Shown here: in pieces, positions 1 to 64,000 of the stretch
Position numbering within the stretch: the first letter of the stretch is position 1
Layout of the letters: each line of letters begins with the position of its first letter
IMG/VR virus record: IMGVR_UViG_3300042558_003617
Coordinates: 8,457-72,456 of that record
Length of the DNA stretch: 64,000 bases
Source: a virus
Reading direction: 5' to 3' (one strand)
Translations under genes and position numbers: made by a program
The notes under the pieces: model-generated
What the model was told of the DNA's origin: nothing
Seen by the model: only the letters and a program-made list of their open reading frames with translations
Database searches by the model: none

Positions 1-2
1 GC

Positions 3-869
3 ATTACTGGTTTTGCAACAATCAGTCCTGGTATCCAGCTCAGCACAACAGTATCAAACGCACTGTTCCGTGGAACAGCTACTGATGCACAAAGTCTTGG
101 CGGATTCACAAGTTCAGAATTTATACGCAACAATACCAACGGCACCACATCGGGCACACTAGGCGTCCTGAATGATTCAGGACTGACAGTTGGTGTTGAC
201 CAAGACGCAAAAATTTCTGTCAACACCGGCACATCAGAAGTTACATTACAGAATCAAACACAAGATGCCAACTTATCTGTCAAGGTAAATGACGGCGGTG
301 TTACTACCACAGTTATGTTGGTTAATGGAGCAACATCGGTTGTGTCATTCCCAACTACTCTGTCACTTAATTCGGCAGCTGGAGCAACTGCTCTTATAAA
401 TGCAGCCGGTAACGGTGTGGGCAATATTGGCAGTTCCAGCAGTTACTTCAACACGGTTTTTGCCCAGGCCACTTCAGCACAATACGCTGACGTGGCTGAA
501 CGTTTTGCAGCCGATGCGTACCTAGAGCCAGGCACTGTGGTCGAACTTGGCGGCACAAATGAAATTACAATGAGCATTTCTGATCTTAGCGAAGAAGTGT
601 TTGGCGTTGTGAGTACGAATGCAGCGTATCTAATGAATTCTGGTGCCGGCAACGACCAAACACACCCACCAATTGCTATGACTGGACGTGTGCCAGTCAA
701 GGTCAACGGAGTGGTGCGCAAAGGTGATCGCCTTGTGTCAGCAGGTGCTGGAACAGCCCGAGCTGCACTACCTGGCGAAGCAACGGCATTCAACGTGATT
801 GGCCGTGCATTAGAAGCCAAAACAACTACTGGACTTGGCCTGGTCGAATCCATAGTAACAATCAAATAA
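3..869 (+). CDS. Tail fibre-like protein, C-terminal part (5'-truncated by window), with intramolecular-chaperone/peptidase G2-like C-terminus
   Basis: Frame is open from position 3 through ORF 315..869; G/S/T-rich; ends with YADVAE...GRVPVKV..VRKGDRLVS motif typical of phage fibre C-terminal chaperone domains. Confidence 0.75.
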   Translation: MTGFATISPGIQLSTTVSNALFRGTATDAQSLGGFTSSEFIRNNTNGTTSGTLGVLNDSGLTVGVDQDAKISVNTGTSEVTLQNQTQDANLSVKVNDGGVTTTVMLVNGATSVVSFPTTLSLNSAAGATALINAAGNGVGNIGSSSSYFNTVFAQATSAQYADVAERFAADAYLEPGTVVELGGTNEITMSISDLSEEVFGVVSTNAAYLMNSGAGNDQTHPPIAMTGRVPVKVNGVVRKGDRLVSAGAGTARAALPGEATAFNVIGRALEAKTTTGLGLVESIVTIK

Positions 870-879
870 GGTAAAACAA

Positions 880-1872
880 ATGACATATTCATCAGGCGGA
901 TTAATCCAAGCAACAGATTACAACGGATTTGCTAGTACCACATCTGGTGCCAACGTCAACAACGTGTGGAGCACCGGATCAGGCGATAGTGGATGGGGAC
1001 AAACTGCACTCTCAACTGTGACCGGCGGATCAACCGTTGTAACAGCTACACAGTGGGCAGGCCTAGTCAACAACATAGCTAGTATGGGCGCACAAACTGG
1101 CACAACCATAACATCAAGATCCGCACCCACAACAGGTCAGACCATTAGTATTTTGGCAGCAATCAACACAGACTTGACCAACATCACACCCAATCGTGGC
1201 AACGCTGCCGCCAGCGGCACAACCAGTTCAACATGGACCGGTAGTAGCGCCAAAACAACGGGCACTGGTTCAGGTGCCAGCGCCTGGACTATCACGTTCA
1301 CGCACACAGTTACTTTCCCCAGTGCTGATCAAGCAAGATACTTCTGGAATGCAGGTGGACTTGTACGCTTGGACATGAGCAAAACATCAACCGGCACAGA
1401 CGCTGACCCAGACTGGAACACTCTTATTGGTACAGTTGGTACCTTGTACATGAGTGGTCGTGTAAACAGTGCGGCGCAGACCATTGCTGGCCAAAGCTAC
1501 ACAGGCTTTACTCGAATTGGTGGATCAGGCACACCTAGTCCAAACTTGACCACAACTGGCTGGTACACACTAACAGCCGGTGCCGCTGCCACAACAATGT
1601 TCCAGTTGACCTCAACAGTTTCCCCTTATACTTCTGACTTTGTTAGAGTCACTGCCGCAAAAAATGCTGGATCAACTACGCTTACATTTGTTACCACTTG
1701 GTCAGATTCAGGATCAGGTCAAACATCTAACATCAGTGGTGGAACAGACACTGCCAGCCCATTCTCTTCGTTTGGTACAGCACCGGCTGTGGTATGTCGT
1801 TTTGTTCCACCAGCAACCACAAACTTGACCAACAGCTGGGGAACTCCTACTATTGCAGCCAGTGTAAGTTAA
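880..1872 (+). CDS. Ser/Thr/Gly-rich virion structural (fibre/baseplate-associated) protein
   Basis: 330 aa, very S/T/G rich, SD AAGGT upstream, follows fibre gene and precedes a terminator. Confidence 0.6.
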   Translation: MTYSSGGLIQATDYNGFASTTSGANVNNVWSTGSGDSGWGQTALSTVTGGSTVVTATQWAGLVNNIASMGAQTGTTITSRSAPTTGQTISILAAINTDLTNITPNRGNAAASGTTSSTWTGSSAKTTGTGSGASAWTITFTHTVTFPSADQARYFWNAGGLVRLDMSKTSTGTDADPDWNTLIGTVGTLYMSGRVNSAAQTIAGQSYTGFTRIGGSGTPSPNLTTTGWYTLTAGAAATTMFQLTSTVSPYTSDFVRVTAAKNAGSTTLTFVTTWSDSGSGQTSNISGGTDTASPFSSFGTAPAVVCRFVPPATTNLTNSWGTPTIAASVS

Positions 1873-1887
1873 TTGATGCAATTGTCC

Positions 1888-1914
1888 AAAAGGGCCGCAA
1901 GGCCCTTTTATTTT
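1888..1914 (+). terminator. Intrinsic terminator
   Basis: AAAAGGGCC-GCAA-GGCCCTTTTATTTT hairpin with U-tract after structural genes. Confidence 0.85.
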
Positions 1915-1940
1915 GTCAAAAAATCCTGTATAATTACTAG

Positions 1941-2246
1941 ATGAATACTGCGCAACTTATTGAACACGGCCGTGCAAGATTTGAACACACAGCGGCCAAG
2001 CAACTGCTAAAAGAAAAATACCTAGCTAGGATGTTGTTTGCCTATCGCGGAGGCATGTGGCGAGCTGGTCCCGAGCTACAAACCACACTGTTAACCTGCC
2101 CAGATGCAACCGCAGTGATTCTGGACCTGTACGAAAACCCTGTTCAAGTTGATACCAAAGAGCTGTACGCACAAAGCCAACAACGCTGGCAAGAGCAAAT
2201 GAATGCTTGGCTAATAGAGCACGAAGAGAACAACAAAAAACGATGA
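1941..2246 (+). CDS. Hypothetical protein
   Basis: 101 aa ORF, ATGA-coupled to next gene. Confidence 0.7.
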   Translation: MNTAQLIEHGRARFEHTAAKQLLKEKYLARMLFAYRGGMWRAGPELQTTLLTCPDATAVILDLYENPVQVDTKELYAQSQQRWQEQMNAWLIEHEENNKKR

Positions 2247-3055
2247 CTACTGGTGCCCTGGTATTTGCATTTAACAACGAACAAATAGACTATGTGTCCA
2301 TGGCACGTTGGACAGCCAACAACATCCGTAGACATCTAAACATACCAGTTTGTTTGATCACCGACACACAACAGCAGGATCTGTCAGGCTTTGACAAAGC
2401 CATCTGTGTTGGACCTGCTAACCTTGGCATAGCAAACAAACGATATTTTAGTGATTACAACACCACAGTAACCTGGCACAACACCAATCGCATGGATGCT
2501 TATGCATTAAGTCCATGGGATCAGACCCTGGTACTGGATGCAGACTATGTCGTTGCAAGTAATCAACTTGGCACAATTTTACAAAGCCCCGATAACTTTC
2601 TTGCACATCGCTGGGCCAGTGACGTAACTGGGTTGACTGATTTTACTGGGCTTAATTATTTTGGTAACTATCGCATGCCCATGTGGTGGGCTACTGTAAT
2701 GATGTTTAGGCGTAGCGACACAGCCAAAATGATATTTGATGCTATGAGCATGGTTCGAAATAATTGGATGCATTATAGAAATCTCTATGCAAACAATTCC
2801 GGCACATACCGCAATGACCATGCCTTGAGCATTGCGCTAAACACAGTTAACGGGCACATGCAGCCACAGTGCAGTATACCCTGGAACCTAGCAAGTTTGT
2901 TACCTGAGCACAAACTAACACAGCTGGGACAGGATCATTACAGAGTTGATTTTGTCACCGGCGACAATAAAACTCGTTGGATCAATTTGCAACAACAAGA
3001 TTTCCATGCCATGGGTAAATTACAACTAGGGGAAATAATTGCCAATACTTGCTGA
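2243..3055 (+). CDS. Nucleotide-diphospho-sugar transferase (GT-A)-like protein
   Basis: LSPWDQTLVLDADY (DxD) and YRNDHA motifs; start chosen at ATGA overlap. Confidence 0.6.
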   Translation: MTTGALVFAFNNEQIDYVSMARWTANNIRRHLNIPVCLITDTQQQDLSGFDKAICVGPANLGIANKRYFSDYNTTVTWHNTNRMDAYALSPWDQTLVLDADYVVASNQLGTILQSPDNFLAHRWASDVTGLTDFTGLNYFGNYRMPMWWATVMMFRRSDTAKMIFDAMSMVRNNWMHYRNLYANNSGTYRNDHALSIALNTVNGHMQPQCSIPWNLASLLPEHKLTQLGQDHYRVDFVTGDNKTRWINLQQQDFHAMGKLQLGEIIANTC

Positions 3056-3827
3056 GCGTGGGTACTTGATCCCAGCTATCAATTCTGACACTGTTAGCTA
3101 CACTGATTGCGCAGAAAAATTGGCAATCAGTATTCGACAATGGCATCCAGATGCAAACATAGCAATCATGACCAACGACCGTTGTGACTGGAGTTTGTTC
3201 ACACATGTTGTTGAATTACCAACTAGCAACATTCACGGGTATGCCAACGATTGGCAATGTTTTTCAGCCAGCCCGTATCGCCAAACAATCAAACTTGAAG
3301 CTGACATGTTGTGCACAAGTCCCGTGGATCATTGGTGGCAGTTGTTTGAGCATAGAGATGTTGTGATAAGTCAAGGGTGTAGGACATTTTACAATGAGCC
3401 TGCAACCAGTAGATTTTACAGAAAATTGTTTGACACCAACAATCTGCCAGATGTGTACAATGCAATAACATACTGGCGATTGAGTAAAACTGCCCGTGAG
3501 TTTTTTGATGTGGTTCGCAACATATTTGAAAATTGGCCACAGTGGCGAATGTTGCTTAAATTTCCCGATGACCATGCAACAACTGATGTGGTTTATGCCA
3601 TGGCGGCAGTGATTGTGGGAGTGGAAAATGTCACATTACCAGCAGAACTAGGTCCAAGTATTGTGCACATGAAAAGACACATCCAGCCAATACACAGCAA
3701 TAACTGGACACAGGAACTGGTATGGGAACACACTAATCCTGGACTACGCATCAATTCAGTAGCTCAGACTGGTATGTTTCATTATCACGTCAAGGATTGG
3801 TTAGAACATGACTCAAGCAACAACTGA
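3039..3827 (+). CDS. GT-A-like protein, paralogue of preceding gene
   Basis: SPYRQTIKLEADML aligns with SPWDQTLVLDADY of the neighbour. Confidence 0.55.
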   Translation: MPILAERGYLIPAINSDTVSYTDCAEKLAISIRQWHPDANIAIMTNDRCDWSLFTHVVELPTSNIHGYANDWQCFSASPYRQTIKLEADMLCTSPVDHWWQLFEHRDVVISQGCRTFYNEPATSRFYRKLFDTNNLPDVYNAITYWRLSKTAREFFDVVRNIFENWPQWRMLLKFPDDHATTDVVYAMAAVIVGVENVTLPAELGPSIVHMKRHIQPIHSNNWTQELVWEHTNPGLRINSVAQTGMFHYHVKDWLEHDSSNN

Positions 3828-4158
3828 TAACTTCTGGGCTGCACTAACTGCCTGGAATCCACCTGCACCTGCACCTGTATTCTATCGGTTATATTACAAT
3901 GACCAAGGACGGCCGTTATTCTACACCATGGAAGACTTGCCCGGTAACTACATAGAAGTTGATCTAGAAACCTATTTAATCAGCCCCACAAACGCACGAG
4001 TGGTCGACGGCCACCTAGTGCTAATTGAGACTCGACAATTTAATAAATTACGTCCTGGACAGGATGGCACATGTTGTGACCCAACCAATGTGGCCATTGT
4101 GGTAGAGCCTAGCGAACCACACATCAAATGGAGTTTGAATAACCATGCACAAGATTGA
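3808..4158 (+). CDS. Hypothetical protein
   Basis: 116 aa, overlaps neighbours in operon fashion. Confidence 0.65.
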   Translation: MTQATTDNFWAALTAWNPPAPAPVFYRLYYNDQGRPLFYTMEDLPGNYIEVDLETYLISPTNARVVDGHLVLIETRQFNKLRPGQDGTCCDPTNVAIVVEPSEPHIKWSLNNHAQD

Positions 4159-5071
4159 TATTGCAGATCTAGACTGCATATATTTAAGTTACGACGAACC
4201 ACAAAAAGAAGAGTTCTGGGTCAAAATCAAAAACATGATTCCCTGGGCCAAACGTGTGGATGGAGTCCAAGGTAGTGATGCGGCACACAAGGCCGCTGCC
4301 GCTGCCAGTGATACTGAACGTTTTGTTTTGATTGATGGTGATAATTTACCTGATGAAAAATTCTTTAACCTGACTATAGAATACCAAGACACCGACTGGG
4401 AAAATGCAGTGTATCGCTGGCGTGCTCGTAACCACATCAATGGGCTCATGTATGGCAACGGTGGTATCAGTAGCTGGACACGTAAGTTTGTCAATGACAT
4501 GAAAACACACGAAGCAACAGATGGGCGTACCGAAACTCAAGTGGAGTTCTGTTTTGATCCCTTGTACTGGAGCATGTACGATTGTTATTCAACCACATAC
4601 CCCAACGGCTCGCCCAAGCACGCCTGGCGTGCCGGCTTTAGGGAAGGGGTCAAGATGTGCCTGGACCGTGGCCGACGTCCCACAGTAGTTGAATTCCGTG
4701 ACCGTGTGCATCAACGCAACCTTGATCATCTTACCATATGGCAAAACGTTGGGTTGGATGTTGACCAGGGTGCGTGGGCCATTGCTGGTGCTAGAATGGG
4801 CACATACATGACCATGCTAACTGACTGGGACTATAGAGATGTGCAGAGCTTTGATGCATTGGACCAGCTTTGGAAATCTATCCAGGGAGTGGATTCGGCT
4901 GAATTGATTGTGAGATATCAAGAGCAGTTGCACACTCAGTTGGACCTGCCAATGAATACTTTGCTACACAAAGAAAGTGAATTCTTTAAACATCACTATC
5001 GTAGCAACTGGCACAACCGTGGTGTAATGACACGAGAGATAGATGTTATCAGACAACAAGAAGGTTGGTAA
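4145..5071 (+). CDS. Glycosyltransferase-like protein
   Basis: IYLSYDEP...AHKAAA...LIDGDN (DxD)...AWRAGFREGVK; same family as C-terminal domain of 20353..21969. Confidence 0.55.
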   Translation: MHKIDIADLDCIYLSYDEPQKEEFWVKIKNMIPWAKRVDGVQGSDAAHKAAAAASDTERFVLIDGDNLPDEKFFNLTIEYQDTDWENAVYRWRARNHINGLMYGNGGISSWTRKFVNDMKTHEATDGRTETQVEFCFDPLYWSMYDCYSTTYPNGSPKHAWRAGFREGVKMCLDRGRRPTVVEFRDRVHQRNLDHLTIWQNVGLDVDQGAWAIAGARMGTYMTMLTDWDYRDVQSFDALDQLWKSIQGVDSAELIVRYQEQLHTQLDLPMNTLLHKESEFFKHHYRSNWHNRGVMTREIDVIRQQEGW

Positions 5072-5074
5072 CAC

Positions 5075-5569
5075 ATGAGTTGGCGGATCCAGCAGTTGCA
5101 AGGACTTGGCTGCAACATCTTGCAAGACAAATATCTTGTTGATTTTGTAAAACAACACAGCATTACTAGCCTGGAACTGCACGGCGACAATGATGTTGAG
5201 TACTTTCAGTCTCAGTTGCCAGATTGCAAAATTGGAACAGTGCACAACACTGGATTGCTGGCAGTGTTTGTGAATCAACTTGATAACAAACTAGAAGAGG
5301 TATTGCTGGCAATTGATAAAAAAATACAAGCTGCCAACCCAGACTGGGTTTACATAGCAATTAACAAATACTTAATAACCACTGACCAACACTGGCATAA
5401 TCTCACGGACAATTATGACCAGGACCTGATTGACATAGTTAGTTTGTCTCTACTGCCGTTGAATTTTGTAAAAATCAAACAGTCTTACATTGAACACGAT
5501 GATGGCACACATTTTAATTTTGTTCATCCAACAACAAACATGTATTATGAAAAAAAATTATGCATGTAA
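5075..5569 (+). CDS. Hypothetical protein
   Basis: 164 aa in operon. Confidence 0.6.
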   Translation: MSWRIQQLQGLGCNILQDKYLVDFVKQHSITSLELHGDNDVEYFQSQLPDCKIGTVHNTGLLAVFVNQLDNKLEEVLLAIDKKIQAANPDWVYIAINKYLITTDQHWHNLTDNYDQDLIDIVSLSLLPLNFVKIKQSYIEHDDGTHFNFVHPTTNMYYEKKLCM

Positions 5570-6111
5570 AACAAAAATTATTTGCCTGGAGAGTGTACAA
5601 AGCACTACATCCTTTATTGAGATTTAGAAAAATATCGCCTGTCCCAGTGGCATTTATTAAAAACAACATGGTCAACGGCAGCACCATGTCAATTGATAGT
5701 TTCCCGTACACACTGCCCAAAGATATACAGATTGACAAAATAATTGAATTAACAGACTCACAAGTGATATGGAATAAATTACATGTGCACAATGTCAGTT
5801 TTGTTGATTCGTACAACCATGTACCAGACTCAATTCAGTACAACAACATAATTTTAGCAGGCCTAACTGAATTTAGATACCGGACTGTGGCTGATTGTGC
5901 CAGAGTTATTGGCAAACTTGTTCCTGTATTAAAACAAAATGGGCGTGTTATAGTGACAATTCCAATTACCACGTTGTTGTTTCATAGATTAAAATTTTCG
6001 TACAATCAAGTGATTGATGAATTAAATTTACATCTGGCATCAAGCGGATTGACCATAACAGACAGATTATTGGACATTGACATTTTTTACATAACAGCAA
6101 CACAATTATGA
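5560..6111 (+). CDS. Hypothetical protein, possibly degenerate methyltransferase fold
   Basis: LVPVLKQNGRVIV resembles the LKPGG segment of class I methyltransferases; AT-rich. Confidence 0.4.
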   Translation: MHVKQKLFAWRVYKALHPLLRFRKISPVPVAFIKNNMVNGSTMSIDSFPYTLPKDIQIDKIIELTDSQVIWNKLHVHNVSFVDSYNHVPDSIQYNNIILAGLTEFRYRTVADCARVIGKLVPVLKQNGRVIVTIPITTLLFHRLKFSYNQVIDELNLHLASSGLTITDRLLDIDIFYITATQL

Positions 6112-8024
6112 TCATAGCATTTTACCCCGGCGCAGGTGGAAACAGATACTACCAATATCTAACAGGAACAACGGAATTCACCAGTCACACCACCTATGAT
6201 CATTTGCTTAAAAATCAACGTTTTGAATACCGTTACCTAACAGCAGACTCAGTCTTGCCAGATCAGGACCTGATACTCACACACTGTGTAAATGCTCCGT
6301 TGTTGAGTCGGTTGTTTCCGGGACAGAAAATCACAATCATCAAGTCTGATTTGGGTAGCAGTCTACAACGAGAGTGGTATCTAGAGGATCAGTATCGTGA
6401 CAAAGACATGCCCGGCAAATTAGAGCATGCCAAGGCACATGTATCGTACCATAAAAAATATTACACTGAATATCCACTGGACACAACCGGCGCTGACATC
6501 ATTGTCAACATCTCCCTGGATCAGTCTGACTTTGCTCAAATGATGCGAATGGAATTGGCAACAATCAACAGTGTGGAATATCAACAGGCCATTGCAGAAT
6601 ATCAACCGCATGATCTGACTCAGGTGTCTGGGGATAAAATTGTGGATGGATTCAAAAGCAAGTTTCTTGACGATGCCGAAACCATGAAACAACGACTGGA
6701 CACAGTAAGTCCCAGCATGTGTCTAGCCAAGTGGAAACAGGTTAGTCTGCACCTGGCCACAGGCCTCAATAACAGTTGTTACCATCCACCATTGCATGAA
6801 ATTCGTCTCGAAGACATCAAGCGAGGCCCAAGCGGATTGCACAATACTGAACACAAAAAACAACAGCGTAAATTAATGCTTGATGGTGTGCGCCCTGCAG
6901 AATGCAGTTATTGCTGGACCATGGAGGATAACGGCAAGCTGAGTGATCGGCATTACCGCAGCGGAGAATCTTGGGCTGAAAAAGATTTTGGAAAAATTGT
7001 AAGCGCAAACTGGGACGATGATATTGTGCCTAGTTATGTAGAAGTCAATTTCAATCATGCTTGCAATCTACGCTGTAGTTACTGCTCTCCTCAGTTTAGT
7101 TCTAGTTGGGCTGATGAGATTGCTAGACAGGGAGGTTACCCCACCAGTACCGAGCATAACTCACCGTCTCACTTTGTTGGAACTCGAACTCCAATTCCTG
7201 TGAGAGAAAACAATCCCTACGTTGAAGCGTTTTGGCAGTGGTGGCCTACTCTGTACCCTGAACTGGTGCACTTTCGCATGACCGGCGGCGAACCGCTCAT
7301 GGACAAAAACACTTATAGAGTGTTTGACTATGTGATTCAAAACCCGTCAAAGCAACTACACTTGAATGTCACAAGTAACTTTTCAGTAGACCAAGTGCTA
7401 TTTGACAAATATCTAACAGCAGTACAAAACATTTGTGACGGGCGCATAGAACACTTTATGCAATATGTCTCCTTGGACGGATGGGGCTCACAAGCAGAGT
7501 ACATGCGTCATGGCATGGATTTTGATCTAGTTTGGAGTAGAGTAGATCAATACCTGACTCAAGTGCCCAGTTACAACAGCCTGACGTTTATTATCACAAT
7601 GAACAATCTCTCTGTGAGTAGTCTGCCACAACTGCTTGAAGGCATACTAGAACTACGCCGCAAGCACAGCACCACATATCAGCGTGTGTGGTTTGATACG
7701 CCTGTACTGCGCGACCCTGCATGGCAAAGCTTGCAAATTTTGCCTGAATCTTATGCACAAAAATTAGAGGACATTAGAGATTGGATGAGCACACACTTGA
7801 CCACACCCGACAACCCTTATCATGGATTCAAGGACTACGAAGTGGCACGTTTGGACAGAGACATTGCCTGGATGCGCAGTGGCCAAACTGCTGATCACAA
7901 TGTGGCACGAGCAGATTTTTATCGTTTTTTTACTGAACACGATCGCCGCCGCAACACAGATTTTTTAAAGACCTTTCCCGAAATGCGAGCCTGGTGGGCA
8001 GAATGTGAATACAATGCTAGATAA
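6108..8024 (+). CDS. Radical SAM protein with Cys-rich (twitch/SPASM-like) region and N-terminal sulfotransferase-like/P-loop domain
   Basis: CNLRCSYC (CxxxCxxC), TGGEPL, upstream C..KW...SCYH...CSYC; N-terminal IAFYPGAGG. Confidence 0.85.
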   Translation: MIIAFYPGAGGNRYYQYLTGTTEFTSHTTYDHLLKNQRFEYRYLTADSVLPDQDLILTHCVNAPLLSRLFPGQKITIIKSDLGSSLQREWYLEDQYRDKDMPGKLEHAKAHVSYHKKYYTEYPLDTTGADIIVNISLDQSDFAQMMRMELATINSVEYQQAIAEYQPHDLTQVSGDKIVDGFKSKFLDDAETMKQRLDTVSPSMCLAKWKQVSLHLATGLNNSCYHPPLHEIRLEDIKRGPSGLHNTEHKKQQRKLMLDGVRPAECSYCWTMEDNGKLSDRHYRSGESWAEKDFGKIVSANWDDDIVPSYVEVNFNHACNLRCSYCSPQFSSSWADEIARQGGYPTSTEHNSPSHFVGTRTPIPVRENNPYVEAFWQWWPTLYPELVHFRMTGGEPLMDKNTYRVFDYVIQNPSKQLHLNVTSNFSVDQVLFDKYLTAVQNICDGRIEHFMQYVSLDGWGSQAEYMRHGMDFDLVWSRVDQYLTQVPSYNSLTFIITMNNLSVSSLPQLLEGILELRRKHSTTYQRVWFDTPVLRDPAWQSLQILPESYAQKLEDIRDWMSTHLTTPDNPYHGFKDYEVARLDRDIAWMRSGQTADHNVARADFYRFFTEHDRRRNTDFLKTFPEMRAWWAECEYNAR

Positions 8025-9156
8025 TCGTAAACTTATACTTGATACAATGTGCGAAGTTTATGATCAATTAAAGCCCTGGCTGGATGATCATTTCTACAAT
8101 TTCAACAAGCACAACATAGTACCAGGCGCCATTTATGTAATTGGCCGCGCACAATATAATTTAAATAAAGATCGAATCAGAGAGTTAGTGACCTCCAACA
8201 CAATCAGTGTTGTGTTGAGCAATCCAGCCGAAGGCAGCGAGACATTAAAAGCACACTGCGAGCATGTGCACAACTGCGCGGATCTAATACAATCCGGACG
8301 TGTGTTATTGGTTGGTGGTGGGGACATGGATGAAACCTGGCCCTGTTTACTGTATGATAGTTTCTTGCCCAAGATACACGACTATGAAGAAAACATCGCT
8401 GCTATTACACAAGCACAGGCGCTGTACTCAACCACTAACAAGCCCTATAAGTTTTTGTTTCTAAATGGGCGTATTCGTGGGCATCGTAAGTTTCTAATAG
8501 AAAAACTCAATATCATGGGCCTGCTAGATCAGAGTTTATGGAGTTGCTTGGAGGGCGGGCTTGGTGGCAAAATTAATTTGTCTGTGCCATTTAATGGTCA
8601 AGATCTAATGCTCACACATCGAGATCCGCATCTTTTACCGGCTCATTATGAAGTTGATCGATACAGTGTCAATGTAGATCGCAACCTAGGACACGGCTAC
8701 ATCAAATTTGGGTTGTTTAATCAAGAATGGGGAGAAATATATCTCAAGGCCGATCCCTATATCGACACCTACTTTAGTCTAGTATCAGAAACAGTGTTTG
8801 AATATCCGTATTCATTTAGAACTGAAAAGATATGGAAGCCTGTGGCCATGGGACATCCTTGGATAGCAGCAGCCAATCGCGGATACTATCGCGACATGCG
8901 TAACCTAGGCTTCAAGACATTTGGGCATGTGATTGACGAAAGTTTTGATTTGATTGACAACAGCCAGGATCGACTCACACGTATTACACAGGTAGTTGAA
9001 GATTTGTGTGCTCAGAATCTAGATGAATTCCTTGCGGCCTGCTCCAGCGTATGTAAATACAATCAACAGCACATGTTAGAACTGCGTGACACTGTGCGTG
9101 ATGAATTCCCCGAGCGTTTTCGTCAATTTCTTAAAGAAAACAAATTTAATGACTGA
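8014..9156 (+). CDS. Glycosyltransferase-like protein (GT-B, VSET...TEKxWKP family)
   Basis: FLFLNGR.R.HR, FSLVSET, RTEKIWKP..MGHP, GFKTF..IDESFD motifs. Confidence 0.55.
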   Translation: MLDNRKLILDTMCEVYDQLKPWLDDHFYNFNKHNIVPGAIYVIGRAQYNLNKDRIRELVTSNTISVVLSNPAEGSETLKAHCEHVHNCADLIQSGRVLLVGGGDMDETWPCLLYDSFLPKIHDYEENIAAITQAQALYSTTNKPYKFLFLNGRIRGHRKFLIEKLNIMGLLDQSLWSCLEGGLGGKINLSVPFNGQDLMLTHRDPHLLPAHYEVDRYSVNVDRNLGHGYIKFGLFNQEWGEIYLKADPYIDTYFSLVSETVFEYPYSFRTEKIWKPVAMGHPWIAAANRGYYRDMRNLGFKTFGHVIDESFDLIDNSQDRLTRITQVVEDLCAQNLDEFLAACSSVCKYNQQHMLELRDTVRDEFPERFRQFLKENKFND

Positions 9157-10480
9157 TTTAGATTTTAAACACACAGTACTGGACAAACTGTCTAACAGTT
9201 TTTGTGCTGCCAAATGGTACAACGCCACTATATGGCTAGGAAGTGGGCAAACTACCAGTTGTCATCACCCACTGCCGCATGCAATTGACGTTGAAGAGAT
9301 CAAGTTAAACCCCAGCGCACTGCACAACACTACCAAAAAGAAAATGGAACGTGAGCAAATGCAACGGGGAGAACGTCCCAGCGGCTGTGAATATTGCTGG
9401 AAGGTAGAGGACATTGGTCGTGACAACATCAGCGACCGTGTGTACAAAAGTAAAATTTACGAAATAAAGGATTTGAAACATGCTTACGCAACTCCAGCCC
9501 GTGAAGACTTTAATCTCAAAACATTGGAAATTGCTTTTGATCGCACTTGCCAGTTTGCTTGTAGTTACTGTAATCCTGCTTTCAGCACTACATGGGTTAA
9601 CGACATTAAACGAAACGGGGCATACACAGGACTTGTATCAGACGGGCGCAATCACTTTACTCATACTCATGATAGCAGCCAATTGTATAAATTCGGTGAG
9701 GTTAATCCTTATGTGGAAGCGTTCCACCAATGGTGGGAGTCAGACCTCCACAGAACACTACAAGAGCTAAGGATCACCGGTGGTGAACCCTTGATGAGTG
9801 CCGAAACATGGCGACTAATTGAGTGGTTTAAAACCAACAAAGGCAAGAGTACCACACGCTTGGCCATTAACAGTAACCTAGGCACCGATGTTGATGTTGA
9901 TCGCCTGTTAACTGCTATTGATGGTGTGGAAGTAGACCTATACACTTCAAACGAAGCAATGAGTTTACAAGCAGAATACATTCGTGATGGCCTGGTATTT
10001 GACGACTGGGCAAACAATGTAGAACGTTTGTTAAGCTCGGGCAAGTTCCGTGGCCTACACGTTATGTGTACCATTAATGCACTGTGCTTGACTACACTGG
10101 ATTCATTTTTAGAGTGTGTGCTGAATTGGAAGCGCGAATACGGAAATGATTCCATTAATGTCAGCTTGAATATTCTACGTTTCCCTAGTTTCCAAAGCCC
10201 GTTAGTGTTACCCGATCATTTACGCCAAGAACTTCAACAGCGATTGGTCCAGGTCATGGTTGATAATAAAGGATCAAGCTTGTTCCAGGAATTTGAGTGG
10301 AATCAATTACAACGCCTAGTAGACTATTTAGATGTGGTCAAAACACCACATGCCGGAGCCGCTGAACAATCAGTGCTACAGCAAGACTTCAAACAGTTCT
10401 ACACACAGTACGACAACCGCAGGGGTAAAAACTTTGCGGATGCATTTCCGGAACTGACCGAGTGGTATAATTCACTATAA
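9149..10480 (+). CDS. Radical SAM protein (N-terminal twitch/SPASM-like)
   Basis: CQFACSYC, TGGEPL, N-terminal FCAAKW..SCHH..CEYC. Confidence 0.88.
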   Translation: MTDLDFKHTVLDKLSNSFCAAKWYNATIWLGSGQTTSCHHPLPHAIDVEEIKLNPSALHNTTKKKMEREQMQRGERPSGCEYCWKVEDIGRDNISDRVYKSKIYEIKDLKHAYATPAREDFNLKTLEIAFDRTCQFACSYCNPAFSTTWVNDIKRNGAYTGLVSDGRNHFTHTHDSSQLYKFGEVNPYVEAFHQWWESDLHRTLQELRITGGEPLMSAETWRLIEWFKTNKGKSTTRLAINSNLGTDVDVDRLLTAIDGVEVDLYTSNEAMSLQAEYIRDGLVFDDWANNVERLLSSGKFRGLHVMCTINALCLTTLDSFLECVLNWKREYGNDSINVSLNILRFPSFQSPLVLPDHLRQELQQRLVQVMVDNKGSSLFQEFEWNQLQRLVDYLDVVKTPHAGAAEQSVLQQDFKQFYTQYDNRRGKNFADAFPELTEWYNSL

Positions 10481-11739
10481 TGACATACAATTACAACTCA
10501 ACAGATCTAGTACATGCCACAGAGCTGACCGAGCGTGAGGAATTTTTATTAAAAGATTCAAAAACGTTTTGTATCTATCCTTGGATACACTTACACGCAT
10601 ACCCCACAGGCGAAGCATATCCTTGCTGTCATGCTGAAATGAAGCCGGGTGTGGTAGGCAACTGTAGAACCAACACACTTGAGGAAATCTGGCGCGGCAA
10701 ACCCATGCAAAAGCTACGTGCAGATATGTTAAGCGAAACGCCCAATGCTGCCTGCACACGTTGCTACGAGCAAGAAGAATCGGGGTTCTTTAGTGGCCGT
10801 AAGAGCGCCAATAAACATCACGGGCATCAGATCAAGAAGTTGGAAGACAACCCGTTTGAAATGACTTACTGGGACATTCGTTTCAGCAACTTGTGTAACC
10901 TAAGTTGCCGTAGCTGTGGCCATATCTTTAGTTCAAGCTGGTATCAAGATCAAGCCAAGTTAGCTGGCGGAGATTGGAAAGCACAAAACAAAGTATTAAA
11001 CTACGCAGGCCGCACAGAAACAGACATGTGGACTCAATTGATTCCCCATTTAGACTATGTGGAACAAATATACTTTGCCGGGGGTGAACCATTATTAATG
11101 GAAGAACACTACAATATCCTGGAAGAACTGGTTCGACGTGGGCGCACAGATGTCAGACTGATATACAACACAAACTTCACACATACAGACCTTAAAGGTC
11201 GCAGTGTATTTGAATACTGGAAGCAATTTAAATCAGTTGCAGTGGGTGCCAGCCTGGACGACATGGGCTCACGCGGTGAATACATACGTAAAGGCACAGA
11301 CTGGGGTGTGGTGCGCCAGAACCGTATAGATATGTTGGCCACATGTCCCGACGTGGATTTTTACATCTCGCCTACACTAAGCATCATGAATGCAATGCAT
11401 CTGTCAGAGTTTCATCGTGCTTGGGTAGACCAAGGATTGATTCGCGCACAAGATCTCAATGTAAACATACTACAAGATCCACAGCACTACAGGATTGATA
11501 TTGCTCCGTTGAAATACAAAGCACAGTTACACGCAAAGTGGACACAGCATCTAGAATGGCTTCGTCCCCAGGATCGCCTGGGTCGTGCCACCCAAGGATT
11601 TGAGTCAGCTATTACGTTTATGAACGCAACAGATAATACTCATTTAATTGATACATTCTGGCGCAAAACACATGAGCTAGATACCATTAGAAAAGAAAAC
11701 ATTCTAGATGTGATCCCAGAATTAAAGGCCCTAAAATGA
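10480..11739 (+). CDS. Radical SAM protein (N-terminal twitch/SPASM-like)
   Basis: CNLSCRSC, AGGEPL, FCIYPW..PCC..CTRC. Confidence 0.88.
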   Translation: MTYNYNSTDLVHATELTEREEFLLKDSKTFCIYPWIHLHAYPTGEAYPCCHAEMKPGVVGNCRTNTLEEIWRGKPMQKLRADMLSETPNAACTRCYEQEESGFFSGRKSANKHHGHQIKKLEDNPFEMTYWDIRFSNLCNLSCRSCGHIFSSSWYQDQAKLAGGDWKAQNKVLNYAGRTETDMWTQLIPHLDYVEQIYFAGGEPLLMEEHYNILEELVRRGRTDVRLIYNTNFTHTDLKGRSVFEYWKQFKSVAVGASLDDMGSRGEYIRKGTDWGVVRQNRIDMLATCPDVDFYISPTLSIMNAMHLSEFHRAWVDQGLIRAQDLNVNILQDPQHYRIDIAPLKYKAQLHAKWTQHLEWLRPQDRLGRATQGFESAITFMNATDNTHLIDTFWRKTHELDTIRKENILDVIPELKALK

Positions 11740-12944
11740 ACCTGCCTCATGAGAAGTTTTGTGTATTGCCCTGGGTCAGTCTGGAAGCCAGTCCCATAGG
11801 AACTGTGCGTCCTTGCTGTCTAGCTGATGATGAGCTGGTGGATGATGCTGGTCAAAAGTTCTCATTGTTAACTGCTGACTTTGCCTCTGTGCAAAATTCC
11901 AAATCAATGCAATCTCTGCGTGAACAATTCCTTCAGGGGCAACAGCCCAAAACATGCCGCAAGTGCTGGAACGAGGAAGATGCTGGCCGCACCAGCAAAC
12001 GCATGCACACCCTGGACAGACTCAAACACATGGGCATTGATACAGACTGGACAGCACATGCCAAGCCCCTGATGTTCTTGGATTTAAAACTAGGCAACAT
12101 TTGCAATTTAAAATGCCGTATATGTGGATCGTGGAGTAGCAGTCAATTTGCCACAGAAGAACTGAGCTTTTTGCCACGTGAGGAACAAAAGCAGTCATTT
12201 CATTATCAGATGCTACGTGCCGGGGCTTGGCCTAGGGACAACAAGAATTTTTGGCAGGAAATTGATTCAATATTGAGTCAGATCAAATATATTGAATTCA
12301 CCGGTGGCGAGCCATTTATGATTCAGGAACATTTTGACATGTTGCAAGGCATGGTGGATCGTGGCATTGCTGGCAACGTGGAAATACATTACAACACAAA
12401 TGGAACACAATTCCCAGATCAAGCACCGTCAATTTGGAAACATTTTAAAACTGTGGAAATTGCCATCAGCATCGACGATGTAGGGTCAAGATTTGAATAT
12501 CAACGCACCAACGCCAGTTGGCCCAAGGTAGTAGATAATCTTGATCGTTTTCGGGCGTTAAGGACTCAAATGCCCAACCTACAGTTGCAATGCTGTAGTA
12601 CTGTGAATATCTTTAATGTGTGCTATCTTGAAGACACTGCATTGTGGATCAGCCTACAGGACTTTGACTTTGTGTACTGGAATATCATGCATGATGCTTG
12701 GTATTTTAGTGTGGCTGCTTTGCCTGCACATGCCAAGCTAGAAATCACACAGTACCTACAACAAGCCAGTACAGAATATCGTGCTGACTTTGATGGAATC
12801 ATTGATTTTATGAATCAAGGAACCAGCACTTCGGGTGAGAGAATCTGCGCAGAAATACGCCAATTGGATCAACGTCGTGACACTGATTTAAAATGGGCCA
12901 TACCCAAATTGTCGCAATTGCTGAATTATGTCAAAAACATCTAG
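11736..12944 (+). CDS. Radical SAM protein (N-terminal twitch/SPASM-like)
   Basis: CNLKCRIC, TGGEPF, FCVLPW..PCC..CRKC. Confidence 0.88.
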   Translation: MNLPHEKFCVLPWVSLEASPIGTVRPCCLADDELVDDAGQKFSLLTADFASVQNSKSMQSLREQFLQGQQPKTCRKCWNEEDAGRTSKRMHTLDRLKHMGIDTDWTAHAKPLMFLDLKLGNICNLKCRICGSWSSSQFATEELSFLPREEQKQSFHYQMLRAGAWPRDNKNFWQEIDSILSQIKYIEFTGGEPFMIQEHFDMLQGMVDRGIAGNVEIHYNTNGTQFPDQAPSIWKHFKTVEIAISIDDVGSRFEYQRTNASWPKVVDNLDRFRALRTQMPNLQLQCCSTVNIFNVCYLEDTALWISLQDFDFVYWNIMHDAWYFSVAALPAHAKLEITQYLQQASTEYRADFDGIIDFMNQGTSTSGERICAEIRQLDQRRDTDLKWAIPKLSQLLNYVKNI

Positions 12945-14220
12945 TCTTTGCCTGGCCCCGTGGACTCACACATACCTGAGTCCGCAAACCGAACGGCGGC
13001 TGTGCTGTGCGTCTAGAGAACCTGCGCAAAACTTTCGTCAGTATATTGACACTGCGGCAGGTTCTGGGCAATACATACCAATAACACTGGAACAACACTG
13101 GAACGGTGACCACATGCGCAGTGTGCGCCAACGCATGCTGGCCGGGGAATCCTTGCCCGAGTGTGAAGTATGCAATGACAAACTGCTGAATACCAGTGTG
13201 TACCGAGATTACTTTTGGCATTTGTTCCAACACAAACTAGATCAAGTATATGAATCAACAGACCAATCAGGATCTACAACCATGCGGCCAGTGTCGTGGG
13301 ACTATAGATTTTCGAACTTGTGCAATTTCAAGTGTAGAATGTGTGGTGACATGTTATCCAGCAGTTGGGAAGCCGAGCAAAAAACACACAACATGGTTGA
13401 CTGGACCAACTCTAAAAACAATTGGCAATTGCCGGAAATACGTGAACAAATATCTCAATTTCAAGACCAGCAAATCGAAGCAGAATTCTCCACAGCAGTA
13501 GAACAGCACAGTGTGGAGGAAATATACTGGGTGGGCGGCGAACCACTCATGTACGAACAGCACTGGCGTTATATGCAACGCATAATTGAATTAGGGGATG
13601 GAGGGCAAGTATATGCTAGATACAATACCAATCTTAGCCGTGTTAATTATAGGGGGTGTAATCTTTACAGTGATATTTTGGATCATGTACGAGATTGGCA
13701 AATTTGCGCGAGCCTTGACGGCACTGGAGCAATCGGTGAATACATTAGAACAGGGCTTGACTACCAGCAGTTTAGACACAACTTTGAAGCAGGATTATCA
13801 CACCAACGTCACCGCAGACAAATGCGATTAGATTTCACACTCACGCTGCCGGGCATGTTTGAAGTTGAGAACATACAGCAGTTGGCACAGGAATACAATG
13901 TGGACTTGTTGGCCAAGGTCATATTCAGCTTTGGACCAGATATTATCATGAGTCCACTGGCATTGCCAAGATCGCTATTGGAAGACTGGATTGATGAATT
14001 GATTCCAAACTGTACAGAGCCCGCCATGCGCGATGTGCTGGCACAGTTAAAAACACGCCCAACGTTTGAAGAACAATGGCCGGATACCTATCAGAAAGAG
14101 CTTGCAAAAGGCAAAGCTCGTGTGTTACAATTAGAAAACATTCGCACAGCAAAGACATCAATGTCAGACATACTGAGTGCAAGACCCAAGATAAAGAAAT
14201 GGTGGGATGAAATTGCTTGA
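12928..14220 (+). CDS. Radical SAM protein (N-terminal twitch/SPASM-like)
   Basis: CNFKCRMC, VGGEPL, LCLAPW..LCC..CEVC. Confidence 0.88.
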   Translation: MSKTSSLCLAPWTHTYLSPQTERRLCCASREPAQNFRQYIDTAAGSGQYIPITLEQHWNGDHMRSVRQRMLAGESLPECEVCNDKLLNTSVYRDYFWHLFQHKLDQVYESTDQSGSTTMRPVSWDYRFSNLCNFKCRMCGDMLSSSWEAEQKTHNMVDWTNSKNNWQLPEIREQISQFQDQQIEAEFSTAVEQHSVEEIYWVGGEPLMYEQHWRYMQRIIELGDGGQVYARYNTNLSRVNYRGCNLYSDILDHVRDWQICASLDGTGAIGEYIRTGLDYQQFRHNFEAGLSHQRHRRQMRLDFTLTLPGMFEVENIQQLAQEYNVDLLAKVIFSFGPDIIMSPLALPRSLLEDWIDELIPNCTEPAMRDVLAQLKTRPTFEEQWPDTYQKELAKGKARVLQLENIRTAKTSMSDILSARPKIKKWWDEIA

Positions 14221-15295
14221 TAAAATTCAAATGACCCTGCGTGATATACGCACAGGCAATTTATTACCATTACACATTGACGTAATGGATTCATCATTGT
14301 CACGCAAATGGCTTGGCGCACTGAATCAATTGCTAAAGAACAACTATCATCTAGAAAAGAATTACTGTTTTCTGGGATTTGCACAAAGCCAGCGCAACGG
14401 TGCGTACATACTAGACCAAATAAACACCAGCATCCAGGCAATAAATTCAGCTGATCTGGGATACACAATACATGATCACTTTTCACTTAGTGACTGTTTG
14501 ATTCCCGGACCATTTGACGAACACACCCCTGGGGGTATGGTCAACCAGCAACGCATGAACATGTTGCACAGATACTTTGAAGACCTTCAAGGGGTCAGTG
14601 GCCAAATGAGCCAGTTGTACACTGCGGCCAACGGCACCACTCGCTGGCACATACGACAGCTGAATTTGCTGTGTCATGAATTTGAATCCTGGGTACTCAG
14701 CAATAGAAAACTACACACAGCGCCAGAATGGCAACGTCCCAGTCAACTCATGTGCTGGCTGCATGCACCGAGGTTTGTGCTAGATCAACACGACTATGAG
14801 TTGTTTGGGGTTGATACCATTAATCGTGCTCAGGGCGGGGTGTTTGTTGGGGTCAACAAAGCAGTGGGCAAACATCATTGGGAAGTGTTTAATGATGAAG
14901 GTCGCAGTGTGGACGAATTAACAACCAGCACCCTGCGCAGTCAGACTGAAGCTGCTGGAGATTTTGATATTGAATGGGGTGTGAACCCTGCTGGACGTGA
15001 TTGGCAAGTGCGCAAGTTGGCAGAATTTAGATCATGGCTACGAGATAATGGATTTGATCCGGAAGATCCAGCTCTGACCATTGGACATCCACAAGTGGCG
15101 CAGATTGATTTGCACAGTAGTTTTGGAACCCAGGACTATTTGTCTGTGTGGCAACAACTCTATAAATATTTGGATGTATACAGTATTCGTACCAGCGATG
15201 CTGTGGCAACATACGATTATCACTGGAGTGACAGCAATTTTACGGCATCACAAGTGGCCATTATTGAACAAGGACGCACACATGAACTGGATTAA
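14207..15295 (+). CDS. Hypothetical protein (paralogue of 43923..44810)
   Basis: Shares N.LHRY and LN..(C/I)H..E motifs with 43923..44810. Confidence 0.7.
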   Translation: MKLLDKIQMTLRDIRTGNLLPLHIDVMDSSLSRKWLGALNQLLKNNYHLEKNYCFLGFAQSQRNGAYILDQINTSIQAINSADLGYTIHDHFSLSDCLIPGPFDEHTPGGMVNQQRMNMLHRYFEDLQGVSGQMSQLYTAANGTTRWHIRQLNLLCHEFESWVLSNRKLHTAPEWQRPSQLMCWLHAPRFVLDQHDYELFGVDTINRAQGGVFVGVNKAVGKHHWEVFNDEGRSVDELTTSTLRSQTEAAGDFDIEWGVNPAGRDWQVRKLAEFRSWLRDNGFDPEDPALTIGHPQVAQIDLHSSFGTQDYLSVWQQLYKYLDVYSIRTSDAVATYDYHWSDSNFTASQVAIIEQGRTHELD

Positions 15296-15383
15296 GAACA
15301 TAATCAATCGAATCAAATTGGAAATTCACTACCGCCGAAAGCTCAAAGAGTTACGCAAACGAGACCCATTTATCTACAAATGA
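15282..15383 (+). CDS. Small basic protein (33 aa) coupled to carbamoyltransferase
   Basis: MNWIKNIINRIKLEIHYRRKLKELRKRDPFIYK, SD AAGGA, ATGA overlap with next gene. Confidence 0.6.
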   Translation: MNWIKNIINRIKLEIHYRRKLKELRKRDPFIYK

Positions 15384-16867
15384 ATATACTGGGAATCGCA
15401 GCTGGATTTCATGATGCGGCAGCCACAGTGATATCTCCCCAGGGTGATATCTTGTTTGCTGGACATAGTGAACGCTACAGCAAGAAAAAAAATGACGAAA
15501 ACCTATGTCTTGAATTGATTCAAGATGCCGTGGATTATGGCAACACAATCAATCAGATTGCCTACTATGAACGACCATGGTTGAAACAGTTGCGACAATT
15601 GTACTCGGGACAGGGCATAGAATGGAACAAGTTAACAGCTAGACGCATCATCAATGATCAATTAGGCGGCCTGGTCACGTTGCCAGCACGCATCAGCACG
15701 CACAGCCATCATCTCAGTCATGCAGCCGGTGGATTCCAAACCAGCCCGTTTGATCGTGCTACTGTGGTGGTAATTGATGCCATTGGGGAATTTGACACAA
15801 TAACAATATGGGCGGCAGAATATGATAAATTTGGTAAAGCGCATTATCGCAAGATGTGGAGCCAGTGTTATCCGCATAGCATCGGACTCTTTTATTCAGC
15901 AGCGACTGGCCGCGTTGGCCTACGTGTACTAGACGAAGAGTATATACTAATGGGCATGGCTGCATATGGCGACCGCAAAATGTCCAACAAGTTTAAATAT
16001 GATTTTGTTGCCGACGAATGGAATATCAAGTTTACACAAAATCTGCACACAGGAATAGACAAATCTTATCTTGAAAAATCAAATGACATGGACTTGGCTG
16101 CTGGTGCTCAGGAACTGGCAGAGCAGTTGATTCTAAATGTGATGTTACGTGCAAGACAATTCAACTGGAGCAACAATCTGGTTTACATGGGCGGGGTTGC
16201 ACTTAATTGTGCAGCCAATGCACGAATAGGGCGTTACTTTGATAATATATGGATTATGCCTTGCCCGGGTGATGCTGGCAGCAGTCTTGGCGCTGCCGCA
16301 CTGACTCTTGGGCGCAAAATCAACTGGCAAAATGCTTTTTTGGGTCATGATATTCCTGGTCCCTATCCCGTTAACAGTATCCTGGATCGGCTACTGGCTG
16401 ACAAAATTGTAGGAGTTGCCTCGGGCCGGGCTGAGTTTGGTCCCAGAGCCCTAGGAAATCGCAGTTTACTGGCTGACCCCAGAGGTCAAGAAATCAAGGA
16501 GAAAGTAAATGACATCAAACGACGACAACAATTCAGACCTTTTGCGCCCGTTATTTTGGAAGAATTGGCTGATACTTACTTTGATATGCCTGGGGGTTTC
16601 GGCAACAGTAGGTATATGCAGTCAGTCGCTCGTTGCAGGGTTCCTGACTTATTTCCTGCTATCGTTCACGCTGACGGTACTAGTCGTGTACAGACAGTGC
16701 CGCGAGATGGAAGTGGAATTAGAGAACTGCTCGAAAAGTGGTACGTCATGACCGACTGCCCCATGTTGCTCAACACCAGCCTTAACATACGTGGTGAGCC
16801 CATGGTCAACAATCGAGCAGATGCAGATAGATTTGAACAACAATACGGAGTGAAAGTATGCAGTTAG
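15380..16867 (+). CDS. Carbamoyltransferase (NodU/CmcH family)
   Basis: HDAAA, ERYSKKK, HHLSHAA, DAIGE, GGVALNC, EFGPRALGNRS, RPFAP, LLNTSLN. Confidence 0.95.
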   Translation: MNILGIAAGFHDAAATVISPQGDILFAGHSERYSKKKNDENLCLELIQDAVDYGNTINQIAYYERPWLKQLRQLYSGQGIEWNKLTARRIINDQLGGLVTLPARISTHSHHLSHAAGGFQTSPFDRATVVVIDAIGEFDTITIWAAEYDKFGKAHYRKMWSQCYPHSIGLFYSAATGRVGLRVLDEEYILMGMAAYGDRKMSNKFKYDFVADEWNIKFTQNLHTGIDKSYLEKSNDMDLAAGAQELAEQLILNVMLRARQFNWSNNLVYMGGVALNCAANARIGRYFDNIWIMPCPGDAGSSLGAAALTLGRKINWQNAFLGHDIPGPYPVNSILDRLLADKIVGVASGRAEFGPRALGNRSLLADPRGQEIKEKVNDIKRRQQFRPFAPVILEELADTYFDMPGGFGNSRYMQSVARCRVPDLFPAIVHADGTSRVQTVPRDGSGIRELLEKWYVMTDCPMLLNTSLNIRGEPMVNNRADADRFEQQYGVKVCS

Positions 16868-17094
16868 TAGAAACACACAAACGAACAATAACAAGAATGC
16901 TCACATATAGATTGACCGCTTGGTCATTTACAATATTGTGGACCTATATGTTTACTGGAAATATTGCCAGTGCCACAGGATTTGCAACAGCATTGCATAT
17001 ACTGTTAAGCATTGACTATTATATCCATGAACGCATTTGGCTAAAAATCAAATGGGGTCTTAAAGATACCGTTCAAGCCCGCCCCGACGCCTGA
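16858..17094 (+). CDS. DUF2061-like small membrane protein
   Basis: ETHKRTI.R.LTYR...YYIHERIW..IKWG. Confidence 0.75.
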   Translation: MQLVETHKRTITRMLTYRLTAWSFTILWTYMFTGNIASATGFATALHILLSIDYYIHERIWLKIKWGLKDTVQARPDA

Positions 17095-18109
17095 TGTCCT
17101 GGGTACAGCAACTGATTCCCCCATCCCAGAAATAACTGTGTCGTAGCTCAGATATAATGGGATTGATTTTGTGTTGTTGGCAAAAATCAAATACTGATTT
17201 GTTGTAGGCTGAGAAGATGACATTTTGTTCGTCTAGTACCAAGCAGTTGACGTCAAACACTGTTTCGGCCACAAAGCCAGTCCATTTAGTCAAGTATGTG
17301 TCTACATACTGTTTGAAGTTGTCGCTAGGTGTTTGTCCCTGTATGTACCAAGCACCTGCATTGCTTTGATTTTTAAACTGTCCCATGGCAATGGCAGCAT
17401 CAATACTGGAATCCAACACACGCAAGACTTCCCAGCCTGGAAAGTCACGATCAAAGTGCAAGTTTTCATCGTGCTTGCTTGACAAGATAACACCAGGCTT
17501 GAGAATGGCAAAAACAGCATCTCCGTGGCCATCTGTAACTGCTTCGTGAACACGGTGTTGCTTGCTCAGGCAGTTGTCAACAATCCATTGTGTTTGATCT
17601 GGACGCAAGTAATCACTATTGTCAAAAAACACATCAAGGCCAACTCGCACAATACAACTGGCACTGGCACCGACTAACACACAGTCAGGATCATGTATGC
17701 CATCCACGTGCCGAATTCCGTGATCATGATGAGGACTGCGCACTTGATCTCCGTACTGATCACAAATATGATCCAGTTCTTTTAATGGCAGTATGCGTAA
17801 CAGTGTTTCGCCAAGAGTGATTTGCCAATCTCTAGGAGTCAATGGGGGTAGCGGAATTGGTCTGCCAAACGTTTGAAACTTTTGAAATCTGTCTTTGTCA
17901 GGCAAGTCTGGGCGTTGCACAATTGCTCCGTACCGCTCAATGGTCTTTTGCAAGTTGTCCAGATCTTCAGCTGTTTCAGCAAGAATTTGCTGTAGTTGAT
18001 TTCGCACTTGTGCATCTTCGATGAAATCAAAGTAGTCTGGACTGTAGGCTCGCCCCACAACAACTTCTTCTAATGGTTGCCAACTGGTGTGGCTGCTAAC
18101 TCTAGGCAT
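17060..18109 (-). CDS. Amidinotransferase (glycine/inosamine-phosphate amidinotransferase family)
   Basis: WQPLEEVVVG, PRD, HGDAVF, FDVNCL, FWDGGISCCTQD. Confidence 0.85.
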   Translation of the reverse strand: MPRVSSHTSWQPLEEVVVGRAYSPDYFDFIEDAQVRNQLQQILAETAEDLDNLQKTIERYGAIVQRPDLPDKDRFQKFQTFGRPIPLPPLTPRDWQITLGETLLRILPLKELDHICDQYGDQVRSPHHDHGIRHVDGIHDPDCVLVGASASCIVRVGLDVFFDNSDYLRPDQTQWIVDNCLSKQHRVHEAVTDGHGDAVFAILKPGVILSSKHDENLHFDRDFPGWEVLRVLDSSIDAAIAMGQFKNQSNAGAWYIQGQTPSDNFKQYVDTYLTKWTGFVAETVFDVNCLVLDEQNVIFSAYNKSVFDFCQQHKINPIISELRHSYFWDGGISCCTQDIRRRGGLERYL

Positions 18110-19248
18110 TTTGTCTCCATGTGTTTTATTAAATTATTTAATGGTAGTTGTCCACGACTGGCAAACAACTGTTGGTTATGCAGTATGTCCGGAAGACAAC
18201 GGCGGAACCAGGTCAATCGATCAAATTCGTTATTGATTTTTGCAATGGTATTCTGTATTGCGGCCCACCTGCCACGATTGTCATGAATACTATCATAACT
18301 GTTGTCTATCACATGATCAAATGTGCGATACCCCAGTGCCCGTAGTGCCTCTAGACTTCCTGCACATCCGATTATCACAAATGGCTGTCCATACTTGATG
18401 GGCTTGAATGTTTTTTCTGTCAAGAATGCACCCAAGCTCTGATCAACATCGTACAGTGTTTCCAACACAATATTACAATAAGAATTGGTAAACAGGTCCA
18501 GATTTACATCACTGTGTTGGTTTTGTTTGTCGGCATCGGCAGTGTCACACACATACGGTCCGTGTGCAATGAACTCTAGCACACGACGATACTGTTTGGG
18601 GTGCCAGGCACGTATGGGATTGTTTTCGTTAGAGTCATTGATGTCTACCAGAGTGTTGTAGCTCCAGAGACTTTGATCTAGATAACCGGCATGTTTTAGC
18701 TCGCTCATGACTGTGGCACGCCACCATTTGTGTGTTCGACTCAGTGCTGTAAACGTATAGTCACGTGGTTGATTTGTTGCTGGTTGGCTGACCTGGAATC
18801 GATTTATGTGTCGGAAAAAGTACTCGTGATCTGGAAAGTATATACCTTGTGACACTTGATCGGCTGCTGTGTTAGCACTGATCAATAGTGCATGTGGCAG
18901 TGAATATGTGTCACACAATTGATTCAATCGTTGGATTATCAATTGAGGATTGTCTCCTTCGTGATAGTAAAACAACAATTGAATGTGTTTGTTTTGAACA
19001 CGCTTGATCAGTGCCGGGGTCATCAATGACATGTAATCACAAGAGTGATCAAACCAGCTTATACCAATGGGGTACCAGGCGCCCGGGGGTGCTTGCTCTA
19101 CTGTGGATTCTGCACAGGGTATTCCGTGAGATTTTAAATACAGACTCAGTCTTGGCAACACTGTGAATGGCCACTGGGTATCATAACTACCATCTGTTGC
19201 AAGTGCTAGATTTGGGCGGCCAACTTGATCGTAACACAAGTGAATCAT
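18070..19248 (-). CDS. Glycosyltransferase-like protein (TEKxFKP family)
   Basis: NIVLET, FLTEKTFKPI..GQPF, GYRTF..IDNSYD. Confidence 0.55.
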   Translation of the reverse strand: MIHLCYDQVGRPNLALATDGSYDTQWPFTVLPRLSLYLKSHGIPCAESTVEQAPPGAWYPIGISWFDHSCDYMSLMTPALIKRVQNKHIQLLFYYHEGDNPQLIIQRLNQLCDTYSLPHALLISANTAADQVSQGIYFPDHEYFFRHINRFQVSQPATNQPRDYTFTALSRTHKWWRATVMSELKHAGYLDQSLWSYNTLVDINDSNENNPIRAWHPKQYRRVLEFIAHGPYVCDTADADKQNQHSDVNLDLFTNSYCNIVLETLYDVDQSLGAFLTEKTFKPIKYGQPFVIIGCAGSLEALRALGYRTFDHVIDNSYDSIHDNRGRWAAIQNTIAKINNEFDRLTWFRRCLPDILHNQQLFASRGQLPLNNLIKHMETKCLELAATPVGNH

Positions 19249-20354
19249 GAAAAATCTTTGCGCAAGTTTTGTAACATCGTTGTAAATTCAGACCAAAGCA
19301 CTGTTTCAAATCCACCATTATAAAAATGATTCCAGTTGTGCTCAATTATGCTGTGGGCTGCCTTAAAAATATCTTGCTTGTGCAACGGTGACAGGCAGTC
19401 TAGGCCTTTAAGGGTCTGTGCTATCATCTGAATTCTCACAGCGGTGTCCGGCTCGTTGTCATAACTTTCATCCCAAAGCCCATCAAAAGTTTTAAACCCA
19501 TATTGACGCAGATATTTCAAACTGCCCTGTGTGCCCACTACCATAAATGGCATACCCAGGGCAATGGGTTTGAATATCTTTTCAGTCAAGTGCTGACGCT
19601 GACCTTGAGCCACAGTTTCAGTCACAAGATACAGCAAACTATCAGCACATTCATCAAACAAACTTAACCAACAACTGTGCATGGGGTGATTGACTTCTCC
19701 GGCAAAATTTAACGGCAACGGTGGTTTTGCAAATACTGATGCTATGTCGGGGTACTGTGGCAATAGCGGAGAAATTGCATCGTGTATACTGACATTTTCT
19801 GCTGGACATGTTTTGGGACAACTGATGTGGTTGTCCATCATGTCTAGTTTAAATATCCAATATAACATTTGCAATCTGTGTGCCCTGTGTCCAGCAATGA
19901 TCCTGTTGGGGGCTATGAATGTTTTGGTAGGAACACGGTCAGCCCAGGGCTGAATCAAAAAGGTTTTATTGTACCCTCGATACCAATCCAGTGCTGCCCA
20001 CCCATGAAAGAAGTAATAGTAGTGCTGCCAGTTAAATTGACTACATACTTGTTCAACTGCCTGGCTTTGATATTCACTAGTGATAATAGCTTGATGAGTA
20101 GCGCCTGTGTTTTGATTCAAGTCTCGATTTCGTCTCACTGCATCTTCAAATAACGGAATGTGTGTGTCCAGATGAATAGGCTCTTGGTCATGAAATAATA
20201 TATAATTAGAATCGTGTACACTACTTCCATAATTGATCAAACTCTCAGCATCGCTTCGCCCCGGCGGATCGCACATGAACATTCTAGTTCCGGGCATGAA
20301 CCTGTTTATATAGGGCTTGAATGTGTTGTTATAAATCTCGTCGATTCTAATCAT
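19245..20354 (-). CDS. Glycosyltransferase-like protein (TEKxFKP family)
   Basis: YLVTET, LTEKIFKPI.LGMPF, GFKTF..WDESYD. Confidence 0.55.
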   Translation of the reverse strand: MIRIDEIYNNTFKPYINRFMPGTRMFMCDPPGRSDAESLINYGSSVHDSNYILFHDQEPIHLDTHIPLFEDAVRRNRDLNQNTGATHQAIITSEYQSQAVEQVCSQFNWQHYYYFFHGWAALDWYRGYNKTFLIQPWADRVPTKTFIAPNRIIAGHRAHRLQMLYWIFKLDMMDNHISCPKTCPAENVSIHDAISPLLPQYPDIASVFAKPPLPLNFAGEVNHPMHSCWLSLFDECADSLLYLVTETVAQGQRQHLTEKIFKPIALGMPFMVVGTQGSLKYLRQYGFKTFDGLWDESYDNEPDTAVRIQMIAQTLKGLDCLSPLHKQDIFKAAHSIIEHNWNHFYNGGFETVLWSEFTTMLQNLRKDFS

Positions 20355-21969
20355 GTTTGATGTATTTTATATTGGAGCCAAACCCAACTTGTTCCCACAC
20401 GAGCAGGCTGTGAATTCTTTGGCAGAGGCATGTGAAAAAAGTCGTACGCGGGCATGTTGGATTGTCAACTACTTATCGGACTATCAGGGCTTTGACTTTC
20501 TTTGGGTGCCCAGCCCTTGGCAAGCTGATCAAACACATGTTTGGCCCAGTCAGCATCAAGCCAACGGCGGCACCTACTTGTTGCCCAAATCTGGCATGAG
20601 TGATATCAATCGAGATCATGCTGTGATCAATCGTGGTCAATCAGTTCCAATCATTGCAATTGATCACGGCAACGGATTTGAAACCGCATACGACACAGTC
20701 ACTCGATACGTAAGCGATTATCTAGGCACTCTACGCAGAGTATTAAAAAATGTAAAGCATGAATATGTGTGGGTGGTATCAAGTGTTTGCGATTACAGCA
20801 ACTTTGATTTTACTTGGCATCCAAGCGAATGGCAGAACAACATGTTGCATGTGTTTGCCAGCAACGAACAGAAATTTGGTGATACTTTTTATGTGCACGT
20901 GCCTAGCTTTTTACAGAAAACTGAAAGCTTGAAAGTTTTGGAATGGTTTGAGACTTTGCATTTTGTTGAAGATATAGTTGTGCCTCGATTGCCCATGCCA
21001 GAAGTTGAGTACACACATGACAGTCTAGCAACTGCTATTTGGGAACATGAATTCACCACTCCCTTGGTGCAGTTTCATCAAGGCACCAGCATGGGCACAC
21101 ATGCTCCCACAGTAAGTTTGTGGCAAGAGCGTACCAAAACAGTTACACCACTCAGCAACGATCATGGCACAGCAGTGGTACCTAGGGAATGTAAAAATTA
21201 CATCAAAACACAAGTATACGATTATCCTTATATTGATAAAAGTAAAATTTGTCTCAAGACTCATCCCTTGGACATTGTGTTTATCAGCAATGGCGAACCC
21301 AATGCCAAGTCTAATTATTTGCAGATGACAGTGTATCTGGCCAATGAGTCAAGGTACACAAATCGCGTTCATGTGATAGAGGGTGTAAATGGACGAGTGG
21401 CAGCATACCACGCGGCTGCCAGAGCCAGCACCACGCCTTGGTTCTTTGCGGTGTTTGCCAAGCTAGAAGTAAATCAAAGGTTTGATTGGACCTGGCAACC
21501 TGATCGTATGCAACAGCCCAAGCACTATATTTTTCATGCTGGTAATCCTGTGAATGGACTGGTATACGGACACCAAGCCATGATTGCCTACAACCGGCAG
21601 TTGGTGTTGGAGAACACAGGTGTTGGCTTGGACTTTACTCTAGATCAACCGCACGAAGTTGTACCTATTATCAGTGGCACAGCCATGTATGCTGAATCGC
21701 CTTGGATGGCCTGGCGCACTGCATTCCGTGAAGTACTAAAACTTCGTGCAAGTTTACCCGACGTGGAAAACGAGTACCGACTAAAGGTTTGGCTAAAGGA
21801 AGACTCAGGTACTATTGCCAATGGTCATTGGAGCCACAAAGGTGCACAAGATGCTGTGGAGTATTACGAAGCAGTCAATGGTGATCCCACTGAACTCCGC
21901 AAGAGCTACGAGTGGGATTGGTTGGCAAGTTATGCGTTTATGAAACGCAATCTACTAACTGATCGCTGA
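20353..21969 (+). CDS. Multi-domain glycosyltransferase-like protein
   Basis: Internal repeated W(I/V)V...DY..FDF.W.PS.WQ units; C-terminal domain similar to 4145..5071 (FISNGEP, AYHAAA, AWRTAFRE). Confidence 0.55.
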   Translation: MFDVFYIGAKPNLFPHEQAVNSLAEACEKSRTRACWIVNYLSDYQGFDFLWVPSPWQADQTHVWPSQHQANGGTYLLPKSGMSDINRDHAVINRGQSVPIIAIDHGNGFETAYDTVTRYVSDYLGTLRRVLKNVKHEYVWVVSSVCDYSNFDFTWHPSEWQNNMLHVFASNEQKFGDTFYVHVPSFLQKTESLKVLEWFETLHFVEDIVVPRLPMPEVEYTHDSLATAIWEHEFTTPLVQFHQGTSMGTHAPTVSLWQERTKTVTPLSNDHGTAVVPRECKNYIKTQVYDYPYIDKSKICLKTHPLDIVFISNGEPNAKSNYLQMTVYLANESRYTNRVHVIEGVNGRVAAYHAAARASTTPWFFAVFAKLEVNQRFDWTWQPDRMQQPKHYIFHAGNPVNGLVYGHQAMIAYNRQLVLENTGVGLDFTLDQPHEVVPIISGTAMYAESPWMAWRTAFREVLKLRASLPDVENEYRLKVWLKEDSGTIANGHWSHKGAQDAVEYYEAVNGDPTELRKSYEWDWLASYAFMKRNLLTDR

Positions 21970-23044
21970 CATATTCAACTTCAAGATCTGTTAACTCAGG
22001 ATAGATAGGCAAACTCAGTACTCGTCGACACAGTGCACTGGCTGAACTCAACAAGTCGGGTCCTGGATATTGTCTATAAGCACCCAGTTCGTGCAAGGGA
22101 TACTCATAATGCACTTTGGTTTCGATTTTGCGTAGAGATAGATTCTTTTTTACAATGTCTCGTTGATCAATGTCAACTACAAATTTATGAAAGCAATGTT
22201 CCTGGTTATTGCTGTCATTGATTAAACATCTAATGGGACTTTTCTTGAATCGATCAATCCAGTAATTGGCAATGTTACGTCTACGATGTTGCCATTGATC
22301 AATATACTGAGCTTTCACACGCATGGTTGCACAATCAATCTCGCTCATTCTGCTGTTGGTACCTGGTTGGTGATTGCTGGGTTTACCATTGTCTCTCCAG
22401 GATCGTGCATGATTGGCTAGACTGATGTTGTTGGTTACCACAGCACCGCCATTGCCATAATTGGCTAGATTTTTCATTGGGTCAAAGCTAACAGCAGCCG
22501 CCTCACCTAGTCTAACACACCCGGCACTGAGCCAGTGTTGAGCAGCATCCTCAATTATTGCAACATCTTGCAATTGCCAGTCGTCCCATTGTCGGGAATT
22601 TTTATAATGCAACACACTGGCACCATACAAGCCCACCAGCACAACAGCATCGTACCCTAGTGTGGATGGGATACGGTTGAGATCCAACAGTCCATGTACA
22701 TCAGTGTCAACAAAGTAAACATCCCACCCTGCATTGATAAATGCATTAGCAGTGGCCACGTAAGTTACTGATGGAAGCAATACCCTGGGAGGGTCGGAGA
22801 TGTCTGCTTGACCTGCATAATAGCTAGCAATAATTTCCAGTGCATGTGTACCACTGTGGCAAGTCACTGCATATCTTGCGTGATTCTTTTGAGCCAACCA
22901 GTGTTCAAACTCTAGTGTATGATTGCCATTCATGAGTTGTCCAGATCGCAGTACCTCATCCACAGAATTCAGTATTTCTGTGCGAAGATTATTGTACTGT
23001 TTTCGCAATCCAGTAAACGGAATAGTAAGACCAGTGGCTGTCAT
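21938..23044 (-). CDS. DegT/DnrJ/EryC1/StrS PLP-dependent sugar aminotransferase
   Basis: SGTHAL, IEDAAQ, SFDPMKNL..YGNGGAV, LSLPIYP. Confidence 0.93.
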   Translation of the reverse strand: MTATGLTIPFTGLRKQYNNLRTEILNSVDEVLRSGQLMNGNHTLEFEHWLAQKNHARYAVTCHSGTHALEIIASYYAGQADISDPPRVLLPSVTYVATANAFINAGWDVYFVDTDVHGLLDLNRIPSTLGYDAVVLVGLYGASVLHYKNSRQWDDWQLQDVAIIEDAAQHWLSAGCVRLGEAAAVSFDPMKNLANYGNGGAVVTNNISLANHARSWRDNGKPSNHQPGTNSRMSEIDCATMRVKAQYIDQWQHRRRNIANYWIDRFKKSPIRCLINDSNNQEHCFHKFVVDIDQRDIVKKNLSLRKIETKVHYEYPLHELGAYRQYPGPDLLSSASALCRRVLSLPIYPELTDLEVEYVSDQLVDCVS

Positions 23045-24000
23045 TTGTTCCAATAAGACGATTCGCTCAACCACTTGTAGTAATTTTGGAATCCTTGTTC
23101 AACATCTACCTTGGGATCAAAACCAAGAATGGTTCGTGCACGGTCAATGTTCAGTGCGCCACGGCTGGGAAAGTCTGCATCCTTGTCTCGAACTTCAATC
23201 TTGCCCCGCCCCACAATACCTGTGATCATTTCGGCAGCTTGCAGTAGACTCACACTGTGGCTCTTGGTAATGTTAAACGTCATATCACGACATGTGATAC
23301 GTGTGGCTGCTGATACCACACCGTCGGCAGCATCGTCAACATAGGTAAAGTCCAGTGTTTCGCCTGCCCCGTTTACTTTGAGAGTTTCATCTCGCATGGC
23401 AGTGAGCATGAACTTTGCAACTACACGATCTTCCACATCCAGTGGTCCATACACAGCACTAGGTCTAAGAATAACATATTCCATACCAGTGCGGCGAGCA
23501 TAGTCTTTGACCAACCATTCACCGGCCAGTTTCATAATGCCGTATTGCCCTTGTGGGCTACACTCATCATCTTCTAACACTTGGTCATCAAAGTCTCCGT
23601 ACACCATGCTTGAACTAATGTATACAAAACGTTCTACACCATGCTTTTTGGCACTCTCCAACAGGTTGATCAAGCCACGCATCATGACGTCAGCACCATG
23701 TGCAGGGTTGGCATTGACCACTTTCTGTCGAGGGAAACTAGCACAGTGAATGATCACCCGGGGGTTTTCTTTTTCTACAATATGATCAATTTCGTAACTG
23801 TCTGTGATACACTGATTGTAGTATGTGTGATCGGTGAGCTTTTTGAGTCGTTCGCCAATCAAGTAATCAATCTCTGCTTGTGGGATGATTCCATAAGTGG
23901 TGTGTGTGTCCACAACACTGACTGTTTCGCCACGTGCCTGAAGACGTTGTACCACGTTGTGTCCAATCAGACCATGTCCACCAGTTACTAAAATATTCAT
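23041..24000 (-). CDS. NAD-dependent epimerase/dehydratase
   Basis: VTGGHGLIG, YISSSMVYG, YGIMK (YxxxK), VYGP. Confidence 0.93.
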   Translation of the reverse strand: MNILVTGGHGLIGHNVVQRLQARGETVSVVDTHTTYGIIPQAEIDYLIGERLKKLTDHTYYNQCITDSYEIDHIVEKENPRVIIHCASFPRQKVVNANPAHGADVMMRGLINLLESAKKHGVERFVYISSSMVYGDFDDQVLEDDECSPQGQYGIMKLAGEWLVKDYARRTGMEYVILRPSAVYGPLDVEDRVVAKFMLTAMRDETLKVNGAGETLDFTYVDDAADGVVSAATRITCRDMTFNITKSHSVSLLQAAEMITGIVGRGKIEVRDKDADFPSRGALNIDRARTILGFDPKVDVEQGFQNYYKWLSESSYWNK

Positions 24001-24338
24001 ACCTTGAATCTCAATCTAAAATAAGTTTCGTTTTGTTCACTAAGCCGGGCCATTACAATGTATCTATAACCATGTATTTCATAACTAGATGATCTAACCC
24101 AATATGGTGTTTCTTCTGCATTTTCTATACACCATTTGCCAACTTCGCTTTCGGCCCACTTGTGCAACGGTCTGGCTGCAAACAAGTCAGGGTCATCTAC
24201 ATCACCTAGGATAAATTCATGCACTTGTACATCTCGAAACCGAACTGCACGATCGGCAATTACCTTGACTTCTTCAGATTTAAAATGACGCCACTGAGCG
24301 TGTTCTTTGCGTGTTATTGCCATAACACATTGTAGCAT
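23997..24338 (-). CDS. Hypothetical protein
   Basis: 113 aa, overlaps neighbours in operon. Confidence 0.6.
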   Translation of the reverse strand: MLQCVMAITRKEHAQWRHFKSEEVKVIADRAVRFRDVQVHEFILGDVDDPDLFAARPLHKWAESEVGKWCIENAEETPYWVRSSSYEIHGYRYIVMARLSEQNETYFRLRFKV

Positions 24339-25030
24339 TATTCTGCCACAAGGTCACTGGCCATTGGGAATATTTCAGTAATTACCTTGGCACATGCTAT
24401 CGCAATGGCTTGATGTTCTTTCTGAGTTCCATTGGCACTACGCAGTTGGATAAAGTGAATCCAGCTACGTAATGTGCCATTCATGTACAAACGACTCACT
24501 GTAAGACCTTCGGGTAATACAGCACGGGCCTGTTCTTTGGCAATGCCATTTTTGATTGCCCAGGCGTACTCTTGTTTGGCCGAGAATAGCACACGTTTTT
24601 GAGCACGTTCCCATTCAATAGCCAACAGCCGCTGAGACTCATCGGCAAGATCAAGTTCTACGCTGTTTTGTCGATTCTTGGTGTCTTGGAATCTAGCGTC
24701 TCGTAGTACAAACGCATCATCCAACTCTGCCGTTGGGTCAGCATATCGTTGGGAGAACTCTTGAAAGGAGAAGCTTCGATGTCGTAGAATTTGTCTTGCG
24801 ATGTCGCGGGTGGTGACGATTTCGAGGCAGGCTGACACCATCTCCAAAGGACTCCAGTGTTGGTGTCGGATAAGGTATCGTATGAGTTTGTCGCTTGTTT
24901 CAGTGTTGAACTGATTGGCGGGATTGGACACACGGGCGCAATACGCAATGAGTTCCTGCGCATCTTCGACGCCCAGGCTTGCAAATTCTGCTGTGGGTTG
25001 ACTGTAACTGAGTAGTTTAACATTCATCAT
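24338..25030 (-). CDS. thyX: Flavin-dependent thymidylate synthase
   Basis: HWSPLE, RHRSFSFQEFSQRY signature, KEQARAVLP. Confidence 0.96.
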   Translation of the reverse strand: MMNVKLLSYSQPTAEFASLGVEDAQELIAYCARVSNPANQFNTETSDKLIRYLIRHQHWSPLEMVSACLEIVTTRDIARQILRHRSFSFQEFSQRYADPTAELDDAFVLRDARFQDTKNRQNSVELDLADESQRLLAIEWERAQKRVLFSAKQEYAWAIKNGIAKEQARAVLPEGLTVSRLYMNGTLRSWIHFIQLRSANGTQKEHQAIAIACAKVITEIFPMASDLVAE

Positions 25031-25329
25031 ATTCCTCTAAGGAGCTTGTCAGTTTCGGGTTGTAATAATTCTGCCACTGCTTCGATGTCAAGCACAAATT
25101 CCATGTTGGTGATATCATCACAATTGGCCTGCACAAAGTTGTCCACTGCCTCTTGAATGTCGTCAATTCCAAATCCTTGATCTTTAAGTTTTCGAAGATT
25201 AATGGTTTTTTGACGACCACCTGCAATTCGGAACACTACCTTTTTGATGCATTCAAACGGGATGTGCTCTTTCTCGACTTGGTCAATGATGTCTTCCCAT
25301 CGTTTCAGCCAATCCTCAGTATGTTGCAT
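25027..25329 (-). CDS. Hypothetical protein
   Basis: 100 aa in operon. Confidence 0.65.
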   Translation of the reverse strand: MQHTEDWLKRWEDIIDQVEKEHIPFECIKKVVFRIAGGRQKTINLRKLKDQGFGIDDIQEAVDNFVQANCDDITNMEFVLDIEAVAELLQPETDKLLRGI

Positions 25330-26017
25330 CCGGCACCGCCTTTTTATTAGGACGGCCGCGCTTGGGTTTTGCGGCTTGTTCTCCGGACGCTACACTGCCG
25401 CTCATGGTAGCTGCCTCTTTCATCAAACGATCTGACTCGGCTAGCAAGCTTCGTGCCTCTGCTGCCATACGTGTGGCTTGGTCCCGGAAGTTGTTGGCCA
25501 AGGCCGCATCGTCAAGTGCACGTGCCGCATCTGAACCTGCCACAGCGGCACTTCCTTGACGCAGTTGCTCCATTGGCGCACCAATCTCACGACCGTAATC
25601 ATCTCTGCGTTTGTAGTTACTCATGCCGCGATTGTTGTCAATGTCGGCCATTTTCTTGATAGCATCTGCACCGGTCTTCATCTCGCGGATGATACGATTC
25701 ATTTCTTCCAAGTTAACATGACTTGATGGATTTGGTGTAACTACCACCTGCTTTGTTTGCACTTTCTTCAACATGCCTTCGGCGTGCAGAGTCTGAAGCA
25801 TAGGGCGTCCATCTGGGAACAAACTACGGAACAGAGCATCTCCAAGATTCTCTGCTGTTTGTCCAATGTCTGACTCGATTGTGCGCATGATAGTATCATG
25901 CATGGAAACTGGCATGGTGTCAGGATAAATTACCAAGCACATGTGCTCTTCACCAGGCACTTCTCTGAATACAATAGCGACTCTACGGTCACCGTGTTTA
26001 CCTACGTGTTTAATCAT
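25316..26017 (-). CDS. Hypothetical protein with coiled coil and C-terminal AT-hook-like motif
   Basis: SD AAGGAG; ends PKRGRPNKK. Confidence 0.75.
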   Translation of the reverse strand: MIKHVGKHGDRRVAIVFREVPGEEHMCLVIYPDTMPVSMHDTIMRTIESDIGQTAENLGDALFRSLFPDGRPMLQTLHAEGMLKKVQTKQVVVTPNPSSHVNLEEMNRIIREMKTGADAIKKMADIDNNRGMSNYKRRDDYGREIGAPMEQLRQGSAAVAGSDAARALDDAALANNFRDQATRMAAEARSLLAESDRLMKEAATMSGSVASGEQAAKPKRGRPNKKAVPDATY

Positions 26018-26223
26018 TTTGGTTCTCCTTGTTGATTAGCGGATGTTGCATTGGCTTGAGCGACCACTTCGCTCAGGAATGCATTTAGGCGTTCGTATAT
26101 TTCGCCAACTGATTTCATTTCTGAAGCTCGGTACGCACCCCTAGAGCATGCAGTGTCGATTAAATCTCTAATAGATGCTAAGTCAGCTATGGTAAGATTT
26201 GTTTGTTGTGTAGTTTCGTCCAT
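26014..26223 (-). CDS. Hypothetical protein
   Basis: 69 aa, TAAATA motif 5 nt upstream, ATGA overlap downstream. Confidence 0.7.
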   Translation of the reverse strand: MDETTQQTNLTIADLASIRDLIDTACSRGAYRASEMKSVGEIYERLNAFLSEVVAQANATSANQQGEPK

Positions 26224-26238
26224 GTCAATATTTAAGAT

Positions 26239-26271
26239 AAAAAGAACACCGGGGGTAAAAAATCCCCCGGT
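26239..26271 (-). terminator. Intrinsic terminator
   Basis: ACCGGGGG-ATTTTTTA-CCCCCGGT followed by GTTCTTTTT on minus strand. Confidence 0.75.
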
Positions 26272-26292
26272 TATAGCACGGTTCTGGACAAA

Positions 26293-27579
26293 TTAGTCTT
26301 GATCGCCTTCGCCGTACAATGCAAAAGTACCAAACGGTGGATCAGGATTCTTGTCACCGTGAATGATCCAAACAGTGTCACAATAAATTGGGTCGCCCCA
26401 GCTACCGAATGGATACCCATCTGTAAACACCACCAGCTTCTTGGGCTCAATTTCAACATCTTTAAGATAGCGGAAAATAGCATCAAAATCAGTACCGCCA
26501 CCACCCTGAATGTCGTACTCAGTAATGTCTTCAAGATTCTCGCTGTTGTACTGTTGTGGATTGTATGTTTCAGTATCAAAAGTAAACACATGGATTTTGT
26601 AGCTGTCAAAGCTTTCCATGATGCCCTTGATCTCACTCAAGAAGTCACGAGCTTGTTCAGTACTGATAGATCCAGATGTGTCAATAGCCACAGCAATATC
26701 AATGGCATCGGTAGTTTTCATACCGGGCATCACTGCATCCATGTCCCAACCTTTACGGCTAGATCGCATCCAACTGTAATCACTCTTGATAGTGCTCTCC
26801 AATTGCATGCGTAGCAGTTCTCGCCAGTTCATCTGAGGCTCTGTCAATTGACTAATCAATCGCTTGACTCCAGCTGGCAAGTTACCTGCATCGCAAGTCT
26901 GTGCCGCTGACAACATGGCTTCTTTAATCTCATCGCGAATCTTGGCACGTTCCTCATCGCTCAACTTTGGACGACCCTTGCCGTCCTTGCCACCATCGCC
27001 GCCACCATCGCCACTGCCTTCGTCTGTGCCGTCTAGATGCTCGTCAATCAGTTGATTGACCAGGTCATCAATATTGATTTTTTCTGCGTTCTCATACAGT
27101 TTGTCGTAAACTTCTTCAGAGCTCATGCCATCGTATTTGGAATTATACAAGCAAGGCACACTGGTAATGAATTCTCCAACTTTGTGTTTCTTCAAATCTG
27201 AGTTAACACAGAAATCGTTTGCAACGTTCCACAATTGCGGGTCACGATCTCCGCGACGCCCAAAGTGATCATAAACACAATGCAATACCTCATGCCCAAA
27301 CAAGAACTCAATCTCTTTGGGTTTTAGCATTTTGACAAACCGACTGTTGTAATAGAAATTACGACCATCTGTTGCGGCAGTACTGCACCACTCGTCGGCA
27401 TTGACCAATTTCAACCGAGTTGCTAGGTTACCAAAGAAGCTGGCACGAAGCAACATACCAACTCGTGCAGTAATCAAGGACTCTCGAACTTCGCGATCAA
27501 TTTTTGGGTCTGTGGCACCAATAAGACTAGCAAACTTTTTTGCCAGTTCTTTTTTGTTTTCTGTAGTGGTTGCGCTCAT
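26293..27579 (-). CDS. VWA-domain / putative metallopeptidase protein (DUF2201-like)
   Basis: TAATDG, HEVLH (HExxH), DTSGS MIDAS, GGGGTDF, FTDG. Confidence 0.9.
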   Translation of the reverse strand: MSATTTENKKELAKKFASLIGATDPKIDREVRESLITARVGMLLRASFFGNLATRLKLVNADEWCSTAATDGRNFYYNSRFVKMLKPKEIEFLFGHEVLHCVYDHFGRRGDRDPQLWNVANDFCVNSDLKKHKVGEFITSVPCLYNSKYDGMSSEEVYDKLYENAEKINIDDLVNQLIDEHLDGTDEGSGDGGGDGGKDGKGRPKLSDEERAKIRDEIKEAMLSAAQTCDAGNLPAGVKRLISQLTEPQMNWRELLRMQLESTIKSDYSWMRSSRKGWDMDAVMPGMKTTDAIDIAVAIDTSGSISTEQARDFLSEIKGIMESFDSYKIHVFTFDTETYNPQQYNSENLEDITEYDIQGGGGTDFDAIFRYLKDVEIEPKKLVVFTDGYPFGSWGDPIYCDTVWIIHGDKNPDPPFGTFALYGEGDQD

Positions 27580-27605
27580 GTCAGTTCCTTGGTGTCTATA
27601 CAAGT

Positions 27606-27634
27606 ATTATAACAAATTGGAATTTATTGGTCAA
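27606..27634 (-). promoter_or_regulatory. sigma70-type promoter
   Basis: TTGACC-17-TATAAT. Confidence 0.8.
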
Positions 27635-27851
27635 CCTTTTTGTCAAGGTATTGAGCTTCGAATTTTGCTTGATCAAGTTTGGTATCGTAGATCAACTTGG
27701 CGGCAAAACACATAGCCGCCACACCGACGATTCCGCCCAGTACTGGCAAAGGGATCAGAAAGATTGTGACCGGTACCAGCACAGCAATGGCAGTGAGTCC
27801 TGCCAGAGTTTTGGCTGTTTCTTTGAGTGCTGTTTTTTGGATAGTGTCCAT
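27624..27851 (-). CDS. Small membrane protein
   Basis: Two hydrophobic segments; SD AAGGA; own promoter. Confidence 0.7.
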   Translation of the reverse strand: MDTIQKTALKETAKTLAGLTAIAVLVPVTIFLIPLPVLGGIVGVAAMCFAAKLIYDTKLDQAKFEAQYLDKKVDQ

Positions 27852-27882
27852 TTTGAGTTCCTTTGTTTCTTACTATACCCTA

Positions 27883-27911
27883 ATTGTAGCAAAAAGGGAA
27901 TTATTGGTCAA
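27883..27911 (-). promoter_or_regulatory. sigma70-type promoter
   Basis: TTGACC-17-TACAAT. Confidence 0.75.
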
Positions 27912-28281
27912 CCGCATTTGCCAGTTGAAAAAACGCTAGTTCTGCGTCACTTTTGAAGTAAATTCGTAGCTCGTTGGCACTGGTAGAACCATTGGTCCAA
28001 CTCCAATAAGGATTGCACTCTTCGGGGAGATTACTAGGTGTTTGTTTAACAAAGCCGCCAGGCAAACGCATCATTGGAGTATGATTTGAGCTCCAGCGAT
28101 AGATGTCGTTCCATTGCCTGACCTCGGCACTCCAGCCCCAGGTACGAAAACACCATTGTTGAGCTTGAGTAAAATGCAATGGTCCTTTGTTAAAGGACAT
28201 GGAATTTGAAAATCCGGCATAATACTGAAACCATTTTTGATAACTATGTCTGCCATCAAGCCGCTGTACAGTGTATTTCAT
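27901..28281 (-). CDS. Hypothetical protein
   Basis: 126 aa, ATGA-coupled. Confidence 0.65.
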   Translation of the reverse strand: MKYTVQRLDGRHSYQKWFQYYAGFSNSMSFNKGPLHFTQAQQWCFRTWGWSAEVRQWNDIYRWSSNHTPMMRLPGGFVKQTPSNLPEECNPYWSWTNGSTSANELRIYFKSDAELAFFQLANAVDQ

Positions 28282-28511
28282 CTTGCGTATTTAAGACTAA
28301 ACATAATTGCATCATGTGGGTCTTTGAATGTGAAGTCCAGTATCCAGACATTTTCTTCAACTGAGTCAACTGGAGGAGAAACATAATACCACCGATTTTT
28401 ATCTTTTCCAAAACTGGCGTAAATTTGTCGCAAGAGTTGTTGAACTTCATGATGACTGTAAGGACTAAACTTTATCCGAACAGTGGAATAGTCCGGGGTT
28501 GAGTCAGACAT
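28278..28511 (-). CDS. Hypothetical protein
   Basis: Start reassigned to MSDST (28511) to avoid overlap with ATPase gene. Confidence 0.6.
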   Translation of the reverse strand: MSDSTPDYSTVRIKFSPYSHHEVQQLLRQIYASFGKDKNRWYYVSPPVDSVEENVWILDFTFKDPHDAIMFSLKYAR

Positions 28512-28548
28512 AGCCCTATGTCCCTTCACTTGACTCAACCCCGTGCTA

Positions 28549-29640
28549 TCAGCTGTTGGCTTGCAAGATGTACTTGCCGTAACGTTGATGAAACTCATCA
28601 AAGTACTTCAGCTTGGTGGGCTGGAAAGGCAAGTTATAAGTTGTAAGGGCAATCCTTGCACCCATAACAACCAGCTCTGTTTCAAAATTCTTCATCATGA
28701 ACGCAAAGAAATTGTCAGACATTTCATGGAACTTTTTGTCGTCCACACGCTTGCTGTCAATTGCATCCTTGAGCTCGTAACACAAGCTGATGACCAAACT
28801 GTACATTGCACTCACTTCTTTAACTGCGAGTTCAGTAGCCTTGCCACTCAGCACATCCTCGGGCTTGGGCAATTTACCAGCAATCTTGCGATGTGCCATG
28901 AACTTCACTGCAAGACCTTCGCCAACGGTGCCGGCAATCAAATCAGTTGCAGTGGTCTCGTCGATGTCGTCATCATCCAACAACTCGCTTACAAAGGTCC
29001 AGGTGCGCGGAGTAGCAAATGCACGTGAGCTGGACTTGGCATCAAAGTCATACAAGTCTTGCTTGGCAAAACTCAAGTAACCAACCACATCCTTGTGGAT
29101 CTGATTCTGCACAGCCCACTCTTGCCAGCTTGGGAAGTCCACACGCATTTCAGCATGCACAAATCGGTTTGCCAGCGGAGTAGGCATGCGATACGTGACA
29201 CCTTTGTCGCTCTCGCGGTTGCCTGCGGCTACCATAACAACATTGTCGGGCAGTCGGTACTTGCCAATTCGGCGATTCAATACCAATTGATAAGCCGCAG
29301 CCTGTACAGCAGGTGCCGCAGAGTTCATTTCGTCCATGAACAAAACCACAACTGGATATTGGCCAGCCAAGTCTTCGTCCGGCAAGTCAATTGGTGGAGC
29401 CCAGTCCATCTTACCAATTTCTTTGTTGTAAAACGGAATACCGCGAATGTCTGTTGGATCCATTTGTCCCAGACGCAAGTCAATCATGAAGCCACCAAGT
29501 TCTTCGGTGATACTAGCAACAACCTCAGACTTGCCAATACCAGGAGGGCCCCAGAGGAACAGTGGGCGTTTTTTAGAAAAGCACTTTTTAATGGCTTTTC
29601 GGGCACCAGCAGAGGTAACTGTGCGATTTTCGTGTGACAT
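28549..29640 (-). CDS. MoxR-like AAA+ ATPase
   Basis: Walker A GPPGIGKS, Walker B LFMDE, AAGN, LANRF, TPRTW. Confidence 0.92.
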   Translation of the reverse strand: MSHENRTVTSAGARKAIKKCFSKKRPLFLWGPPGIGKSEVVASITEELGGFMIDLRLGQMDPTDIRGIPFYNKEIGKMDWAPPIDLPDEDLAGQYPVVVLFMDEMNSAAPAVQAAAYQLVLNRRIGKYRLPDNVVMVAAGNRESDKGVTYRMPTPLANRFVHAEMRVDFPSWQEWAVQNQIHKDVVGYLSFAKQDLYDFDAKSSSRAFATPRTWTFVSELLDDDDIDETTATDLIAGTVGEGLAVKFMAHRKIAGKLPKPEDVLSGKATELAVKEVSAMYSLVISLCYELKDAIDSKRVDDKKFHEMSDNFFAFMMKNFETELVVMGARIALTTYNLPFQPTKLKYFDEFHQRYGKYILQANS

Positions 29641-29679
29641 AGGGCGTTTCCTTCAGTTAAAAAATGTTTCAATACAAGT

Positions 29680-29708
29680 ATTATACAATCAAGCGATTTC
29701 TGTGTCAA
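29680..29708 (-). promoter_or_regulatory. sigma70 consensus promoter
   Basis: TTGACA-17-TATAAT upstream of ATPase. Confidence 0.85.
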
Positions 29709-29823
29709 CTAGCACTTGTTGTGTAAAAACAACACCACCAAATGCCGCTTGATACGTTTCTGCTACAGATTTGAGATAAAAAGTGTAAACTTTACCAGAC
29801 TTTGTGATCAGTGTGTACATCAT
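29689..29823 (-). CDS. Small hypothetical protein (44 aa, not in ORF track)
   Basis: MMYTLITKSGKVYTFYLKSVAETYQAAFGGVVFTQQVLVDTEIA; SD TAAGGA; promoter at 29850-29878. Confidence 0.6.
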   Translation of the reverse strand: MMYTLITKSGKVYTFYLKSVAETYQAAFGGVVFTQQVLVDTEIA

Positions 29824-29849
29824 CTCAATTCCTTATTGTCTATACATGT

Positions 29850-29878
29850 ATTATAGCAAATCAGGAATTATTGGTCAA
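29850..29878 (-). promoter_or_regulatory. sigma70-type promoter
   Basis: TTGACC-17-TATAAT. Confidence 0.8.
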
Positions 29879-29879
29879 C

Positions 29880-30149
29880 CTACAAATAGCGCAACTGGAA
29901 CCAACTTTGTGCAGATTCATTGAAGAAATCTAGATGAATTTGAGCTTGATAGTACATTCTGTTTGGGTCTTTGGCTATGTTGGCAGACGCCAGCCCCTGG
30001 TGATTGCGCCAGGTGAATCCAAGTTCTCGACGCATGACCCAACTGATTCTAATTGTTGGGCCGTGATTGTCTACTAGTTTCTGAAGAATTGGTTCCCAAT
30101 CTGCTGGATCATGGAACACAATAAGGTTACGTTTTACGGTGACTTTCAT
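29880..30149 (-). CDS. Hypothetical protein
   Basis: 89 aa in operon. Confidence 0.6.
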   Translation of the reverse strand: MKVTVKRNLIVFHDPADWEPILQKLVDNHGPTIRISWVMRRELGFTWRNHQGLASANIAKDPNRMYYQAQIHLDFFNESAQSWFQLRYL

Positions 30150-30372
30150 GTTTGCTCTGAATAAGGTTTACAATTTGTTGCACAGTTCTTGCGTTCTCGT
30201 ATTCGTGTTCTTCAATTGCAATTTTAAATTTTGTTTCAATCTCCATCACCAGCTCAATCAAGTCCAGTGAGTCGGCCCCCAAGTCAGCTACAATCTCGTG
30301 GTGTTCGTGAATTTTGCTTTCAGGAATTCCCAGTTGAATAGAAATAATTTTTTTAAGTTCAGATATAATCAT
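30127..30372 (-). CDS. acpP: Acyl carrier protein
   Basis: DLGADSLDLIELVMEIE phosphopantetheine site. Confidence 0.9.
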   Translation of the reverse strand: MIISELKKIISIQLGIPESKIHEHHEIVADLGADSLDLIELVMEIETKFKIAIEEHEYENARTVQQIVNLIQSKHESHRKT

Positions 30373-30377
30373 GATAG

Positions 30378-31106
30378 TTAGGTGATATGTCGTTGTTGTT
30401 CAGAATAGACTCGACTCATATTGGAGCCATTGATGCTGACCACTTCCCCTGGCATGGTTCCGCGTCGAATGTATAGGCATTCGTGCACAAAGGTGTCTTT
30501 GCCAAATGTTGCACTGGTCTTGAGAGCCTTGACATTGACCCCCAGGAAACAGTTTTCTTCAAAGTGAATGTCACCACCAATCGAGCAAAATCTTTGCAGT
30601 ACTGAATTACGGTCAACTCTGGTGTGATGACCCACACAAGTAAAACTGTAAATCATAGAGTAATCACCCAGTACCACACCTGGCTCAATCTGCGCAAGAC
30701 CATCAACAAACACCCCACGACCAATAGTGGCGCTACGGCTAACATGGGCCGTGGGGTCAATCAAGCTAATGACTGACAGTTGCTTACTATCCAGTAGATT
30801 GATCAGCCTCTGTCGCTTTTCTCTATTGCGAGTGGTAACAGCATCCTTTTCGGGAGCCCAGTTTGTAGCACAAAAGAAATTGAAGTTGCGTTGGTAGTAA
30901 TTCAGTTTGGTGTCTTGCTCAAACGCATCTTCTGTGTCGATAACAGGCACTCCATACAATTCAGATTTGTTGCCAAAGTAATCGCTGTCAATACAACCAT
31001 GGATTTGTATACCCAACACATTGCACATGTCGGTGTACTTTTCCATGGTCATACTTGACCCCACCAATATCAACGGTCTGTCAGTTGTATTAATGTGTTG
31101 GGTCAT
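30378..31106 (-). CDS. Hexapeptide-repeat (left-handed beta-helix) acyltransferase, PglD/NeuD-like
   Basis: SLIDPTAHVSRSATIGRGVFV...VGHH; start reassigned to MTQHI. Confidence 0.8.
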   Translation of the reverse strand: MTQHINTTDRPLILVGSSMTMEKYTDMCNVLGIQIHGCIDSDYFGNKSELYGVPVIDTEDAFEQDTKLNYYQRNFNFFCATNWAPEKDAVTTRNREKRQRLINLLDSKQLSVISLIDPTAHVSRSATIGRGVFVDGLAQIEPGVVLGDYSMIYSFTCVGHHTRVDRNSVLQRFCSIGGDIHFEENCFLGVNVKALKTSATFGKDTFVHECLYIRRGTMPGEVVSINGSNMSRVYSEQQRHIT

Positions 31107-32148
31107 AAACAGTGTAAGAACTCTGTTGAGTTTTTTCAAAATAGTCTTTGCGATCTGCATCAACCAACTTGGCAAATTCGTCGTGTGTGTAAATTTCCCC
31201 GTTGTATCTCACCGTGGTTGCAGGTTGCACATGCGGGTATACCTTGTTTAGATAAGACACCACACGAGCCATGGTGCGTTTGTCTCCATCTTGCACATTG
31301 GTTGGTCGAGCATGCAGTGTAATTTCTTGATCCATGAACACAATTTGTCCGTCAGCCCAATTTTGGGTGTATACATAGCGATCCTGATACACATGACGTT
31401 TCAATTCAGACATCACACGCTGACTTTCTTCTTGACTCATGCCAACAAAACCGTCAAATGTATGACTGGGGATTTTCATACCCGACAGTCCTGTAACAGT
31501 TTCTCGGTACAGCCGAGTCTCCATGCCATCCAACGGAGTCATGTTGTAACGCAGAATCAAGCTCTGTGTTTTGTTCAGTCCAGGGGCCATGAGATTGTCA
31601 GTCCATTTGTGTCGAACCACAAGCTCTTTGACCATGCTACGCATATCACTGCTGAGAGACTCATATGCATCGTGTGTGCACAAAAATGTGGTTTGGCTGT
31701 TGGCCGTGTCGCTTACACTCTGCAGGCCAATAATGCGTTGTGCATCATCGGATGAACATTGGTCACTGTGCCAGTCTAGTTCACCATTGGTAAACAATCC
31801 AGTAGGACGCCCGTGATCATCATTCTTGTAGCTGACCAGGGTCACTGCCGCTGATAGGTCTTTTACATTCTTGGCAACAAATCCCAAGTTGAGCAACAGT
31901 TCGCGCCAATGCCGACCTTGCAGTTTACTTTCAAGCACGTAGTTATGCATGATTGCTCGGCTAGGGTCTCCCCATTGCATCATTACATTGAACAATCTTT
32001 CTGTGGGAATTTTTTGATTGACAAATACAATGCATTGTCCGGCAACAAGCCTACCAAGTTCAAATATTTCATCATCTGAATTTAGGTCAATGTCGTATAC
32101 TTCTACTCCAACTGTGGAGTCGTAATTTTTAAGTGAGCGAGTTTTCAT
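31090..32148 (-). CDS. TauD/TfdA-family 2-oxoglutarate/Fe(II) dioxygenase
   Basis: GVEVYDIDL, WHSD (HxD), W..GQIVFMD...TLHAR. Confidence 0.85.
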   Translation of the reverse strand: MKTRSLKNYDSTVGVEVYDIDLNSDDEIFELGRLVAGQCIVFVNQKIPTERLFNVMMQWGDPSRAIMHNYVLESKLQGRHWRELLLNLGFVAKNVKDLSAAVTLVSYKNDDHGRPTGLFTNGELDWHSDQCSSDDAQRIIGLQSVSDTANSQTTFLCTHDAYESLSSDMRSMVKELVVRHKWTDNLMAPGLNKTQSLILRYNMTPLDGMETRLYRETVTGLSGMKIPSHTFDGFVGMSQEESQRVMSELKRHVYQDRYVYTQNWADGQIVFMDQEITLHARPTNVQDGDKRTMARVVSYLNKVYPHVQPATTVRYNGEIYTHDEFAKLVDADRKDYFEKTQQSSYTVYDPTH

Positions 32149-32321
32149 CGTGTTTTCCTTTGTTGTGATTTAGGGCTAGTGAACGTTTTGTCCACACACG
32201 GTAGGCGTTCTGTATTAATAATACAGTAAAGACATCGATATGTCAAGCGTCTTGGAGATCCGACGTCGGTCTGATACCGGCGTTGCTGACTATATTTATT
32301 CTGTCAATTAATTTAATCAAG

Positions 32322-32345
32322 AAAAAGCCCACCGAAGTGGGCTTC
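32322..32345 (-). terminator. Intrinsic terminator of tmRNA locus
   Basis: AAGCCCAC-TTCG-GTGGGCTTTTT. Confidence 0.9.
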
Positions 32346-32666
32346 TAGAGTTTCTGTTACGAGGTATGTCTTACCCTAAGCTGAGTTTAGGCAGCTAATG
32401 CGAACTGTGAGTCGTTTGCGTTTACTTTGTTTTGCTTCTTCGACCGAGTTACCCCAATCCTACGGCTTCTACATTGCCGGACTGTCCATTTCAATACTCT
32501 TGACCCAATCGATCCTGTGTCAGGCCCATCATAAAAAGATTGCTACTATTACTATGAAAATTAATATTGCTAACAATGATGGTAATCTCACGTAATCTCC
32601 TTATGGTGGACCTGGCGGGCACTGCCCCCGCGTCTTGAATCCTTTTCTGTCTACTTCATACAGTCT
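32346..32666 (-). ncRNA. ssrA: Circularly permuted two-piece tmRNA: acceptor piece ~32666-32604 (ends CCA), intervening segment 32603-32528, coding piece from 32527; tag ANDSQFALAA at 32419-32387
   Basis: GGGCCTG pairs with CAGGTCC-ACCA with G3:U70; T-arm GCGGG-GGCAGTG-CCCGC; resume ORF GCA AAC GAC TCA CAG TTC GCA TTA GCT GCC TAA; CCA end lies upstream of 5' end. Confidence 0.93.
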
Positions 32667-32676
32667 TAACTTTTAT

Positions 32677-32853
32677 TTATTCTTCAACTCCGAAATGTGC
32701 CAGTATAATGTCTGCATCGTAGTCTGCCAAGCAAAGTTCAGCACATTTCTTCACAATCAACTCGGCGAACTTTTCAGCATGGTCCACGCCCATCCATTTG
32801 CCACTAGTATCAGTGCCTGCTTGATTCATTAGTTGTTTAATTCGTTCGTTCAT
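32677..32853 (-). CDS. Small hypothetical phage protein (58 aa, not in ORF track)
   Basis: MNERIKQL...EKFAELIVKKC...HFGVEE; SD GGAG. Confidence 0.65.
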   Translation of the reverse strand: MNERIKQLMNQAGTDTSGKWMGVDHAEKFAELIVKKCAELCLADYDADIILAHFGVEE

Positions 32854-32884
32854 CTATCAACTCCGGAATAGGTTAACAGAATCA

Positions 32885-33148
32885 TTATCGACCGGGAAGG
32901 CCAGGTGTGGCACTGTGTCGTTCTTTGCGTGTTCTTCGATCTTCCACATGCGTGGATTTTAGCAAAAGCTCACGCCCAATTTTGCCTTGTTCAATTTCTT
33001 CCAGAGCCTTGACAAGATTGCCCGAATTGCTGACAACAGTTGGTTGATACCCCACAGAAAGTTCTCTAGCACGCCTGGATGCAATCAGCACCAGGTCGTA
33101 CCGGTTGCCCACTGCACTTACTGCTGATTCACTGGTGTATCTGGCCAT
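32885..33148 (-). CDS. rpoZ: RNA polymerase omega subunit homologue
   Basis: MARYT..AV..VGNRYDLVLIASRRAREL...ALEEIEQGKI; SD AAGGA. Confidence 0.88.
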   Translation of the reverse strand: MARYTSESAVSAVGNRYDLVLIASRRARELSVGYQPTVVSNSGNLVKALEEIEQGKIGRELLLKSTHVEDRRTRKERHSATPGLPGR

Positions 33149-33178
33149 AAAATTTTCCTTTTGTTAAACTATGTGTGT

Positions 33179-33207
33179 ATTATAGCAAATTATTCATTTG
33201 TTGTCAA
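33179..33207 (-). promoter_or_regulatory. sigma70 consensus promoter for rpoZ
   Basis: TTGACA-17-TATAAT. Confidence 0.85.
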
Positions 33208-34767
33208 CGGCATGATACCCAGTCGGCGATGCAACAACTCCTTGTATTCAATTGCTCGCTGTTGTTTTCTAACATCAACACTGTGCCAATCAAAATCTTT
33301 CATTGGTTTGTTCAGAGCAAAGTCCAAATCAAACCCAAGCCCGGCAATTTCAAATGCGGCCAAATTGCTTACTTTTCTATTACCGTCACGAATGCCCTGA
33401 GCCATTAACTCGTCAGCCATGCGTTTGCAATCTTCAAAGGTGGTAAATTGATTTTTCCACAAGTACCGATTGTTGTCTTGTGTTCCAGTGATTTCGTATC
33501 CGTATTTTTCTGGGTAACGATCGAACTCACTTGTGTAGGCTAGATTTTGTTGACTTAGATAAAATGGAAGCACCACCCAGGAGTCTAGTGGTATATCTTT
33601 GTTCAGCAAAGCCTGTGCAGTACGTTCCATGCTGGCAATTTCTTCTCCAGGCAATCCAAAGATAAATGTACCATGCAACAGAATACGATCACCGTATTTT
33701 TCTTTGCAAATGCGCAAGGTATCAATCAGCTTTTGTCTTGATCCACCTTTACCAATCAACTTGGCAGTGGCAGGGTCAAGTGTTTCAATACCGAAAAAAC
33801 ATCCACGACATCCACTGTCAAACAACAAGTCAATGGTATGAGGGTGAGCTGCCAGCAGATCTAATCTAGCAAATGCCCAAAACTCTAAATCAAACGGCAG
33901 TGATTTAGACACACGATGTATCATCTCTACTTTTTCTTGACTGTCATTAAATGTGTCATCGGAAAACAAGTACCTTGTGACTCCGAATTGCTGATAATTA
34001 TCAATCAGTTCGTTGCGCAGAGTTTCTTCATGCTTGATGTGATCTAATTTTTTCTTGCCGTTCAAGGGATAACTGCAAAATCCACATCGAAATATACAAC
34101 CTCGACTGATCTCGATTACCAATGTTTCCCCGGGCAAGATAGCATCCTGAGGTTGATATTTCATAACACTGCTGTTAAAGTCGTATGATTCGGCCGCTCG
34201 GTCATCCACTAGCGTGGTTCCAAACAAACTGCGCCGAGACTTTTCAAGTGGAGTGCCTTTGTGCAAATGATCAGCTAGATTTACTATGGCAACATCGCCG
34301 TAACCAATCACAGCATAATCGTAATCTCGTATGTAAGATAAGTCTTGTGCATCTGGTCCACCAAGCACCCATTGACAATGCGGGTTGATATTGGAAACTA
34401 GCTCACGTAGTTCACGGTTGTACTTGATACCATGTGGTAGAAACGCACCGGGCTCTCGCTCGGTATACTTCTGTCCACCGCGTTCGTGATCCAGCACGTC
34501 CGGGGTGTCAAGTTGAATGGGATTTTCTATTGACTGATAAAAGAAAGAATTAACTCCCACAAACAATGTTTGTTGATTAACTGTTTGTTGGAGTATGTTC
34601 TTGATTTCTTCAATTGAAAACACATGCAAGTGATTTATCACTAGCACTTCGTACCCAGCCGCTCTAAGCTCGCATGCAACTTTGTGAGAGCCCAGTGGCT
34701 TAGACAGCAACAACACATCTGTGCGATCAGTAAGGATTACAACATTTGGTTTGTGGTTGTCTAGCAT
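33190..34767 (-). CDS. B12-binding-domain radical SAM protein
   Basis: EISRGCIFRCGFC, FSDDTFND, FFGIET, FIFGLPGE; N-terminal Rossmann-like VLGG. Confidence 0.85.
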   Translation of the reverse strand: MLDNHKPNVVILTDRTDVLLLSKPLGSHKVACELRAAGYEVLVINHLHVFSIEEIKNILQQTVNQQTLFVGVNSFFYQSIENPIQLDTPDVLDHERGGQKYTEREPGAFLPHGIKYNRELRELVSNINPHCQWVLGGPDAQDLSYIRDYDYAVIGYGDVAIVNLADHLHKGTPLEKSRRSLFGTTLVDDRAAESYDFNSSVMKYQPQDAILPGETLVIEISRGCIFRCGFCSYPLNGKKKLDHIKHEETLRNELIDNYQQFGVTRYLFSDDTFNDSQEKVEMIHRVSKSLPFDLEFWAFARLDLLAAHPHTIDLLFDSGCRGCFFGIETLDPATAKLIGKGGSRQKLIDTLRICKEKYGDRILLHGTFIFGLPGEEIASMERTAQALLNKDIPLDSWVVLPFYLSQQNLAYTSEFDRYPEKYGYEITGTQDNNRYLWKNQFTTFEDCKRMADELMAQGIRDGNRKVSNLAAFEIAGLGFDLDFALNKPMKDFDWHSVDVRKQQRAIEYKELLHRRLGIMPLTTNE

Positions 34768-34779
34768 AGCTGATACTTA

Positions 34780-35253
34780 TCAAGCCACTCGTTGCAGGCT
34801 TGGGAACTTGTCGGCTGCATGTGAGGCAGCCCAGGCATGCGGTTTCACCAACGGAATAACATTGCAGGTGCCGCGAATGTAGCCAATGGCTTGACTGACC
34901 ACACATGAACTACCGTGCATTTCATCTGGGTTAATATCCAAGTGAACTTCAACTGGTCGATCTTCAAGTACAGTACTCAGTTTCTGAAACATTTCGCTAA
35001 CCTTGTATACTTCATTCATCAAACGCATGCTGGGACGATTGGCTCGTTGGTCGTAGTCACGTTCACGAGTGATTTCTCCAAAGATTTTGCAACCGTGGCA
35101 TCCGTCGATATGTACTACAATGCACACAGTGTAAACACCCCACCATATTCCATTGATACGATGGCGCTCCGAGTCTGCTCCTAGGTAGATACGTGTGTTT
35201 GGGCCTTGTTGGGCAATATAATCCTTGACTTGGTTTATATCTATAGTTGGCAT
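34780..35253 (-). CDS. RNase H-like YkuK/DUF458 family protein
   Basis: IYLGADS, RLMNEV, EVHLDIN, KPHAWAASHAAD. Confidence 0.85.
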   Translation of the reverse strand: MPTIDINQVKDYIAQQGPNTRIYLGADSERHRINGIWWGVYTVCIVVHIDGCHGCKIFGEITRERDYDQRANRPSMRLMNEVYKVSEMFQKLSTVLEDRPVEVHLDINPDEMHGSSCVVSQAIGYIRGTCNVIPLVKPHAWAASHAADKFPSLQRVA

Positions 35254-35270
35254 ACAATTTCCTTTGTGTG

Positions 35271-35903
35271 TTATGTCTGTATGGAGTGGTCGGTATCTAT
35301 TAAATTTTTATAACGTTGCCTAAAGTCGGCAAACGTGGGGTTGGTATCAAGCAGTAGAGAAAACAAATAGCGTTCAGTTATGATATTCTCCACGCTGTGA
35401 TAGTGTTGCACATCATAAGCATGCCATTGATGTAACGGAATCACAGTTTTAAAATCCACAGTCACATCCTTGTGGTAGATGTTGGCAGCACTGGAAAGAT
35501 CGGGATTGGGTCGCGATTCTTTGTAAAATACTGTGCGAACATCCGGACCGCCAAGCTCTAGCAAATAGTTTATGGCAACATATCTTGCACGATCACAATG
35601 TGGTGGACTTTGACTGGGAACCGACAATACATTTTTAATTTTACCAACCACTGCGGATACAACTGTGTTTGGAAAAAATTTCTGATAAACTGCTCTAATT
35701 TGATTTTGTATTTCGGCAGACAGTACAGTGTCTTTGGTGCCGTATTCGTGTGCAGCCACAGGGATTTCGTTGCGATGAAAATTGTCGACCCAGATCCTGT
35801 GTTCTTCAAACAAGGGGATTTGTTGGCAACAGTTGATCAACTGGGTTGCCAACGCTGTCGGCGGCGCAGGCAAATTTAAAAAAGCTACTTTAAGTGTCGA
35901 CAT
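35271..35903 (-). CDS. Hypothetical protein, possible 2OG-Fe(II)/cupin fold
   Basis: PHCD..R..AINY...WH...VQHYHSV (HxD...H). Confidence 0.55.
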   Translation of the reverse strand: MSTLKVAFLNLPAPPTALATQLINCCQQIPLFEEHRIWVDNFHRNEIPVAAHEYGTKDTVLSAEIQNQIRAVYQKFFPNTVVSAVVGKIKNVLSVPSQSPPHCDRARYVAINYLLELGGPDVRTVFYKESRPNPDLSSAANIYHKDVTVDFKTVIPLHQWHAYDVQHYHSVENIITERYLFSLLLDTNPTFADFRQRYKNLIDTDHSIQT

Positions 35904-35922
35904 TGTGTTATCTTACTTATAC

Positions 35923-36006
35923 TGGTGCGAGTGGCCGGAGTCGAACCGGCACGCCCTAAGACGGGAGATTTTAAGTCTCCTGTGGCTACCATTACACCAC
36001 ACTCGC
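35923..36006 (-). tRNA. tRNA-Leu(TAA)
   Basis: Cloverleaf, GGAGA-CTTAAAA-TCTCC, long variable arm, CCA. Confidence 0.93.
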
Positions 36007-36013
36007 ATTAATC

Positions 36014-36095
36014 TGGTACCCCAACCCGGACTCGAACCGGGACGCCGAAGCAGTAGATTTTGAGTCTACCGTGTCTACCATTCCACCATCGGGGC
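36014..36095 (-). tRNA. tRNA-Leu(CAA)
   Basis: GTAGA-CTCAAAA-TCTAC, CCA. Confidence 0.93.
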
Positions 36096-36097
36096 GT

Positions 36098-36526
36098 CTA
36101 AAAGTCTGCGGTAACAGGCTTCAAATCTTCCACATCAGCTAGTCCGTCTTGGTTGTAACTGATGGATCCTCCGTAATAACCATTGTGGCTGTTACGAACT
36201 TCTAAATCTATATATCCACGATCTGTGCGGATGGTCACAAATGCGTCATCGACGCACTCGTGTTCATCTTCGAGATCTTGTCTTTCAAAATCTTTTGACT
36301 CTACAGCCAACACTGTTGCACCACGCAGGATATCAAAAGAGTTGCCACTGCCCAGTACAGAGTCTACACCATTAACATGGTTGAACCACACAGAATTGCA
36401 ACAATCATTTGCAGTGTCAAATCGATAGTGATTTCCGTTGATGTCGCGAAATACCAATGTCCATGCATCGTTGCCTATGAACATTCCGTTTATCTTTTTA
36501 TTAACTAACACACTAAAGCACGACAT
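36098..36526 (-). CDS. Hypothetical protein
   Basis: Start reassigned to MSCFS (SD AAGGA); DCC..W and RNSHNGYYGG motifs. Confidence 0.7.
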   Translation of the reverse strand: MSCFSVLVNKKINGMFIGNDAWTLVFRDINGNHYRFDTANDCCNSVWFNHVNGVDSVLGSGNSFDILRGATVLAVESKDFERQDLEDEHECVDDAFVTIRTDRGYIDLEVRNSHNGYYGGSISYNQDGLADVEDLKPVTADF

Positions 36527-36761
36527 CGCTAATCCTTTCTTTTTTAACGCGGCCAATTCGGCTTGATTTGTCCCAGTCGTAAGCAACACCGTCTGGACAC
36601 ACACCGTCTTTGACAGCGTCAACACCAAACACCCCGCATACTTCGAAGTCTGCTCCTGCAATGGTTACAAATACTCCAACAGTTTTGGCAAAGCTCATGG
36701 CCTCGTCCAAAGTTGCACATACGTTTAATGTTAGGTTATTTTTGCTGATTACTTTGTACAT
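36513..36761 (-). CDS. Hypothetical protein (leaderless)
   Basis: ATG 6 nt after TATAAT of TTGACC-17-TATAAT promoter (36796-36768). Confidence 0.7.
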   Translation of the reverse strand: MYKVISKNNLTLNVCATLDEAMSFAKTVGVFVTIAGADFEVCGVFGVDAVKDGVCPDGVAYDWDKSSRIGRVKKERISDVVL

Positions 36762-36806
36762 GCATCAATTATACTACATTGTTGATTTTTGGTCAACCAT
36801 AAAAAA

Positions 36807-36937
36807 GCAAACATACTGATTTCGCTAGGGCGTGTGTGAGATATCAGCATCTCTATGGGTCTTGCACCCGATCACCTGGTCCACTGGATTGTATCAAGCG
36901 CCAATGGTAGGTATACCCCTACACGTCTAATGTTTGC
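36807..36937 (-). ncRNA. Unassigned structured RNA
   Basis: Closed by GCAAACAT/ATGTTTGC, internal T-arm-like GGGTGCAAGACCC, followed by T6. Confidence 0.5.
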
Positions 36938-36942
36938 AAAAC

Positions 36943-37016
36943 TGGTAGGTCATAACGGTAACGATCCGCTGTATGTGCAATGTCAATGCACCGCTCTACC
37001 TTTGAGCTAATGACCT
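36943..37016 (-). tRNA. tRNA-Val(GAC)
   Basis: GTGCA-TTGACAT-TGCAC; T-loop ATCGTTA. Confidence 0.88.
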
Positions 37017-37025
37017 AAATATTCA

Positions 37026-37526
37026 TCAACTGCTTTCGTGAGTGTCAGTACCGCGTGGATCGTTTTCATCCGGTTGGTACAGATATGGACGATGTTTGAT
37101 TTCTTCTTGTTCATCGTAAGTCCAACCCAGTGCCTTCATCATGCGATGTTTGACCAACAAGTTGGGACTGCGAAACACCTCAGTATCATCAAAGCCCAGC
37201 ATGACACCAACTTCGCACACTGCACCACTACGGCAAACACCCGCCACACAGTGAACAACCACATTCATGTGATTGTCCTTTGCATGTTGCAATAGTCGAA
37301 CAAGCTCGTTGGCCTGCTCTTGACTGCACCGCATGGCTTCGTCTAATGCAAAATCATTTTCTTCAATGTCTAAGAATTCAAATTGATGAACTTGCTTGAA
37401 CTTGTACAAGGGTGTGGGAAAGTCACCAGGTGGATCCACAATTTGAATCAGCATAGCGTTCTCACCGGGATTGATATGAAATCCCCGGGCAATGTCGCTT
37501 TTGGCTACGTTTTGAATCCACGGCAT
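37026..37526 (-). CDS. Tyrosine/dual-specificity phosphatase-like protein
   Basis: VVHCVAGVCRS (HCxxGxxR); SD AAGGAG. Confidence 0.85.
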   Translation of the reverse strand: MPWIQNVAKSDIARGFHINPGENAMLIQIVDPPGDFPTPLYKFKQVHQFEFLDIEENDFALDEAMRCSQEQANELVRLLQHAKDNHMNVVVHCVAGVCRSGAVCEVGVMLGFDDTEVFRSPNLLVKHRMMKALGWTYDEQEEIKHRPYLYQPDENDPRGTDTHESS

Positions 37527-37543
37527 GGTGCACTCCTTTTGAT

Positions 37544-37618
37544 TGGTACCCTAGCGTGGGAACGATCCACGGACCTACGCCTTATCAAGACGGCGCTCTA
37601 CCACTGAGCTACTAGGGC
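37544..37618 (-). tRNA. tRNA-Ile(GAT)
   Basis: Anticodon loop TTGATAA; T-loop ATCGTTC. Confidence 0.88.
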
Positions 37619-37624
37619 AATAAA

Positions 37625-37699
37625 TGGTACCTGGACACGGTTTCGAACCGCGGACCCTCTCCGTGTAAAGGAGACGCTCTACCCCTGAGCTATCCAGGC
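37625..37699 (-). tRNA. tRNA-Val(TAC)
   Basis: TCTCC-TTTACAC-GGAGA. Confidence 0.93.
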
Positions 37700-37710
37700 A
37701 AAATCTCAAC

Positions 37711-37786
37711 TGGGGTGTCACACGGGGAACGATCCCGTACTACCAGTTTCACAGACTAGTGTGCGAACCTCTACACTAGTGACACC
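37711..37786 (-). tRNA. tRNA-His(GTG)
   Basis: Loop CTGTGAA, G-1:C73, T-loop ATCGTTC. Confidence 0.88.
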
Positions 37787-37793
37787 ATAGAAC

Positions 37794-38102
37794 TTATTCC
37801 AACTCTGTTGGCGGCAAAATACCATTGCTATGTCGATCTGTAGATTTTTCTACATCTTGAAACAATCTCTTTTCTTGAGTTGTTAGTTTATCTTTGTGTG
37901 TTTTCCTAGGATTACCACACAAATAACATTCAGGGTTACCACAATCCATGGCGTGATGTTTTGCTAATCGATGAGGCTCTTGTATGGCTTTATCTTTGTC
38001 AGTTAACCCATGTGCTTTGGCAATCTTGACTTGCTTGTTTACAGCATTTTCATCTTTTTGAATACGCTTCGAACGTTTGAATTTATCTGACTCACTGTTC
38101 AT
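37794..38102 (-). CDS. Hypothetical protein with Cys/His cluster
   Basis: HHAMDCGNPECYLCGNPR. Confidence 0.7.
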   Translation of the reverse strand: MNSESDKFKRSKRIQKDENAVNKQVKIAKAHGLTDKDKAIQEPHRLAKHHAMDCGNPECYLCGNPRKTHKDKLTTQEKRLFQDVEKSTDRHSNGILPPTELE

Positions 38103-38625
38103 GCCATGATCCATCTTTGTGTTTTTCAATTGCCAACCTCAGAGCCTGCTCAACATATTGGTTAAACGTGATATCCAAGTCATGCGCCGCCTTCATGTAT
38201 TTTAGCAAATCCTCGTCGGAAAAATCAACTGGCATTTGTACTCGAGTATCGTAAACCTCGCCAGCTACAATAGCTAGACCCTTTTGGATCCACTCATCGT
38301 CAACTTCAAGATTGATATACTCAACATCGTCCCAGGCTTGATTACCTAATTCTCCGCGGTCAACGGATTCATCGGCATGTGCTTGAGTGTACTCAGAATT
38401 GATAATACGATATGCACGATTGTTAGTGTAGTCACAAACATCAACTTCGTAGACCTCCTGAGTCTTTGTATCAAACACAATATTGGCACTCCAGCCGCCG
38501 GCGCCGTGAATACCATTCCACGCACTCAGGCTATATGCATCATCACCAAAACAACTCCAGCCGTAGTCGCTACCCTCGGTAACACGATAATTCACTACTT
38601 CCATGAATTCTTTAAAAGTAATCAT
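38092..38625 (-). CDS. Hypothetical protein, C-terminal ribbon-helix-helix-like segment
   Basis: Start reassigned to MITFKE (SD AAGGA); ends AAHDLDITFNQYVEQAL; promoter TTGACA-17-TATAAT at 38693-38665. Confidence 0.7.
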   Translation of the reverse strand: MITFKEFMEVVNYRVTEGSDYGWSCFGDDAYSLSAWNGIHGAGGWSANIVFDTKTQEVYEVDVCDYTNNRAYRIINSEYTQAHADESVDRGELGNQAWDDVEYINLEVDDEWIQKGLAIVAGEVYDTRVQMPVDFSDEDLLKYMKAAHDLDITFNQYVEQALRLAIEKHKDGSWHEQ

Positions 38626-38717
38626 TTCAATTCCTTGGTTTAAATTACTGTCTCTGCATGTAAAATTATACACTAACTGCAATTTGTTGTCAATGCATTT
38701 GTTTTGCCAGTTATGAT

Positions 38718-38793
38718 TGGTACCGCTGAAGGGAATCGAACCCCTATCCCGACGTTCGTAGCATCGTATTCTTATCCATTGAACTACAGCGAT
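38718..38793 (-). tRNA. tRNA-Arg(ACG)
   Basis: CGATG-CTACGAA-CGTCG. Confidence 0.9.
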
Positions 38794-38799
38794 ATAAAT

Positions 38800-38876
38800 T
38801 GGTCGGTGTGACACGATTCGAACATGCGACCACTGCGTCCCAAACGCAGAGCTCTACCAGACTGAGCTACACACCG
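38800..38876 (-). tRNA. tRNA-Pro(TGG)
   Basis: CTGCG-TTTGGGA-CGCAG. Confidence 0.93.
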
Positions 38877-38877
38877 A

Positions 38878-39030
38878 TTAACTTGCTACAATTTTTGGAA
38901 TGTATGGCACTGCTCTAGGACCACCATACAGTTGTTCAAAAAGTCGTTTAGCCTCTTGCGGGGTGTCCGCATAGATACGCTTCTTTTCTTCACCTTGTGG
39001 TGTTCTTACAGTTGTTTCATACATTGGCAT
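38878..39030 (-). CDS. Small hypothetical protein (50 aa, not in ORF track)
   Basis: MPMYETTVRTPQGEEKKRIYADTPQEAKRLFEQLYGGPRAVPYIPKIVAS; SD AGGA; fills the gap between two tRNAs. Confidence 0.7.
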   Translation of the reverse strand: MPMYETTVRTPQGEEKKRIYADTPQEAKRLFEQLYGGPRAVPYIPKIVAS

Positions 39031-39044
39031 ATTGTATCCTTGAA

Positions 39045-39118
39045 TGGAGCGGGGTGCGAGAATCGAACTCGCAACTCTAACTTGGAAGGATAGCGTTTTG
39101 CCACTAAACTAACCCCGC
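39045..39118 (-). tRNA. tRNA-Gly(TCC)
   Basis: Loop CTTCCAA, U73. Confidence 0.9.
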
Positions 39119-39126
39119 TTGGTTTT

Positions 39127-39200
39127 TGGTGCCCCATGACAGAATCGAACTGCCGTAACCTGATTACAAAACAGGTGTAATACCATTATACTAATAGGGC
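39127..39200 (-). tRNA. tRNA-Thr(TGT)
   Basis: Loop TTTGTAA. Confidence 0.9.
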
Positions 39201-39217
39201 ATCTTTACTATATATCC

Positions 39218-39292
39218 TGGTAGTGATAAGTGGGAATGATCCACTCTCCTCGCCTTATGAGGGCGGTACGCATCCATCTACGTCATATCACC
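39218..39292 (-). tRNA. tRNA-Met/Ile2(CAT), atypical
   Basis: Loop CTCATAA; T-loop ATCATTC. Confidence 0.75.
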
Positions 39293-39394
39293 ATATAGAA
39301 ACACACTAACGAACCTGGCTGTGGGGATCGAACCCACTAAATCCCGTAGCACCAGCAGTACTGCTACGATACTGGTTAATGTGTTTTTATATGG
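39291..39394 (-). ncRNA. Spacer stem-loop element (family member) with internal T-arm
   Basis: CCATATAAAAACACA/TGTGTTTCTATATGG closing stem; GTGGG-TTCGATC-CCCAC inside. Confidence 0.6.
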
Positions 39395-39469
39395 TAGGGG
39401 CACAGGGATTCGAACCCTGACCTGGCAGATTAAAAGTCTGCTGTGCTAAACCGTTAACACTATACCCCC
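39392..39469 (-). tRNA. tRNA-Lys(TTT)
   Basis: GCAGA-CTTTTAA-TCTGC. Confidence 0.92.
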
Positions 39470-39472
39470 ATA

Positions 39473-39549
39473 TGGTCCCTCCACTGAGATTCGAACTCAG
39501 ACTTCTCGGATTAAGAGTCCGGTATGCTAACCAGTAACATCTTGAAGGG
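39473..39549 (-). tRNA. tRNA-Lys(CTT)
   Basis: Loop CTCTTAA. Confidence 0.88.
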
Positions 39550-39611
39550 ATGGATCGTAAAGAATTGTCTTTTACGTGCCATCCAGGACCATACGGGGGT
39601 CTAGGATGACA

Positions 39612-39635
39612 CTATCGTTTCGCTGAACGTTTCAT
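39612..39635 (-). CDS. Putative 7-aa leader peptide MKRSAKR
   Basis: SD AAGGA, directly after consensus promoter, followed by hairpins and tRNA-Lys genes. Confidence 0.5.
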   Translation of the reverse strand: MKRSAKR

Positions 39636-39658
39636 GTCATTTTCCTTAGTAAAAACAT

Positions 39659-39687
39659 ATTATACGACAAATGTCATTTGTTGTCAA
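39659..39687 (-). promoter_or_regulatory. sigma70 consensus promoter
   Basis: TTGACA-17-TATAAT. Confidence 0.88.
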
Positions 39688-39695
39688 GTCATTTG

Positions 39696-39773
39696 TGGCT
39701 GAGGATCTAGGATTCGAACCTAGGAATGCCGGAATCAAAATCCGGTGCCTTGGACCAACTTGGCGAATCCCCA
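39696..39773 (-). tRNA. tRNA-Gln(TTG)
   Basis: CCGGA-TTTTGAT-TCCGG. Confidence 0.92.
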
Positions 39774-39779
39774 ACAAAA

Positions 39780-40214
39780 CTACAGGTACTCGTAGTTTAC
39801 TGTGTCTGTGTTGGTACGGTAAACCTTGGCACCATTTTTGATATGGAACCTACGGGCCATCTCAGTGGGCGGACTCAGTGTAACAAACCGTTGAATACCT
39901 GGCTTGTTTTTTTGAATCCAGTCTCTTGCTTCAAAGATCAAGTCTCGTCCTGCTCCTGCTTCGTAGCTCCAAATGGTGTAGAAAACCACAACAATTGGCT
40001 CTTGGGAAGGAGTAAACAATTGGCTTTCACTTTCGGGCACAATTGACTGGTAGCTCACGCAAGTGATTGCGCGGGCAGTTGAGTCATTTTTGCGAGCAAC
40101 AAAAATGTCTCTGTTTTCACCAACTCTTGAAGAAGTTGGTATGTGTGGGCGCACAGGATCTTGTGCAATAAACTCAAGAAATGAGTCAGCGGCTGATTTA
40201 ATTAGATGTAACAT
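39780..40214 (-). CDS. GNAT-like hypothetical protein
   Basis: VFYTIWSYEAGAGR.LI...VTLSP...ARRFHIKNGA. Confidence 0.6.
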   Translation of the reverse strand: MLHLIKSAADSFLEFIAQDPVRPHIPTSSRVGENRDIFVARKNDSTARAITCVSYQSIVPESESQLFTPSQEPIVVVFYTIWSYEAGAGRDLIFEARDWIQKNKPGIQRFVTLSPPTEMARRFHIKNGAKVYRTNTDTVNYEYL

Positions 40215-40292
40215 AATATCCTTATATATCTATTTTTGTATTACAATAACATTAAACTCAGCATGGGCTCGGCTACAGCATAAGTATTCTTG

Positions 40293-40724
40293 ATGCTAAT
40301 TTCCCTAACAATCAATCCCACCCAAGTTTGTCAAGACATCAAAATTGATGTATCCTTAAATGGTCATTTGTTGTCTACCTTGGTTTGTGACCAAAAATGG
40401 ACTTTTGAACATGAACTTGATGAAAGTGATATTTCACAAGACCATGTGTTAACTGTGACCATGCATGGCAAAAATCAAACGCACACAGTGGTTGACAGCA
40501 ACAACCTCATAGTCTCGGACTGCACAGTACTCGTTGAACATATAACATTTGATGGCATAGATATTACTGATCTCTATGCAAAAGGTAAAAAATGCTACAC
40601 TCACGATTTCAACGGAACACAGCCTGAGTTTACAGACGAATTCTACGGAATCATGGGCTGCAACGGCACAGTAACAATTGATTTTTATACTCCAATTCAC
40701 ATTTGGTTATTGGAGAATTGTTAA
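40293..40724 (+). CDS. Hypothetical protein
   Basis: TAAGTA motif 6 nt upstream; TAATG-coupled to radical SAM gene. Confidence 0.7.
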   Translation: MLISLTINPTQVCQDIKIDVSLNGHLLSTLVCDQKWTFEHELDESDISQDHVLTVTMHGKNQTHTVVDSNNLIVSDCTVLVEHITFDGIDITDLYAKGKKCYTHDFNGTQPEFTDEFYGIMGCNGTVTIDFYTPIHIWLLENC

Positions 40725-41701
40725 TGATTGTTGCTGAACAAGTGACCGGAGTTGTAGTAGAAGCTACATCGCATTGCAATTTGCATTGCCCACAGTGTCC
40801 TAGATACGATCAGGAAGGATTCTTAAACAAGTTTCTAGTGCCTGACCATTTGGACTTTGAAGCATTTGAACAAAACTTTGTACTGTCTCAGTTGCCAAAC
40901 CTCAAACACATTGTGTTTGAAGGCGACTACGGTGATATCATGATGCATCCACGTGCCGAAAGCTTTTTTAGGCACTGCTCAAGTGTGGAGTCAATTGTTG
41001 CATACACCAACGGTAGCATGCGATCCACAACCTGGTGGGCAAATCTTGCAACCATTCCCAACTTGACAGTTGTTTTTTCAATTGACGGATTAGCTGACAC
41101 CAATGCAACATACAGAATCAATGCTGATTTTGATAAAATCATGCGCAACGCCCGGGCATACATCAATGCAGGCGGTCGTGCCACGTGGAAATTTCTTGTG
41201 TTCAAACACAATCAGCACCAAGTGGCGCAAGCACAAGAACTTGCCGCTAGCATGGGGTTTGCTGATTTTCAAACACAATCAACCAATAGAAACTTTTGGG
41301 ATAATCCAATTTGGCCGGTAAAGATCAACGGTGAGTACTCACACGATATTGAAATGAGTGACACAGCTGATTCTACTCGTACCAAGGATTATATTGTGGC
41401 GCTTGACAAAGTCAAACAACAACAATTTACCAAACCATCTTGTTCCTGGATCAACAGTGGTAGAATTTACATAAACCACAAAGGGCATGTGATTCCTTGT
41501 TGCATGACCAGTGGCTTGTCTTGGCAACGCGATATATCTGCACAGTTGTGGCAGCGCATTATACAGCATGTGGATTCAATTGATATCAATCAGCACAACA
41601 TTGCTGACATATTAACAAGTGACTTCTTTGTGCATAATCTAGCAACATCGCTGTCCAGCGCCAAGACAGTACATCCAACCTGTTTGTCTCAATGTTCATA
41701 A
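40724..41701 (+). CDS. Radical SAM protein with C-terminal SPASM/twitch domain
   Basis: CNLHCPQC, YTNGS, FSIDG, C-terminal C..GHVIPCC...C..QC. Confidence 0.88.
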   Translation: MIVAEQVTGVVVEATSHCNLHCPQCPRYDQEGFLNKFLVPDHLDFEAFEQNFVLSQLPNLKHIVFEGDYGDIMMHPRAESFFRHCSSVESIVAYTNGSMRSTTWWANLATIPNLTVVFSIDGLADTNATYRINADFDKIMRNARAYINAGGRATWKFLVFKHNQHQVAQAQELAASMGFADFQTQSTNRNFWDNPIWPVKINGEYSHDIEMSDTADSTRTKDYIVALDKVKQQQFTKPSCSWINSGRIYINHKGHVIPCCMTSGLSWQRDISAQLWQRIIQHVDSIDINQHNIADILTSDFFVHNLATSLSSAKTVHPTCLSQCS

Positions 41702-41776
41702 TGGCCCGGCGTAGAGGAATCGAACCCCTATAATGACTTTAGAAGAATCATGTCCTATCCGTTGAACGAACGCCGG
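41702..41776 (-). tRNA. tRNA-Arg(TCT)
   Basis: Loop CTTCTAA. Confidence 0.9.
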
Positions 41777-41782
41777 AGTATT

Positions 41783-41858
41783 TGGTCTCCCTACAAGGAT
41801 TCGAACCTTGACCACACGGCCCCAAACCGTGTACGCAACCAGATAACGCTTTAGAGAG
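41783..41858 (-). tRNA. tRNA-Pro(TGG)
   Basis: CACGG-TTTGGGG-CCGTG. Confidence 0.88.
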
Positions 41859-41865
41859 ATAAACT

Positions 41866-41940
41866 TGGTGGAGACCGTCGGTATCGAACCGATCTAGACA
41901 CGAATCTTGCAAGGATCCGCCGTAGCCCTCTACTGCCCCC
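41866..41940 (-). tRNA. tRNA-Ala(TGC), atypical short D-arm
   Basis: G3:U70, loop CTTGCAA, D-arm GTAG-AGGG-CTAC. Confidence 0.75.
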
Positions 41941-42026
41941 ATTATAGAAACACACTTAAACAGTCCTTCAACGTTAGTCGCTATCTCCCTTACTATCGGG
42001 CGGATCTGTATGTGTTTCTATAATGG
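41939..42026 (-). ncRNA. Spacer stem-loop element (family member)
   Basis: CCATTATAGAAACACA/TGTGTTTCTATAATGG perfect 16-bp closing stem. Confidence 0.6.
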
Positions 42027-42102
42027 CTCCGCATCTGGGTAACGATCCCAGCTAATCATTGATTAACAGTCAAGCCCATGCACCATGCTCGGGTTCTGCG
42101 GA
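42024..42102 (-). tRNA. tRNA-Asn(GTT), atypical
   Basis: Loop CTGTTAA; T-loop ATCGTTA. Confidence 0.8.
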
Positions 42103-42111
42103 ATAAAATTT

Positions 42112-42201
42112 TGGCGGAACGACTCGGACTCGAACCGAGAACCCGGATTACGCCGAGCGACAGATTAGCAATCTGCTCTAATACCATTATAGGACCGTTC
42201 C
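42112..42201 (-). tRNA. tRNA-Ser(GCT)
   Basis: Loop TTGCTAA, long variable arm, G73. Confidence 0.92.
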
Positions 42202-42214
42202 AAAACTTACAAAA

Positions 42215-42289
42215 TGGCTGGCCTTGAGAGGATCGAACTCCCACCCCTTGTTTCGAAGACAAGGATGATATCCATTTCACCAAAGGCCA
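42215..42289 (-). tRNA. tRNA-Arg(TCG)
   Basis: CTTGT-CTTCGAA-ACAAG. Confidence 0.9.
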
Positions 42290-42294
42290 AAAAC

Positions 42295-42368
42295 TGGTGC
42301 TCTCACCAGGTAACGATCCTGGGTTGCTACATTACCAATGTAGTGTAATGCCTTTATACTATGAGAGC
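42295..42368 (-). tRNA. tRNA-Thr(GGT)
   Basis: CTACA-TTGGTAA-TGTAG; T-loop ATCGTTA. Confidence 0.88.
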
Positions 42369-42376
42369 AATAAAAC

Positions 42377-42450
42377 TGGTGCGGGGTAAGAGAATCGAAC
42401 TCTTGCTTAAACGTTGGCAACGTCTGGTTCTACCATTAAACTAACCACGC
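42377..42450 (-). tRNA. tRNA-Gly(GCC)
   Basis: Loop TTGCCAA. Confidence 0.88.
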
Positions 42451-42474
42451 ATTTGCTATTTGCAAATAGCAAAT
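42451..42474. repeat. Perfect 24-bp palindrome
   Basis: ATTTGCTATTTGCAAATAGCAAAT. Confidence 0.85.
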
Positions 42475-42479
42475 AAAAT

Positions 42480-42555
42480 TGGCTCCACAGCCTGGGCTCG
42501 AACCAGGGACCAAAAGATTAACAGTCTTCTACTCTACCAACTGAGCTACTGCGGA
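42480..42555 (-). tRNA. tRNA-Asn(GTT)
   Basis: Canonical cloverleaf, loop CTGTTAA. Confidence 0.93.
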
Positions 42556-42564
42556 ATAAAAATT

Positions 42565-42641
42565 TGGAGTAGGTGACAAGGATCGAACTTGCATAAAACG
42601 GATTTGCAATCCGCGGCCTAACCATTCAGCGACACACCTAC
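42565..42641 (-). tRNA. tRNA-Cys(GCA)
   Basis: Loop TTGCAAA, U73. Confidence 0.9.
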
Positions 42642-42644
42642 ATA

Positions 42645-42863
42645 TTGCTCTGCATCCCCCGGCGGTAATTGTAGTACATCAGAAATTTGGTCAGCAAGTT
42701 TTCACTCACCAATTAGTTTTTCATCACACGTACCTTCCACCCGCTTCCCGACAGGGACCGTTATCGCATTGCTAGCGGCCTTTGGGTTCGAAGACTACCA
42801 CCCGTACTTGTCACAGTACTTCTCATCGTGTGGGTCACACTATCCGGAGACACCCGGAACGTT
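42645..42863 (-). ncRNA. Unassigned structured RNA between tRNA-Tyr and tRNA-Cys
   Basis: GC-rich, non-coding, multiple hairpins (TCCGGG/TCCGGA, GTGTG/CACAC, GTAC/GTAC, AATTGGT/ACCAAATT). Confidence 0.55.
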
Positions 42864-42864
42864 C

Positions 42865-42953
42865 TGGTGGAGATGATAGGATTCGAACCTATTGCGTTTC
42901 TTAAGTACCGGATTTACAGTCCGGGGCCACTCCACCATCGTAGCCGCATCTCC
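42865..42953 (-). tRNA. tRNA-Tyr(GTA)
   Basis: CCGGA-CTGTAAA-TCCGG, long variable arm. Confidence 0.9.
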
Positions 42954-42957
42954 AAAG

Positions 42958-43032
42958 TGGTACTGGGTACGGGAATCGAACCCGTCTTACAAACGTGAAA
43001 GGCTTGTGTCCTAACCGATAGACGAACCCAGC
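42958..43032 (-). tRNA. tRNA-Glu(TTC)
   Basis: Loop CTTTCAC. Confidence 0.9.
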
Positions 43033-43160
43033 GTAAAGAAAAACCCTGAAGTAGTCCAGTCAAGCAACCAAACAGGGCCGTGTTAAAAAGAGAAACTGCT
43101 GTTGCAGGACCTAGTGCCTCAATGAGGGAAGTATCCAGGCGATGCAGTTTCAAAAATGAA

Positions 43161-43370
43161 TTTGAGAGTAGTGCCACCCTGTTATAGGCACCATTCACCC
43201 GATTTAACAAGTCCGGACGGGGTTCGGTACGTCACTTGGGATTCATCCAGCGTGGTAACCATGCTACACCGATCTTCCGATCAGCCGGGAGTCGAACCCG
43301 CTTGCCTTCTATTACTCAGTACCTTCGAAGAATACTGCATAACGTGACTTCACTTGCTGACACTCTCAAA
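43161..43370 (-). ncRNA. Unassigned ~210-nt structured RNA with embedded T-arm
   Basis: TTTGAGAGT/ACTCTCAAA closing stem, GTCAC/GTGAC helix, CGGG-TTCGACT-CCCG. Confidence 0.6.
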
Positions 43371-43373
43371 ACT

Positions 43374-43449
43374 TGGCGGTCTTAGGGGGTAACGATCCCC
43401 ACTCTTACGGCGTGACAAGCCGTCGTGCGTCCATGAACACTTTAAGACC
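43374..43449 (-). tRNA. tRNA-Asp(GTC)
   Basis: ACGGC-TTGTCAC-GCCGT; T-loop ATCGTTA. Confidence 0.88.
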
Positions 43450-43451
43450 AA

Positions 43452-43669
43452 CTATATTAAAAAATACTAAAGGAACCATTGTGCATCTATGTCTACCTAT
43501 ACGACCGTCTCGTATAGGCCTGCACGGTCATTACTGCCTACATGCTCCGCCGCTTTTCTGAGCATTACTGCTCGGCTTCATGAACTCTGACTATTGAGCG
43601 TGGGCGGCCCCACTGTCCTCGCACAAAGTTCCTAACGGTGTAGGTAACCTTTAATACATTTTAATATAG
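43452..43669 (-). ncRNA. Unassigned ~220-nt structured RNA in long AT-rich closing stem
   Basis: CTATATTAAAA..TAAAGG/CCTTTA..TTTTAATATAG; internal GAGCA-GTAA-TGCTC, CCTATACGA/TCGTATAGG, CCTACA/TGTAGG. Confidence 0.6.
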
Positions 43670-43702
43670 CAACCCTTGCGGGTTACTACAAGAAAACTCG
43701 AC

Positions 43703-43735
43703 TTTTTAAAGAACATCTAGTTAATTTCTAACTAG
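43703..43735 (-). promoter_or_regulatory. rrn-like boxB hairpin plus boxA antitermination site
   Basis: CTAGTTA-GAAAT-TAACTAG then TGTTCTTTAAAAA at the very start of the transcript. Confidence 0.65.
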
Positions 43736-43740
43736 TCTCT

Positions 43741-43866
43741 AGTATAACACGATGTGCAATACCAGTCAATCTGTTTTGCAAAGTCCCTACAACTTCTAGG
43801 GTTTTTGCAACATCAGTTAATTTCTTAACTTGTTTCTATTGTAGCAAAAATACGTTTACCGGTCAA
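43741..43866 (-). promoter_or_regulatory. Tandem sigma70-type promoters of main tRNA array
   Basis: TTGACC-17-TACAAT (43866-43838) and TTGACT-17-TATACT (43769-43741). Confidence 0.75.
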
Positions 43867-43922
43867 GTGAATTTTTGTTGTATTTTCACAACACTACCGG
43901 GGCCGCCCCTATAAGTATAGGC

Positions 43923-44810
43923 ATGACCAATCAAATACAACTTTCGACCAAGCACGGTCAGGTCCTGGTCGAACTACTTGACACTGAGTTTGTTCACTTC
44001 TGGAAAACTCATTATGATCAAATGGTTGATTGTTACAGCCTAACACCTAGACACGTGCCCTGGCCCAATTATCAGCCCTGCAGCCACGAAACTGTTGACA
44101 CACTAATTGATCGCATTTTGAACGTGATCAAAACAATTAACTCCAGCAGTTACCTATGCCCGTTACCGGAAATTGTAACCAAAGATCAATTGAGTAGATT
44201 GGATTTGAGCACACAACAATTGCTCAATCGATTACACAGATATGCAGTAGTAGCTACAGAATTTGGAAATCGATGGCATCACAACGGGCAGGAAGAATTT
44301 AACCCTGTACCCTATACCAACGATGAATTCATGTACAACATCAATGTGTTAAATCAAAGCATTCATTACCTTGAAGAATATGTAATAACACCACACAAAC
44401 AAGAATTCTTGCGACAAGTACAAACAGTAGAGTTTGTTTTTGAGTCATCTAAATACCAAGATGTTGACGTTTTTCTAGATGGATCAGCTGTTGCAATCCC
44501 TGACGAAATGCAACAGCATCTCAGATTGTCGGGGTATGATGTGTGGATCAAAAAAGATCTACTGGGAAAAGACTTTATAACTGCATTTGCAGATCATGAT
44601 GACCCTGCACAATTTGACATACGTCCACCGCCTACAATCAGTGGCGGTATCGCAATTGATCTTGACCAAGGTAGGGACAACCTATTTGACAGTCCTTTAT
44701 TTGCTGCCTGGCTCGGACAATCTCCCAATGATACACATGGTAGCTATCCATTGGGCAAAGTCATTTCTGGTAAAGAAAACTTATTAAAATTCAGCAGACG
44801 TTTCTGGTAG
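43923..44810 (+). CDS. Hypothetical protein (paralogue of 14207..15295)
   Basis: Start at MTNQ, TAAGTA 5 nt upstream; LNRLHRY, LNQSIHYLE. Confidence 0.7.
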   Translation: MTNQIQLSTKHGQVLVELLDTEFVHFWKTHYDQMVDCYSLTPRHVPWPNYQPCSHETVDTLIDRILNVIKTINSSSYLCPLPEIVTKDQLSRLDLSTQQLLNRLHRYAVVATEFGNRWHHNGQEEFNPVPYTNDEFMYNINVLNQSIHYLEEYVITPHKQEFLRQVQTVEFVFESSKYQDVDVFLDGSAVAIPDEMQQHLRLSGYDVWIKKDLLGKDFITAFADHDDPAQFDIRPPPTISGGIAIDLDQGRDNLFDSPLFAAWLGQSPNDTHGSYPLGKVISGKENLLKFSRRFW

Positions 44811-44878
44811 CTCCACCGGGTAACGATCCCAGGACTGCCGGTTATCAGCCGACTGTTATTCCATTTAACTACAGAGCT
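44805..44878 (-). tRNA. tRNA-Ile(GAT)
   Basis: GTCGG-CTGATAA-CCGGC; T-loop ATCGTTA. Confidence 0.88.
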
Positions 44879-44886
44879 ATTCAATT

Positions 44887-44960
44887 TGGCACGGGTACTA
44901 GGGCTCGAACCTAGAATGACAGAGTCAAAGTCTGTAGTGTTACCATTACACTATACCCGA
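44887..44960 (-). tRNA. tRNA-Gln(TTG)
   Basis: ACAGA-CTTTGAC-TCTGT. Confidence 0.9.
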
Positions 44961-44967
44961 ACAATCT

Positions 44968-45059
44968 TGGCGGAAAGCAGAGGAGTCGAACCCCATCCCA
45001 TTTCTGAGAACCTGGTTTTCAAGGCCAGTCGCAGGACCATCCCCGCTGCATTACTTTCC
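44968..45059 (-). tRNA. tRNA-Ser(TGA), likely 8/4 cloverleaf
   Basis: Loop CTTGAAA; GGAAAGTA/TGCTTTCC 8-bp acceptor, GGGG/CCTC 4-bp T-stem, long variable arm, G73. Confidence 0.85.
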
Positions 45060-45068
45060 ATTAACTAT

Positions 45069-45143
45069 TGGTGCCCCAGGATGGAATCGAACCACCACAC
45101 CCTGCTTACAAAACAGGACCTCTACCACTAAGGATACAAGGGC
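45069..45143 (-). tRNA. tRNA-Thr(TGT)
   Basis: Loop TTTGTAA. Confidence 0.88.
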
Positions 45144-45149
45144 AAAAAT

Positions 45150-45223
45150 TGGCGTACCCACTAGGACTCGAACCTAGACTGACGGTTTTGGAGACCGCGA
45201 TGCTGCCATTACACTATGGATAC
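45150..45223 (-). tRNA. tRNA-Trp(CCA)
   Basis: GCGGT-CTCCAAA-ACCGT. Confidence 0.92.
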
Positions 45224-45232
45224 ATTAACATA

Positions 45233-45307
45233 TGGTGGACCGTAACGGGATCGAACCGTTCCTTAAGGCTTGCAAAGCCCTCGTGCCCCCAACAACACTT
45301 ACAGCCC
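45233..45307 (-). tRNA. tRNA-Ala(TGC)
   Basis: G3:U70, loop TTTGCAA. Confidence 0.88.
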
Positions 45308-45308
45308 A

Positions 45309-45373
45309 TACATTCTAAAACACACCATCTGCGGTATTGCAACCCAGATCAGCTTGGTGTATTTTAGAATGTA
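45309..45373 (-). ncRNA. Spacer stem-loop element (family member)
   Basis: TACATTCTAAAATACACCA/TGGTGTGTTTTAGAATGTA 19-bp stem; internal GGGTTGCAATACC. Confidence 0.55.
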
Positions 45374-45374
45374 G

Positions 45375-45518
45375 TGTGTTTCCACACCACATGATAGGGT
45401 CAATACCCTACCCAGGAGTCTTACTGTCTGTGTTACCGCCACAGAGTTCATGTGTCCTGTCCGCCCGTTTGCTTGTTTTTTTGAGTGCTTTAGCGGGACC
45501 TCGTTTCCCAATAGCACT
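45375..45518 (-). ncRNA. Unassigned structured RNA after attenuator A
   Basis: AGTGCT/AGCACT, CACATGA/TCATGTG, CTGTG/CACAG, TAGGGT/ACCCTA helices; no credible ORF. Confidence 0.45.
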
Positions 45519-45523
45519 AAGTG

Positions 45524-45553
45524 AAAAACCCTGGAGTTTTTAATTCCAGGGTC
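45524..45553 (-). terminator. Conditional terminator of attenuator A
   Basis: GACCCTGGA-ATTAAAAAC-TCCAGGGTT-TTT. Confidence 0.85.
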
Positions 45554-45578
45554 TTTGAATTTGTAGATGTTAACTTAG

Positions 45579-45710
45579 TTAATCATCCCATCCTTCAATA
45601 GACCCCGGTACTCCTGGAATACTATTCACATGATCATAGCCGCGTGACCAGGCTGTTGTCGCCTGTGTCAACATGGGTTTGGATCTTGTTAAAGTATTTG
45701 TTTTCATCAT
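45579..45710 (-). CDS. Putative leader peptide A (43 aa, leaderless)
   Basis: MMKTNTLTRSKPMLTQATTAWSRGYDHVNSIPGVPGSIEGWDD; ATG 6 nt after TATAAT; 3' part complementary to terminator 5' arm. Confidence 0.75.
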   Translation of the reverse strand: MMKTNTLTRSKPMLTQATTAWSRGYDHVNSIPGVPGSIEGWDD

Positions 45711-45716
45711 GTACCT

Positions 45717-45824
45717 ATTATAGTTTATTTATGATTGCCTGTCAACCACTAAATTTATGTTTTATTTAGTCCAGTTGATTGGTATTCATTCAAGTATTAT
45801 ACAACAAAAAGCTTTCTTGGTCAA
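45717..45824 (-). promoter_or_regulatory. Two sigma70-type promoters upstream of attenuator A
   Basis: TTGACA-17-TATAAT (45745-45717) and TTGACC-17-TATAAT (45824-45796). Confidence 0.85.
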
Positions 45825-45881
45825 GGGGGTATTTTGCCAGAATCATGTAAATACAACAACACAACATAGAAATGGAAACAC

Positions 45882-46157
45882 ATGGACTTTTTAAAAATTG
45901 TTGCCGAGCTTGGCTTTCCTATTGCGGCTGCATGCGGTGCAGGCTACTTTGTGTTCCTGACCTTGAAGTTTATTCTTGCAGGCGTGACTAGCAGTGTGAA
46001 TGGCATGGGCGGAATCATCAAGGGACTGGACAGCAGAGTTGATACCATGACCAACCAATTGCAACGTATCGACGTCAAGGTTAGTCATGCACTGGGGCTA
46101 CAGCCTGACTATGATCGCATAAGCAGAGCAGAGCAAATAGATCAAAGGAAAGATTAA
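45882..46157 (+). CDS. Small membrane protein (N-terminal TM plus coiled coil)
   Basis: GFPIAAACGAGYFVF; paralogous to 46376..46732. Confidence 0.75.
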   Translation: MDFLKIVAELGFPIAAACGAGYFVFLTLKFILAGVTSSVNGMGGIIKGLDSRVDTMTNQLQRIDVKVSHALGLQPDYDRISRAEQIDQRKD

Positions 46158-46339
46158 TGAAATACCACGACTACGACCTAGATCTTTCCAAAGAAAAAAT
46201 TGTACTTGATCGAGAAATAACACTTAAAAAACTTGAGTGGCACAAGGGTGACTACTTTGAAGTCACGGAGCATGATGGTCAAATTGAATTGGTCAGGGTT
46301 GATCCATTGGTAAAATTTATAAAAGGTTACGAATTGTGA
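46157..46339 (+). CDS. Small hypothetical protein, AbrB-like pattern
   Basis: LKKLEWHKGDYFEVTEHDGQIELVRV. Confidence 0.55.
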   Translation: MKYHDYDLDLSKEKIVLDREITLKKLEWHKGDYFEVTEHDGQIELVRVDPLVKFIKGYEL

Positions 46340-46375
46340 ATTTCATGAGTGTTCAACCAGTAGGTAAATATTACT

Positions 46376-46732
46376 ATGAATTTAGCAGAATTAATTAACA
46401 AATATGGATTCCCTATTATCAGCGCAGCTGGCATGGGATATTTCATTTACTATGTGTGGACCTGGGTAACCACTGAGATCAAGCCAGTTATAGGACAAGC
46501 CAATGGAACTCTTATTGCTCTTATTGATCGTATTCGTATGCTGGACAACGACCTTATAAGGTTGAATCAAAAAGTAGAAACAGTTATGGAACTGCGCGGC
46601 AAAACCATTGAACAAGAGCGCATTGAAGCTGATAAAGAGATCAACACTCGGCGCAAAAAAGTAGTAGAAGAAGAGAATTCAGCCAACAAAAGAAAAATTG
46701 CACCCAAGGAAGCCACAGGTAATGACCAATGA
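46376..46732 (+). CDS. Small membrane protein (N-terminal TM plus coiled coil)
   Basis: GFPIISAAGMGYFIY; RIRMLDNDLIRL. Confidence 0.75.
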   Translation: MNLAELINKYGFPIISAAGMGYFIYYVWTWVTTEIKPVIGQANGTLIALIDRIRMLDNDLIRLNQKVETVMELRGKTIEQERIEADKEINTRRKKVVEEENSANKRKIAPKEATGNDQ

Positions 46733-47436
46733 TCGAAGTCATATACACACTGATTACAACTCACATTACTATCTTAAGTGTTACTTTATTTTTGCACAGA
46801 GGCCAAGCACACAGAGGGATTGTGTTTCACCCTGTACTAGAACATTTTATGCGAGCCTGGCTATGGCTCACCACAGGCATGGTCACCAAGCAATGGGTTG
46901 CCATTCATCGTAAACATCATAGATTTACCGAACAACCGGGTGATCCACATAGCCCGCATGTGTACGGCATTAGCCGGGTGTTTTTTCGAGGAGCAGGGTT
47001 GTACCACCAAGCCAGCAAAGACACAGACATGGTCAACACTTATGGGCCAGGCACCCCAGATGATTGGGTAGAACGAAATGTATATTCCAAGCACAGTCGC
47101 TTGGGAATTGCTTTGTTATTGGGTGTAAATTTACTTTGCTTTTCCTGGTGGGGATTATTGATCTGGGTGATACAGATGTTATGGATTCCTTTTTGGGCAG
47201 CTGGGTTTATCAATGGAATTGGCCACTGGGCCGGCTATCGGAATAGCAACACCAAGGACCGCAGTTATAACATTGTGCCCTGGGGAATCATTGTTGGTGG
47301 TGAGGAATTGCACAATAATCACCACCATGCGCCAGCAAATCCAAAACTAAGTCAACGATGGTTTGAATTTGACCTAGGTTGGGCTTGGTTCAAGATATTT
47401 GAAAAATTGAAATTAGCAAACGTTAGAATTGCCTAG
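46729..47436 (+). CDS. Fatty acid (acyl-CoA delta-9-type) desaturase
   Basis: His boxes HRGQAH, HRKHH, HNNHH; GDPHSP. Confidence 0.93.
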   Translation: MIEVIYTLITTHITILSVTLFLHRGQAHRGIVFHPVLEHFMRAWLWLTTGMVTKQWVAIHRKHHRFTEQPGDPHSPHVYGISRVFFRGAGLYHQASKDTDMVNTYGPGTPDDWVERNVYSKHSRLGIALLLGVNLLCFSWWGLLIWVIQMLWIPFWAAGFINGIGHWAGYRNSNTKDRSYNIVPWGIIVGGEELHNNHHHAPANPKLSQRWFEFDLGWAWFKIFEKLKLANVRIA

Positions 47437-48124
47437 CAATAGATTCAGCTTCAGGAATGCGTGTATGTGTGTTCTTGCTGCCCAGTAATACCACAATTCG
47501 TCGACCAACATTGGTATCCAGCATCATGACAATGCATCCGCCGCTGGCACGGATGTAACCAGTTTTACTCACTAAGAAATTGTATTTGTCAACAATTGGG
47601 TTGGTGTTATTGATCACTACCCACTTTGCACGAGTGTGAATTTTAGTTTGCCTGATGTTGCTAGCATTGATGATTTCTTGGTAGCGAGATGATTCTATTA
47701 CCATCTTTACCAGGTCAGATGCAGTGCTAATATTCATTATGTTAAGGCCAGTGGAGTCAATGAATCTAGTGCTGGTCATACCAAGTTGTTGAGCTTTGCG
47801 ATTCATTTCCTTAACACAAGAATTGCGAAAACCATCATAGTTATCACACAGTACCTGCGTTGCTTGATTGTCACTTTTTATTAATGCCAGTTTGATCAGT
47901 GCTCGACGAGTGTATGTTCCCAGCAGTTCATCAAGATCTTGTTGCTTGTCCAAAATCACCATGACTGTCATCAGTTTGGTGATGCTAGCAATACTGCGAG
48001 ATTCTTGACTGTTGTTGCTGTGAAGTACGTGGCCATCACTATCTGCTACCAACCAACTTTTGGCAGTCATTGCAAAGGCTGCGGGACAGGCCAGCATGGC
48101 AATAGTGAGTAAAAATTTAATCAT
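47423..48124 (-). CDS. Peptidase S11 D-alanyl-D-alanine endo/carboxypeptidase (PBP7-like)
   Basis: Signal peptide; ASITK (SxxK), SDN, KTGY. Confidence 0.9.
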   Translation of the reverse strand: MIKFLLTIAMLACPAAFAMTAKSWLVADSDGHVLHSNNSQESRSIASITKLMTVMVILDKQQDLDELLGTYTRRALIKLALIKSDNQATQVLCDNYDGFRNSCVKEMNRKAQQLGMTSTRFIDSTGLNIMNISTASDLVKMVIESSRYQEIINASNIRQTKIHTRAKWVVINNTNPIVDKYNFLVSKTGYIRASGGCIVMMLDTNVGRRIVVLLGSKNTHTRIPEAESIARQF

Positions 48125-48183
48125 CAAATTGATTATAACTGAACTGTTGCCAGCATACACTGATATTGAACAAACTCAGAGTC

Positions 48184-50238
48184 TTACTTGCTTGTGGCTC
48201 TAAACACACCGTCCCAATCGCCGGGCAAGTTGGCCACACGCATTTCTGCAATACGTTCAACCCATAATTCGTAGTAATGGGTCATTTTTCCGTCAAATTC
48301 ATCCTTGATGGTTTCAATCAAGGCAAGAGTCTTGTCCCACTGCTGTTTACGATAGTATTCTAACATCAAGTCGTGAATCTCTTTGGCATGATTCCATTTG
48401 GACATTTCCTCAGCGGTGGGATTGTAGAACACTGTGTATATGGTTACACCTTCTTTTTTGCCCTTGACTGCAATACAGTCTAGTTCAATTGTGAAATAAT
48501 CAGTGCCCAATCGTTCAGCAGTGGCTGGGCCTAACACAATTAAAACTCCGTAATTTTTACTTTGTCCTTCGAGCCTACTAGCCAAGTTAACAGCGTCTCC
48601 AAGGCAGGTGTAATCAAACCTTTGTTCGCCGCCCATGTTGCCAACCACAACAACCCCAGTATTACAACCGATCCCAAGACCAAAAGGAGGCACGCCTTCT
48701 TCAGCAATTTCATCATTAAATATTTTAACGGCATCCAACATCTCCAGTGCAGCCTTAACAGAATCTTTCGCATGTTTAGTATTATCTAACGGTGCGTTCC
48801 AAAATGACATTGTAGCATCACCGATGTATTTGTCAAGTGTGCCTTCGTTTTCAAGAATGACTTTGGTTACCACAGTCATATAACGATTCATGATTTTGGT
48901 TAGACCTTGTACATCTTTACCATAGTGTTCACTAATACTAGTAAAGCCACGCACATCGCTAAACTGAATTGTCAAGTCTTGTTCTGTTCCGCCTAGAACC
49001 AGTAAACTAGGATCCTTGACCAACTTGGCCACAAGATCTGGACTCAAGTAACTACCGAACTGTTTCTTGATCTGTTGCTTTTGCAAAAACTCACTCACAA
49101 ACTTTACCATAAAGGCATGCAAAGCGACCAAGCCAATGCCAACTGCAAAGGCAGCACTATCGAATAAGAATAGGTAATGGCTATAAGCAAACATACTGCC
49201 AGCAATGACGCTGCCAATCGTAACCACAGTTGCCGCAATGCCCACATAAGTCCACCTCATTAAAAAGATTAATAAAATGCCAGCCAATGCAATGCTGACT
49301 ATTTCTAGCTCATCGGCGTATCCAGGACGTTGAATTGATGTGCCACTCAACATTGTGCCTAACAAACTAGCCTGTAGTTCTTGTGGCCAAATTTCACCTC
49401 GACTGGTTGCAATTGGGTTTACAAGTCCTGCCGCACTCAGACCAACAATGACAATTTCGCCATTGAAGTCCTTGGGCAAATCAGCCAGACTATGTTGTGA
49501 GGGACGCTGGCTCCAATCAATCCAAACACGGCTTAGCGGGTCCACTGTGATTTTGTTTAGCTTGGGAACCCTAAGTGCCTCTACACCCATGTCTGTGATT
49601 TTAACTTGTATCTTTGTGTCGCCTGCTGCCAGCCTCAAAGTTTCCAATGCCAAACTAGGATGTATAGTGTCTTGGCTCATGATCAACAAAGGCATACGTC
49701 GAACAACGCCGTCAATCTCTGGGAATGTATTAACGACTCCAACACCGGCTGCACGTTCTTCTAGCATGGGAACGTTGGCAATGATACCAGGATACTCTAC
49801 CAACGTGCCGTGTGCATCTTGACCCACAACTTGAACAGCTGATCCAAATGTAGTGTTTTTACTTTTGGAACCAGCCACTTGAGGCAACACAGTGGCGTAT
49901 TGTCCAAGAGCTTTGCTCAGTTGAACATCGCCACCAAATCTGTCAGACTCGGGCATGAGCACGTTAAACACAACCAATCCAGCATTGCGCTTGTAAAGAT
50001 CTTCAATGATGGCAGCATAGGTTGTTCGCGGGAATGGAAATTGTCCATATTTGTCCAATGCCGCTTCGTCGATGTTTACTGTGTGTACTGGTATTTCTTT
50101 GGCAGGTTGGCTGGTAACCAATTGGTCAAAGTAGCGTAGTCTCACGCTTTCAACAAATGTAGGATCCCAGGCACGTACCAGCATCACTATTAACAAGGTG
50201 AGCAAGGCAGTCCATGGGTTTAGTAATACTTTTTTCAT
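48184..50238 (-). CDS. CHASE2-domain class III adenylate cyclase
   Basis: N-terminal TM, DGVVRRMPL (CHASE2), 3 TMs, FSDVRGFT, DKYIGDA, GDAVNLASRLE. Confidence 0.93.
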   Translation of the reverse strand: MKKVLLNPWTALLTLLIVMLVRAWDPTFVESVRLRYFDQLVTSQPAKEIPVHTVNIDEAALDKYGQFPFPRTTYAAIIEDLYKRNAGLVVFNVLMPESDRFGGDVQLSKALGQYATVLPQVAGSKSKNTTFGSAVQVVGQDAHGTLVEYPGIIANVPMLEERAAGVGVVNTFPEIDGVVRRMPLLIMSQDTIHPSLALETLRLAAGDTKIQVKITDMGVEALRVPKLNKITVDPLSRVWIDWSQRPSQHSLADLPKDFNGEIVIVGLSAAGLVNPIATSRGEIWPQELQASLLGTMLSGTSIQRPGYADELEIVSIALAGILLIFLMRWTYVGIAATVVTIGSVIAGSMFAYSHYLFLFDSAAFAVGIGLVALHAFMVKFVSEFLQKQQIKKQFGSYLSPDLVAKLVKDPSLLVLGGTEQDLTIQFSDVRGFTSISEHYGKDVQGLTKIMNRYMTVVTKVILENEGTLDKYIGDATMSFWNAPLDNTKHAKDSVKAALEMLDAVKIFNDEIAEEGVPPFGLGIGCNTGVVVVGNMGGEQRFDYTCLGDAVNLASRLEGQSKNYGVLIVLGPATAERLGTDYFTIELDCIAVKGKKEGVTIYTVFYNPTAEEMSKWNHAKEIHDLMLEYYRKQQWDKTLALIETIKDEFDGKMTHYYELWVERIAEMRVANLPGDWDGVFRATSK

Positions 50239-50266
50239 ATAATATTTACCTGGTATAAATTTGAAG

Positions 50267-50497
50267 TCACCCGGAAGTTTTAACTACTTCCAGTATGGTA
50301 ATTTCTAATACTCTATGCTTGCGATAATGCATAAAATTTTTGAACTTGGCTTCTATGTCCCGTTGAATGTATTCGTCATGGTAGGGCATGGTGGCCGTGT
50401 CTTCGTAAGGCTCGTCGTTTTCGTTTAACGCTATGAAGCTGAGCTTGACTGTGCCTTGTTCTGGCTCTTTAAACATTTTAACAAGTTTACTGAGCAT
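50267..50497 (-). CDS. Hypothetical protein
   Basis: 76 aa from MLSKL. Confidence 0.5.
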   Translation of the reverse strand: MLSKLVKMFKEPEQGTVKLSFIALNENDEPYEDTATMPYHDEYIQRDIEAKFKNFMHYRKHRVLEITILEVVKTSG

Positions 50498-50505
50498 AAG
50501 AATAG

Positions 50506-51897
50506 TTATTGTCCTTGTGTTACACTCACACTGCATCCCGAAAGTGTGGCACACTGTTGTGTAATGTTGATGTTTTGTGCTGTGGCACCCTGCTGAACAA
50601 GTGTGACATTACTAGCACCACCTGCATTGGTCAAATTAATTGTGGCTTTGTGACTGCCAGCATCCTTTTGATTGGCACTGACATTATGTCCGTTACCTGT
50701 TAAACTTAGATCAAGGAAACTTCCTGTACCCTGTTGTGAGATATCAAATATGTTGGTACTGCCGTTAATAATACCAAAGAATGTTTTCTCGCCGTTGCCT
50801 GTTTGTTTTAGTGTTCCGTTGTTGTTATTTCCTGTAACATCAACATAGGCAAAGTGCCCACTAGTGGAGCCGCCATCGTTGGCTTGTTTTAGGCTCAATG
50901 TGTTGGTACTGCCGCTGATGTTTAGACCCATATAATGCCCGCCGCTCTCGCTAGCATCTTGTAGGCCTGTTGTAGGATTACGTGCTTGCCAGAGTGAGAT
51001 ATTGTTTGTATTGCCTGCGATGTTAAATTCAATCAAGTTCTTGCCCAATGTGTCGCCTTGCTTGATGTTGATAGTATTGCTGTCACCATTGATAACAGCA
51101 TAGTTGGTGCCACCTAGTCCTGCAATTTTGTTATAGTTACCAGTTTGTTCAACAGTTACAGAGTTACTACTGCTACCAATTTTTTGATCAATGTAAACGC
51201 TGTTACCTATTGTAAGATTATTATCTCTTGTTTTGGCAGCATTTCGTTGTGTAATCTGTGATGCAGTTATGTCACTATTCTCTGGCCAGGTGGGTGCGGC
51301 AGTACCCCCACCTCCTCCAGAGGATGCTGTTTGTCCAGCAGCCAAAGGCGTTGAACTAGGTGGTGTATATGCTTGTAATTGTGCATTTGATGGATATTCT
51401 TGTGTTACAGCCCAACTACCACTGCTACCGTTGGTGTATCCTTGTCCGGTAGTGATAAGTGTTCCCCACATCCCATTTCCATTGTAGAATATAGCGCCAT
51501 TGGCTAATGCTCTGAACGATCCTGTATTGTTGATTATTTTATATTTTGTACCATCACTGTTAAACACAGCCATGCCATATGTCCCAGGATTGGTTGTGCT
51601 AGCAAAGAATCCAATATATCTTCCGTTACTACCGGCATCAGCAGTTTGCGCCGCCGTCCATCTTGCCGCGCTGGCTGTTTGTGTGGAATAATTTATAGAT
51701 GCATAGATGTAGTTAAACCCGCTGGCATATAACGTACCTCCCGATACATACCACTGTACATCAAATATCTGTGCTGTACTAAGTTTTAAGTCTGTAATTG
51801 CGGCCTGCGAGCATTTGGAAATACTCATTAGAAATACTGCAACAATTAACCATGCCCAGTATTTTGGTCTTGCTGAATAAAAAATATTTTTAATCAT
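50506..51897 (-). CDS. Secreted protein with C-terminal curlin-like repeats
   Basis: Signal-like N-terminus; repeats of Q.G..N...I.G..N...I.Q. Confidence 0.7.
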   Translation of the reverse strand: MIKNIFYSARPKYWAWLIVAVFLMSISKCSQAAITDLKLSTAQIFDVQWYVSGGTLYASGFNYIYASINYSTQTASAARWTAAQTADAGSNGRYIGFFASTTNPGTYGMAVFNSDGTKYKIINNTGSFRALANGAIFYNGNGMWGTLITTGQGYTNGSSGSWAVTQEYPSNAQLQAYTPPSSTPLAAGQTASSGGGGGTAAPTWPENSDITASQITQRNAAKTRDNNLTIGNSVYIDQKIGSSSNSVTVEQTGNYNKIAGLGGTNYAVINGDSNTINIKQGDTLGKNLIEFNIAGNTNNISLWQARNPTTGLQDASESGGHYMGLNISGSTNTLSLKQANDGGSTSGHFAYVDVTGNNNNGTLKQTGNGEKTFFGIINGSTNIFDISQQGTGSFLDLSLTGNGHNVSANQKDAGSHKATINLTNAGGASNVTLVQQGATAQNINITQQCATLSGCSVSVTQGQ

Positions 51898-53066
51898 CTG
51901 TAGTTCTGATTGATAACAATCTGTCCTATAGTTTTTCCTGTGCCAAAGTTGTAACTGGTAGTCTGCATATCTTGTGTGACAATAACTTGCACTTTGGTAT
52001 CTAGTGGTATAATAACGTTGGTATAGTTTCGGCTATTAGGACTTAGACTCTCATACAACCATCCAACTTGTTGTGTTTCACTTTGATCTTTGAATAGTTT
52101 TTTAACATAGGGATTATCAGTGTCGCTCAAAGAAGCCACAGCATTGGCTAAAGCGTCTTTATTTCCGGGAGTATCAACGCCAACTTTGGTTCCTTTAGCA
52201 GTGTCTTCGTCATCTTCGTTGGCACTACGACCTTGTTTGTAAGATCTATTACCACCACCACCTTCTTGCTTGCCTGCTACTTGTTGCTTCTCTTGATCCT
52301 TGGCATCATCTTTTTCATCTCGCTTGTCTCTATTATCAGAGCGTTTAGCATCACCTGTAGCCACGGCAGCGGCACGAGCAGCGGCAATGACATTTACTCC
52401 GGTAGTTGTTTGTGGAGGACTGACCATCAAGTTGTTGCCAATGGCCATGCCATTAAGGGCTACAATAACAGCAGGGCTTGGCATGCCGTTTAGTGTTTCA
52501 ACTAGAGTGGCTTGATAAGGACGGTTTAGTTTAACTATGCCTGCTGGTGTTTCTACATCGATAGCACCGCTACCACAGCTAAGACCTTTCAAGTTGATGT
52601 TTTGTTCAATTTCGCAAGTGGGCATCAGCATGATCATACTGGCACCTGTTTCGCTTACTGCCATGACAAAGTCAGTACCGCGAACAGCAATGGCTGCTGT
52701 GGGTGTGTTGATTTTTACGTTTTTGGGATCTTTGGCAATGCTACCTGATACGTAGCGAACTGTGCCTGCGGCTGCCTTGAGTCCCAGCTTACCGGCACCG
52801 CTTTTGGGATCATAAACAAAATCATCAATAACAAGGCTACTCGACTCAGTAACAGTGACATTTGTATCGTCTTTAAAAACAATCTTGACTCGACCGTTTT
52901 TAGTTTCAACTCGGTCATTGGTTTTGATTTCTGTGCCTTTTGCAATTTGAATTGTATCTTTACCGCGTTTGATGATAGCAGTGCCAGAGGCTTCTGTAAC
53001 AGAGCCAATGTCCGCCCATGCTGAACTGGCTATTAGTAAGCCCGCGATAAGAGAGGCAACTCTCAT
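51894..53066 (-). CDS. FecR-domain protein
   Basis: Signal peptide; D.VET..GRV.I.F.D.T.V.V...S.LVID.FVYDP; TPTAAIAVRGTDF. Confidence 0.85.
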   Translation of the reverse strand: MRVASLIAGLLIASSAWADIGSVTEASGTAIIKRGKDTIQIAKGTEIKTNDRVETKNGRVKIVFKDDTNVTVTESSSLVIDDFVYDPKSGAGKLGLKAAAGTVRYVSGSIAKDPKNVKINTPTAAIAVRGTDFVMAVSETGASMIMLMPTCEIEQNINLKGLSCGSGAIDVETPAGIVKLNRPYQATLVETLNGMPSPAVIVALNGMAIGNNLMVSPPQTTTGVNVIAAARAAAVATGDAKRSDNRDKRDEKDDAKDQEKQQVAGKQEGGGGNRSYKQGRSANEDDEDTAKGTKVGVDTPGNKDALANAVASLSDTDNPYVKKLFKDQSETQQVGWLYESLSPNSRNYTNVIIPLDTKVQVIVTQDMQTTSYNFGTGKTIGQIVINQNYR

Positions 53067-53075
53067 TGTTGCCCC

Positions 53076-53864
53076 TTAGTTCTTCTGCGTTATATTAAAC
53101 ATGCCTGAATTAGACACGCTCTTGATATTGATAACATTGTCAATAGTACCAGTCTGGCTCATTGTAAATGTGTTGCTATTACCTGCAACATCAACCCAGA
53201 TGCTAGAACCAGTAGCACCTGTTGAACGTTGATTGATATCAAATGTGTTAGTATCACCAACTACTTTGATAGTTTGACTGTGCTTGTCACCGATTGCATC
53301 AATTCGAAAAAGGTTGCTGTTACCAGTTACATCAACTGCACTTTTTAGATCAGCACCTGTACCACGGAATTGTAGATCATTGCTGTTACCGGTGAACTTC
53401 CAGTTTAGGTCAGCAGCATTACAGCCTGTTAGGGCTGTTCCACCTGTTGAAGCTGTGCCGTATCCACAGGCTGCATCAACTCGATTGCTATCACCAATCT
53501 GTTGAATGGTGACATTAACTCCTTTACCAGAGCCTGTTGTATCATTGACTGCTTCTAGACTGATGTCATTGTTAACACCAATTTGGCGAGTAACGATTTT
53601 TTGATCAATGCCGCGTAGGTACACAGGTCTGCCGCCAGATCCAGCTTTGTTACCTGTACCATCTTGTGTCATGTTGACGTTGGGATTGTCACCGCTTTGG
53701 TCAATAAAGATACGGTTAGTTGTGGCAATGGCCAGTGCGGCTGTTGCGTTAGGACTAACTGTAGCCATGTTTGGAATCACCGGCGCACTTGGTGCTGTGA
53801 CCGCAGTCTGTGCCATTGCAGGTAATGATACTGCTAGTAAAATTGCTAATATTGTTTTTTTCAT
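53076..53864 (-). CDS. Curlin-like (CsgA/CsgB-like) secreted repeat protein
   Basis: Signal peptide; N.IFIDQSG, QIG..N, G.SN...I.Q repeats. Confidence 0.7.
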   Translation of the reverse strand: MKKTILAILLAVSLPAMAQTAVTAPSAPVIPNMATVSPNATAALAIATTNRIFIDQSGDNPNVNMTQDGTGNKAGSGGRPVYLRGIDQKIVTRQIGVNNDISLEAVNDTTGSGKGVNVTIQQIGDSNRVDAACGYGTASTGGTALTGCNAADLNWKFTGNSNDLQFRGTGADLKSAVDVTGNSNLFRIDAIGDKHSQTIKVVGDTNTFDINQRSTGATGSSIWVDVAGNSNTFTMSQTGTIDNVINIKSVSNSGMFNITQKN

Positions 53865-53894
53865 TTTTGTTCTCCCGGTTTTTTACCGATGTTA

Positions 53895-54833
53895 TTATTT
53901 CCAGAACTGTAGTCTGGACCAGACACTTTTTTCTTTGCTTCCTTCATCACGCTTTGCGATATCGGACTGTAGTGGAGTGGATGGAGCTTTGGCAGCTCCT
54001 TCACGTGGGGTTTCCTTTTGAACCAACTCATTAGATTTCTCCTTGAATTTCCATAGGCCCGTGCGTTCACCTTTGTTAATCAATTCAATTACTGCTGTTT
54101 CAATTGCTGAACGTAGAGCGTAGTTGCCTGGCTCGTTGAATGTTTGACTTGAGTCAAACTCAAATGCTCGTGTTGCCTGGTTGAAAAATTTCAACGCAGT
54201 AGTGCCATCAGCAGTACTGAGCAAGTTCTTTTCCACTGTAACAGTGGTTAATACTTCCCCAGTTTGTACACTTACCAAACGTAGGCTGATAACAACCACG
54301 TCTTGAGTGTAGGCAGTTTGTGCGCCAATACCCAACCAACGTGCTCCAGTGCCACCTGTTAGGGTATTGCTGTTGTAATCAATAATGCCACCTTCTAGAA
54401 TAACACCTGCCATTTGTAGTGGAGGTAACATCTTGGCATTTGCGCCTTCGTAGATCTCACGTGTCTGTTTGATCATCTGACGTTCTTTTAACAAGTTGTC
54501 TAGGCCAACACGTTCAACAACTGTGAACCATTGACGATTGCCGACTTCTTGAAGACTCTTCATCAAGTATGCTTCAGCACCTTGTGTAACTGCTGTTGAG
54601 AACAAGCTCAACGTTGAACTTGGTTTACGTTGTCCCGTCAGATCTTTGAAACCATATACAGCCACTGTTACTGCTGGACCTGCCGGTGCTGGTATGTTGG
54701 CAAAACTTTTGTTGATTGTTTCGCTGACACGAGCTTCTTCTTTGATCTTCGTATCTCCCCAAGGACGTACTGTTGAGCAACCTGCCAAGGCTACAACTGC
54801 TAGAGCGATCAAGGATAATTTAATTGTTTTCAT
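53895..54833 (-). CDS. csgG: Curli secretion channel CsgG-family lipoprotein
   Basis: Lipobox LAGC; VAVYGFKDLTGQRK, STAVTQGA, VVERVGLDNLLKERQ, LEGGIIDY. Confidence 0.92.
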   Translation of the reverse strand: MKTIKLSLIALAVVALAGCSTVRPWGDTKIKEEARVSETINKSFANIPAPAGPAVTVAVYGFKDLTGQRKPSSTLSLFSTAVTQGAEAYLMKSLQEVGNRQWFTVVERVGLDNLLKERQMIKQTREIYEGANAKMLPPLQMAGVILEGGIIDYNSNTLTGGTGARWLGIGAQTAYTQDVVVISLRLVSVQTGEVLTTVTVEKNLLSTADGTTALKFFNQATRAFEFDSSQTFNEPGNYALRSAIETAVIELINKGERTGLWKFKEKSNELVQKETPREGAAKAPSTPLQSDIAKRDEGSKEKSVWSRLQFWK

Positions 54834-54842
54834 TTTTTCTCC

Positions 54843-55316
54843 TTAAAAACCAAAACTAGCAATTGGAACTGTAACAGTGGTCACAGTGCCCTTGGCATCT
54901 ACCACTGTTAATGTAACTCGGTCATTGGCTTTGACCCAGGTTACTGTATTGTTGTCTAATTTAAACGTTCCTGTAGTGGGATTTACACAACCGGGAATTG
55001 CTGAACCATCTGCGGCTGCACAACGATTTTGAAATAAGTTGTTGCTTAACTGTGTAGCCAGTTGGGCATATACTTGGCTTTGGAATAGACTCATGAATCT
55101 ATTCAACGGTGTGTTTAGTAAGTCGGCTTCGGCTTTGGCGATGGCGGCTTTTTTGTCTGCTTCGATAGCATCACGTCGTGACTTTTCTATTGAATCAATG
55201 GTCAATACGTGACTGCTAAATCCAATTCCGCTAAAGGCCGGATTTTTAAACTGATGAACAAGCTCGGAGTGAGCAACAATCGGGCACAGTAACAAAACCA
55301 TTAGGATTTTTTTCAT
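54843..55316 (-). CDS. csgF: Curli assembly protein CsgF-like
   Basis: Signal peptide then SELVHQFKNPAFSG; adjacent to csgG. Confidence 0.8.
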   Translation of the reverse strand: MKKILMVLLLCPIVAHSELVHQFKNPAFSGIGFSSHVLTIDSIEKSRRDAIEADKKAAIAKAEADLLNTPLNRFMSLFQSQVYAQLATQLSNNLFQNRCAAADGSAIPGCVNPTTGTFKLDNNTVTWVKANDRVTLTVVDAKGTVTTVTVPIASFGF

Positions 55317-55384
55317 TATTAGTATACTCCTAGTATTACTAATATTTACTTAAACTAATGTAAAACTTCTGTGCAGAGTTTAAT

Positions 55385-55753
55385 CTAGAACAAGATCCAA
55401 GCCGCCAGGCCAAGATATGTAAGTTGGTGCGCTAGTTGATCTAGGCCGAATTGATTCCAAAATAAAGGTTTGGTTTGATCCTTGATACCAAAATGAACCT
55501 TGGCCCAATCAATATGATAATGTATCACACCCTCAATCACAGTGACCAACAAGATGGTTCCAGCGGGTACAGGATGCACCAGGCTGAATATCAGTAGCAC
55601 AACCAAGCTGGTCCATACATGGTCTAGACTGTGGCTAATCCCACAAAGATCACGATAGATTCCCTTGCGCACAGTTTGGGCATAAGTTTGTATCACAAAG
55701 TCAGCATAGTAGTGCTTGACTTGCAACAGGCATAATAGTATTAGGATTTCCAT
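55385..55753 (-). CDS. DUF3307-like membrane protein
   Basis: KHYYADF..Q, HYHIDWAK, FGLDQLAH. Confidence 0.8.
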   Translation of the reverse strand: MEILILLCLLQVKHYYADFVIQTYAQTVRKGIYRDLCGISHSLDHVWTSLVVLLIFSLVHPVPAGTILLVTVIEGVIHYHIDWAKVHFGIKDQTKPLFWNQFGLDQLAHQLTYLGLAAWILF

Positions 55754-55796
55754 GCAGTAATTTATTTAACCATATAGAATAATACTTATAGATTTT

Positions 55797-55967
55797 TCAC
55801 AAGGTATTCTGAGCAAGATTGCGCAGTTTTTCAAGCTCATCGGCAGCTTCCTCCAGCAGATCGGCAATTCTGTCGGGTTTGCCCTCAACAACAGATTTTC
55901 TGCCAGGAATTTGTCTGCGTATTTCAGCTCGTTTACGAAGACGATATACTAGATCTTGGTTCTCCAT
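55797..55967 (-). CDS. Small hypothetical protein (56 aa, not in ORF track)
   Basis: MENQDLVYRLRKRAEIRRQIPGRKSVVEGKPDRIADLLEEAADELEKLRNLAQNTL. Confidence 0.7.
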   Translation of the reverse strand: MENQDLVYRLRKRAEIRRQIPGRKSVVEGKPDRIADLLEEAADELEKLRNLAQNTL

Positions 55968-56087
55968 TTATTCTTCCTTGATCTCAACCACATGATATTC
56001 TGACTTGGGATAATTGCCCCATAACCATTCCAACAAGTCTTGACTATACGGTAACTTGATAGATTTAAATTTGTTGGTAATATACAT
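55968..56087 (-). CDS. Small hypothetical protein (39 aa, not in ORF track)
   Basis: MYITNKFKSIKLPYSQDLLEWLWGNYPKSEYHVVEIKEE; abuts both neighbours. Confidence 0.55.
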   Translation of the reverse strand: MYITNKFKSIKLPYSQDLLEWLWGNYPKSEYHVVEIKEE

Positions 56088-56269
56088 TATTTCTCTCTGT
56101 CCAGCTGAATTAACACATCACGTTCTTGTTGGTCAATGTCACTAAGTGACTGCTCTAGAGTTTTACCAACAATGCCCACATATTGCACATTGTCATGCCA
56201 GTGTGAGTACAATGCAACTGCATCTCGCATGCCTTGATGATAGGCCTTGCACAGCAAAGCTTTGTCCAT
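56087..56269 (-). CDS. Hypothetical protein
   Basis: Start reassigned to MDKAL. Confidence 0.55.
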   Translation of the reverse strand: MDKALLCKAYHQGMRDAVALYSHWHDNVQYVGIVGKTLEQSLSDIDQQERDVLIQLDREK

Positions 56270-56270
56270 C

Positions 56271-56816
56271 TTAGTGATGACCTTTGACTTTGCCTTTGAT
56301 CGCATCGGCAATGGCATCCTCCATGGTAATAGCAATCATTCCAGTTGCATCCATGCCCATGTCGCGACATCGAAATTGTTCCATTCCACTCTCGCCACCA
56401 TGCAAGTGACCGTGCAAGTGAACAGCACCCCTGTGCATTTGGTCCCACTCAGCAATGGGGTAGTGGAACATCACAACCTTTGTTCCATTATAGTTGATGT
56501 CTAGGTACTTGTGTACTTCTAGGAAACATCTTCGGAAAGTGGGATCATTGAGTATCTTGCGATCATGGTTGCCTTCGATCAATATTTTTGTGCCATTGCA
56601 ACGATTCATGTACTCTGCTGCTTTTTGTGCAGGCAAGAAAGCCACATCGCCGAGTATGTAAACTTTATCTTCAGGTGCAATCAAGTCGTTCCATTCCTTG
56701 ATCATTGCCTCGTTCATGTAGTTTACATCATTGCGAAACCGAGCACGTGACACTGAACAAAAACTCATGATGTTGGTATGTCCAAAATGCAAATCGCTGG
56801 TTACGAATGTTTTCAT
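56271..56816 (-). CDS. Calcineurin-like metallophosphoesterase
   Basis: SDLHFGH, LGD, GNHD, HGHLH; ATG 6 nt after TTGACA-17-TATAAT (56851-56823). Confidence 0.9.
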   Translation of the reverse strand: MKTFVTSDLHFGHTNIMSFCSVSRARFRNDVNYMNEAMIKEWNDLIAPEDKVYILGDVAFLPAQKAAEYMNRCNGTKILIEGNHDRKILNDPTFRRCFLEVHKYLDINYNGTKVVMFHYPIAEWDQMHRGAVHLHGHLHGGESGMEQFRCRDMGMDATGMIAITMEDAIADAIKGKVKGHH

Positions 56817-56857
56817 AGTTGTATTATACACTTAACTGAATACTTTGTCAACAGTAT

Positions 56858-57322
56858 TCAAACATGCCAAATCTCATGAAATCCTTCTTCCAGAGTTGGC
56901 ATTTCAAAATTCCATACCATGTCATGTAACACATGTTCTGGAATGACTTTTCCAGGGCGTGTTTTTAGTCTGCGCTGGTGTTCTTGCTCATCCGGTGTTT
57001 GGAACACTATAGCAATTGCGTAATAGTCAGGCAACATGCGGAACTTGCGAGTACGACTTGCAAGAGTAGTGCTGGTCTGATCCCAGATAATATCCTTGCC
57101 TGCATCACGTGCACCATTTACGGCACCTGCCATTCTTGCAACAGCCACAGGCATGTATTCCTCAAACACTTCAGAATAGGTTTTACCAACATTCTCGGCC
57201 CACTCTTCAACATACTTATCGGTTGAAATGTACGCACAGTCTCTAAACCAGTCTTGATTTTTTGCCCAGGTGGTTTTACCCGATCCGGGTACACCAATCA
57301 ACATGTATAGTTTATTTTTCAT
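56858..57322 (-). CDS. P-loop kinase (AAA_33 / polynucleotide kinase-like)
   Basis: GVPGSGKTT, ISTD, IIWDQT. Confidence 0.85.
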   Translation of the reverse strand: MKNKLYMLIGVPGSGKTTWAKNQDWFRDCAYISTDKYVEEWAENVGKTYSEVFEEYMPVAVARMAGAVNGARDAGKDIIWDQTSTTLASRTRKFRMLPDYYAIAIVFQTPDEQEHQRRLKTRPGKVIPEHVLHDMVWNFEMPTLEEGFHEIWHV

Positions 57323-57337
57323 TTTTTTTACCAACGC

Positions 57338-57429
57338 TGGTACCTCCGCCGGGACTCGAACCCAGATGAACCAATTATCTGTTGCTTACGGGATATAAAT
57401 CCGCCGTTTTACCATTAAACTACAGAGGC
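57338..57429 (-). tRNA. tRNA-Ile(TAT)-like with extra arm
   Basis: Acceptor GCCTCTG/CGGAGGT, loop TTTATAT, 22-nt variable region containing CAA-CAGATAA-TTG. Confidence 0.75.
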
Positions 57430-57434
57430 ATTAT

Positions 57435-57510
57435 TGGTTGCGGGGCTTGGATTTGAACCAAGGATGGCAAAGGCTTATGAGACCTCGCTGGTGACCGGAC
57501 CCTCCCCGCG
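57435..57510 (-). tRNA. tRNA-fMet-like (CAT)
   Basis: C1:A72 mismatch, CGCGGGG start, T-loop TTCAAAT, loop CTCATAA; short D-arm. Confidence 0.8.
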
Positions 57511-57513
57511 ATA

Positions 57514-57650
57514 ACTTTATAGGTGCTCTCTGTTGGAATCGAACCAAACTGTTTAACTCCGTATCTTCCTGGCACTTTCGGTAGTTAGTCGACTTAGTAC
57601 CTAACTCGTGTTATCCAGTGTAGTTAAACTTCAAAGAGCATTTATAAAGT
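57514..57650 (-). ncRNA. tRNA-like RNA (acceptor stem plus T-arm with large insert)
   Basis: GCTCTTT/AGAGAGC-ACC, TTGG-TTCGATT-CCAA, GTTTAACT/AGTTAAAC helix, extended closing stem. Confidence 0.6.
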
Positions 57651-57858
57651 GTCCGGCTACTCTCACCACAAGAGCCCCGGACTGGGCTGTCTACTCCGTC
57701 TACGTATTTGTTCTTATGGTAAAGGTTAGCGTTCCTCACCCTAGGCAGTTTTCAGTATCTCCGAACAGGAGACTGTAAGGTCAGGTCCTAGTGTACCCCC
57801 TGGTCTATCGTTACAGGGACGCTATTTCGTTAACGTAGAAATAGTAAGACGGGGTCTG
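57651..57858 (-). ncRNA. Unassigned structured RNA downstream of coiled-coil gene
   Basis: ACCCCGTCT/AGACGGAGT, CTATTTC/GAAATAG, CCCTG/CAGGG, CTAGG/CCTAG, TCTCC/GGAGA, GTCCGG/CCGGAC. Confidence 0.55.
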
Positions 57859-58431
57859 TTAGATCAGGCCTTCTGCTTGTAGCACACGTTCAGATTCGGT
57901 GCTCAACTCAATTGTGGTACGCACATTGAGTTCCAGTAACTCGTCTTGTAGACGTTGCTTGGCTTTCTTGGCCAAAGTTACCACAGTTTTAAACCCATCA
58001 ATGTCACTGTTAGTCAACACAGATGTCTCAACACTCTCGCCCATGCCATACAAACTTGCACGACTGTCTTCTTTGCGATTGCGAATCTTGTCCAATTTAC
58101 CAGACAACACTTCTGTGGCCAGTCTCTCAGACTTTGACACAAACACTGTGTAGAAGTTTACTTCTTTCTCAAGTCGAGCAATTTCGGCCAACTTGCGATC
58201 AACTCCGGCAGCACTGTTGGCTTGTCCAACTGCCTGGCGAATTTGATACAATACAGTGGTCAACGCATCGCGCCGTCCAATGTTTGTTTTCAACTTGGTC
58301 ACAGCTTTGAGAACTTCTTGTTCAGCATCCTGAAATTCGTTGATGCTGATCTCGGTAGTCACATCAATATTCTTCACAGCATCATTGATGGCATTTTGCA
58401 ATGTATTGGCTTTACGTAGTGTAATATTCAT
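57859..58431 (-). CDS. All-helical coiled-coil protein (possibly DIP1984/DUF6847-like)
   Basis: MNITLRKA..LQ...IRQAVGQAN...LQDELLELNVRTTIEL; SD AAGGA; family call from memory of motif only. Confidence 0.6.
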   Translation of the reverse strand: MNITLRKANTLQNAINDAVKNIDVTTEISINEFQDAEQEVLKAVTKLKTNIGRRDALTTVLYQIRQAVGQANSAAGVDRKLAEIARLEKEVNFYTVFVSKSERLATEVLSGKLDKIRNRKEDSRASLYGMGESVETSVLTNSDIDGFKTVVTLAKKAKQRLQDELLELNVRTTIELSTESERVLQAEGLI

Positions 58432-58725
58432 TTGATTTCCTTTTCAACAACTTCACAACAAAATAAAAACAGAGTCAAGAAGGCAAGTGACAGACTGGAC
58501 AAAAAACATGGTAATTAGTTACCAAGCAAGTCACAATGCACAAAGCACAGAGACCTGCATATTCCCAGGGGCAAGACACAAAATTGTCACATCTGGAGCA
58601 TGCAAGCACGTTCAGTTGTTTAGACTGAATGCCAGAGTTGATTTCATTAACTTTGAAGGTTAATGGATGTCCGCTCTCTTCTCCCTCTCTTCTCCGGGTA
58701 GTTCGCTTGCGCTACTACCAAAACT

Positions 58726-58809
58726 TGGTGCCCCAGGGGAGACTCGAACTCCCACGCCTCTCGACACTGGCTTCTAAGACCAGCGTGTCTACCATTCCAC
58801 CACCAGGGC
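58726..58809 (-). tRNA. tRNA-Leu(TAG)
   Basis: CTGGT-CTTAGAA-GCCAG, long variable arm. Confidence 0.93.
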
Positions 58810-58830
58810 AATATCTCTTACTAAGCATGT

Positions 58831-58859
58831 ATTATAACAACAATTCTGTTATAGGTCAA
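58831..58859 (-). promoter_or_regulatory. sigma70-type promoter
   Basis: TTGACC-17-TATAAT. Confidence 0.8.
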
Positions 58860-58887
58860 TTATTCTGAGCATCAATGTAAATAATAC

Positions 58888-59079
58888 ATGTTGCCAGAAG
58901 CCGACCTAGTAGAAAAACTCTTAGCATTGCAGATGAAGCAAATGCATAAATTTGATTCAGTCAAGGATCTCATGATCTACCAACGCGGTTTTTTGACCGG
59001 ATTGCTAAGCCAGTTGGCCCATGATGACACTTATGTTAAACAAGTAATCATTCATCGAATCAAATGTCTTGAAAAATAA
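58888..59079 (+). CDS. Small hypothetical protein
   Basis: 63 aa, TAAATA 4 nt upstream. Confidence 0.6.
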   Translation: MLPEADLVEKLLALQMKQMHKFDSVKDLMIYQRGFLTGLLSQLAHDDTYVKQVIIHRIKCLEK

Positions 59080-59080
59080 T

Positions 59081-59156
59081 TGGTGCAACCTCCAGGGATC
59101 GAACCTGGTTCAATGGCTCTTCAGACCACCGCTATGACCACATCAGCTAAAGTTGC
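59081..59156 (-). tRNA. tRNA-Phe(GAA)
   Basis: GTGGT-CTGAAGA-GCCAT. Confidence 0.9.
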
Positions 59157-59161
59157 ATGTT

Positions 59162-59236
59162 TGGAGTCGCATACGGGTTACGATCCCGTCTGGTCACCTT
59201 GAAAGGGTGATGACCTCACCAGAAGTCTAATGCGAC
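59162..59236 (-). tRNA. tRNA-Glu(TTC)
   Basis: TCACC-CTTTCAA-GGTGA; T-loop ATCGTAA. Confidence 0.88.
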
Positions 59237-59240
59237 ATAT

Positions 59241-59313
59241 CCATATAGAAACACACTAGCATAGTACCTAATGCTAACGGGCCCCGGTGGGGGTCTAGTA
59301 TGTTTTTATATGG
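59241..59313 (-). ncRNA. Spacer stem-loop element (family member)
   Basis: CCATATAAAAACATACTAG/CTAGTGTGTTTCTATATGG; two internal hairpins. Confidence 0.6.
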
Positions 59314-59400
59314 TGGGACAGGAGGGATTCGAACCCCCAACGGTTCCTAAGTAACGGATTTACAGTCCGCCGCGACACTAACCATATTCGCCTCTGGCCC
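59311..59400 (-). tRNA. tRNA-Tyr(GTA)
   Basis: GCGGA-CTGTAAA-TCCGT, long variable arm. Confidence 0.88.
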
Positions 59401-59420
59401 ATATATGTTGAGACCTTCTC

Positions 59421-59684
59421 TCAACTGCCAATTTTACTGCCTACGTTTTCGCCGTAAGTGTCATCCTGGACTCCGCCCATTTGGAACTTTTTATTGTGGG
59501 TTCCAAGCTCGCGTTGCTTTTTGATACCACTGTGCTGATCGTCAAACTTTTTGTGAGCTATGTAAAAATTTTGTGCCCTTTGAAACTTATTGGCAAGCAA
59601 TTCTTTAAATGTTGTCGGGCATAATGTATTGCCCTGCTCTTCAATCCTCTGACGGAGTTTTTGCTCTCGTATGTCTAAATCCAT
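59421..59684 (-). CDS. Hypothetical protein inside attenuated unit B
   Basis: 87 aa, SD AGGGA. Confidence 0.6.
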   Translation of the reverse strand: MDLDIREQKLRQRIEEQGNTLCPTTFKELLANKFQRAQNFYIAHKKFDDQHSGIKKQRELGTHNKKFQMGGVQDDTYGENVGSKIGS

Positions 59685-59700
59685 TTTTCCCTTTATAAAA

Positions 59701-59731
59701 CAAAAAACCCTGGATGTTTAAGTCCAGGGTT
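59701..59731 (-). terminator. Conditional terminator of attenuator B
   Basis: AACCCTGGA-CTTAAACA-TCCAGGGTT-TTTTG. Confidence 0.87.
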
Positions 59732-59759
59732 CTAAAAATGTGTAGTACACAGATATTAT

Positions 59760-59882
59760 TTAGAAATCCCTGAAATCATGATACTCAAATGCAAACTCAT
59801 AGAGTGAGCTCAACAGATGTGCGCATGGCACGCCTGATGTGCGTTCTAGTTTTGCAGGTATCAATGATGTTGTTCTTTGCAT
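59760..59882 (-). CDS. Putative leader peptide B (40 aa)
   Basis: MQRTTSLIPAKLERTSGVPCAHLLSSLYEFAFEYHDFRDF; ATG 10 nt after TATAAT; 3' end complementary to terminator 5' arm. Confidence 0.75.
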   Translation of the reverse strand: MQRTTSLIPAKLERTSGVPCAHLLSSLYEFAFEYHDFRDF

Positions 59883-59892
59883 GATAGTATCT

Positions 59893-59921
59893 ATTATATA
59901 CGTTTATTTATACCTTGTCAA
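59893..59921 (-). promoter_or_regulatory. sigma70 consensus promoter (with embedded TATAAATA)
   Basis: TTGACA-AGGTATAAATAAACGTA-TATAAT. Confidence 0.88.
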
Positions 59922-59978
59922 CCTTAATTTCTTAAGAAAGACAAGATTTTTTGCCAGAAAGTTTTTAACACTTCCTGT

Positions 59979-61894
<1,916 letters not shown>

Positions 61895-61992
61895 TTTTGC
61901 TCTCTCCTTTAAGTTTAAAATAAGCAAGAAAGTTTGCGTAATCCCGGTATGGGCCTTACGCAAACAATATTTATAGTGCCGATATCATGTGC

Positions 61993-62346
61993 TCAAGATT
62001 TTTTGGCAGTTGAATCGTTTTCTAGACACAGCAATCTCATGACCTCAAACTTTTCCCATGCGTCTTTGAGACCCGGGTGCGTTTCCATCAAAGTTCTGAT
62101 CCTTGAGTCTTCGTTACGCTTTTCTCGTGCCCAGTCTAGCAGTGCTTCGGCTTCGCTAGTAAGTCCAACTGATGTATGGCTAGAAGTTTCTTTCCAGCAG
62201 GCACCATCATACACTTCCATGTTATTGGTGTTGGTATTCCATCTGATCATGCCAGCTCCTACAGCACCGGGACTGAAGTAAACTCCCACGCCATGACCGC
62301 CGGATACCGATATGTATCTTCCTGTTGGAGTTATTTGCTTGATCAT
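61993..62346 (-). CDS. Hypothetical protein
   Basis: 117 aa, ATGA-coupled. Confidence 0.7.
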   Translation of the reverse strand: MIKQITPTGRYISVSGGHGVGVYFSPGAVGAGMIRWNTNTNNMEVYDGACWKETSSHTSVGLTSEAEALLDWAREKRNEDSRIRTLMETHPGLKDAWEKFEVMRLLCLENDSTAKKS

Positions 62347-62639
62347 CCTCGCATGCTCTCCAGCGTGATCATTTTACCCAGTTCACGTTCAAAATCCAAT
62401 TCTTCGGGAATTATATACAACTTGTGTGTGCTTCGATCAGTGCGAGAATCGTAGTGCCTAAAAGTAATAATCTTGCCACCAACGGCAGTGCGAACTGTTA
62501 TGTTCAATCCGTTTTCAGTATCAACGTCTGAGGTGTGGATCAGTCGCGAAATTTTTCTATTAGAAACAGAAGGAGAAGCTAGTTCGTTGTAGTTTGAGTC
62601 GTCAAGCCTGTTTTTTAGCCATCTATAAAACCAATTCAT
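62343..62639 (-). CDS. Hypothetical protein
   Basis: 98 aa; promoter TTGACT-17-TATAAT at 62696-62668. Confidence 0.7.
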   Translation of the reverse strand: MNWFYRWLKNRLDDSNYNELASPSVSNRKISRLIHTSDVDTENGLNITVRTAVGGKIITFRHYDSRTDRSTHKLYIIPEELDFERELGKMITLESMRG

Positions 62640-62710
62640 AATATTCCATCTAGTTCAGTTATACTTGATTATAGACAACTGTGCATACCTAGTCAAGTGA
62701 TTTGGTAAGT

Positions 62711-63277
62711 TCAGTTGTCTTCCCACTCAACGGGAGTCCAACCTAATTTTTTTAAATCTTCTCGTATTTCGTCTGTGACCACACCTTCGCCCACAAAGTT
62801 TTTTTTGTACCAGTGATGCCGTTCCTGTTGTTCCACAGACATTTTTGCCAGTTCCTCTTCAGAAATTTCCCCTTGTATGCCTGAGCAGTACCAGTCCATG
62901 TAGTCGCCCTTGCCGCACATGTCTGCCACAATGCCGCCGGCATAACGCCAACTGGCACTCCAGCGTTCATTCTTTAAAATAGGCCAAACATCAATCTTTT
63001 GAAACTGCATGTTGCACATGGCTGCATACAAGTTCTGAGCATAAGAGTCGCTGGTACGAACTTTTTCCAGGATCCAGTCAGTACTACGAAGATCATATTC
63101 CATATTGTCCTTTTGCCAGGCAGAATCCAAGATTTGTTCTGCTGCTTGTTCTTGCCAAGAGTCATACATTTTAACATAGTCAGGATTGGGCTCTTCGCCA
63201 TACTCCTTGCAACGTTTAATGTAACTTTCTTTTTGAAAGGTGTGCCGATCAGGGCTTGAGCTTATTTTGTTTGACAT
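62711..63277 (-). CDS. Hypothetical protein
   Basis: Start reassigned to MSNKI; YAQNLYAAMCN, WSASWRYAGGI, GDYMDWYCSG. Confidence 0.7.
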   Translation of the reverse strand: MSNKISSSPDRHTFQKESYIKRCKEYGEEPNPDYVKMYDSWQEQAAEQILDSAWQKDNMEYDLRSTDWILEKVRTSDSYAQNLYAAMCNMQFQKIDVWPILKNERWSASWRYAGGIVADMCGKGDYMDWYCSGIQGEISEEELAKMSVEQQERHHWYKKNFVGEGVVTDEIREDLKKLGWTPVEWEDN

Positions 63278-63978
63278 ACTTGTTGAACGTATTTGGTTGC
63301 TAGATGCTTTTGCCAAACATACCCAAACATACTGAGCCATCTAACAGCATGCCCGTTATTTTTCAATGCAGGGTTTGATGAAAAAGTTCCAAGCCCACCA
63401 ATATAAGAAGCTTCAAAATTGATCACTCCGCCAAGGATCAAGTCGGCAATGCGTGGCTCCCAGATCACTGCAAGATCAACTCTGTTAGGTTCGGCAAAAT
63501 TGTCAAAGCTAACGGATCTCTGGTAAGAATCAATCGCAAATTCAAAATTTGATTCTAATATTTCCATACGAAACTGTTTGGCTTCTGCGGCCTGGGGCAC
63601 GTATGCCAAGAACTTATCTATAAAAATATCCATGAGTTGGTTACGTTGTGCAACAGTAAACTCTAACTCAAGATCTCGGTATCGCAACTCGCCGTACTCA
63701 TTCCAAAAGTTCACAGATGCTTGCTTGATGCCATCTTCAGTGTAGTGCTTTCTACCAATACCTTGCACAACTTGACCGTGCTCAAAGTAATCGCCTGGCA
63801 ACATATCAAGTAAATTAACAGACAACTGTTCTTGTGCCAATGTTTGATTTACAAACTCTCGACTGACAAAGCCTGACATTTCGTTGGCCCGAACATTGGT
63901 TGAAAATGTTTTTAGATGTGCCGCATAATGTAAAAAATATGTTGCATCTAAGTTGATAAAGTTTTTTGCACCCGACAC
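63262..63978 (-). CDS. Hypothetical protein (start may lie beyond window)
   Basis: 238 aa open frame near window end. Confidence 0.6.
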   Translation of the reverse strand: MSGAKNFINLDATYFLHYAAHLKTFSTNVRANEMSGFVSREFVNQTLAQEQLSVNLLDMLPGDYFEHGQVVQGIGRKHYTEDGIKQASVNFWNEYGELRYRDLELEFTVAQRNQLMDIFIDKFLAYVPQAAEAKQFRMEILESNFEFAIDSYQRSVSFDNFAEPNRVDLAVIWEPRIADLILGGVINFEASYIGGLGTFSSNPALKNNGHAVRWLSMFGYVWQKHLATKYVQQVCQTK

Positions 63979-64000
63979 AATCTGTGTTCTAGTTCGAGCA

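Follow-up and report, generated by a model that had tools for sequence, protein, structure and literature searches.

Despite decades of work on tmRNA, the intervening segment (IVS) of its permuted genes is treated as disposable. These permuted (two-piece) tmRNA genes were reportedly described by Keiler, Shapiro and Williams in 2000. In type I toxin mRNAs (hok, tisB, ibs, ldr), hydrophobic single-helix peptides of 18-50 aa are encoded, and a fold that buries the Shine-Dalgarno (SD) sequence blocks their translation. In arfA, the small ORF ends in an RNA hairpin that an RNA-processing enzyme cleaves, and the ribosome then reaches a 3′ end of the RNA that coincides with the last codon or adjoins it. 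Mitochondrial tRNA punctuation and the small ORFs in phage tRNA clusters represent short mRNAs flanked by tRNA-type processing sites, and the dual-function RNAs SgrS/SgrT, RNAIII/hld and SR1/SR1P give both a functional RNA and a small peptide from one transcript. According to PMC10107115, the arfA mRNA is a non-stop mRNA whose product is repressed by trans-translation. As unusual IVS contents, the 2025 tmRNA database paper names a tRNA gene and a repetitive element; only 79 of the sequences it lists are from bacteriophages, and its main text has no occurrence of "ORF" or "open reading" (PMC11915505). In the main-text sections of the open literature searched, no description of an ORF in a tmRNA IVS was found (sections of PMC11915505, PMC9004378 and PMC4131195 included).

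The DNA analysed here is a stretch of 64 kb (the window), part of a 72-kb IMG/VR contig with a CheckV completeness of 21%, and it bears 34 tRNA genes. A permuted tmRNA gene was found on its minus strand at 32665..32387, where the RF04321 (tmRNA_permuted) model aligned over its full length (model positions 1-213 of 213) with 106.1 bits vs. a gathering score of 47. RF01849 also matched the gene (62 bits vs. a threshold of 50); ARAGORN made no call, the gene being found by the covariance model alone. The acceptor stem, GGGCCUG/CAGGUCC with a G3:U70 pair and followed by an encoded ACCA, has alanine identity, and the tag frame GCA AAC GAC UCA CAG UUC GCA UUA GCU GCC UAA reads ANDSQFALAA and a stop. 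The transcription unit is made up as follows:

32702..32730, minus strand: promoter-like site TTGGCA-17 nt-TATACT (10 of 12 consensus matches, consensus only), upstream of the tmRNA gene and within the 3′ end of a 58-aa ORF
32604..32665, minus strand: tmRNA acceptor piece, T-arm GCGGG/GGCAGUG/CCCGC plus CAGGUCC plus ACCA (RF04321 model positions 1-62), the encoded CCA ending at 32604
32528..32603, minus strand: IVS of 76 nt, an unaligned insert from the CCA to GGGCCUG, expected to be excised from the pre-tmRNA
32387..32527, minus strand: tmRNA coding piece, from G1 (GGGCCUG, from 32527) to the end of the tag (RF04321 alignment)
32419..32387, minus strand: tag coding sequence, ANDSQFALAA plus stop (read from the sequence)
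32323..32346, minus strand: intrinsic-terminator-like hairpin (10 pairs, 5 G-C) with a T run, end of the tmRNA transcription unit

The locus shares with the permuted tmRNA genes (RF04321/RF01849/RF01850) the order acceptor piece-IVS-coding piece, the encoded CCA, the G3:U70 pair, the alanine-rich tag and an IVS expected to be removed by the enzymes of tRNA processing. Its IVS also has the closing helix and the U(G/A)AU motif seen in the non-coding relatives and in the cultured phages XacN1 and PA_L9. The difference lies in the IVS of the window, which carries an SD and an ORF. The first-pass annotation had read an SD, a 5-nt spacer and a GTG-initiated hydrophobic frame right after the CCA, with the TGA ending 1 nt before the mature 5′ G, and all of this was confirmed in the sequence. 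The elements within the IVS are:

32597..32603, minus strand: SD-like TAAGGAG directly 3′ of the CCA, doubling as the 5′ strand of the closing helix (sequence, fold)
32529..32591, minus strand: ORF of GTG, 19 further codons and TGA, encoding (M)RLPSLLAILIFIVIVAIFL (ORF list, translation)
32594..32605, minus strand: 5′ strand of the closing helix, CAUAAGGAGAUU (predicted fold, MFE and centroid)
32530..32541, minus strand: 3′ strand of the closing helix, AAUCUUUUUAUG (predicted fold)
32528..32531, minus strand: UGAU right before G1, including the stop codon and pairing at 3 of 4 positions with ACCA (fold)

After the SD, the coding stretch of the IVS reads MRLPSLLAILIFIVIVAIFL. TAAGGAG and the GTG (32591..32589) are separated by 5 nt, ATTAC, and the TGA (32531..32529) is followed by one U and then by G1. 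U occupies the second position in 15 of the 20 codons, and the maximal 15-aa Kyte-Doolittle mean of the peptide, 3.69, is the highest among 29 short SD-led ORFs. For the class of IVS ORFs described below, the SD core had to lie at most 12 nt after the CCA with a start codon 3-13 nt after the core, the C-terminal 15-aa Kyte-Doolittle mean had to be at least 2.6, and the ORF had to close at the conserved stop that leaves a gap of 1 nt to G1. In the window, the IVS positions are 3 for AGGAG and 13 for GTG, the hydrophobic C-terminus exceeds the limit and the gap is 1 nt. SD sequences are in use elsewhere in the window as well: a 5-mer SD precedes 13 of the 44 minus-strand ORFs of at least 100 aa, vs. 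1.7% of random 15-nt windows.

In the predicted fold, a 12-bp closing helix sits on top of the acceptor stem, its 3′ strand running through the final three sense codons and into the stop codon, of which it takes two bases, and UGAU meets ACCA through the pairs A73-U, C75-G and A76-U. The precursor folds with an MFE of −25.7 kcal/mol (z = −4.42), and none of 200 shuffles folds as well. The earlier suggestion that the SD is sequestered in the closing stem agrees with the predicted fold here and with 38 of the 40 predicted folds of SD-bearing IVSs of up to 150 nt, where base-pairing joins the SD to the 3′ end of the IVS. As modelled, an SD buried in a 12-bp helix would inhibit initiation on the folded RNA. 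The closing helix is also kept in non-coding IVSs, and U(G/A)AU precedes G1 in 171 of 178 distinct related IVSs among the matches listed, coding or not. Since the stop position and the closing helix are conserved in non-coding IVSs, they provide no evidence for coding. The structure of the IVS interior was dropped as a coding indicator, because the test does not discriminate: coding interiors are not less structured than the others (median shuffle z −1.08 for 29 coding vs. −0.54 for 103 non-SD IVSs).

A rival reading, which we consider rather unlikely, is that the IVS is only a processing hairpin, where AAGGAG is a helix strand, UGA is the leader motif and an AU-rich loop insertion or duplication stays open by chance. 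The interior has a G+C content of 27%, its U-rich codons are automatically read as hydrophobic residues, and at its start the IVS has two copies of the direct repeat GAGATTAC (Tandem Repeats Finder returned no repeats on 32500..32640). Furthermore, L312-L314, which belong to another tmRNA lineage, agree with the window IVS over its opening 15 nt (TAAGGAGATTACGTG), over a block of 10 nt and at the 3′ end, and their IVS is a 36-nt hairpin where GTG is followed by TAG and no ORF exists, thus indicating that an SD-like sequence can exist as pure structure. The first-pass annotation had taken the exact fit and the perfect SD as arguments against chance. The fit is real, yet it is no independent signal, because the stop triplet belongs to the conserved U(G/A)AU; likewise, the SD is present but is partly inherited from the conserved closing helix.

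To quantify chance, the 51-nt IVS interior was shuffled 100,000 times with the first 12 and the last 13 nt fixed. An ORF reaching the terminal TGA was obtained in 6.2% of the shuffles, which is in line with the by-product reading, as is the occurrence of a chance exact-fill ORF in 9 of the 114 apparently non-coding IVSs listed (12 of 117 without SD, minus three probable genes of at least 37 aa with ATG). A start at SD-compatible spacing reduced the yield to 2.3%, and the combination of ORF, SD spacing and hydrophobicity (15-aa mean at least 2.6) was met in only 0.016% (1.6e-4) of these composition-preserving shuffles, which argues against a by-product; none of the nine chance ORFs in the listed non-SD IVSs is hydrophobic. 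On both strands of the 64-kb window, the ORF in the IVS was the only one combining a 5-mer SD, a start 3-10 nt later, a length of 15-50 codons and a 15-aa mean of at least 2.6. The by-product reading is also opposed by 28 other distinct IVSs of the same architecture, which evolve as coding sequences.

These IVSs came from scans for related genes. An 18-mer joining the acceptor end and the SD, CAGGTCCACCATAAGGAG, matched 47 loci in viral contigs, 44 of which are tmRNA acceptor pieces (L054, L071 and L089 are not tmRNA and were left out). In 33 of the 44, an ATG lies 11-13 nt after the CCA and opens an ORF of 21-32 aa whose TGA ends exactly 1 nt before GGGCCTG; the remaining 11 have longer IVSs with larger ORFs. 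Altogether, 28 further distinct IVSs contain SD-led ORFs whose 21-32-aa products are polar at the N-terminus and end in a hydrophobic tail. SD-independent scans, with the T-arm and acceptor as the query, gave 144 distinct IVSs among the matches listed, so that the fractions describe samples; 21 of the 246 listed T-arm-plus-acceptor matches were left out, as they have no coding piece within 1.5 kb or the contig ends, and L045-L047, met again here, were counted with the 18-mer set. Among these 144, an IVS-filling ORF was found in 15 of 27 with an SD vs. 12 of 117 without (Fisher p = 1.1e-6). The short exact-fill ORFs without an SD (n = 9) have a 15-aa hydropathy of at most 1.45, vs. at least 2.6 in every short SD-led ORF (n = 29). 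All 12 ORF-bearing loci checked exceeded the RF04321 gathering threshold. A single nucleotide follows the stop in the window and in 37 other distinct IVSs, and the L211, L273 and L277 groups have no stop at this place; sister ORFs without an in-IVS stop belong to the L211 group, L238/L273/L308 and L277. GTG is a rare start, used by 2 of the 38 exact-fill SD-led ORFs, and the window ORF is the shortest member of the class.

The substitution patterns support the view that the SD-led small hydrophobic ORFs located at the same spot in related tmRNA genes evolve like coding sequence. In the short-peptide families, variable sites are distributed over the three codon positions as 43/19/56 (chi-square p = 1.3e-4), and pN/pS in the ORF frame is 0.23 (8 sequences), 0.16 (4) and 0.35 (3) vs. 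0.36-12 in the wrong frames; these ratios are sums over all pairs within a family and ignore shared ancestry. The larger IVS ORFs, of 34-152 aa, are genes as judged from their sequences: that of L220 matches the full profile of Pfam DUF2061 with E = 3.5e-20, and pN/pS is 0.21 for L220/L233, 0.13 for L270/L243 and 0.32 for L273/L308. Some sister IVSs encode non-hydrophobic proteins. The comparison of related segments proposed at the outset, for ORF/SD conservation and synonymous bias, came out positive for the class (pN/pS 0.16-0.35), an SD together with an ORF being present in many relatives further away, and negative for the nearest relatives of the window, whose IVSs are unrelated to it.

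The same class brings up a second alternative, a cis-acting leader ORF, where translating rather than the peptide matters: a ribosome at the UGA would cover G1 and the 5′ acceptor strand and melt the helix, such that ribosome traffic or RF2 availability would time pre-tmRNA folding and RNase P processing. As expected for such a leader, 38 of the 60 SD-bearing distinct IVSs among the matches listed have their stop 1 nt ahead of G1, whatever the peptide and over ORFs of 20-125 aa; the closing helix is built from the SD and the last codons, and across the class the peptide sequences are unrelated. We nevertheless regard it as decidedly improbable. Most related tmRNA genes (117 of the 144 distinct IVSs listed in the SD-independent scans) lack an SD, so translation is not needed for maturation; moreover, purifying selection acts on the amino acids within families, one ORF encodes a Pfam domain, and a bias toward transmembrane-like peptides is unexpected for a sequence-independent leader.

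The window copy itself agrees with the class in its SD, in the spacing, in the position of the stop and in the hydrophobic tail. Its peptide is a singleton, carried by no other locus among those compared, with no detectable homology to the aligned peptide family and no orthologue in a near relative. The tmRNAs whose mature parts are 90-96% identical to that of the window have unrelated IVSs, several without an SD or an ORF; for instance, the IVS of L261 contains a 69-aa ORF, and those of L275, L302 and L254 are non-coding hairpins. Since the peptide is a singleton and the nearest IVSs are unrelated, purifying selection is not demonstrable for this copy, and the hypervariability of the IVS together with the singleton ORF also fits the by-product reading. 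With a profile of the 28 other short peptides run against 2,510 stop-to-stop segments of the window, the window peptide fell outside the top 12, the best E-value being 0.07.

Searches around the locus gave the following picture. A phage collection yielded no matches to the tmRNA region or to the neighbouring 525-aa protein, for which no locus was confirmed. The 352-aa TauD-like neighbour was found at 33 viral loci, where nhmmer with the window tmRNA gave one weak match and RF04321 revealed seven permuted tmRNAs, used as outgroups only; in none of the six complete tmRNAs from these records does an SD core occur within 12 nt of the IVS start. In the ESM Atlas, the best score for the 32-aa peptide of L073 was 0.82, below the lead level. 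A single degenerate pattern (T-arm frame plus TCCACCATAAGGAG) was matched at 17 loci of bacterial genomes, 16 of which proved to be ordinary tRNA 3′ ends or chance matches, and L327, a 2.5-kb MAG contig, has a permuted tmRNA with a 152-nt IVS bearing an ORF; the pattern is narrow, and absence from bacteria therefore does not follow from this result. Among cultured phages, XacN1, PA_L9 and others are matched by the L045 acceptor piece, and a cultured ORF-type example was not found, the IVSs of XacN1 and PA_L9 (the two read) being non-coding.

The peptide also invites comparison with type I toxins, which it was initially said to resemble. Just as in their mRNAs, a hydrophobic single helix is encoded, the predicted fold buries the SD, and activation is expected via processing or refolding; the window ORF is thus a small hydrophobic peptide with an SD occluded in the predicted fold, its 20-aa size and composition are like those of Ibs- and Hok-type toxins, and the occlusion of the SD by the ORF 3′ end formally recalls the fold-back inhibition of hok mRNA. 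A membrane-depolarising peptide silenced by mRNA folding and an antisense RNA, by analogy with hok/sok, tisB/istR and ibs/sib, is however a reading to which we give very little weight. In contrast to type I systems, the host transcript is a tmRNA precursor and sister loci encode unrelated non-hydrophobic proteins. No antisense partner was found: all three promoter-like sites in 32200..32950 are on the minus strand and none is on the plus strand, so a consensus scan, which is weak evidence, gives no sign of an antisense antitoxin. Furthermore, the locus belongs to an RNA gene on a fragment of a jumbo phage of lytic type and not to a plasmid or chromosomal toxin-antitoxin context.

Taken together, the sequence data lead us to favour, with a probability of roughly 60%, a small membrane-peptide gene nested in the pre-tmRNA, where the 76-nt spacer of a jumbo-phage permuted tmRNA gene would serve as a tiny protein-coding cassette. 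Transcription of the pre-tmRNA would begin at a promoter of its own and end at its own terminator, UAAGGAG emerging as soon as the acceptor piece has been completed with its CCA. A ribosome could load only while the complementary 3′ strand, 50-60 nt downstream, is unmade or melted; it would translate the 20-aa frame into a single hydrophobic helix, probably inserted into the membrane, and halt at the UGA, a single nucleotide short of G1, the site for RNase P. Once the ribosome is gone, the SD and the anti-SD formed by the last codons would zip into the closing helix, stacked on ACCA:UGAU and the acceptor stem, thereby blocking re-initiation and forming the substrate for cutting both tmRNA pieces. 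More generally, the phage tmRNA IVS would be a hypervariable slot between highly conserved halves, occupied by a plain hairpin in some genes and in others by an accessory gene 20-152 codons long.

Compared with tRNA punctuation, such a cassette would likewise have tRNA-type processing sites on both sides and a stop codon abutting the cleavage site, and it differs in that both marks are halves of one RNA gene that must later pair. As with the dual-function RNAs, one transcript would give a functional RNA and a small peptide, the coding part here being, in contrast, the portion discarded from the mature RNA. With arfA mRNA, by analogy, it may share a processing cut at the 3′ end of a small ORF and a product whose fate could depend on tmRNA activity; in contrast to arfA, RNase P would be the cutting enzyme, acting at the tmRNA 5′ end, and the window ORF keeps its stop plus 1 nt, only some sister ORFs lacking an in-IVS stop. 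A more daring version, quite unlikely in our view, is that the cut IVS acts as a self-contained mini-mRNA with a ribosome at its very 3′ end, the peptide being released or tagged by the tmRNA of the same precursor and thereby reporting or tuning trans-translation capacity, as arfA does in E. coli. If so, the tmRNA gene would carry its own built-in substrate.

The data suggest a route for gene birth inside an RNA hairpin, where a conserved helix strand drifts to AAGGAG, the leader UGA becomes the stop and the pyrimidine-rich strand supplies Leu/Phe codons. This geometry, with a stop where RNase P would cut and an SD that the ORF 3′ end hides in the predicted fold, makes a link between small-protein expression and ribosome rescue testable. 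If the spacer is a recurrent protein-gene slot in jumbo phages, the pre-tmRNA is both an mRNA and an RNA precursor, and gene callers and RNA annotators would both miss such genes, because the ORFs are below typical length cut-offs and inside an RNA feature. Hypervariable phage positions of this kind often hold host-takeover or anti-defence functions. In jumbo phages, the two conserved tmRNA halves would then provide the recombination arms around a hypervariable cassette of accessory genes.

The source IMG/VR record comprises 72,456 bp with a completeness of 21% (CheckV), so the window represents a fragment of a jumbo phage. All 34 tRNA genes of the window lie on the minus strand. The permuted tmRNA gene on the same strand (32665..32387) matched the Rfam model RF04321 with 106.1 bits (gathering score 47) and also RF01849, while ARAGORN gave no call for it. 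Its parts, read from the sequence or, for the two flanking sites, found by motif scan, are as follows.

32730..32702, minus strand: promoter-like site on one flank of the tmRNA unit
32604, minus strand: last A of the acceptor piece, which ends ...GCGGG-GGCAGUG-CCCGC-CAGGUCC-ACCA
32603..32528, minus strand: intervening segment (IVS), 76 nt
32603..32597, minus strand: Shine-Dalgarno (SD)-like TAAGGAG, 5 nt before GTG
32591, minus strand: GTG start of the ORF, 20 codons encoding (M)RLPSLLAILIFIVIVAIFL
32531..32529, minus strand: TGA stop of the ORF, followed by one U and then by the mature 5′ G (G1)
from 32527, minus strand: coding piece, beginning GGGCCUG
32419..32387, minus strand: tag ANDSQFALAA
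32346..32323, minus strand: terminator-like hairpin on the other flank

Around the tmRNA lie a 58-aa ORF and genes for an 87-aa Rpb6/omega-like protein, a radical-SAM protein, a TauD-family dioxygenase and a hexapeptide transferase. The Rpb6/omega-like RNA polymerase subunit (32885-33148, minus strand; Pfam PF01192, E = 3.5e-15) is encoded two genes upstream of the tmRNA. Within the tRNA array at 42651-42892 (51107-51348 of the source record, minus strand), model positions 36-95 of RF04321 matched a second time, at a sub-threshold 21.7 bits; this weak match is probably a tRNA T-arm plus acceptor.

The first-pass annotation had described the SD 5 nt ahead of GTG, the 20-codon frame and the TGA 1 nt before G1, with the SD held in the closing stem. 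Sequence and translation confirmed every detail of this frame, and in the predicted fold of 32615..32522 the SD is indeed buried in a 12-bp helix of CAUAAGGAGAUU paired with AAUCUUUUUAUG, stacked with the acceptor stem and an ACCA:UGAU element (3/4 paired). The minimum free energy is −25.7 kcal/mol (z = −4.42), and none of 200 shuffles equalled this folding. When the IVS interior was shuffled 100,000 times with its composition preserved, 0.016% of the shuffles combined an open frame with SD-compatible spacing and a hydrophobicity at the level of the class. On both strands of the window, the IVS ORF is the only one of 15-50 codons that has a hydropathy of at least 2.4 and a start codon 3-10 nt after a 5-mer SD. 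A 5-mer SD precedes 13/44 long minus-strand ORFs of the window vs. 1.7% of random windows, thus indicating that the phage uses such SDs.

An 18-mer that runs from the acceptor end into the SD was found in 47 viral contigs, in 44 of them within a tmRNA acceptor piece. In 33 of these 44 loci, an ATG 11-13 nt after the CCA opens an ORF of 21-32 codons with its TGA 1 nt before GGGCCTG; the remaining 11 have an IVS of 118-494 nt with larger ORFs. Relatives were also gathered by two DNA patterns that did not require the SD, namely the same acceptor stem with an IVS of 60-90 nt, and the unusual T-loop of the window, each giving at least about 120 stretches. With the variants from these scans, the matches listed include 29 distinct short SD-led ORFs, the window ORF among them, and in all 29 peptides a polar or acidic N-terminus precedes a hydrophobic tail (e.g., MNDNLGDLAIGVIVVLVIFALVLL, MDTGYTTLIGFIFVAIVFLVIL and MDPEVKYQYVCGILSVIILVFFIFFL). 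Among the 144 distinct IVSs listed for the scans without an SD requirement, an ORF fills the IVS in 15 of 27 with an SD (12 unfilled) vs. 12 of 117 without one (105 unfilled), so that SD presence is associated with an IVS-filling ORF (Fisher p = 1.1e-6). Nine of the 12 listed fillers lacking an SD are short (16-21 aa), start mostly with TTG and have a hydropathy of at most 1.45; these chance-like fillers (9/114 listed IVSs without an SD) are in line with 6.2% of interior shuffles. The remaining three, which start with ATG and encode 37-42 aa, resemble genes whose SD is weak. Rfam called all 12 ORF-bearing loci checked tmRNA_permuted. We estimate a probability of about 90% that SD-led genes in the IVS of jumbo-phage permuted tmRNA genes form a real class. 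Among 17 hits of a narrow pattern scan of 185,579 species genomes, one was such a locus, a permuted tmRNA with an SD and ORF in a 152-nt IVS on a 2.5-kb Bacteroidia MAG contig (L327), the only such locus among these hits; as the contig is short, it may be phage DNA that was assigned to the MAG in binning.

Substitution patterns point in the same direction. Within the short-peptide families, variable sites are distributed over the codon positions as 43/19/56 (p = 1.3e-4). In the three largest, pN/pS is 0.23, 0.16 and 0.35 in the ORF frame vs. 0.36-12 in the others, and wrong frames contain up to 8 stops; in smaller families the values were 0.23, 0.62 and 0.72, and one pair showed a single difference. 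Judged from the alignments, these substitutions are coding-like. The larger IVS ORFs are clearly genes: in the related locus L220 (3292-3501, minus strand), a 69-aa ORF ending 1 nt before G1 is a full-length match to Pfam DUF2061 (E = 3.5e-20), and pN/pS is 0.21 for L220/L233, 0.13 for L270/L243 and 0.32 for L273/L308. The pair L261/L278, at 7 differences only, gave 1.39 and no signal. The tmRNA hosting the DUF2061 membrane-protein gene in L220 and L233 has the same T-arm as that of the window. Six loci (L043, L052, L066, L069, L222 and L258) bear otherwise different IVS ORFs (101-152 aa) with a common N-terminus MRI(K/N)(E/D)(L/I) and no Pfam or PHROGs match; a cassette boundary might lie at this common 5′ end.

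The first-pass annotation had taken the perfect SD and the exact fit as arguments against chance. The fit itself is real, but it is not an independent coding signal: among the 178 distinct IVSs listed that are flanked by T-arm, acceptor end and coding piece (both patterns without an SD requirement plus the 18-mer scan), 171 have the stop triplet as ...U(G/A)AU before G1, whether coding-looking or not, as do the cultured phages XacN1 and PA_L9. Since this motif is so widely kept and, in the window, UGAU is predicted to form three of four pairs with ACCA, the exact fit is inherited from RNA structure. The stop triplet within it may also serve to halt stray ribosomes. Non-coding IVSs start with N-AAGCAUAYU and end with AGUAUGCUU-YUGAU, and 112/118 listed IVSs without an SD are closed by an uninterrupted stem of 6 bp or more. 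T-arm-like motifs GGTTCGA(A/T)TCC occur in the non-coding IVSs of L103, L115, L165, L215, L248 and L254 (two in L254) and may be tRNA fragments or mini-helices in the spacer. Likewise, the SD is present as claimed but does not prove coding: in L312-L314, which have a different acceptor stem, the first 15 nt (TAAGGAGATTACGTG) are identical to those of the window IVS, yet the IVS is a 36-nt hairpin only, with GTG followed by TAG, and AAGGAG after the CCA can thus be pure structure.

The window IVS resembles the L312 hairpin with about 41 nt added and opens with a direct repeat of GAGATTAC, two tandem copies 2 nt apart (32589-32603; IVS nt 5-12 and 15-22), the second forming ORF codons 1-4; Tandem Repeats Finder reported nothing for this region. 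By sequence, the shared ends and the repeat would fit either ORF birth by loop expansion or ORF loss in L312. When the listed matches were ordered by mature-part identity to the window tmRNA (60 nt of the acceptor piece, 200 nt of the coding piece), the nearest tmRNAs had IVSs unrelated to that of the window: a 69-aa non-hydrophobic ORF in L261 (96%), non-coding hairpins in L275 (95%), L302 (93%) and L254 (93%), a 104-aa ORF in L270 (93%) and a 37-aa ORF in L218 (92%). Across these six the hypervariable IVS ranges from 66 to 339 nt, coding or non-coding. With its two conserved halves serving as recombination arms, the tmRNA gene may offer a slot for cassettes. The listed matches include no orthologue of the window ORF for a selection test, and a profile of the other 28 short peptides did not retrieve its product, so that its membership of the class, of which it is the shortest listed member, rests on architecture, not homology. 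By architecture, it fits, although its short length and its GTG start, found in 2 of the 38 listed exact-fill SD-led ORFs, count against this copy. Comparison of related IVSs for SD/ORF conservation and synonymous bias, the check proposed at first pass, was thus positive for the class (p = 1.1e-6; low pN/pS) but not for the window copy, a singleton. Taken together, the initial interpretation is partly supported, as to the class and the architectural fit, and we lean towards the window ORF being a translated, functional small-peptide gene.

A full-text search of openly accessible papers found no account of a tmRNA IVS that contains a protein-coding ORF. Nor did the text consulted of the 2025 tmRNA database paper (PMC11915505), the Melnitz methylophage paper (PMC9004378) and ‘Ends of the line for tmRNA-SmpB’ (PMC4131195) give one; the examples of unusual IVS contents in the first are a tRNA gene and a repetitive element, and it holds only 79 phage sequences.

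The pairing partner of the SD is formed by the final two to three sense codons and part of the stop, 50-60 nt downstream in the window and up to about 380 nt in sister loci; in 38/40 predicted precursor folds of listed SD-bearing IVSs of at most 150 nt, the SD is paired to the 16 nt at the 3′ end of the IVS. The simplest reading, we infer, is gating by a kinetic window: the SD would be transcribed first, allowing ribosomes to bind the RNA as it is made; once translation has terminated, the helix would close, silencing the SD, and RNase P and 3′-end enzymes would free the two tmRNA pieces from the completed long helix. While paused on the UGA, a ribosome would sit over G1 and the 5′ acceptor strand, which would make translation and maturation mutually exclusive on one molecule. 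The Leu/Phe/Ser-Leu C-termini of the short peptides (-VLL, -IFL and -SL) are imposed by the pyrimidine-rich anti-SD strand, and this strand with the pre-existing UGA may have made it easier for hydrophobic peptides to arise. As a putative membrane peptide with a single helix, the product could regulate a membrane protein of the host, act in exclusion or in the timing of lysis, or be toxic.

Among 60 distinct SD-bearing IVSs listed, the SD-led ORF ends 1 nt before G1 in 38 (two with a GTG start, including that of the window), 2-20 nt before it in 7 and more than 20 nt before it in a two-ORF IVS; it reads through G1 into the coding piece in 6 (L211, L265, L273, L308, L277 and L160, the last looking like a chance frame), and no ORF starts beside the SD in 8, of which 6 have a 101-152-aa ORF beginning 23 nt in. 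The SD-led ORFs of L211 (6 contigs), L265, L238, L273, L308 and L277, stop-less within the IVS, extend 11-23 codons into the coding piece, with conservative amino-acid changes and pN/pS of 0.32-0.52. Once RNase P cuts, read-through ORFs would yield non-stop messages, and messages of exact-fill ORFs would end 1 nt past their own stop. The arfA mRNA is cut to a non-stop form, its product being thereby repressed by trans-translation. The geometry of the IVS ORFs resembles this, as it would put the message end at or near the last codon after processing. By this analogy, IVS-encoded proteins could conceivably, though with low probability, be linked to the activity of the tmRNA matured from the same precursor.

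What the first reader, a model, noticed from the sequence alone, without database searches (positions are those of the whole stretch)
44805..45745. Attenuator A: leader peptide codons match the six tRNAs it gates (Ala, Trp, Thr, Ser, Gln, Ile)
Seen (minus strand): TTGACA-17-TATAAT, ATG 6 nt later, a 43-codon ORF, an intrinsic terminator, then tRNAs Ala(TGC), Trp, Thr(TGT), Ser(TGA), Gln(TTG), Ile(GAT). Codons 15-22 read ACA CAG GCG ACA ACA GCC TGG TCA (TQATTAWS), all amino acids of those tRNAs; 5 of 6 Thr codons are ACA, and two ATT follow. The ORF 3' part CCGGGGTCT-A-TTGAA pairs 14 bp with TTCAA-AGACCCTGG (terminator 5' arm), and ATTCCAGG pairs with CCTGGAAT. Established: this is the architecture of ribosome-mediated attenuation in amino-acid operons. 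Inference: stalling on depleted or cleaved tRNAs frees the antiterminator and induces replacement phage tRNAs. I know no description of codon-matched attenuation of phage tRNA genes. Caveat: the leader contains 18 of 20 amino acids, so it could be a general translation-stress sensor.
Basis: partly seen in the sequence, partly recalled or inferred. Interest (0 to 1): 0.92.

Follow-up and report, generated by a model that had tools for sequence, protein, structure and literature searches.

The report
Leader-peptide switch before phage tRNA genes
A giant lake-water phage starts a block of its tRNA genes with a tiny translated gene wired to a stop/go RNA switch, probably so that tRNA output rises when ribosomes decode slowly; the codons do not specifically mirror the six tRNAs behind it.

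Summary
The sequence features are real: a 12/12 promoter, an ATG 6 nt later, a 43-codon ORF, an intrinsic terminator and a 14-bp antiterminator. Five tRNAs follow, plus a sub-threshold Ser(TGA)-like one.

The element belongs to a large family in uncultured jumbo phages (IMG/VR).
- Of 141 unique relatives, 138 keep a leader ORF that ends just before the terminator; shuffles give 15%.
- The terminator helix covaries strongly.
- 138 of 139 carry a matching antiterminator.
- 112 of 116 are followed by tRNA genes.
- The window holds two paralogous copies.

So translation-coupled attenuation is well supported. Codon matching to the six gated tRNAs is not.
- The window's match is ordinary: 17/43, p=0.23.
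- Leaders identical over residues 1-40 sit before different tRNA sets.
- The family-wide association is only about one codon per leader.

Instead, the leaders are near-pangrams. 95 of 139 contain all 20 amino acids, against 3% of control windows.

There is no Rfam, Pfam or PHROG match, and my searches found no paper. This scan has already noted the same kind of element on other DNA.

The parts
45796..45824 (-). Upstream second promoter-like site (TTGACC-17-TATAAT). Transcripts from here would give the leader ORF a 5' UTR with a weak AGG before the ATGs.
   Evidence: 11 of 12 matches; sequence. Function not tested.
45717..45745 (-). Module promoter TTGACA-17-TATAAT with a TAAATAA motif in the spacer.
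   Evidence: 12 of 12; the spacer-motif pattern hits only this site and the module B promoter in 64 kb (0.02 expected). The homologous promoters of relatives are printed.
45579..45710 (-). Leader ORF of 43 codons plus stop, MMKTNTLTRSKPMLTQATTAWSRGYDHVNSIPGVPGSIEGWDD. The ATG lies 6 nt after the -10 hexamer, so the mRNA is probably leaderless.
   Evidence: Homologous ORFs are kept in 138 of 141 unique relatives, against 15% of shuffles. 33 of the 109 relatives with a recognisable promoter also have 12 nt or fewer between the -10 and the ATG. Nearest leader: L289.
45649..45665 (-). Hairpin H1 inside the ORF (CAGGC-GACAACA-GCCUG). Possibly a pause hairpin.
   Evidence: Predicted. Across the family this zone is only moderately structured (mean z -1.41, 56% below -1.5).
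45613..45620 (-). Region 1 (AUUCCAGG). It can pair with region 2 before region 3 is made, or with regions 3 and 4.
   Evidence: a 1:2 hairpin forms in the truncated transcript. (1:4 appears in the full fold). 1:4 is not supported by covariation.
45594..45608 (-). Region 2, the 5' strand of the antiterminator (CCGGGGUCU-A-UUGAA). It lies inside the ORF and ends 12 nt before the stop codon.
   Evidence: Family: own duplex -19.8 against -10.5 kcal/mol for shuffles, 138 of 139 at or below -10. It covaries with region 3 (and partly).
45546..45559 (-). Region 3 (UUCAA-AGACCCUGG). It is shared by the antiterminator (with region 2) and the terminator (with region 4).
45524..45553 (-). Intrinsic terminator: 9-bp stem, 9-nt loop, T5.
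   Evidence: Covariation in 136 relatives: 96.8% of cells paired, and 138 double-change cells against 24.8 in shuffles.
45309..45519 (-). Conserved structured RNA between the terminator and the first tRNA. The 5' domain has a hairpin with loop AACGAGG, a second hairpin, and an invariant AAACGGGCGG. More helices follow, ending in a long hairpin at about 45373-45309 that abuts tRNA-Ala.
   Evidence: Fold z = -6.6. 5' domain profile hit at 45516-45436, E = 1e-14. Alignment of 36 relatives shows covarying helices. No Rfam family.
45233..45307 (-). tRNA-Ala(TGC)
45150..45223 (-). tRNA-Trp(CCA)
45069..45143 (-). tRNA-Thr(TGT)
44972..45059 (-). Ser(TGA)-like tRNA, below thresholds.
   Evidence: tRNA-Sec model, 34.7 bits against a cut-off of 47. 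Not called. Conserved in L008 and L032.
44887..44960 (-). tRNA-Gln(TTG)
44805..44878 (-). tRNA-Ile(GAT), the last gene of this sub-array. A convergent + strand ORF ends at 44810.
59451..59921 (-). Paralogous module B: the same promoter type, a 40-codon leader (59882-59760), a terminator (about 59731-59700), a small ORF and the ncRNA 5' domain (59517-59451), then tRNA-Tyr, Glu and Phe.

Best explanation
This is a translation-coupled (leader-peptide) transcription attenuator that sets how much transcription runs from a strong phage promoter into a conserved structured RNA and a block of phage tRNA genes.

Proposed mechanism:
- RNA polymerase starts at 45710 or just before it, and a ribosome translates the 43-codon leader.
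- If the ribosome keeps pace and reaches the end of the ORF, it covers region 2. Region 3 is then free to pair with region 4, and the terminator stops transcription at about 45524.
- If decoding is slow anywhere in the first 30 or so codons, region 2 pairs with region 3. The terminator cannot form, and transcription continues into the structured RNA and the tRNAs.
- Slow decoding could come from a shortage or cleavage of any tRNA, amino-acid starvation, or a lack of ribosomes.

The leader is best read as a general gauge of decoding speed that samples most or all amino acids. It is not a list of the six tRNAs behind it.

Shown here: the parts, their conservation, the covariation of both helices, the conserved ORF and stop position, the link to tRNA arrays, and the all-amino-acid composition of family leaders.

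Inferred: that the ORF is translated, that the two folds switch termination, and the direction of the response.
For: Anatomy in the window:
- The parts are described. With region 2 removed, the terminator folds. With region 2 present, 2:3 is the predicted fold.

Family evidence:
- The DNA search of 49 related records found the leader region in 16.
- Of 181 loci carrying the downstream RNA motif, 175 have a terminator hairpin plus T-run within 330 nt upstream.
- Of 141 unique segments, 138 have an ATG ORF of 28 or more codons ending 16-39 nt before the terminator stem, against 15.3% of shuffles.
- Terminator covariation: 7 of 9 pairs change on both sides, 138 cells against 24.8 in shuffles, 0 of 500 shuffles as high.
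- Antiterminator: 138 of 139 duplexes are at or below -10 kcal/mol, mean -19.8 against -10.5 for shuffles, and 94% have z below -2. A locus's own upstream region pairs better than foreign ones for 45 of 49 terminator-arm types.
- The stop codon lies a median of 8 nt after region 2.
- 112 of 116 loci with enough sequence have a tRNA within 1.5 kb downstream.
- 95 of 139 leaders hold all 20 amino acids, against 3.0% of length-matched windows from the same phages' long ORFs. These include 38-42-residue leaders from divergent clusters. Trp is present in 137 of 139.
- Region 2 is read in two different frames in different relatives (RVR or GS). This shows that RNA pairing, not the peptide, is what is kept there.
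Against: - No expression data bear on it. Metatranscriptome contigs cover only the tRNAs and scraps of the leader.
- The window's ATG has no Shine-Dalgarno sequence and sits at the predicted start site. Translation would therefore have to be leaderless, or come from the upstream promoter with a weak AGG.
- Protein-level constraint on the leader is weak: pN/pS is 0.74 in frame against 0.83 and 1.06 out of frame.
- The window's own leader has 18 of 20 amino acids, which is not unusual for 43 residues (P = 0.35).
- Naked RNA favours the antiterminator fold, so untranslated transcripts would read through. In the window, region 1 can also pair with region 4 right before the T-run, and that fold might still terminate, although 1:4 is not conserved.
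- All loci come from related phages, so counts are not independent events.
Confidence: 0.62

Rival explanations
1. One reading: a codon-matched sensor. On this view the leader is written in the codons of the tRNAs of its own module, so that shortage or cleavage of exactly those tRNAs induces their phage-encoded replacements. Each module would then be a specific feedback loop.
For: - Window: eight consecutive residues belong to the six amino acids, and 5 of 6 Thr codons are ACA.
- Family: leaders match the first six downstream tRNAs slightly better than permuted pairings do. At the amino-acid level the figures are 0.253 against 0.237, with 0 of 5000 permutations as high, n = 103.
- The excess is 0.022-0.033 when one leader per cluster is used.
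- Long neighbouring ORFs of the same loci show no such excess (-0.002).
Against: - The effect is about one codon per leader and is spread over many amino acids.
- In phylogenetically independent pairs it is 13.1 positive against 7.5 negative, which is not significant.
- It is strongest in the C-terminal third, where a stall would cover region 2 and favour termination.
- The window's total match is ordinary (p = 0.23). Other leaders score 0.275 on the window's tRNA set, against the window's own 0.31.
- L141 and L142 have leaders identical over residues 1-40 but different tRNA sets.
- No leader shows runs of one codon as in the his, phe or thr leaders.
Confidence: 0.12
2. A nascent-peptide arrest leader. 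On this view the conserved Trp, together with the conserved D-R-T-P-E stretch just before region 2, stalls the ribosome in response to a small molecule or factor. The principle is that of the tna and secM leaders, and the stall would set the fold.
For: - Trp is present in 137 of 139 leaders.
- D, R and P are invariant and T and E nearly so in the 70 leaders of the main clade. Only synonymous third-position changes occur at R and P.
- The motif ends about 10 nt before region 2.
Against: - The window's leader and many divergent clusters lack the motif.
- The Trp-to-Pro spacing varies from 9 to 14 residues in the leaders I counted by hand.
- The conserved nucleotides may serve RNA pairing instead.
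- Overall pN/pS is only 0.74.
- The all-20 composition is not explained by this reading.
Confidence: 0.1
3. No switch at all. On this view the ORF is a small phage protein gene with its own partly leaky terminator. The long 2:3 helix is an mRNA-stabilising or RNase III processing structure that separates the mRNA from the tRNA precursor.
For: - The full fold is one long bulged hairpin ending at the T-run.
- The peptide is conserved along its length in the main clade.
- Phage tRNA precursors are heavily processed (general knowledge).
Against: - Regions 2:3 and 3:4 are mutually exclusive, and both covary.
- The stop codon is held next to region 2 in nearly all relatives.
- Region 2 is read in two frames.
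- Leader sequences diverge beyond recognition while the design and the all-20 composition persist.
- No protein family matches.
- 1:4 is not conserved.
Confidence: 0.1

Closest known systems
Leader-peptide transcription attenuators of enterobacterial amino-acid operons (trp, his, phe, leu, thr, ilv leaders; textbook knowledge, also summarised in the passages of PMC10274678 that I read)
   Same: A short ORF directly after the promoter, an intrinsic terminator, an antiterminator that shares a strand with the terminator, and a ribosome position that decides which helix forms.
   Different: - There is no enrichment or run of particular codons.
- The regulated genes are tRNAs and a structured RNA, not biosynthetic enzymes.
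- The element is phage-borne, and the mRNA is probably leaderless.
- Region 2 lies inside the ORF.
- There is no sequence or Rfam relation.
whiB7 (wblC) uORF attenuator of mycobacteria and Streptomyces (PMC10274678: abstract and passages read; PMC7157823: seen only in a search listing)
   Same: A longer uORF of varied composition, with a Rho-independent terminator and an antiterminator. It reports general translation stress. In that system, depletion of biosynthetic or tRNA/synthetase genes for 18 of 20 amino acids activates it, and the uORF composition decides what is sensed.
   Different: - That uORF is Ala-enriched, and the abstract and passages I read do not describe it as kept complete for all 20 amino acids.
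- It controls a transcription factor in Actinobacteria.
- There is no homology to the phage element.
- Here the output is tRNA itself, which would close a direct feedback loop.
Stress-induced tRNA array (trn operon) of Anabaena sp. PCC 7120 (PMC8421152: passages read; PMC10272220: abstract start and term search)
   Same: An accessory tRNA gene array that is silent until translation is impaired.
   Different: Control there is by direct repeats over the -10 box and the start site, with a repressor (TrcR). Neither text contains the words attenuat-, leader or terminator.
T-box riboswitches (textbook knowledge, recalled)
   Same: A terminator/antiterminator choice that reports the state of the tRNA pool.
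   Different: T-boxes bind uncharged tRNA directly and need no ORF. No T-box match appeared in Rfam searches at E up to 10.

Membership tests
Leader-peptide attenuators of amino-acid operons | Short ORF between the promoter and the terminator that is translated | tested here: inconclusive
   The ORF is present and conserved: 138 of 141 relatives against 15% of shuffles. Translation itself is not shown. The window copy has no Shine-Dalgarno sequence, and pN/pS is 0.74.
Leader-peptide attenuators of amino-acid operons | Intrinsic terminator before the regulated genes | tested here: met
Leader-peptide attenuators of amino-acid operons | Antiterminator helix mutually exclusive with the terminator and placed so that a ribosome at the end of the ORF blocks it | tested here: met
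   The stop codon lies a median of 8 nt after region 2.
Leader-peptide attenuators of amino-acid operons | Leader enriched in codons of the amino acid(s) whose supply is regulated | tested here: not met
   the window match has p = 0.23, and the family excess is about one codon. The leaders instead contain all amino acids.
Leader-peptide attenuators of amino-acid operons | An upstream 1:2 hairpin that makes termination the default without translation | tested here: inconclusive
   A 1:2 hairpin forms in the truncated window transcript, but 2:3 wins once region 3 is present. Not examined across the family.
Leader-peptide attenuators of amino-acid operons | Match to a curated leader family (Rfam) | tested here: not met
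   no leader family was listed at E up to 10. The only hit over the leader's 3' part and terminator was 'trpB ncRNA motif', at 21.4 bits against a cut-off of 59.
whiB7/wblC uORF attenuator | uORF of broad composition with a terminator/antiterminator, sensing general translation stress | tested here: inconclusive
   Composition and structure fit. The response to stress is not testable here.
whiB7/wblC uORF attenuator | Lies upstream of a WhiB-family regulator in Actinobacteria | tested here: not met
   Downstream are a structured RNA and tRNAs in a phage.
Arrest-peptide leaders (tna/secM type) | Conserved arrest residues at fixed spacing from the stall site | tested here: not met
   The D-R-T-P-E stretch is present in 70 of 139 leaders but absent from the window's. 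The Trp-to-Pro spacing varies between leaders (hand count).
T-box riboswitch | Stem I specifier and the conserved T-box sequence | tested here: not met
   No match in Rfam at E up to 10.

The most novel reading that the evidence does not exclude
Each tRNA module of these giant phages is a closed feedback loop. A leaderless mini-gene holds all, or nearly all, 20 amino acids and is slightly tuned to the tRNAs of its own module. It measures how fast ribosomes decode in the infected cell. When any tRNA runs short, for instance after a host anticodon nuclease has acted, transcription runs on into a conserved structured RNA and the phage's replacement tRNAs. Those tRNAs then speed up the gauge and shut the module off again.
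Probability: 0.2. Interest if true: 0.9.

Novelty: new variant of a known kind. Interest (0 to 1): 0.72.

Why it matters
Phage tRNA genes are usually treated as constitutive helpers for codon usage, or as decoys against host tRNA-cleaving defences. A conserved translation-sensing switch at the head of tRNA arrays would mean that giant phages make tRNA on demand. It would extend a regulatory principle known from amino-acid operons and from whiB7 to tRNA genes.

The element also offers a compact natural sensor of decoding speed that covers all amino acids, and a testable link to defences that deplete tRNAs. It comes with an unknown conserved structured RNA that is the first thing transcribed after read-through.

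Tried and rejected
Searches and analyses that led nowhere:
- DNA similarity to GenBank phages found only a tRNA-sized hit, and the distant mode found nothing.
- The 311-aa neighbouring ORF has no relative in IMG/VR.
- The exact 36-nt terminator string has no other copy.
- My first terminator finder was too strict, finding 31 loci. I replaced it.
- The MAFFT alignment A2 mis-registers region 2. Its antiterminator count therefore understates pairing: 67% paired, with a slide of -1 nearly as good. I relied on alignment-free duplex tests instead and did not build a covariance model.
- The 1:4 helix seen in the window's fold has no covariation support.
- The H1 'pause hairpin' has only moderate support.
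- Rfam gave no family for the leader or the downstream RNA. Pfam and PHROGs gave none for the leader peptides or the module B small ORF.

Expression data:
- Of 23 listed runs, 5 are on record as RNA, with small shares.
- I laid 4 RNA runs, all kept as contigs. They cover the tRNA genes, some with no differences, and only scraps of the leader and terminator, mostly from relatives.
- Contigs cannot show transcript ends, so this says nothing about termination or read-through.

Literature:
- The searches found no paper describing attenuation of phage tRNA genes. Subscription journals and supplements were not searchable.
- I considered RNase P RNA, tmRNA, 6S RNA, self-cleaving ribozymes, GOLLD and ROOL for the downstream RNA, by recall only. 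None is supported by the Rfam searches.

Tools not used: structure prediction, complex prediction, protein-atlas and homology searches. The question was about RNA and codons.
Full report
WHAT IS IN THE WINDOW. The window is part of an IMG/VR virus record of 72 kb that CheckV rates 21% complete, so it is a fragment of a jumbo phage. It carries 34 ARAGORN tRNA genes, a GroEL-like gene and a cyclase-like gene. It recurs in many lake-water metagenomes.

On the minus strand the parts run as follows.
- A perfect sigma-70-type promoter sits at 45745-45717.
- An ATG follows at 45710, six bases after the -10 hexamer.
- A 43-codon ORF ends at 45579.
- A terminator occupies 45553-45524.
- A 210-nt strongly structured spacer follows (z = -6.6).
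- Then come tRNA-Ala, Trp and Thr, a sub-threshold Ser(TGA)-like tRNA, and Gln and Ile.

The 3' part of the ORF (45608-45594) pairs over 14 bp with 45559-45546, which includes the 5' arm of the terminator. This is the predicted fold of the naked RNA (z = -5.8). If region 2 is left out, the terminator folds instead. The one exception is the Ser tRNA, which no program calls.

RELATIVES. GenBank phages hold nothing similar. The neighbouring cyclase-like protein has 382 relatives in IMG/VR.
- A DNA search of 49 of their records with the leader region of one relative found it in 16.
- I anchored on the downstream RNA motif, which leaves the attenuator free to vary. Of 181 loci, 175 have a terminator hairpin plus T-run within 330 nt upstream.
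- After removing duplicates, 141 unique segments remain. Of these, 138 have an ATG ORF of at least 28 codons that ends 16-39 nt before the terminator stem, against 15.3% of shuffled sequences.
- Of the 12 loci missed by a sequence profile, 11 show the same design with unrecognisably different sequence. One was a false pattern hit.
- 112 of 116 loci with enough sequence have a tRNA within 1.5 kb downstream.
- The window itself holds two paralogous modules, A (this finding) and B (59921-59451). Both are detected by the attenuator profile and by the downstream RNA profile. Both have a promoter with a TAAATAA spacer motif that occurs nowhere else in the 64 kb.

ARE THE TWO HELICES REAL?
- Terminator (136 sequences): 96.8% of cells are paired, 7 of 9 pairs change on both sides, and there are 138 double-change cells against 24.8 in shuffles. 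Slid controls are far lower.
- Antiterminator: the MAFFT alignment mis-registers region 2, so understates it. I therefore used alignment-free tests.
  - The best duplex between region 3 and the preceding 106 nt averages -19.8 kcal/mol, against -10.5 for shuffles. 138 of 139 are at or below -10 kcal/mol, and 94% have z below -2.
  - For 45 of 49 terminator-arm types, a locus's own upstream region pairs better than that of loci whose arm differs at 3 or more positions (-18.9 against -14.3 kcal/mol).
  - Examples are visible by eye. The window has GGGGUCU with AGACCC, most relatives have GGGUCC with GGACCC, and L094 has UUAGGGUUC with GAACCCUAA.
- The stop codon sits a median of 8 nt after region 2, so a terminating ribosome must cover region 2.
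- Region 2 is read as R-V-R in some relatives and as G-S in others. The RNA, not the peptide, is conserved there.
- The extra 1:4 pairing of the window's fold is not supported across the family.

IS THE ORF TRANSLATED? The strongest argument is that the ORF and its stop position persist through heavy divergence. The other evidence is mixed.
- Amino-acid constraint is weak: pN/pS is 0.74 in frame against 0.83 and 1.06 out of frame.
- In the main clade, invariant Arg and Pro vary only at third codon positions.
- The window's ATG lies at the expected start site. Of the 109 relatives with a recognisable promoter, 33 likewise have 12 nt or fewer between the -10 and the ATG. Leaderless leaders therefore recur in the family.

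DO THE CODONS MIRROR THE GATED tRNAs?
- In the window, 17 of 43 residues fall in the six-amino-acid set (p = 0.23) and 12 of 43 codons are strictly readable (p = 0.11). A run of 8 occurs in 1.0% of real ORF windows. ACA is the phage's commonest Thr codon.
- Across 103 loci, leaders match their own first six tRNAs slightly better than permuted ones do: 0.253 against 0.237, with 0 of 5000 permutations as high.
- The excess is 0.022-0.033 with one leader per cluster.
- The excess is absent for neighbouring long ORFs. I report this as a real but very small signal.
- It amounts to about one codon per leader and is spread over many amino acids.
- It is largest in the C-terminal third, where stalling would favour termination.
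- In independent pairs it is 13.1 positive against 7.5 negative, with 7.2 ties.
- Deeper shared ancestry among clusters could still inflate the permutation result.
- The window's own score (0.31) is near what other leaders score on its tRNA set (0.275).
- L141 and L142 share residues 1-40 but precede different tRNAs.

WHAT THE LEADERS DO SHARE.
- Leaders average 19.3 distinct amino acids in 46 residues, against 16.8 for matched windows of the same phages' long ORFs.
- 95 of 139 hold all 20 (controls 3.0%), and 114 of 139 hold at least 19 (controls 14.9%).
- Of 31 clusters below 45% identity, 17 contain an all-20 leader, some only 38-42 residues long.
- Trp is present in 137 of 139.
- The window's leader, with 18 of 20, is at the low end and is not significant on its own.

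This pattern fits a sensor that can stall on any scarce aminoacyl-tRNA. The whiB7 uORF is described in the same terms (PMC10274678: abstract and passages read).

COMPARISON AND NOVELTY. The element works like classical leader-peptide attenuators and like the whiB7 uORF, but it is not a member of either family. It has no regulatory codon enrichment, no homology and no Rfam match, and it has different targets. The stress-induced tRNA array of Anabaena is a functional analogue, but it is controlled by promoter repeats and a repressor (PMC8421152: passages read; PMC10272220: no mention of attenuation by term search). Five literature searches found no account of attenuation before phage tRNA genes. 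Papers outside the held library, and supplements, could not be searched. This scan has noted the same kind of element on other DNA, and module B in this window. Those are AI notes, not independent evidence.

LIMITS. Nothing here shows transcription, translation or switching. The RNA-library contigs I laid are uninformative on these points. All comparative counts come from related phages.

Noticed in passing
window 45309-45519 (-), and 59451-59517 (-): A conserved structured RNA is the first thing transcribed after the terminator in every module. It has a hairpin with an invariant AACGAGG loop whose closing pair covaries (A-U, U-A, C-G, G-U). A second covarying hairpin has a CAC..UAAAAC loop. 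An invariant AAACGGGCGG follows, and then further covarying helices. It matches no Rfam family.
   Followed up: partly
window 59451-59921 (-): A second, paralogous attenuator module (B) precedes tRNA-Tyr, Glu and Phe. Its leader is 40 codons with 18 distinct amino acids (no Asn, no Trp, by my count), and its ATG lies 10 nt after the -10 hexamer. Here the 87-codon ORF after the terminator runs across the ncRNA 5' domain.
   Followed up: partly
window 45717-45745 and 59893-59921 (-); relatives: Module promoters share a TAAATAA motif in the spacer between the -35 and -10 hexamers. The pattern hits only these two sites in 64 kb (0.02 expected). This may mark a dedicated promoter class or a binding site.
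   Followed up: partly
L082, L084 and other loci; absent from module A of the window: Many relatives carry a small ORF of about 50 codons, with a good Shine-Dalgarno sequence, directly after the terminator and before the structured RNA. No Pfam or PHROG family matched the module B version.
   Followed up: partly
L082 about 2190-2275 and the same place in L083-L092: An odd tRNA-like gene follows the structured RNA in many relatives. It has an acceptor stem with an encoded CCA, a T-arm and a CUGUAAC loop (a Tyr-type anticodon), but an irregular D region and a long insert. ARAGORN does not call it.
   Followed up: no
L006:7995-8372: ARAGORN calls a permuted (two-piece) tmRNA gene in a related phage contig, about 4.8 kb downstream of the cyclase-like gene.
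   Followed up: no
window 44972-45059 (-): The Ser(TGA)-like tRNA has a poor D arm. It falls below the Rfam and ARAGORN thresholds but is conserved at 88% identity in two relatives.
   Followed up: partly
leaders listed: Several unrelated-looking leaders end in the same residues (E-G-W-D-D or close, as in the window), while others end G-S-E or K-I-P-R-I. These recurrent C-termini overlap regions 2 to 3 and may reflect RNA constraints.
   Followed up: no

Follow-up and report, generated by a model that had tools for sequence, protein, structure and literature searches.

Organisation of the tRNA-Ile(UAU) gene

The window, meaning the whole 64,000-nt stretch of DNA analysed, represents most of a 72,456-bp virus contig with a G+C content of 44% and was present in 23 lake-water DNA runs. 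A total of 34 tRNA genes were identified in the window, all on the - strand. One of these, called by ARAGORN as tRNA-Ile(tat) at 57338-57429 with a length of 92 nt, possesses a fifth, hairpin-forming arm in its variable region (Table 1). The match to the Rfam tRNA family RF00005 covered positions 57341-57429 at 54.4 bits (gathering score 29, E 5e-11) and contained a 19-nt insertion in the variable region. By score, ARAGORN call and covariation of its acceptor, D and T stems, the gene at 57338-57429 has the cloverleaf that defines RF00005, including U33 and a purine at 37 in a 7-nt anticodon loop on a 5-bp stem, and GTTCRA in the T arm. The initial annotation of this locus, a tRNA-Ile(TAT) with a GAT-bearing hairpin in the variable region, was therefore borne out by ARAGORN, by Rfam and by the sequence itself.

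In the window tRNA the anticodon arm is followed by a single A, the second hairpin, the trinucleotide CAU, the T arm, A73 and CCA; the acceptor stem has 7 bp and the D stem 4 bp. The stem of the second hairpin had been proposed to pair AGCAA with UUGGU. While the hairpin is real, the pairing as written includes a G-G clash and a bulged G has to be introduced; the pairing backed by covariation is A-U, G-U, C-G, bulged G, A-U and A-U around the loop CAGAUAA. Folding of the window tRNA on its own did not yield a cloverleaf as the minimum-energy structure (z = 0.44), and 133 of 200 shuffled sequences were at least as stable. The single-sequence fold is thus uninformative, and the case against a chance hairpin rests on comparison with relatives.

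Table 1. Features of the tRNA-Ile(UAU) gene in the window
Feature	Position	Strand	Details and basis
Whole tRNA-Ile(UAU) gene	57338..57429	-	92 nt; ARAGORN, Rfam RF00005, sequence
Encoded CCA end	57338-57340	-	Sequence
Discriminator A73	57341	-	Sequence
Acceptor stem, 3' strand	57342..57348	-	7 pairs, all covary; 99.9% of cells paired
T arm CUGGG/UUCGAGU/CCCGG	57349..57365	-	Each of the five pairs varies on both sides
Variable-region hairpin, stem AGCAA / UUG(G)UU	57369..57386	-	18 nt; covariation and RNAalifold
Bulged G of extra hairpin	57371	-	In 125/126 aligned sequences
7-nt loop CAGAUAA of extra hairpin	57375..57381	-	GAU at anticodon position, then AA
Anticodon arm GCGGA/UUUAUAU/CCCGU	57388..57404	-	A-C mismatch at closing pair 31-39
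Anticodon UAU	57395-57397	-	Within loop UUUAUAU
D arm	57406..57420	-	4-bp stem and 7-nt loop with GG; 2/4 pairs covary (UA to CG)
Acceptor stem, 5' strand	57423..57429	-	Pairs with 57342-57348; G1-U72 in window copy

Distribution of the tRNA family

The gene in the window is an intact member of a large and conserved family of UAU tRNAs with a fifth arm. No named phage was matched by megablast with the 2 kb surrounding the gene, and relatives were recovered only by distant blastn. The latter detected 93-nt genes annotated 'tRNA-Ile' in 40 Vibrio phage records; overall, the armed tRNA-Ile(UAU) occurs in about 43 Vibrio phage records. The copies of Vibrio phages Luma and henriette 12B8 differ from the window tRNA in the acceptor and D arms, yet share with it an unchanged run of 16 nt in the extra arm.

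A scan of viral contigs for this 16-mer of the extra arm returned at least 119 stretches, and among the 119 listed, 104 were identified by their flanks as the armed tRNA and 15 were unrelated sequence. A second viral scan that used the D and anticodon arms only returned 120 stretches. Across the collected viral loci, the pattern of the D and anticodon arms was found at 142 sites, 95 with the 16-mer and 47 without it. All 47 of the sites without the 16-mer keep the hairpin, with other stem sequences; their loops read CAGATAA in 41 cases, CAGATTA in five and TAGATAA in one. ARAGORN reported at least 147 UAU tRNAs in the viral loci together with the window, all of 89-94 nt, of which 105 were unique.

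Prokaryotic genomes, one per species, were scanned with a pattern that prescribed YAGATWA together with the T loop, the anticodon loop and some of its stem. This yielded 59 stretches from several phyla, 56 of which were called as tRNA-Ile(tat) of 88-95 nt; the constancy of the loop in these 59 is partly built in, as the pattern required YAGATWA. Bacterial carriers include Xanthomonas, Stenotrophomonas, Pseudoxanthomonas, Lysobacter, Rudaea, Microbulbifer, Marinobacter and Cellvibrio, several Alphaproteobacteria, and MAGs of Planctomycetota, Nitrospirales, Verrucomicrobia, Bacteroidota and Firmicutes. The armed tRNA stands alone or beside one other tRNA in 39 bacterial loci and lies within tRNA clusters in the remainder.

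Within the order of X. translucens, 401 genomes were sampled by the anticodon arm alone. This bare pattern gave 10 matches against about 20 in the reversed control, which is near chance, and two of the ten were not tRNAs. The other eight represent eight carrier genomes (2%), and the arm was present in 8/8. Seven of these copies have the loop CAGATAA and one, visibly decayed, has CAGGTAA.

The armed tRNA was also found on 12 plasmid records, ten of Xanthomonas and two of Alteromonas mediterranea, and 7/12 of these are conjugative. Viral copies are located in phage tRNA clusters, with no fixed neighbouring tRNA beside the armed tRNA in the viral loci, and the chromosomal surroundings of the gene differ even among Xanthomonas species. 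Taken together, the phage clusters, the plasmids and the differing chromosomal contexts make the family look like cargo of mobile elements.

In existing records these genes of 89-95 nt are annotated merely as tRNA-Ile and, in one case, as tRNA-Arg. No long-armed bacterial or phage tRNA-Ile(UAU) was found described in the open-access papers and preprints searched, and the family is apparently undescribed so far. Cultured carriers exist among Vibrio phages propagated on V. campbellii BB120 and in Marinobacter and Microbulbifer.

Structure and sequence constraint

An alignment of 126 unique sequences, 79 viral and 47 bacterial, was used to assess the structure. The cloverleaf with its fifth arm accounted for 95.8% of cells as paired. 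The covariation score was 0.600 compared with 0.200 in shuffled alignments, none of 500 of which reached the observed value, and with 0.07-0.16 when the pairing partners were slid. Without guidance, RNAalifold predicted the inner three pairs and the 7-nt loop of the fifth arm. The branch is of the 7/5 type, with seven acceptor pairs and five T pairs that all covary, and the variable region measures 21-25 nt across the family.

The stem of the fifth arm exists in 28 versions among the 126 sequences. Its first inner pair is AU in 67, GC in 55 and UA in three; the second is AU in 72, CG in 49 and UA in five; the third pair outward is CG in 120 and AU in four. The bulged G is present in 125/126, the pair beyond the bulge is GC in 81 and GU in 42, and the outermost pair is formed in 74/125 only. 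The loop is almost constant: C in 123/126, followed by A, G, A and U in 126/126 each, A in 121/126 and a final A in 126/126. Lack of conservation of the GAU loop among homologues had been named as a refuting result, and the loop withstood this test with five of seven positions invariant in the 126 sequences.

In two of the three scans the pattern itself prescribed part of the loop. Samples drawn without regard to the loop are the 47 viral loci without the 16-mer, the eight of 401 genomes and the blastn matches. The copy of Acinetobacter phage vB_AbaS_qsb1 has a different anticodon stem with the loop kept.

Compensatory changes in the stem together with a fixed loop indicate selection on the shape of the stem and on the sequence of the loop. 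As judged from the alignment, the fifth arm is a real RNA hairpin in which the stem sequence is free and the loop CAGAUAA and the bulged G are fixed. A fixed loop on a free stem is the signature expected of a hairpin that is read by something sequence-specific. Other odd long-armed tRNAs in the family loci carry short hairpins, several with GAAA-type loops; in these viral loci the UAU tRNA alone has the fixed 7-nt loop.

The anticodon UAU is fixed in 126/126, for which the searches selected. The four outer pairs of the anticodon stem are invariant in the 126 sequences, and pair 31-39 is A-C in 75/126 and G-C or G-U in 49/126.

Codon assignment

Among 61 long ORFs, 241 of the 1164 isoleucine codons are AUA, a frequency of 12.4 per thousand codons. 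The sites of ten AUA codons in one gene, encoding a carbamoyltransferase, were compared with 120 homologues of 74-98% identity and carried I in 80%, L in 13% and V in 5%. In this comparison the homologues' own AUA codons are translated as Ile by convention, although at three of the ten sites every one of the 120 has I. As controls from the same gene, 23 AUU/AUC codons gave I in 79% and Leu codons gave L in 82%. The AUA sites thus behave as isoleucine sites, and recoding of AUA to leucine or serine is unlikely. As far as one gene can indicate, AUA is meant as isoleucine in the proteins of this phage.

The body of the UAU tRNA resembles that of the phage's own tRNA-Ile(GAU) at 44805-44878. The sole CAU tRNA in the window is initiator-like by virtue of its C1xA72 mismatch, which leaves the UAU tRNA as the only candidate among the phage's own tRNAs for reading AUA.

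Isoleucine identity elements and IleRS type

A38 and t6A37 are isoleucine identity elements in E. coli. The true anticodon loop of the family reads U/C-U-U-A-U-A-U/C; A37 is present in 126/126 and position 38 is U or C in 125/126. The spare loop, on the other hand, carries A at the position equivalent to 38 in 126/126 and A-A at the equivalents of 37 and 38 in 121/126. The tRNA-Ile(GAU) genes of the window have the anticodon loops CUGAUAA and UUGAUAA; CAGAUAA matches CUGAUAA at six of seven positions, the sole difference being the U33 position. The presence of A where every anticodon loop has U33 makes decoding by the extra loop, as a second anticodon, unlikely.

The E. coli identity set is given in the section 'Isoleucine identity' of PMC9976931. 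With regard to this set, the discriminator is A73 in 121/126. Among the minor stem determinants, U12-A23 is present in 126/126 and C4-G69 in 59/126; pair 29-41 is G-C in 126/126 and not the C-G of E. coli. In place of G34 or lysidine34 the family has U34 in 126/126; A35 and U36 are present, and GAU occurs only in the extra loop. The loop variant CAGAUUA, in which the A37 equivalent is lost, was found in five viral copies and one bacterial copy. Four of the five viral copies carry C73 and the fifth carries U73.

According to PMC3575796, E. coli IleRS charges tRNA-Ile(UAU) poorly; Trp905 stacks on the wobble base and a Trp-to-Arg change relieves the block. The same source judged the tRNA to be 'a poor substrate' in bacteria with tilS, a Trp-type IleRS and a TAT gene, and named Ferrimonas balearica and Cyanothece PCC 7424 as such Trp-type carriers. 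The variable region goes unmentioned in PMC3575796 (the term 'variable' has 0 matches). Neither F. balearica nor Cyanothece PCC 7424 was among the 59 matches of the prokaryote scan, the pattern of which fixes the anticodon stem.

The C-terminus of IleRS was inspected in eight carrier genomes. Six possess the zinc domain, namely Marinobacter, Microbulbifer, Stenotrophomonas, X. translucens, a Rhodospirillales MAG and a Bacillales MAG, and all six have R-C-W, the Trp form. Since this form is common in bacteria anyway, the 6/6 count lends weak support. The remaining two, Eubacterium and Bacillota MAGs and Clostridia-like, encode a long IleRS without the zinc domain, for which compensation for U34 may not be needed. 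The ileS of Flavonifractor is an open frame of 1046 aa, and no ileS match was obtained in one carrier MAG.

The nearest counterpart by function is tRNA-Ile2 of Mycoplasma mobile, a class I tRNA-Ile(UAU) that operates without TilS and shares with the armed family UAU, AUA as isoleucine, A73 and independence of lysidine (PMC3575796). In that source, tRNAs of the M. mobile type have short variable loops and depend on an adapted IleRS in which Trp905 is replaced by Arg or Lys, whereas the armed family has a fifth arm, the Trp-form zinc IleRS in 6/6 and carriers that are mobile elements. Assignment to the M. mobile type was rejected on the variable region of 21-25 nt and on R-C-W in 6/6 zinc-domain enzymes.

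Genes adjoining the armed tRNA

Directly downstream of the tRNA in the window lie genes for a P-loop kinase and a metallophosphoesterase. Members of these two families were found near the armed tRNA in 12 and 34 of the 147 viral loci listed, respectively, and after clustering of ORFs the commonest neighbour family was present in 34/147 viral loci. The Pfam scan of bacterial neighbours covered 138 proteins from 44 loci, the other 32 of 170 proteins, from 12 tRNA-cluster loci, being left out. Metallophos was recorded three times, RtcB twice and DTW once, with no family exceeding three; RtcB lies directly upstream of the armed tRNA in two bacterial loci. These counts of RtcB, Metallophos and DTW are too small to carry a conclusion. 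Neither a synthetase gene nor one for tRNA modification was found to travel with the armed tRNA in the 147 viral loci or among the 138 bacterial neighbour proteins.

Proposed role of the fifth arm

The explanation that best accommodates these data, and which is put forward tentatively at somewhat less than even confidence, is that the armed tRNA might be a portable, TilS-independent decoder of AUA, the extra arm of which would show a spare isoleucine anticodon loop to IleRS or to another reader of anticodon loops. A mobile element would be unable to count on the TilS of its host to convert a foreign CAU tRNA. U34 of the true anticodon would satisfy the ribosome and yet be a weak cue to the IleRS usual in bacteria; it is proposed that the fifth arm for this reason presents a copy of the tRNA-Ile(GAU) loop. 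In reproducing C32, G34, A35, U36, A37 and A38, the arm could act as a surrogate signal of isoleucine identity and so restore the identity of a poorly charged UAU tRNA, and the A at the U33 position could prevent the spare loop from decoding in its own right. The identities for decoding and for charging would then reside on two separate arms.

The reader of the fifth arm might be IleRS directly or some other reader of isoleucine-type loops, such as the t6A machinery. The narrower proposition, that IleRS reads the fifth arm instead of the true anticodon and that the tRNA is a two-arm adaptor splitting amino acid from codon, is more doubtful and is regarded as a distinct but minority possibility. 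The initial annotation had suggested that one arm decodes and the other serves IleRS. This putative division fits the match of six of seven loop positions, the pattern at A38 and the Trp form of IleRS in 6/6.

A precedent for a synthetase reading an anticodon-arm mimic is described in PMC9976931 for the thrS operator of E. coli, a hairpin that copies the cognate anticodon loop. Mimics of the thrS type are mRNA leaders that regulate translation, whereas the putative mimic described here lies inside a tRNA. The bacterial tRNA-Ile2, in which CAU is converted to lysidine by TilS, faces the same problem of reading AUA as isoleucine without AUG while remaining recognisable to IleRS. Lysidine serves decoding and identity by a single modification and needs a host enzyme; the armed tRNA would employ two arms and no dedicated enzyme.

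The main difficulty for the surrogate-identity proposal is geometry. When a class I synthetase such as IleRS docks, the variable region of the tRNA points towards the solvent. For a single IleRS monomer to read the fifth arm with the CCA end still in its grip, unusual docking or an arm-swapped conformer would be needed. In one possible conformer the second arm, which equals an anticodon arm in size (5 bp and 7 nt), would stack under the D stem. Two further observations sit uneasily with surrogate identity, namely the loss of the A37 equivalent in the CAGAUUA copies and the G-C at pair 29-41 in 126/126. Mimicry alone leaves the invariant A at the U33 position unexplained. In addition, arms without likeness to an anticodon on other phage tRNAs imply that an arm can be kept for other reasons.

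Alternative explanations

The fifth arm may instead be a sequence-specific handle for another protein, with no part in isoleucine identity. Candidate readers would include an enzyme that modifies U34 or A37 and thereby prevents misreading of AUG, a processing or repair enzyme, or the tRNA-cutting nucleases of the host, against which the arm could be a shield or decoy; the likeness to an isoleucine loop would then be coincidental, or bait for a nuclease or toxin that targets tRNA-Ile. Protein-binding hairpins typically combine a fixed loop with a bulged G, and mimicry does not require the invariant A at loop position 2; genes of an RNA-repair flavour lie near some copies, and other phage tRNAs bear extra arms too. 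Cleavage of tRNA-Tyr in its variable loop by a defence system has also been published (PMC13096335). However, no partner gene accompanies the armed tRNA in the viral or bacterial loci, and a chance match at six of seven positions of an isoleucine loop is possible but unlikely. Moreover, the occurrence of the same loop in phages, on plasmids and in chromosomes of distant phyla implies that the partner must be a universal host factor, which points to core enzymes of translation. A handle for another protein is considered rather unlikely, though to be taken seriously.

It is improbable that the loop is a codon mimic, the AUA of which would pair with the anticodon loop (AUAA with UUAU) of the same or another copy, leading to masking or to dimers. 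Loop positions 4-7 are complementary over 4 nt to positions 33-36 of the anticodon loop, and this is kept in 121/126. Four A-U pairs are weak, however, and the invariant A2 and G3 of the loop take no part in the pairing; the CAGAUUA variants keep UAU, so that no compensating change is seen. Two 5-bp hairpins emerging from one junction would also find it hard to kiss intramolecularly, and no comparable codon-bearing arm was found on other tRNAs of the family loci.

Charging by LeuRS, SerRS or TyrRS as a class II tRNA, with AUA recoded or mistranslated, is very unlikely. The armed tRNA shares a base-paired variable arm and the 7/5 branch with class II tRNAs (Leu, Ser, bacterial Tyr and Sec), and combines the long extra arm with A73, which according to PMC9976931 is also the discriminator for Leu in E. 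coli. Long extra arms with UAU are likewise known from the nematode nev-tRNA-Ile(UAU) and the bacterial allo-tRNA(UAU) (PMC3333845; PMC5389517); nev-tRNA(UAU) accepted Leu in vitro (PMC3333845), and allo-tRNAs have UAU as one of their most frequent anticodons (PMC5389517). In these sources, nev-tRNAs have bodies of the Leu or Ser type, allo-tRNAs have 8/4 or 9/3 branches, and charging is with Leu, Ser or Ala, whereas the armed tRNA has an Ile-like body, a 7/5 branch and AUA sites that are isoleucine sites (I 80%, L 13%). Its anticodon and body are of the isoleucine type, resembling the phage's tRNA-Ile(GAU), with a D stem of 4 bp and without G73, and its fixed 7-nt loop with the bulged G differs from the variable arms of the Leu, Ser and Tyr tRNAs of the window, whose loops are short. 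Membership of the Leu, Ser or Tyr class, for which a matching anticodon and identity marks such as G73 (Ser) or G34/U35 (Tyr) are required besides the arm, was rejected on UAU, A73 and the 4-bp D stem, the arm being present; membership of the allo-tRNAs, as defined by an 8/4 or 9/3 branch in PMC5389517, was rejected because the family covaries as 7/5.

Finally, there is very little to suggest that the arm is excised, or cleaved and re-joined, to leave an ordinary 75-nt tRNA-Ile(UAU): genes for an RtcB ligase or for a kinase and phosphoesterase adjoin some copies, but RtcB lies beside the tRNA in just two related loci of 56 bacterial loci, in a single arrangement common to both, and a 516-nt contig of a relative from an RNA library spans 57338-57429 without a gap and with four mismatches, which is weak evidence in that DNA carry-over or a precursor is possible. 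That library, X24, covers a small share of the stretch; its contigs include the tRNA, but ends, strand and maturity cannot be read from them, and no weight attaches to stretches that they leave uncovered. The earlier suggestion of an excised piece is thus disfavoured, weakly, by one RNA-library contig that keeps the arm. We know of no bacterial system for splicing the variable region of a tRNA.

Implications for AUA decoding by mobile elements

The reading of AUA as isoleucine is a classic hard case, since U34 is the best decoder of this codon, is the worst accepted by bacterial IleRS and carries a risk of reading AUG. Known solutions are either chemical, by means of lysidine, agmatidine or pseudouridine, or enzymatic, through an altered IleRS. 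If the proposal made here is true, the armed tRNA would represent a third, purely RNA-level answer to the problem, and would provide a natural precedent for the uncoupling of tRNA identity from decoding that is an aim of genetic-code engineering. If it is IleRS that reads the fifth arm, mobile elements could install an AUA decoder in any host without TilS. Carried by conjugative plasmids and phages, armed tRNAs may shape the expression of AT-rich foreign genes in GC-rich hosts.

Genes adjoining the long tRNA-Ile(UAU)

The two protein-coding families lying next to the UAU tRNA of the window (table) recur near the long UAU tRNA at viral loci, the P-loop kinase at 12 and the metallophosphoesterase at 34 of 147. 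In bacteria, a gene for the ligase RtcB lies immediately upstream of the long UAU tRNA at two loci, and a metallophosphoesterase gene immediately downstream at two others. Together, the kinase, metallophosphoesterase and RtcB genes are suggestive of an RNA-repair cassette, although shared synteny could also account for the pattern. Elsewhere in the window, the phage carries unusual cargo genes at four sites.

Locations of features in the window and at related loci
Feature	Location	Strand	Remark
Carbamoyltransferase	window 15380-16867	+	
CHASE2-adenylate/guanylate cyclase	window 48184-50238	-	
CsgG and CsgF curli-secretion homologues	window 53895-55316	-	
P-loop kinase (AAA_33) and metallophosphoesterase-like ORF	window 56271-57334	-	directly downstream of UAU tRNA
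tRNA called Met(cat)	window 57435-57510	-	5 nt upstream of UAU tRNA
tRNA-like RNA, ~125 nt	window 57521-57650	-	good T arm, acceptor-like closing stem
GroEL, full-length	window 59979-61598	-	
tRNA-Ile(GAU), Vibrio phage Luma	L001 1599-1674	-	adjoins long UAU tRNA of Luma
RtcB or metallophosphoesterase beside long UAU tRNA	L215, L226, L178, L217		
Plasmid records with long UAU tRNA	NC_007505, NC_007507, NZ_CP060000/1, CP104904, NZ_CP018025/8, others		

Neighbouring and unusual tRNAs

The Met(cat) tRNA of the window possesses a C1xA72 mismatch, a hallmark of bacterial initiator tRNAs. The tRNA-like RNA further upstream was called by neither ARAGORN nor Rfam; contigs from one RNA library cover positions 57521-57633 and 57733-57855. 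In the tRNA-Ile(GAU) of Luma, position 33, at which U is near-universal among tRNAs, is occupied by C, giving the anticodon loop CCGAUAA. Extra hairpins, several of them ending in GAAA-type tetraloops, were also found on Lys, Asn, Glu, Cys, Ile-GAU and Thr tRNAs, species in which the variable loop is normally short (loci L190, L205, L091, L161, L164, L198 and L224). These tRNAs share phage or prophage tRNA clusters with the long UAU tRNA.

Annotation, variation and decay of the long UAU tRNA

Plasmids of Xanthomonas and Alteromonas carry the long UAU tRNA at sites for which the distributed gene table shows no feature; the annotation of one Vibrio phage record names its homologue tRNA-Arg. A subgroup comprising five viral copies (L122, L124, L133, L167 and L163) and one bacterial copy (L203) has the extra loop CAGAUUA. 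The discriminator is C73 in four related viral copies and U73 in L163; the bacterial copy retains A73. Charging of the copies with this loop may be altered or even absent. The long UAU tRNA of L240, a genome from the order of X. translucens, is decaying, with an extra loop of CAGGUAA, a shortened D arm and an altered T loop. As this copy indicates, the gene can evidently decay away where it is unneeded.
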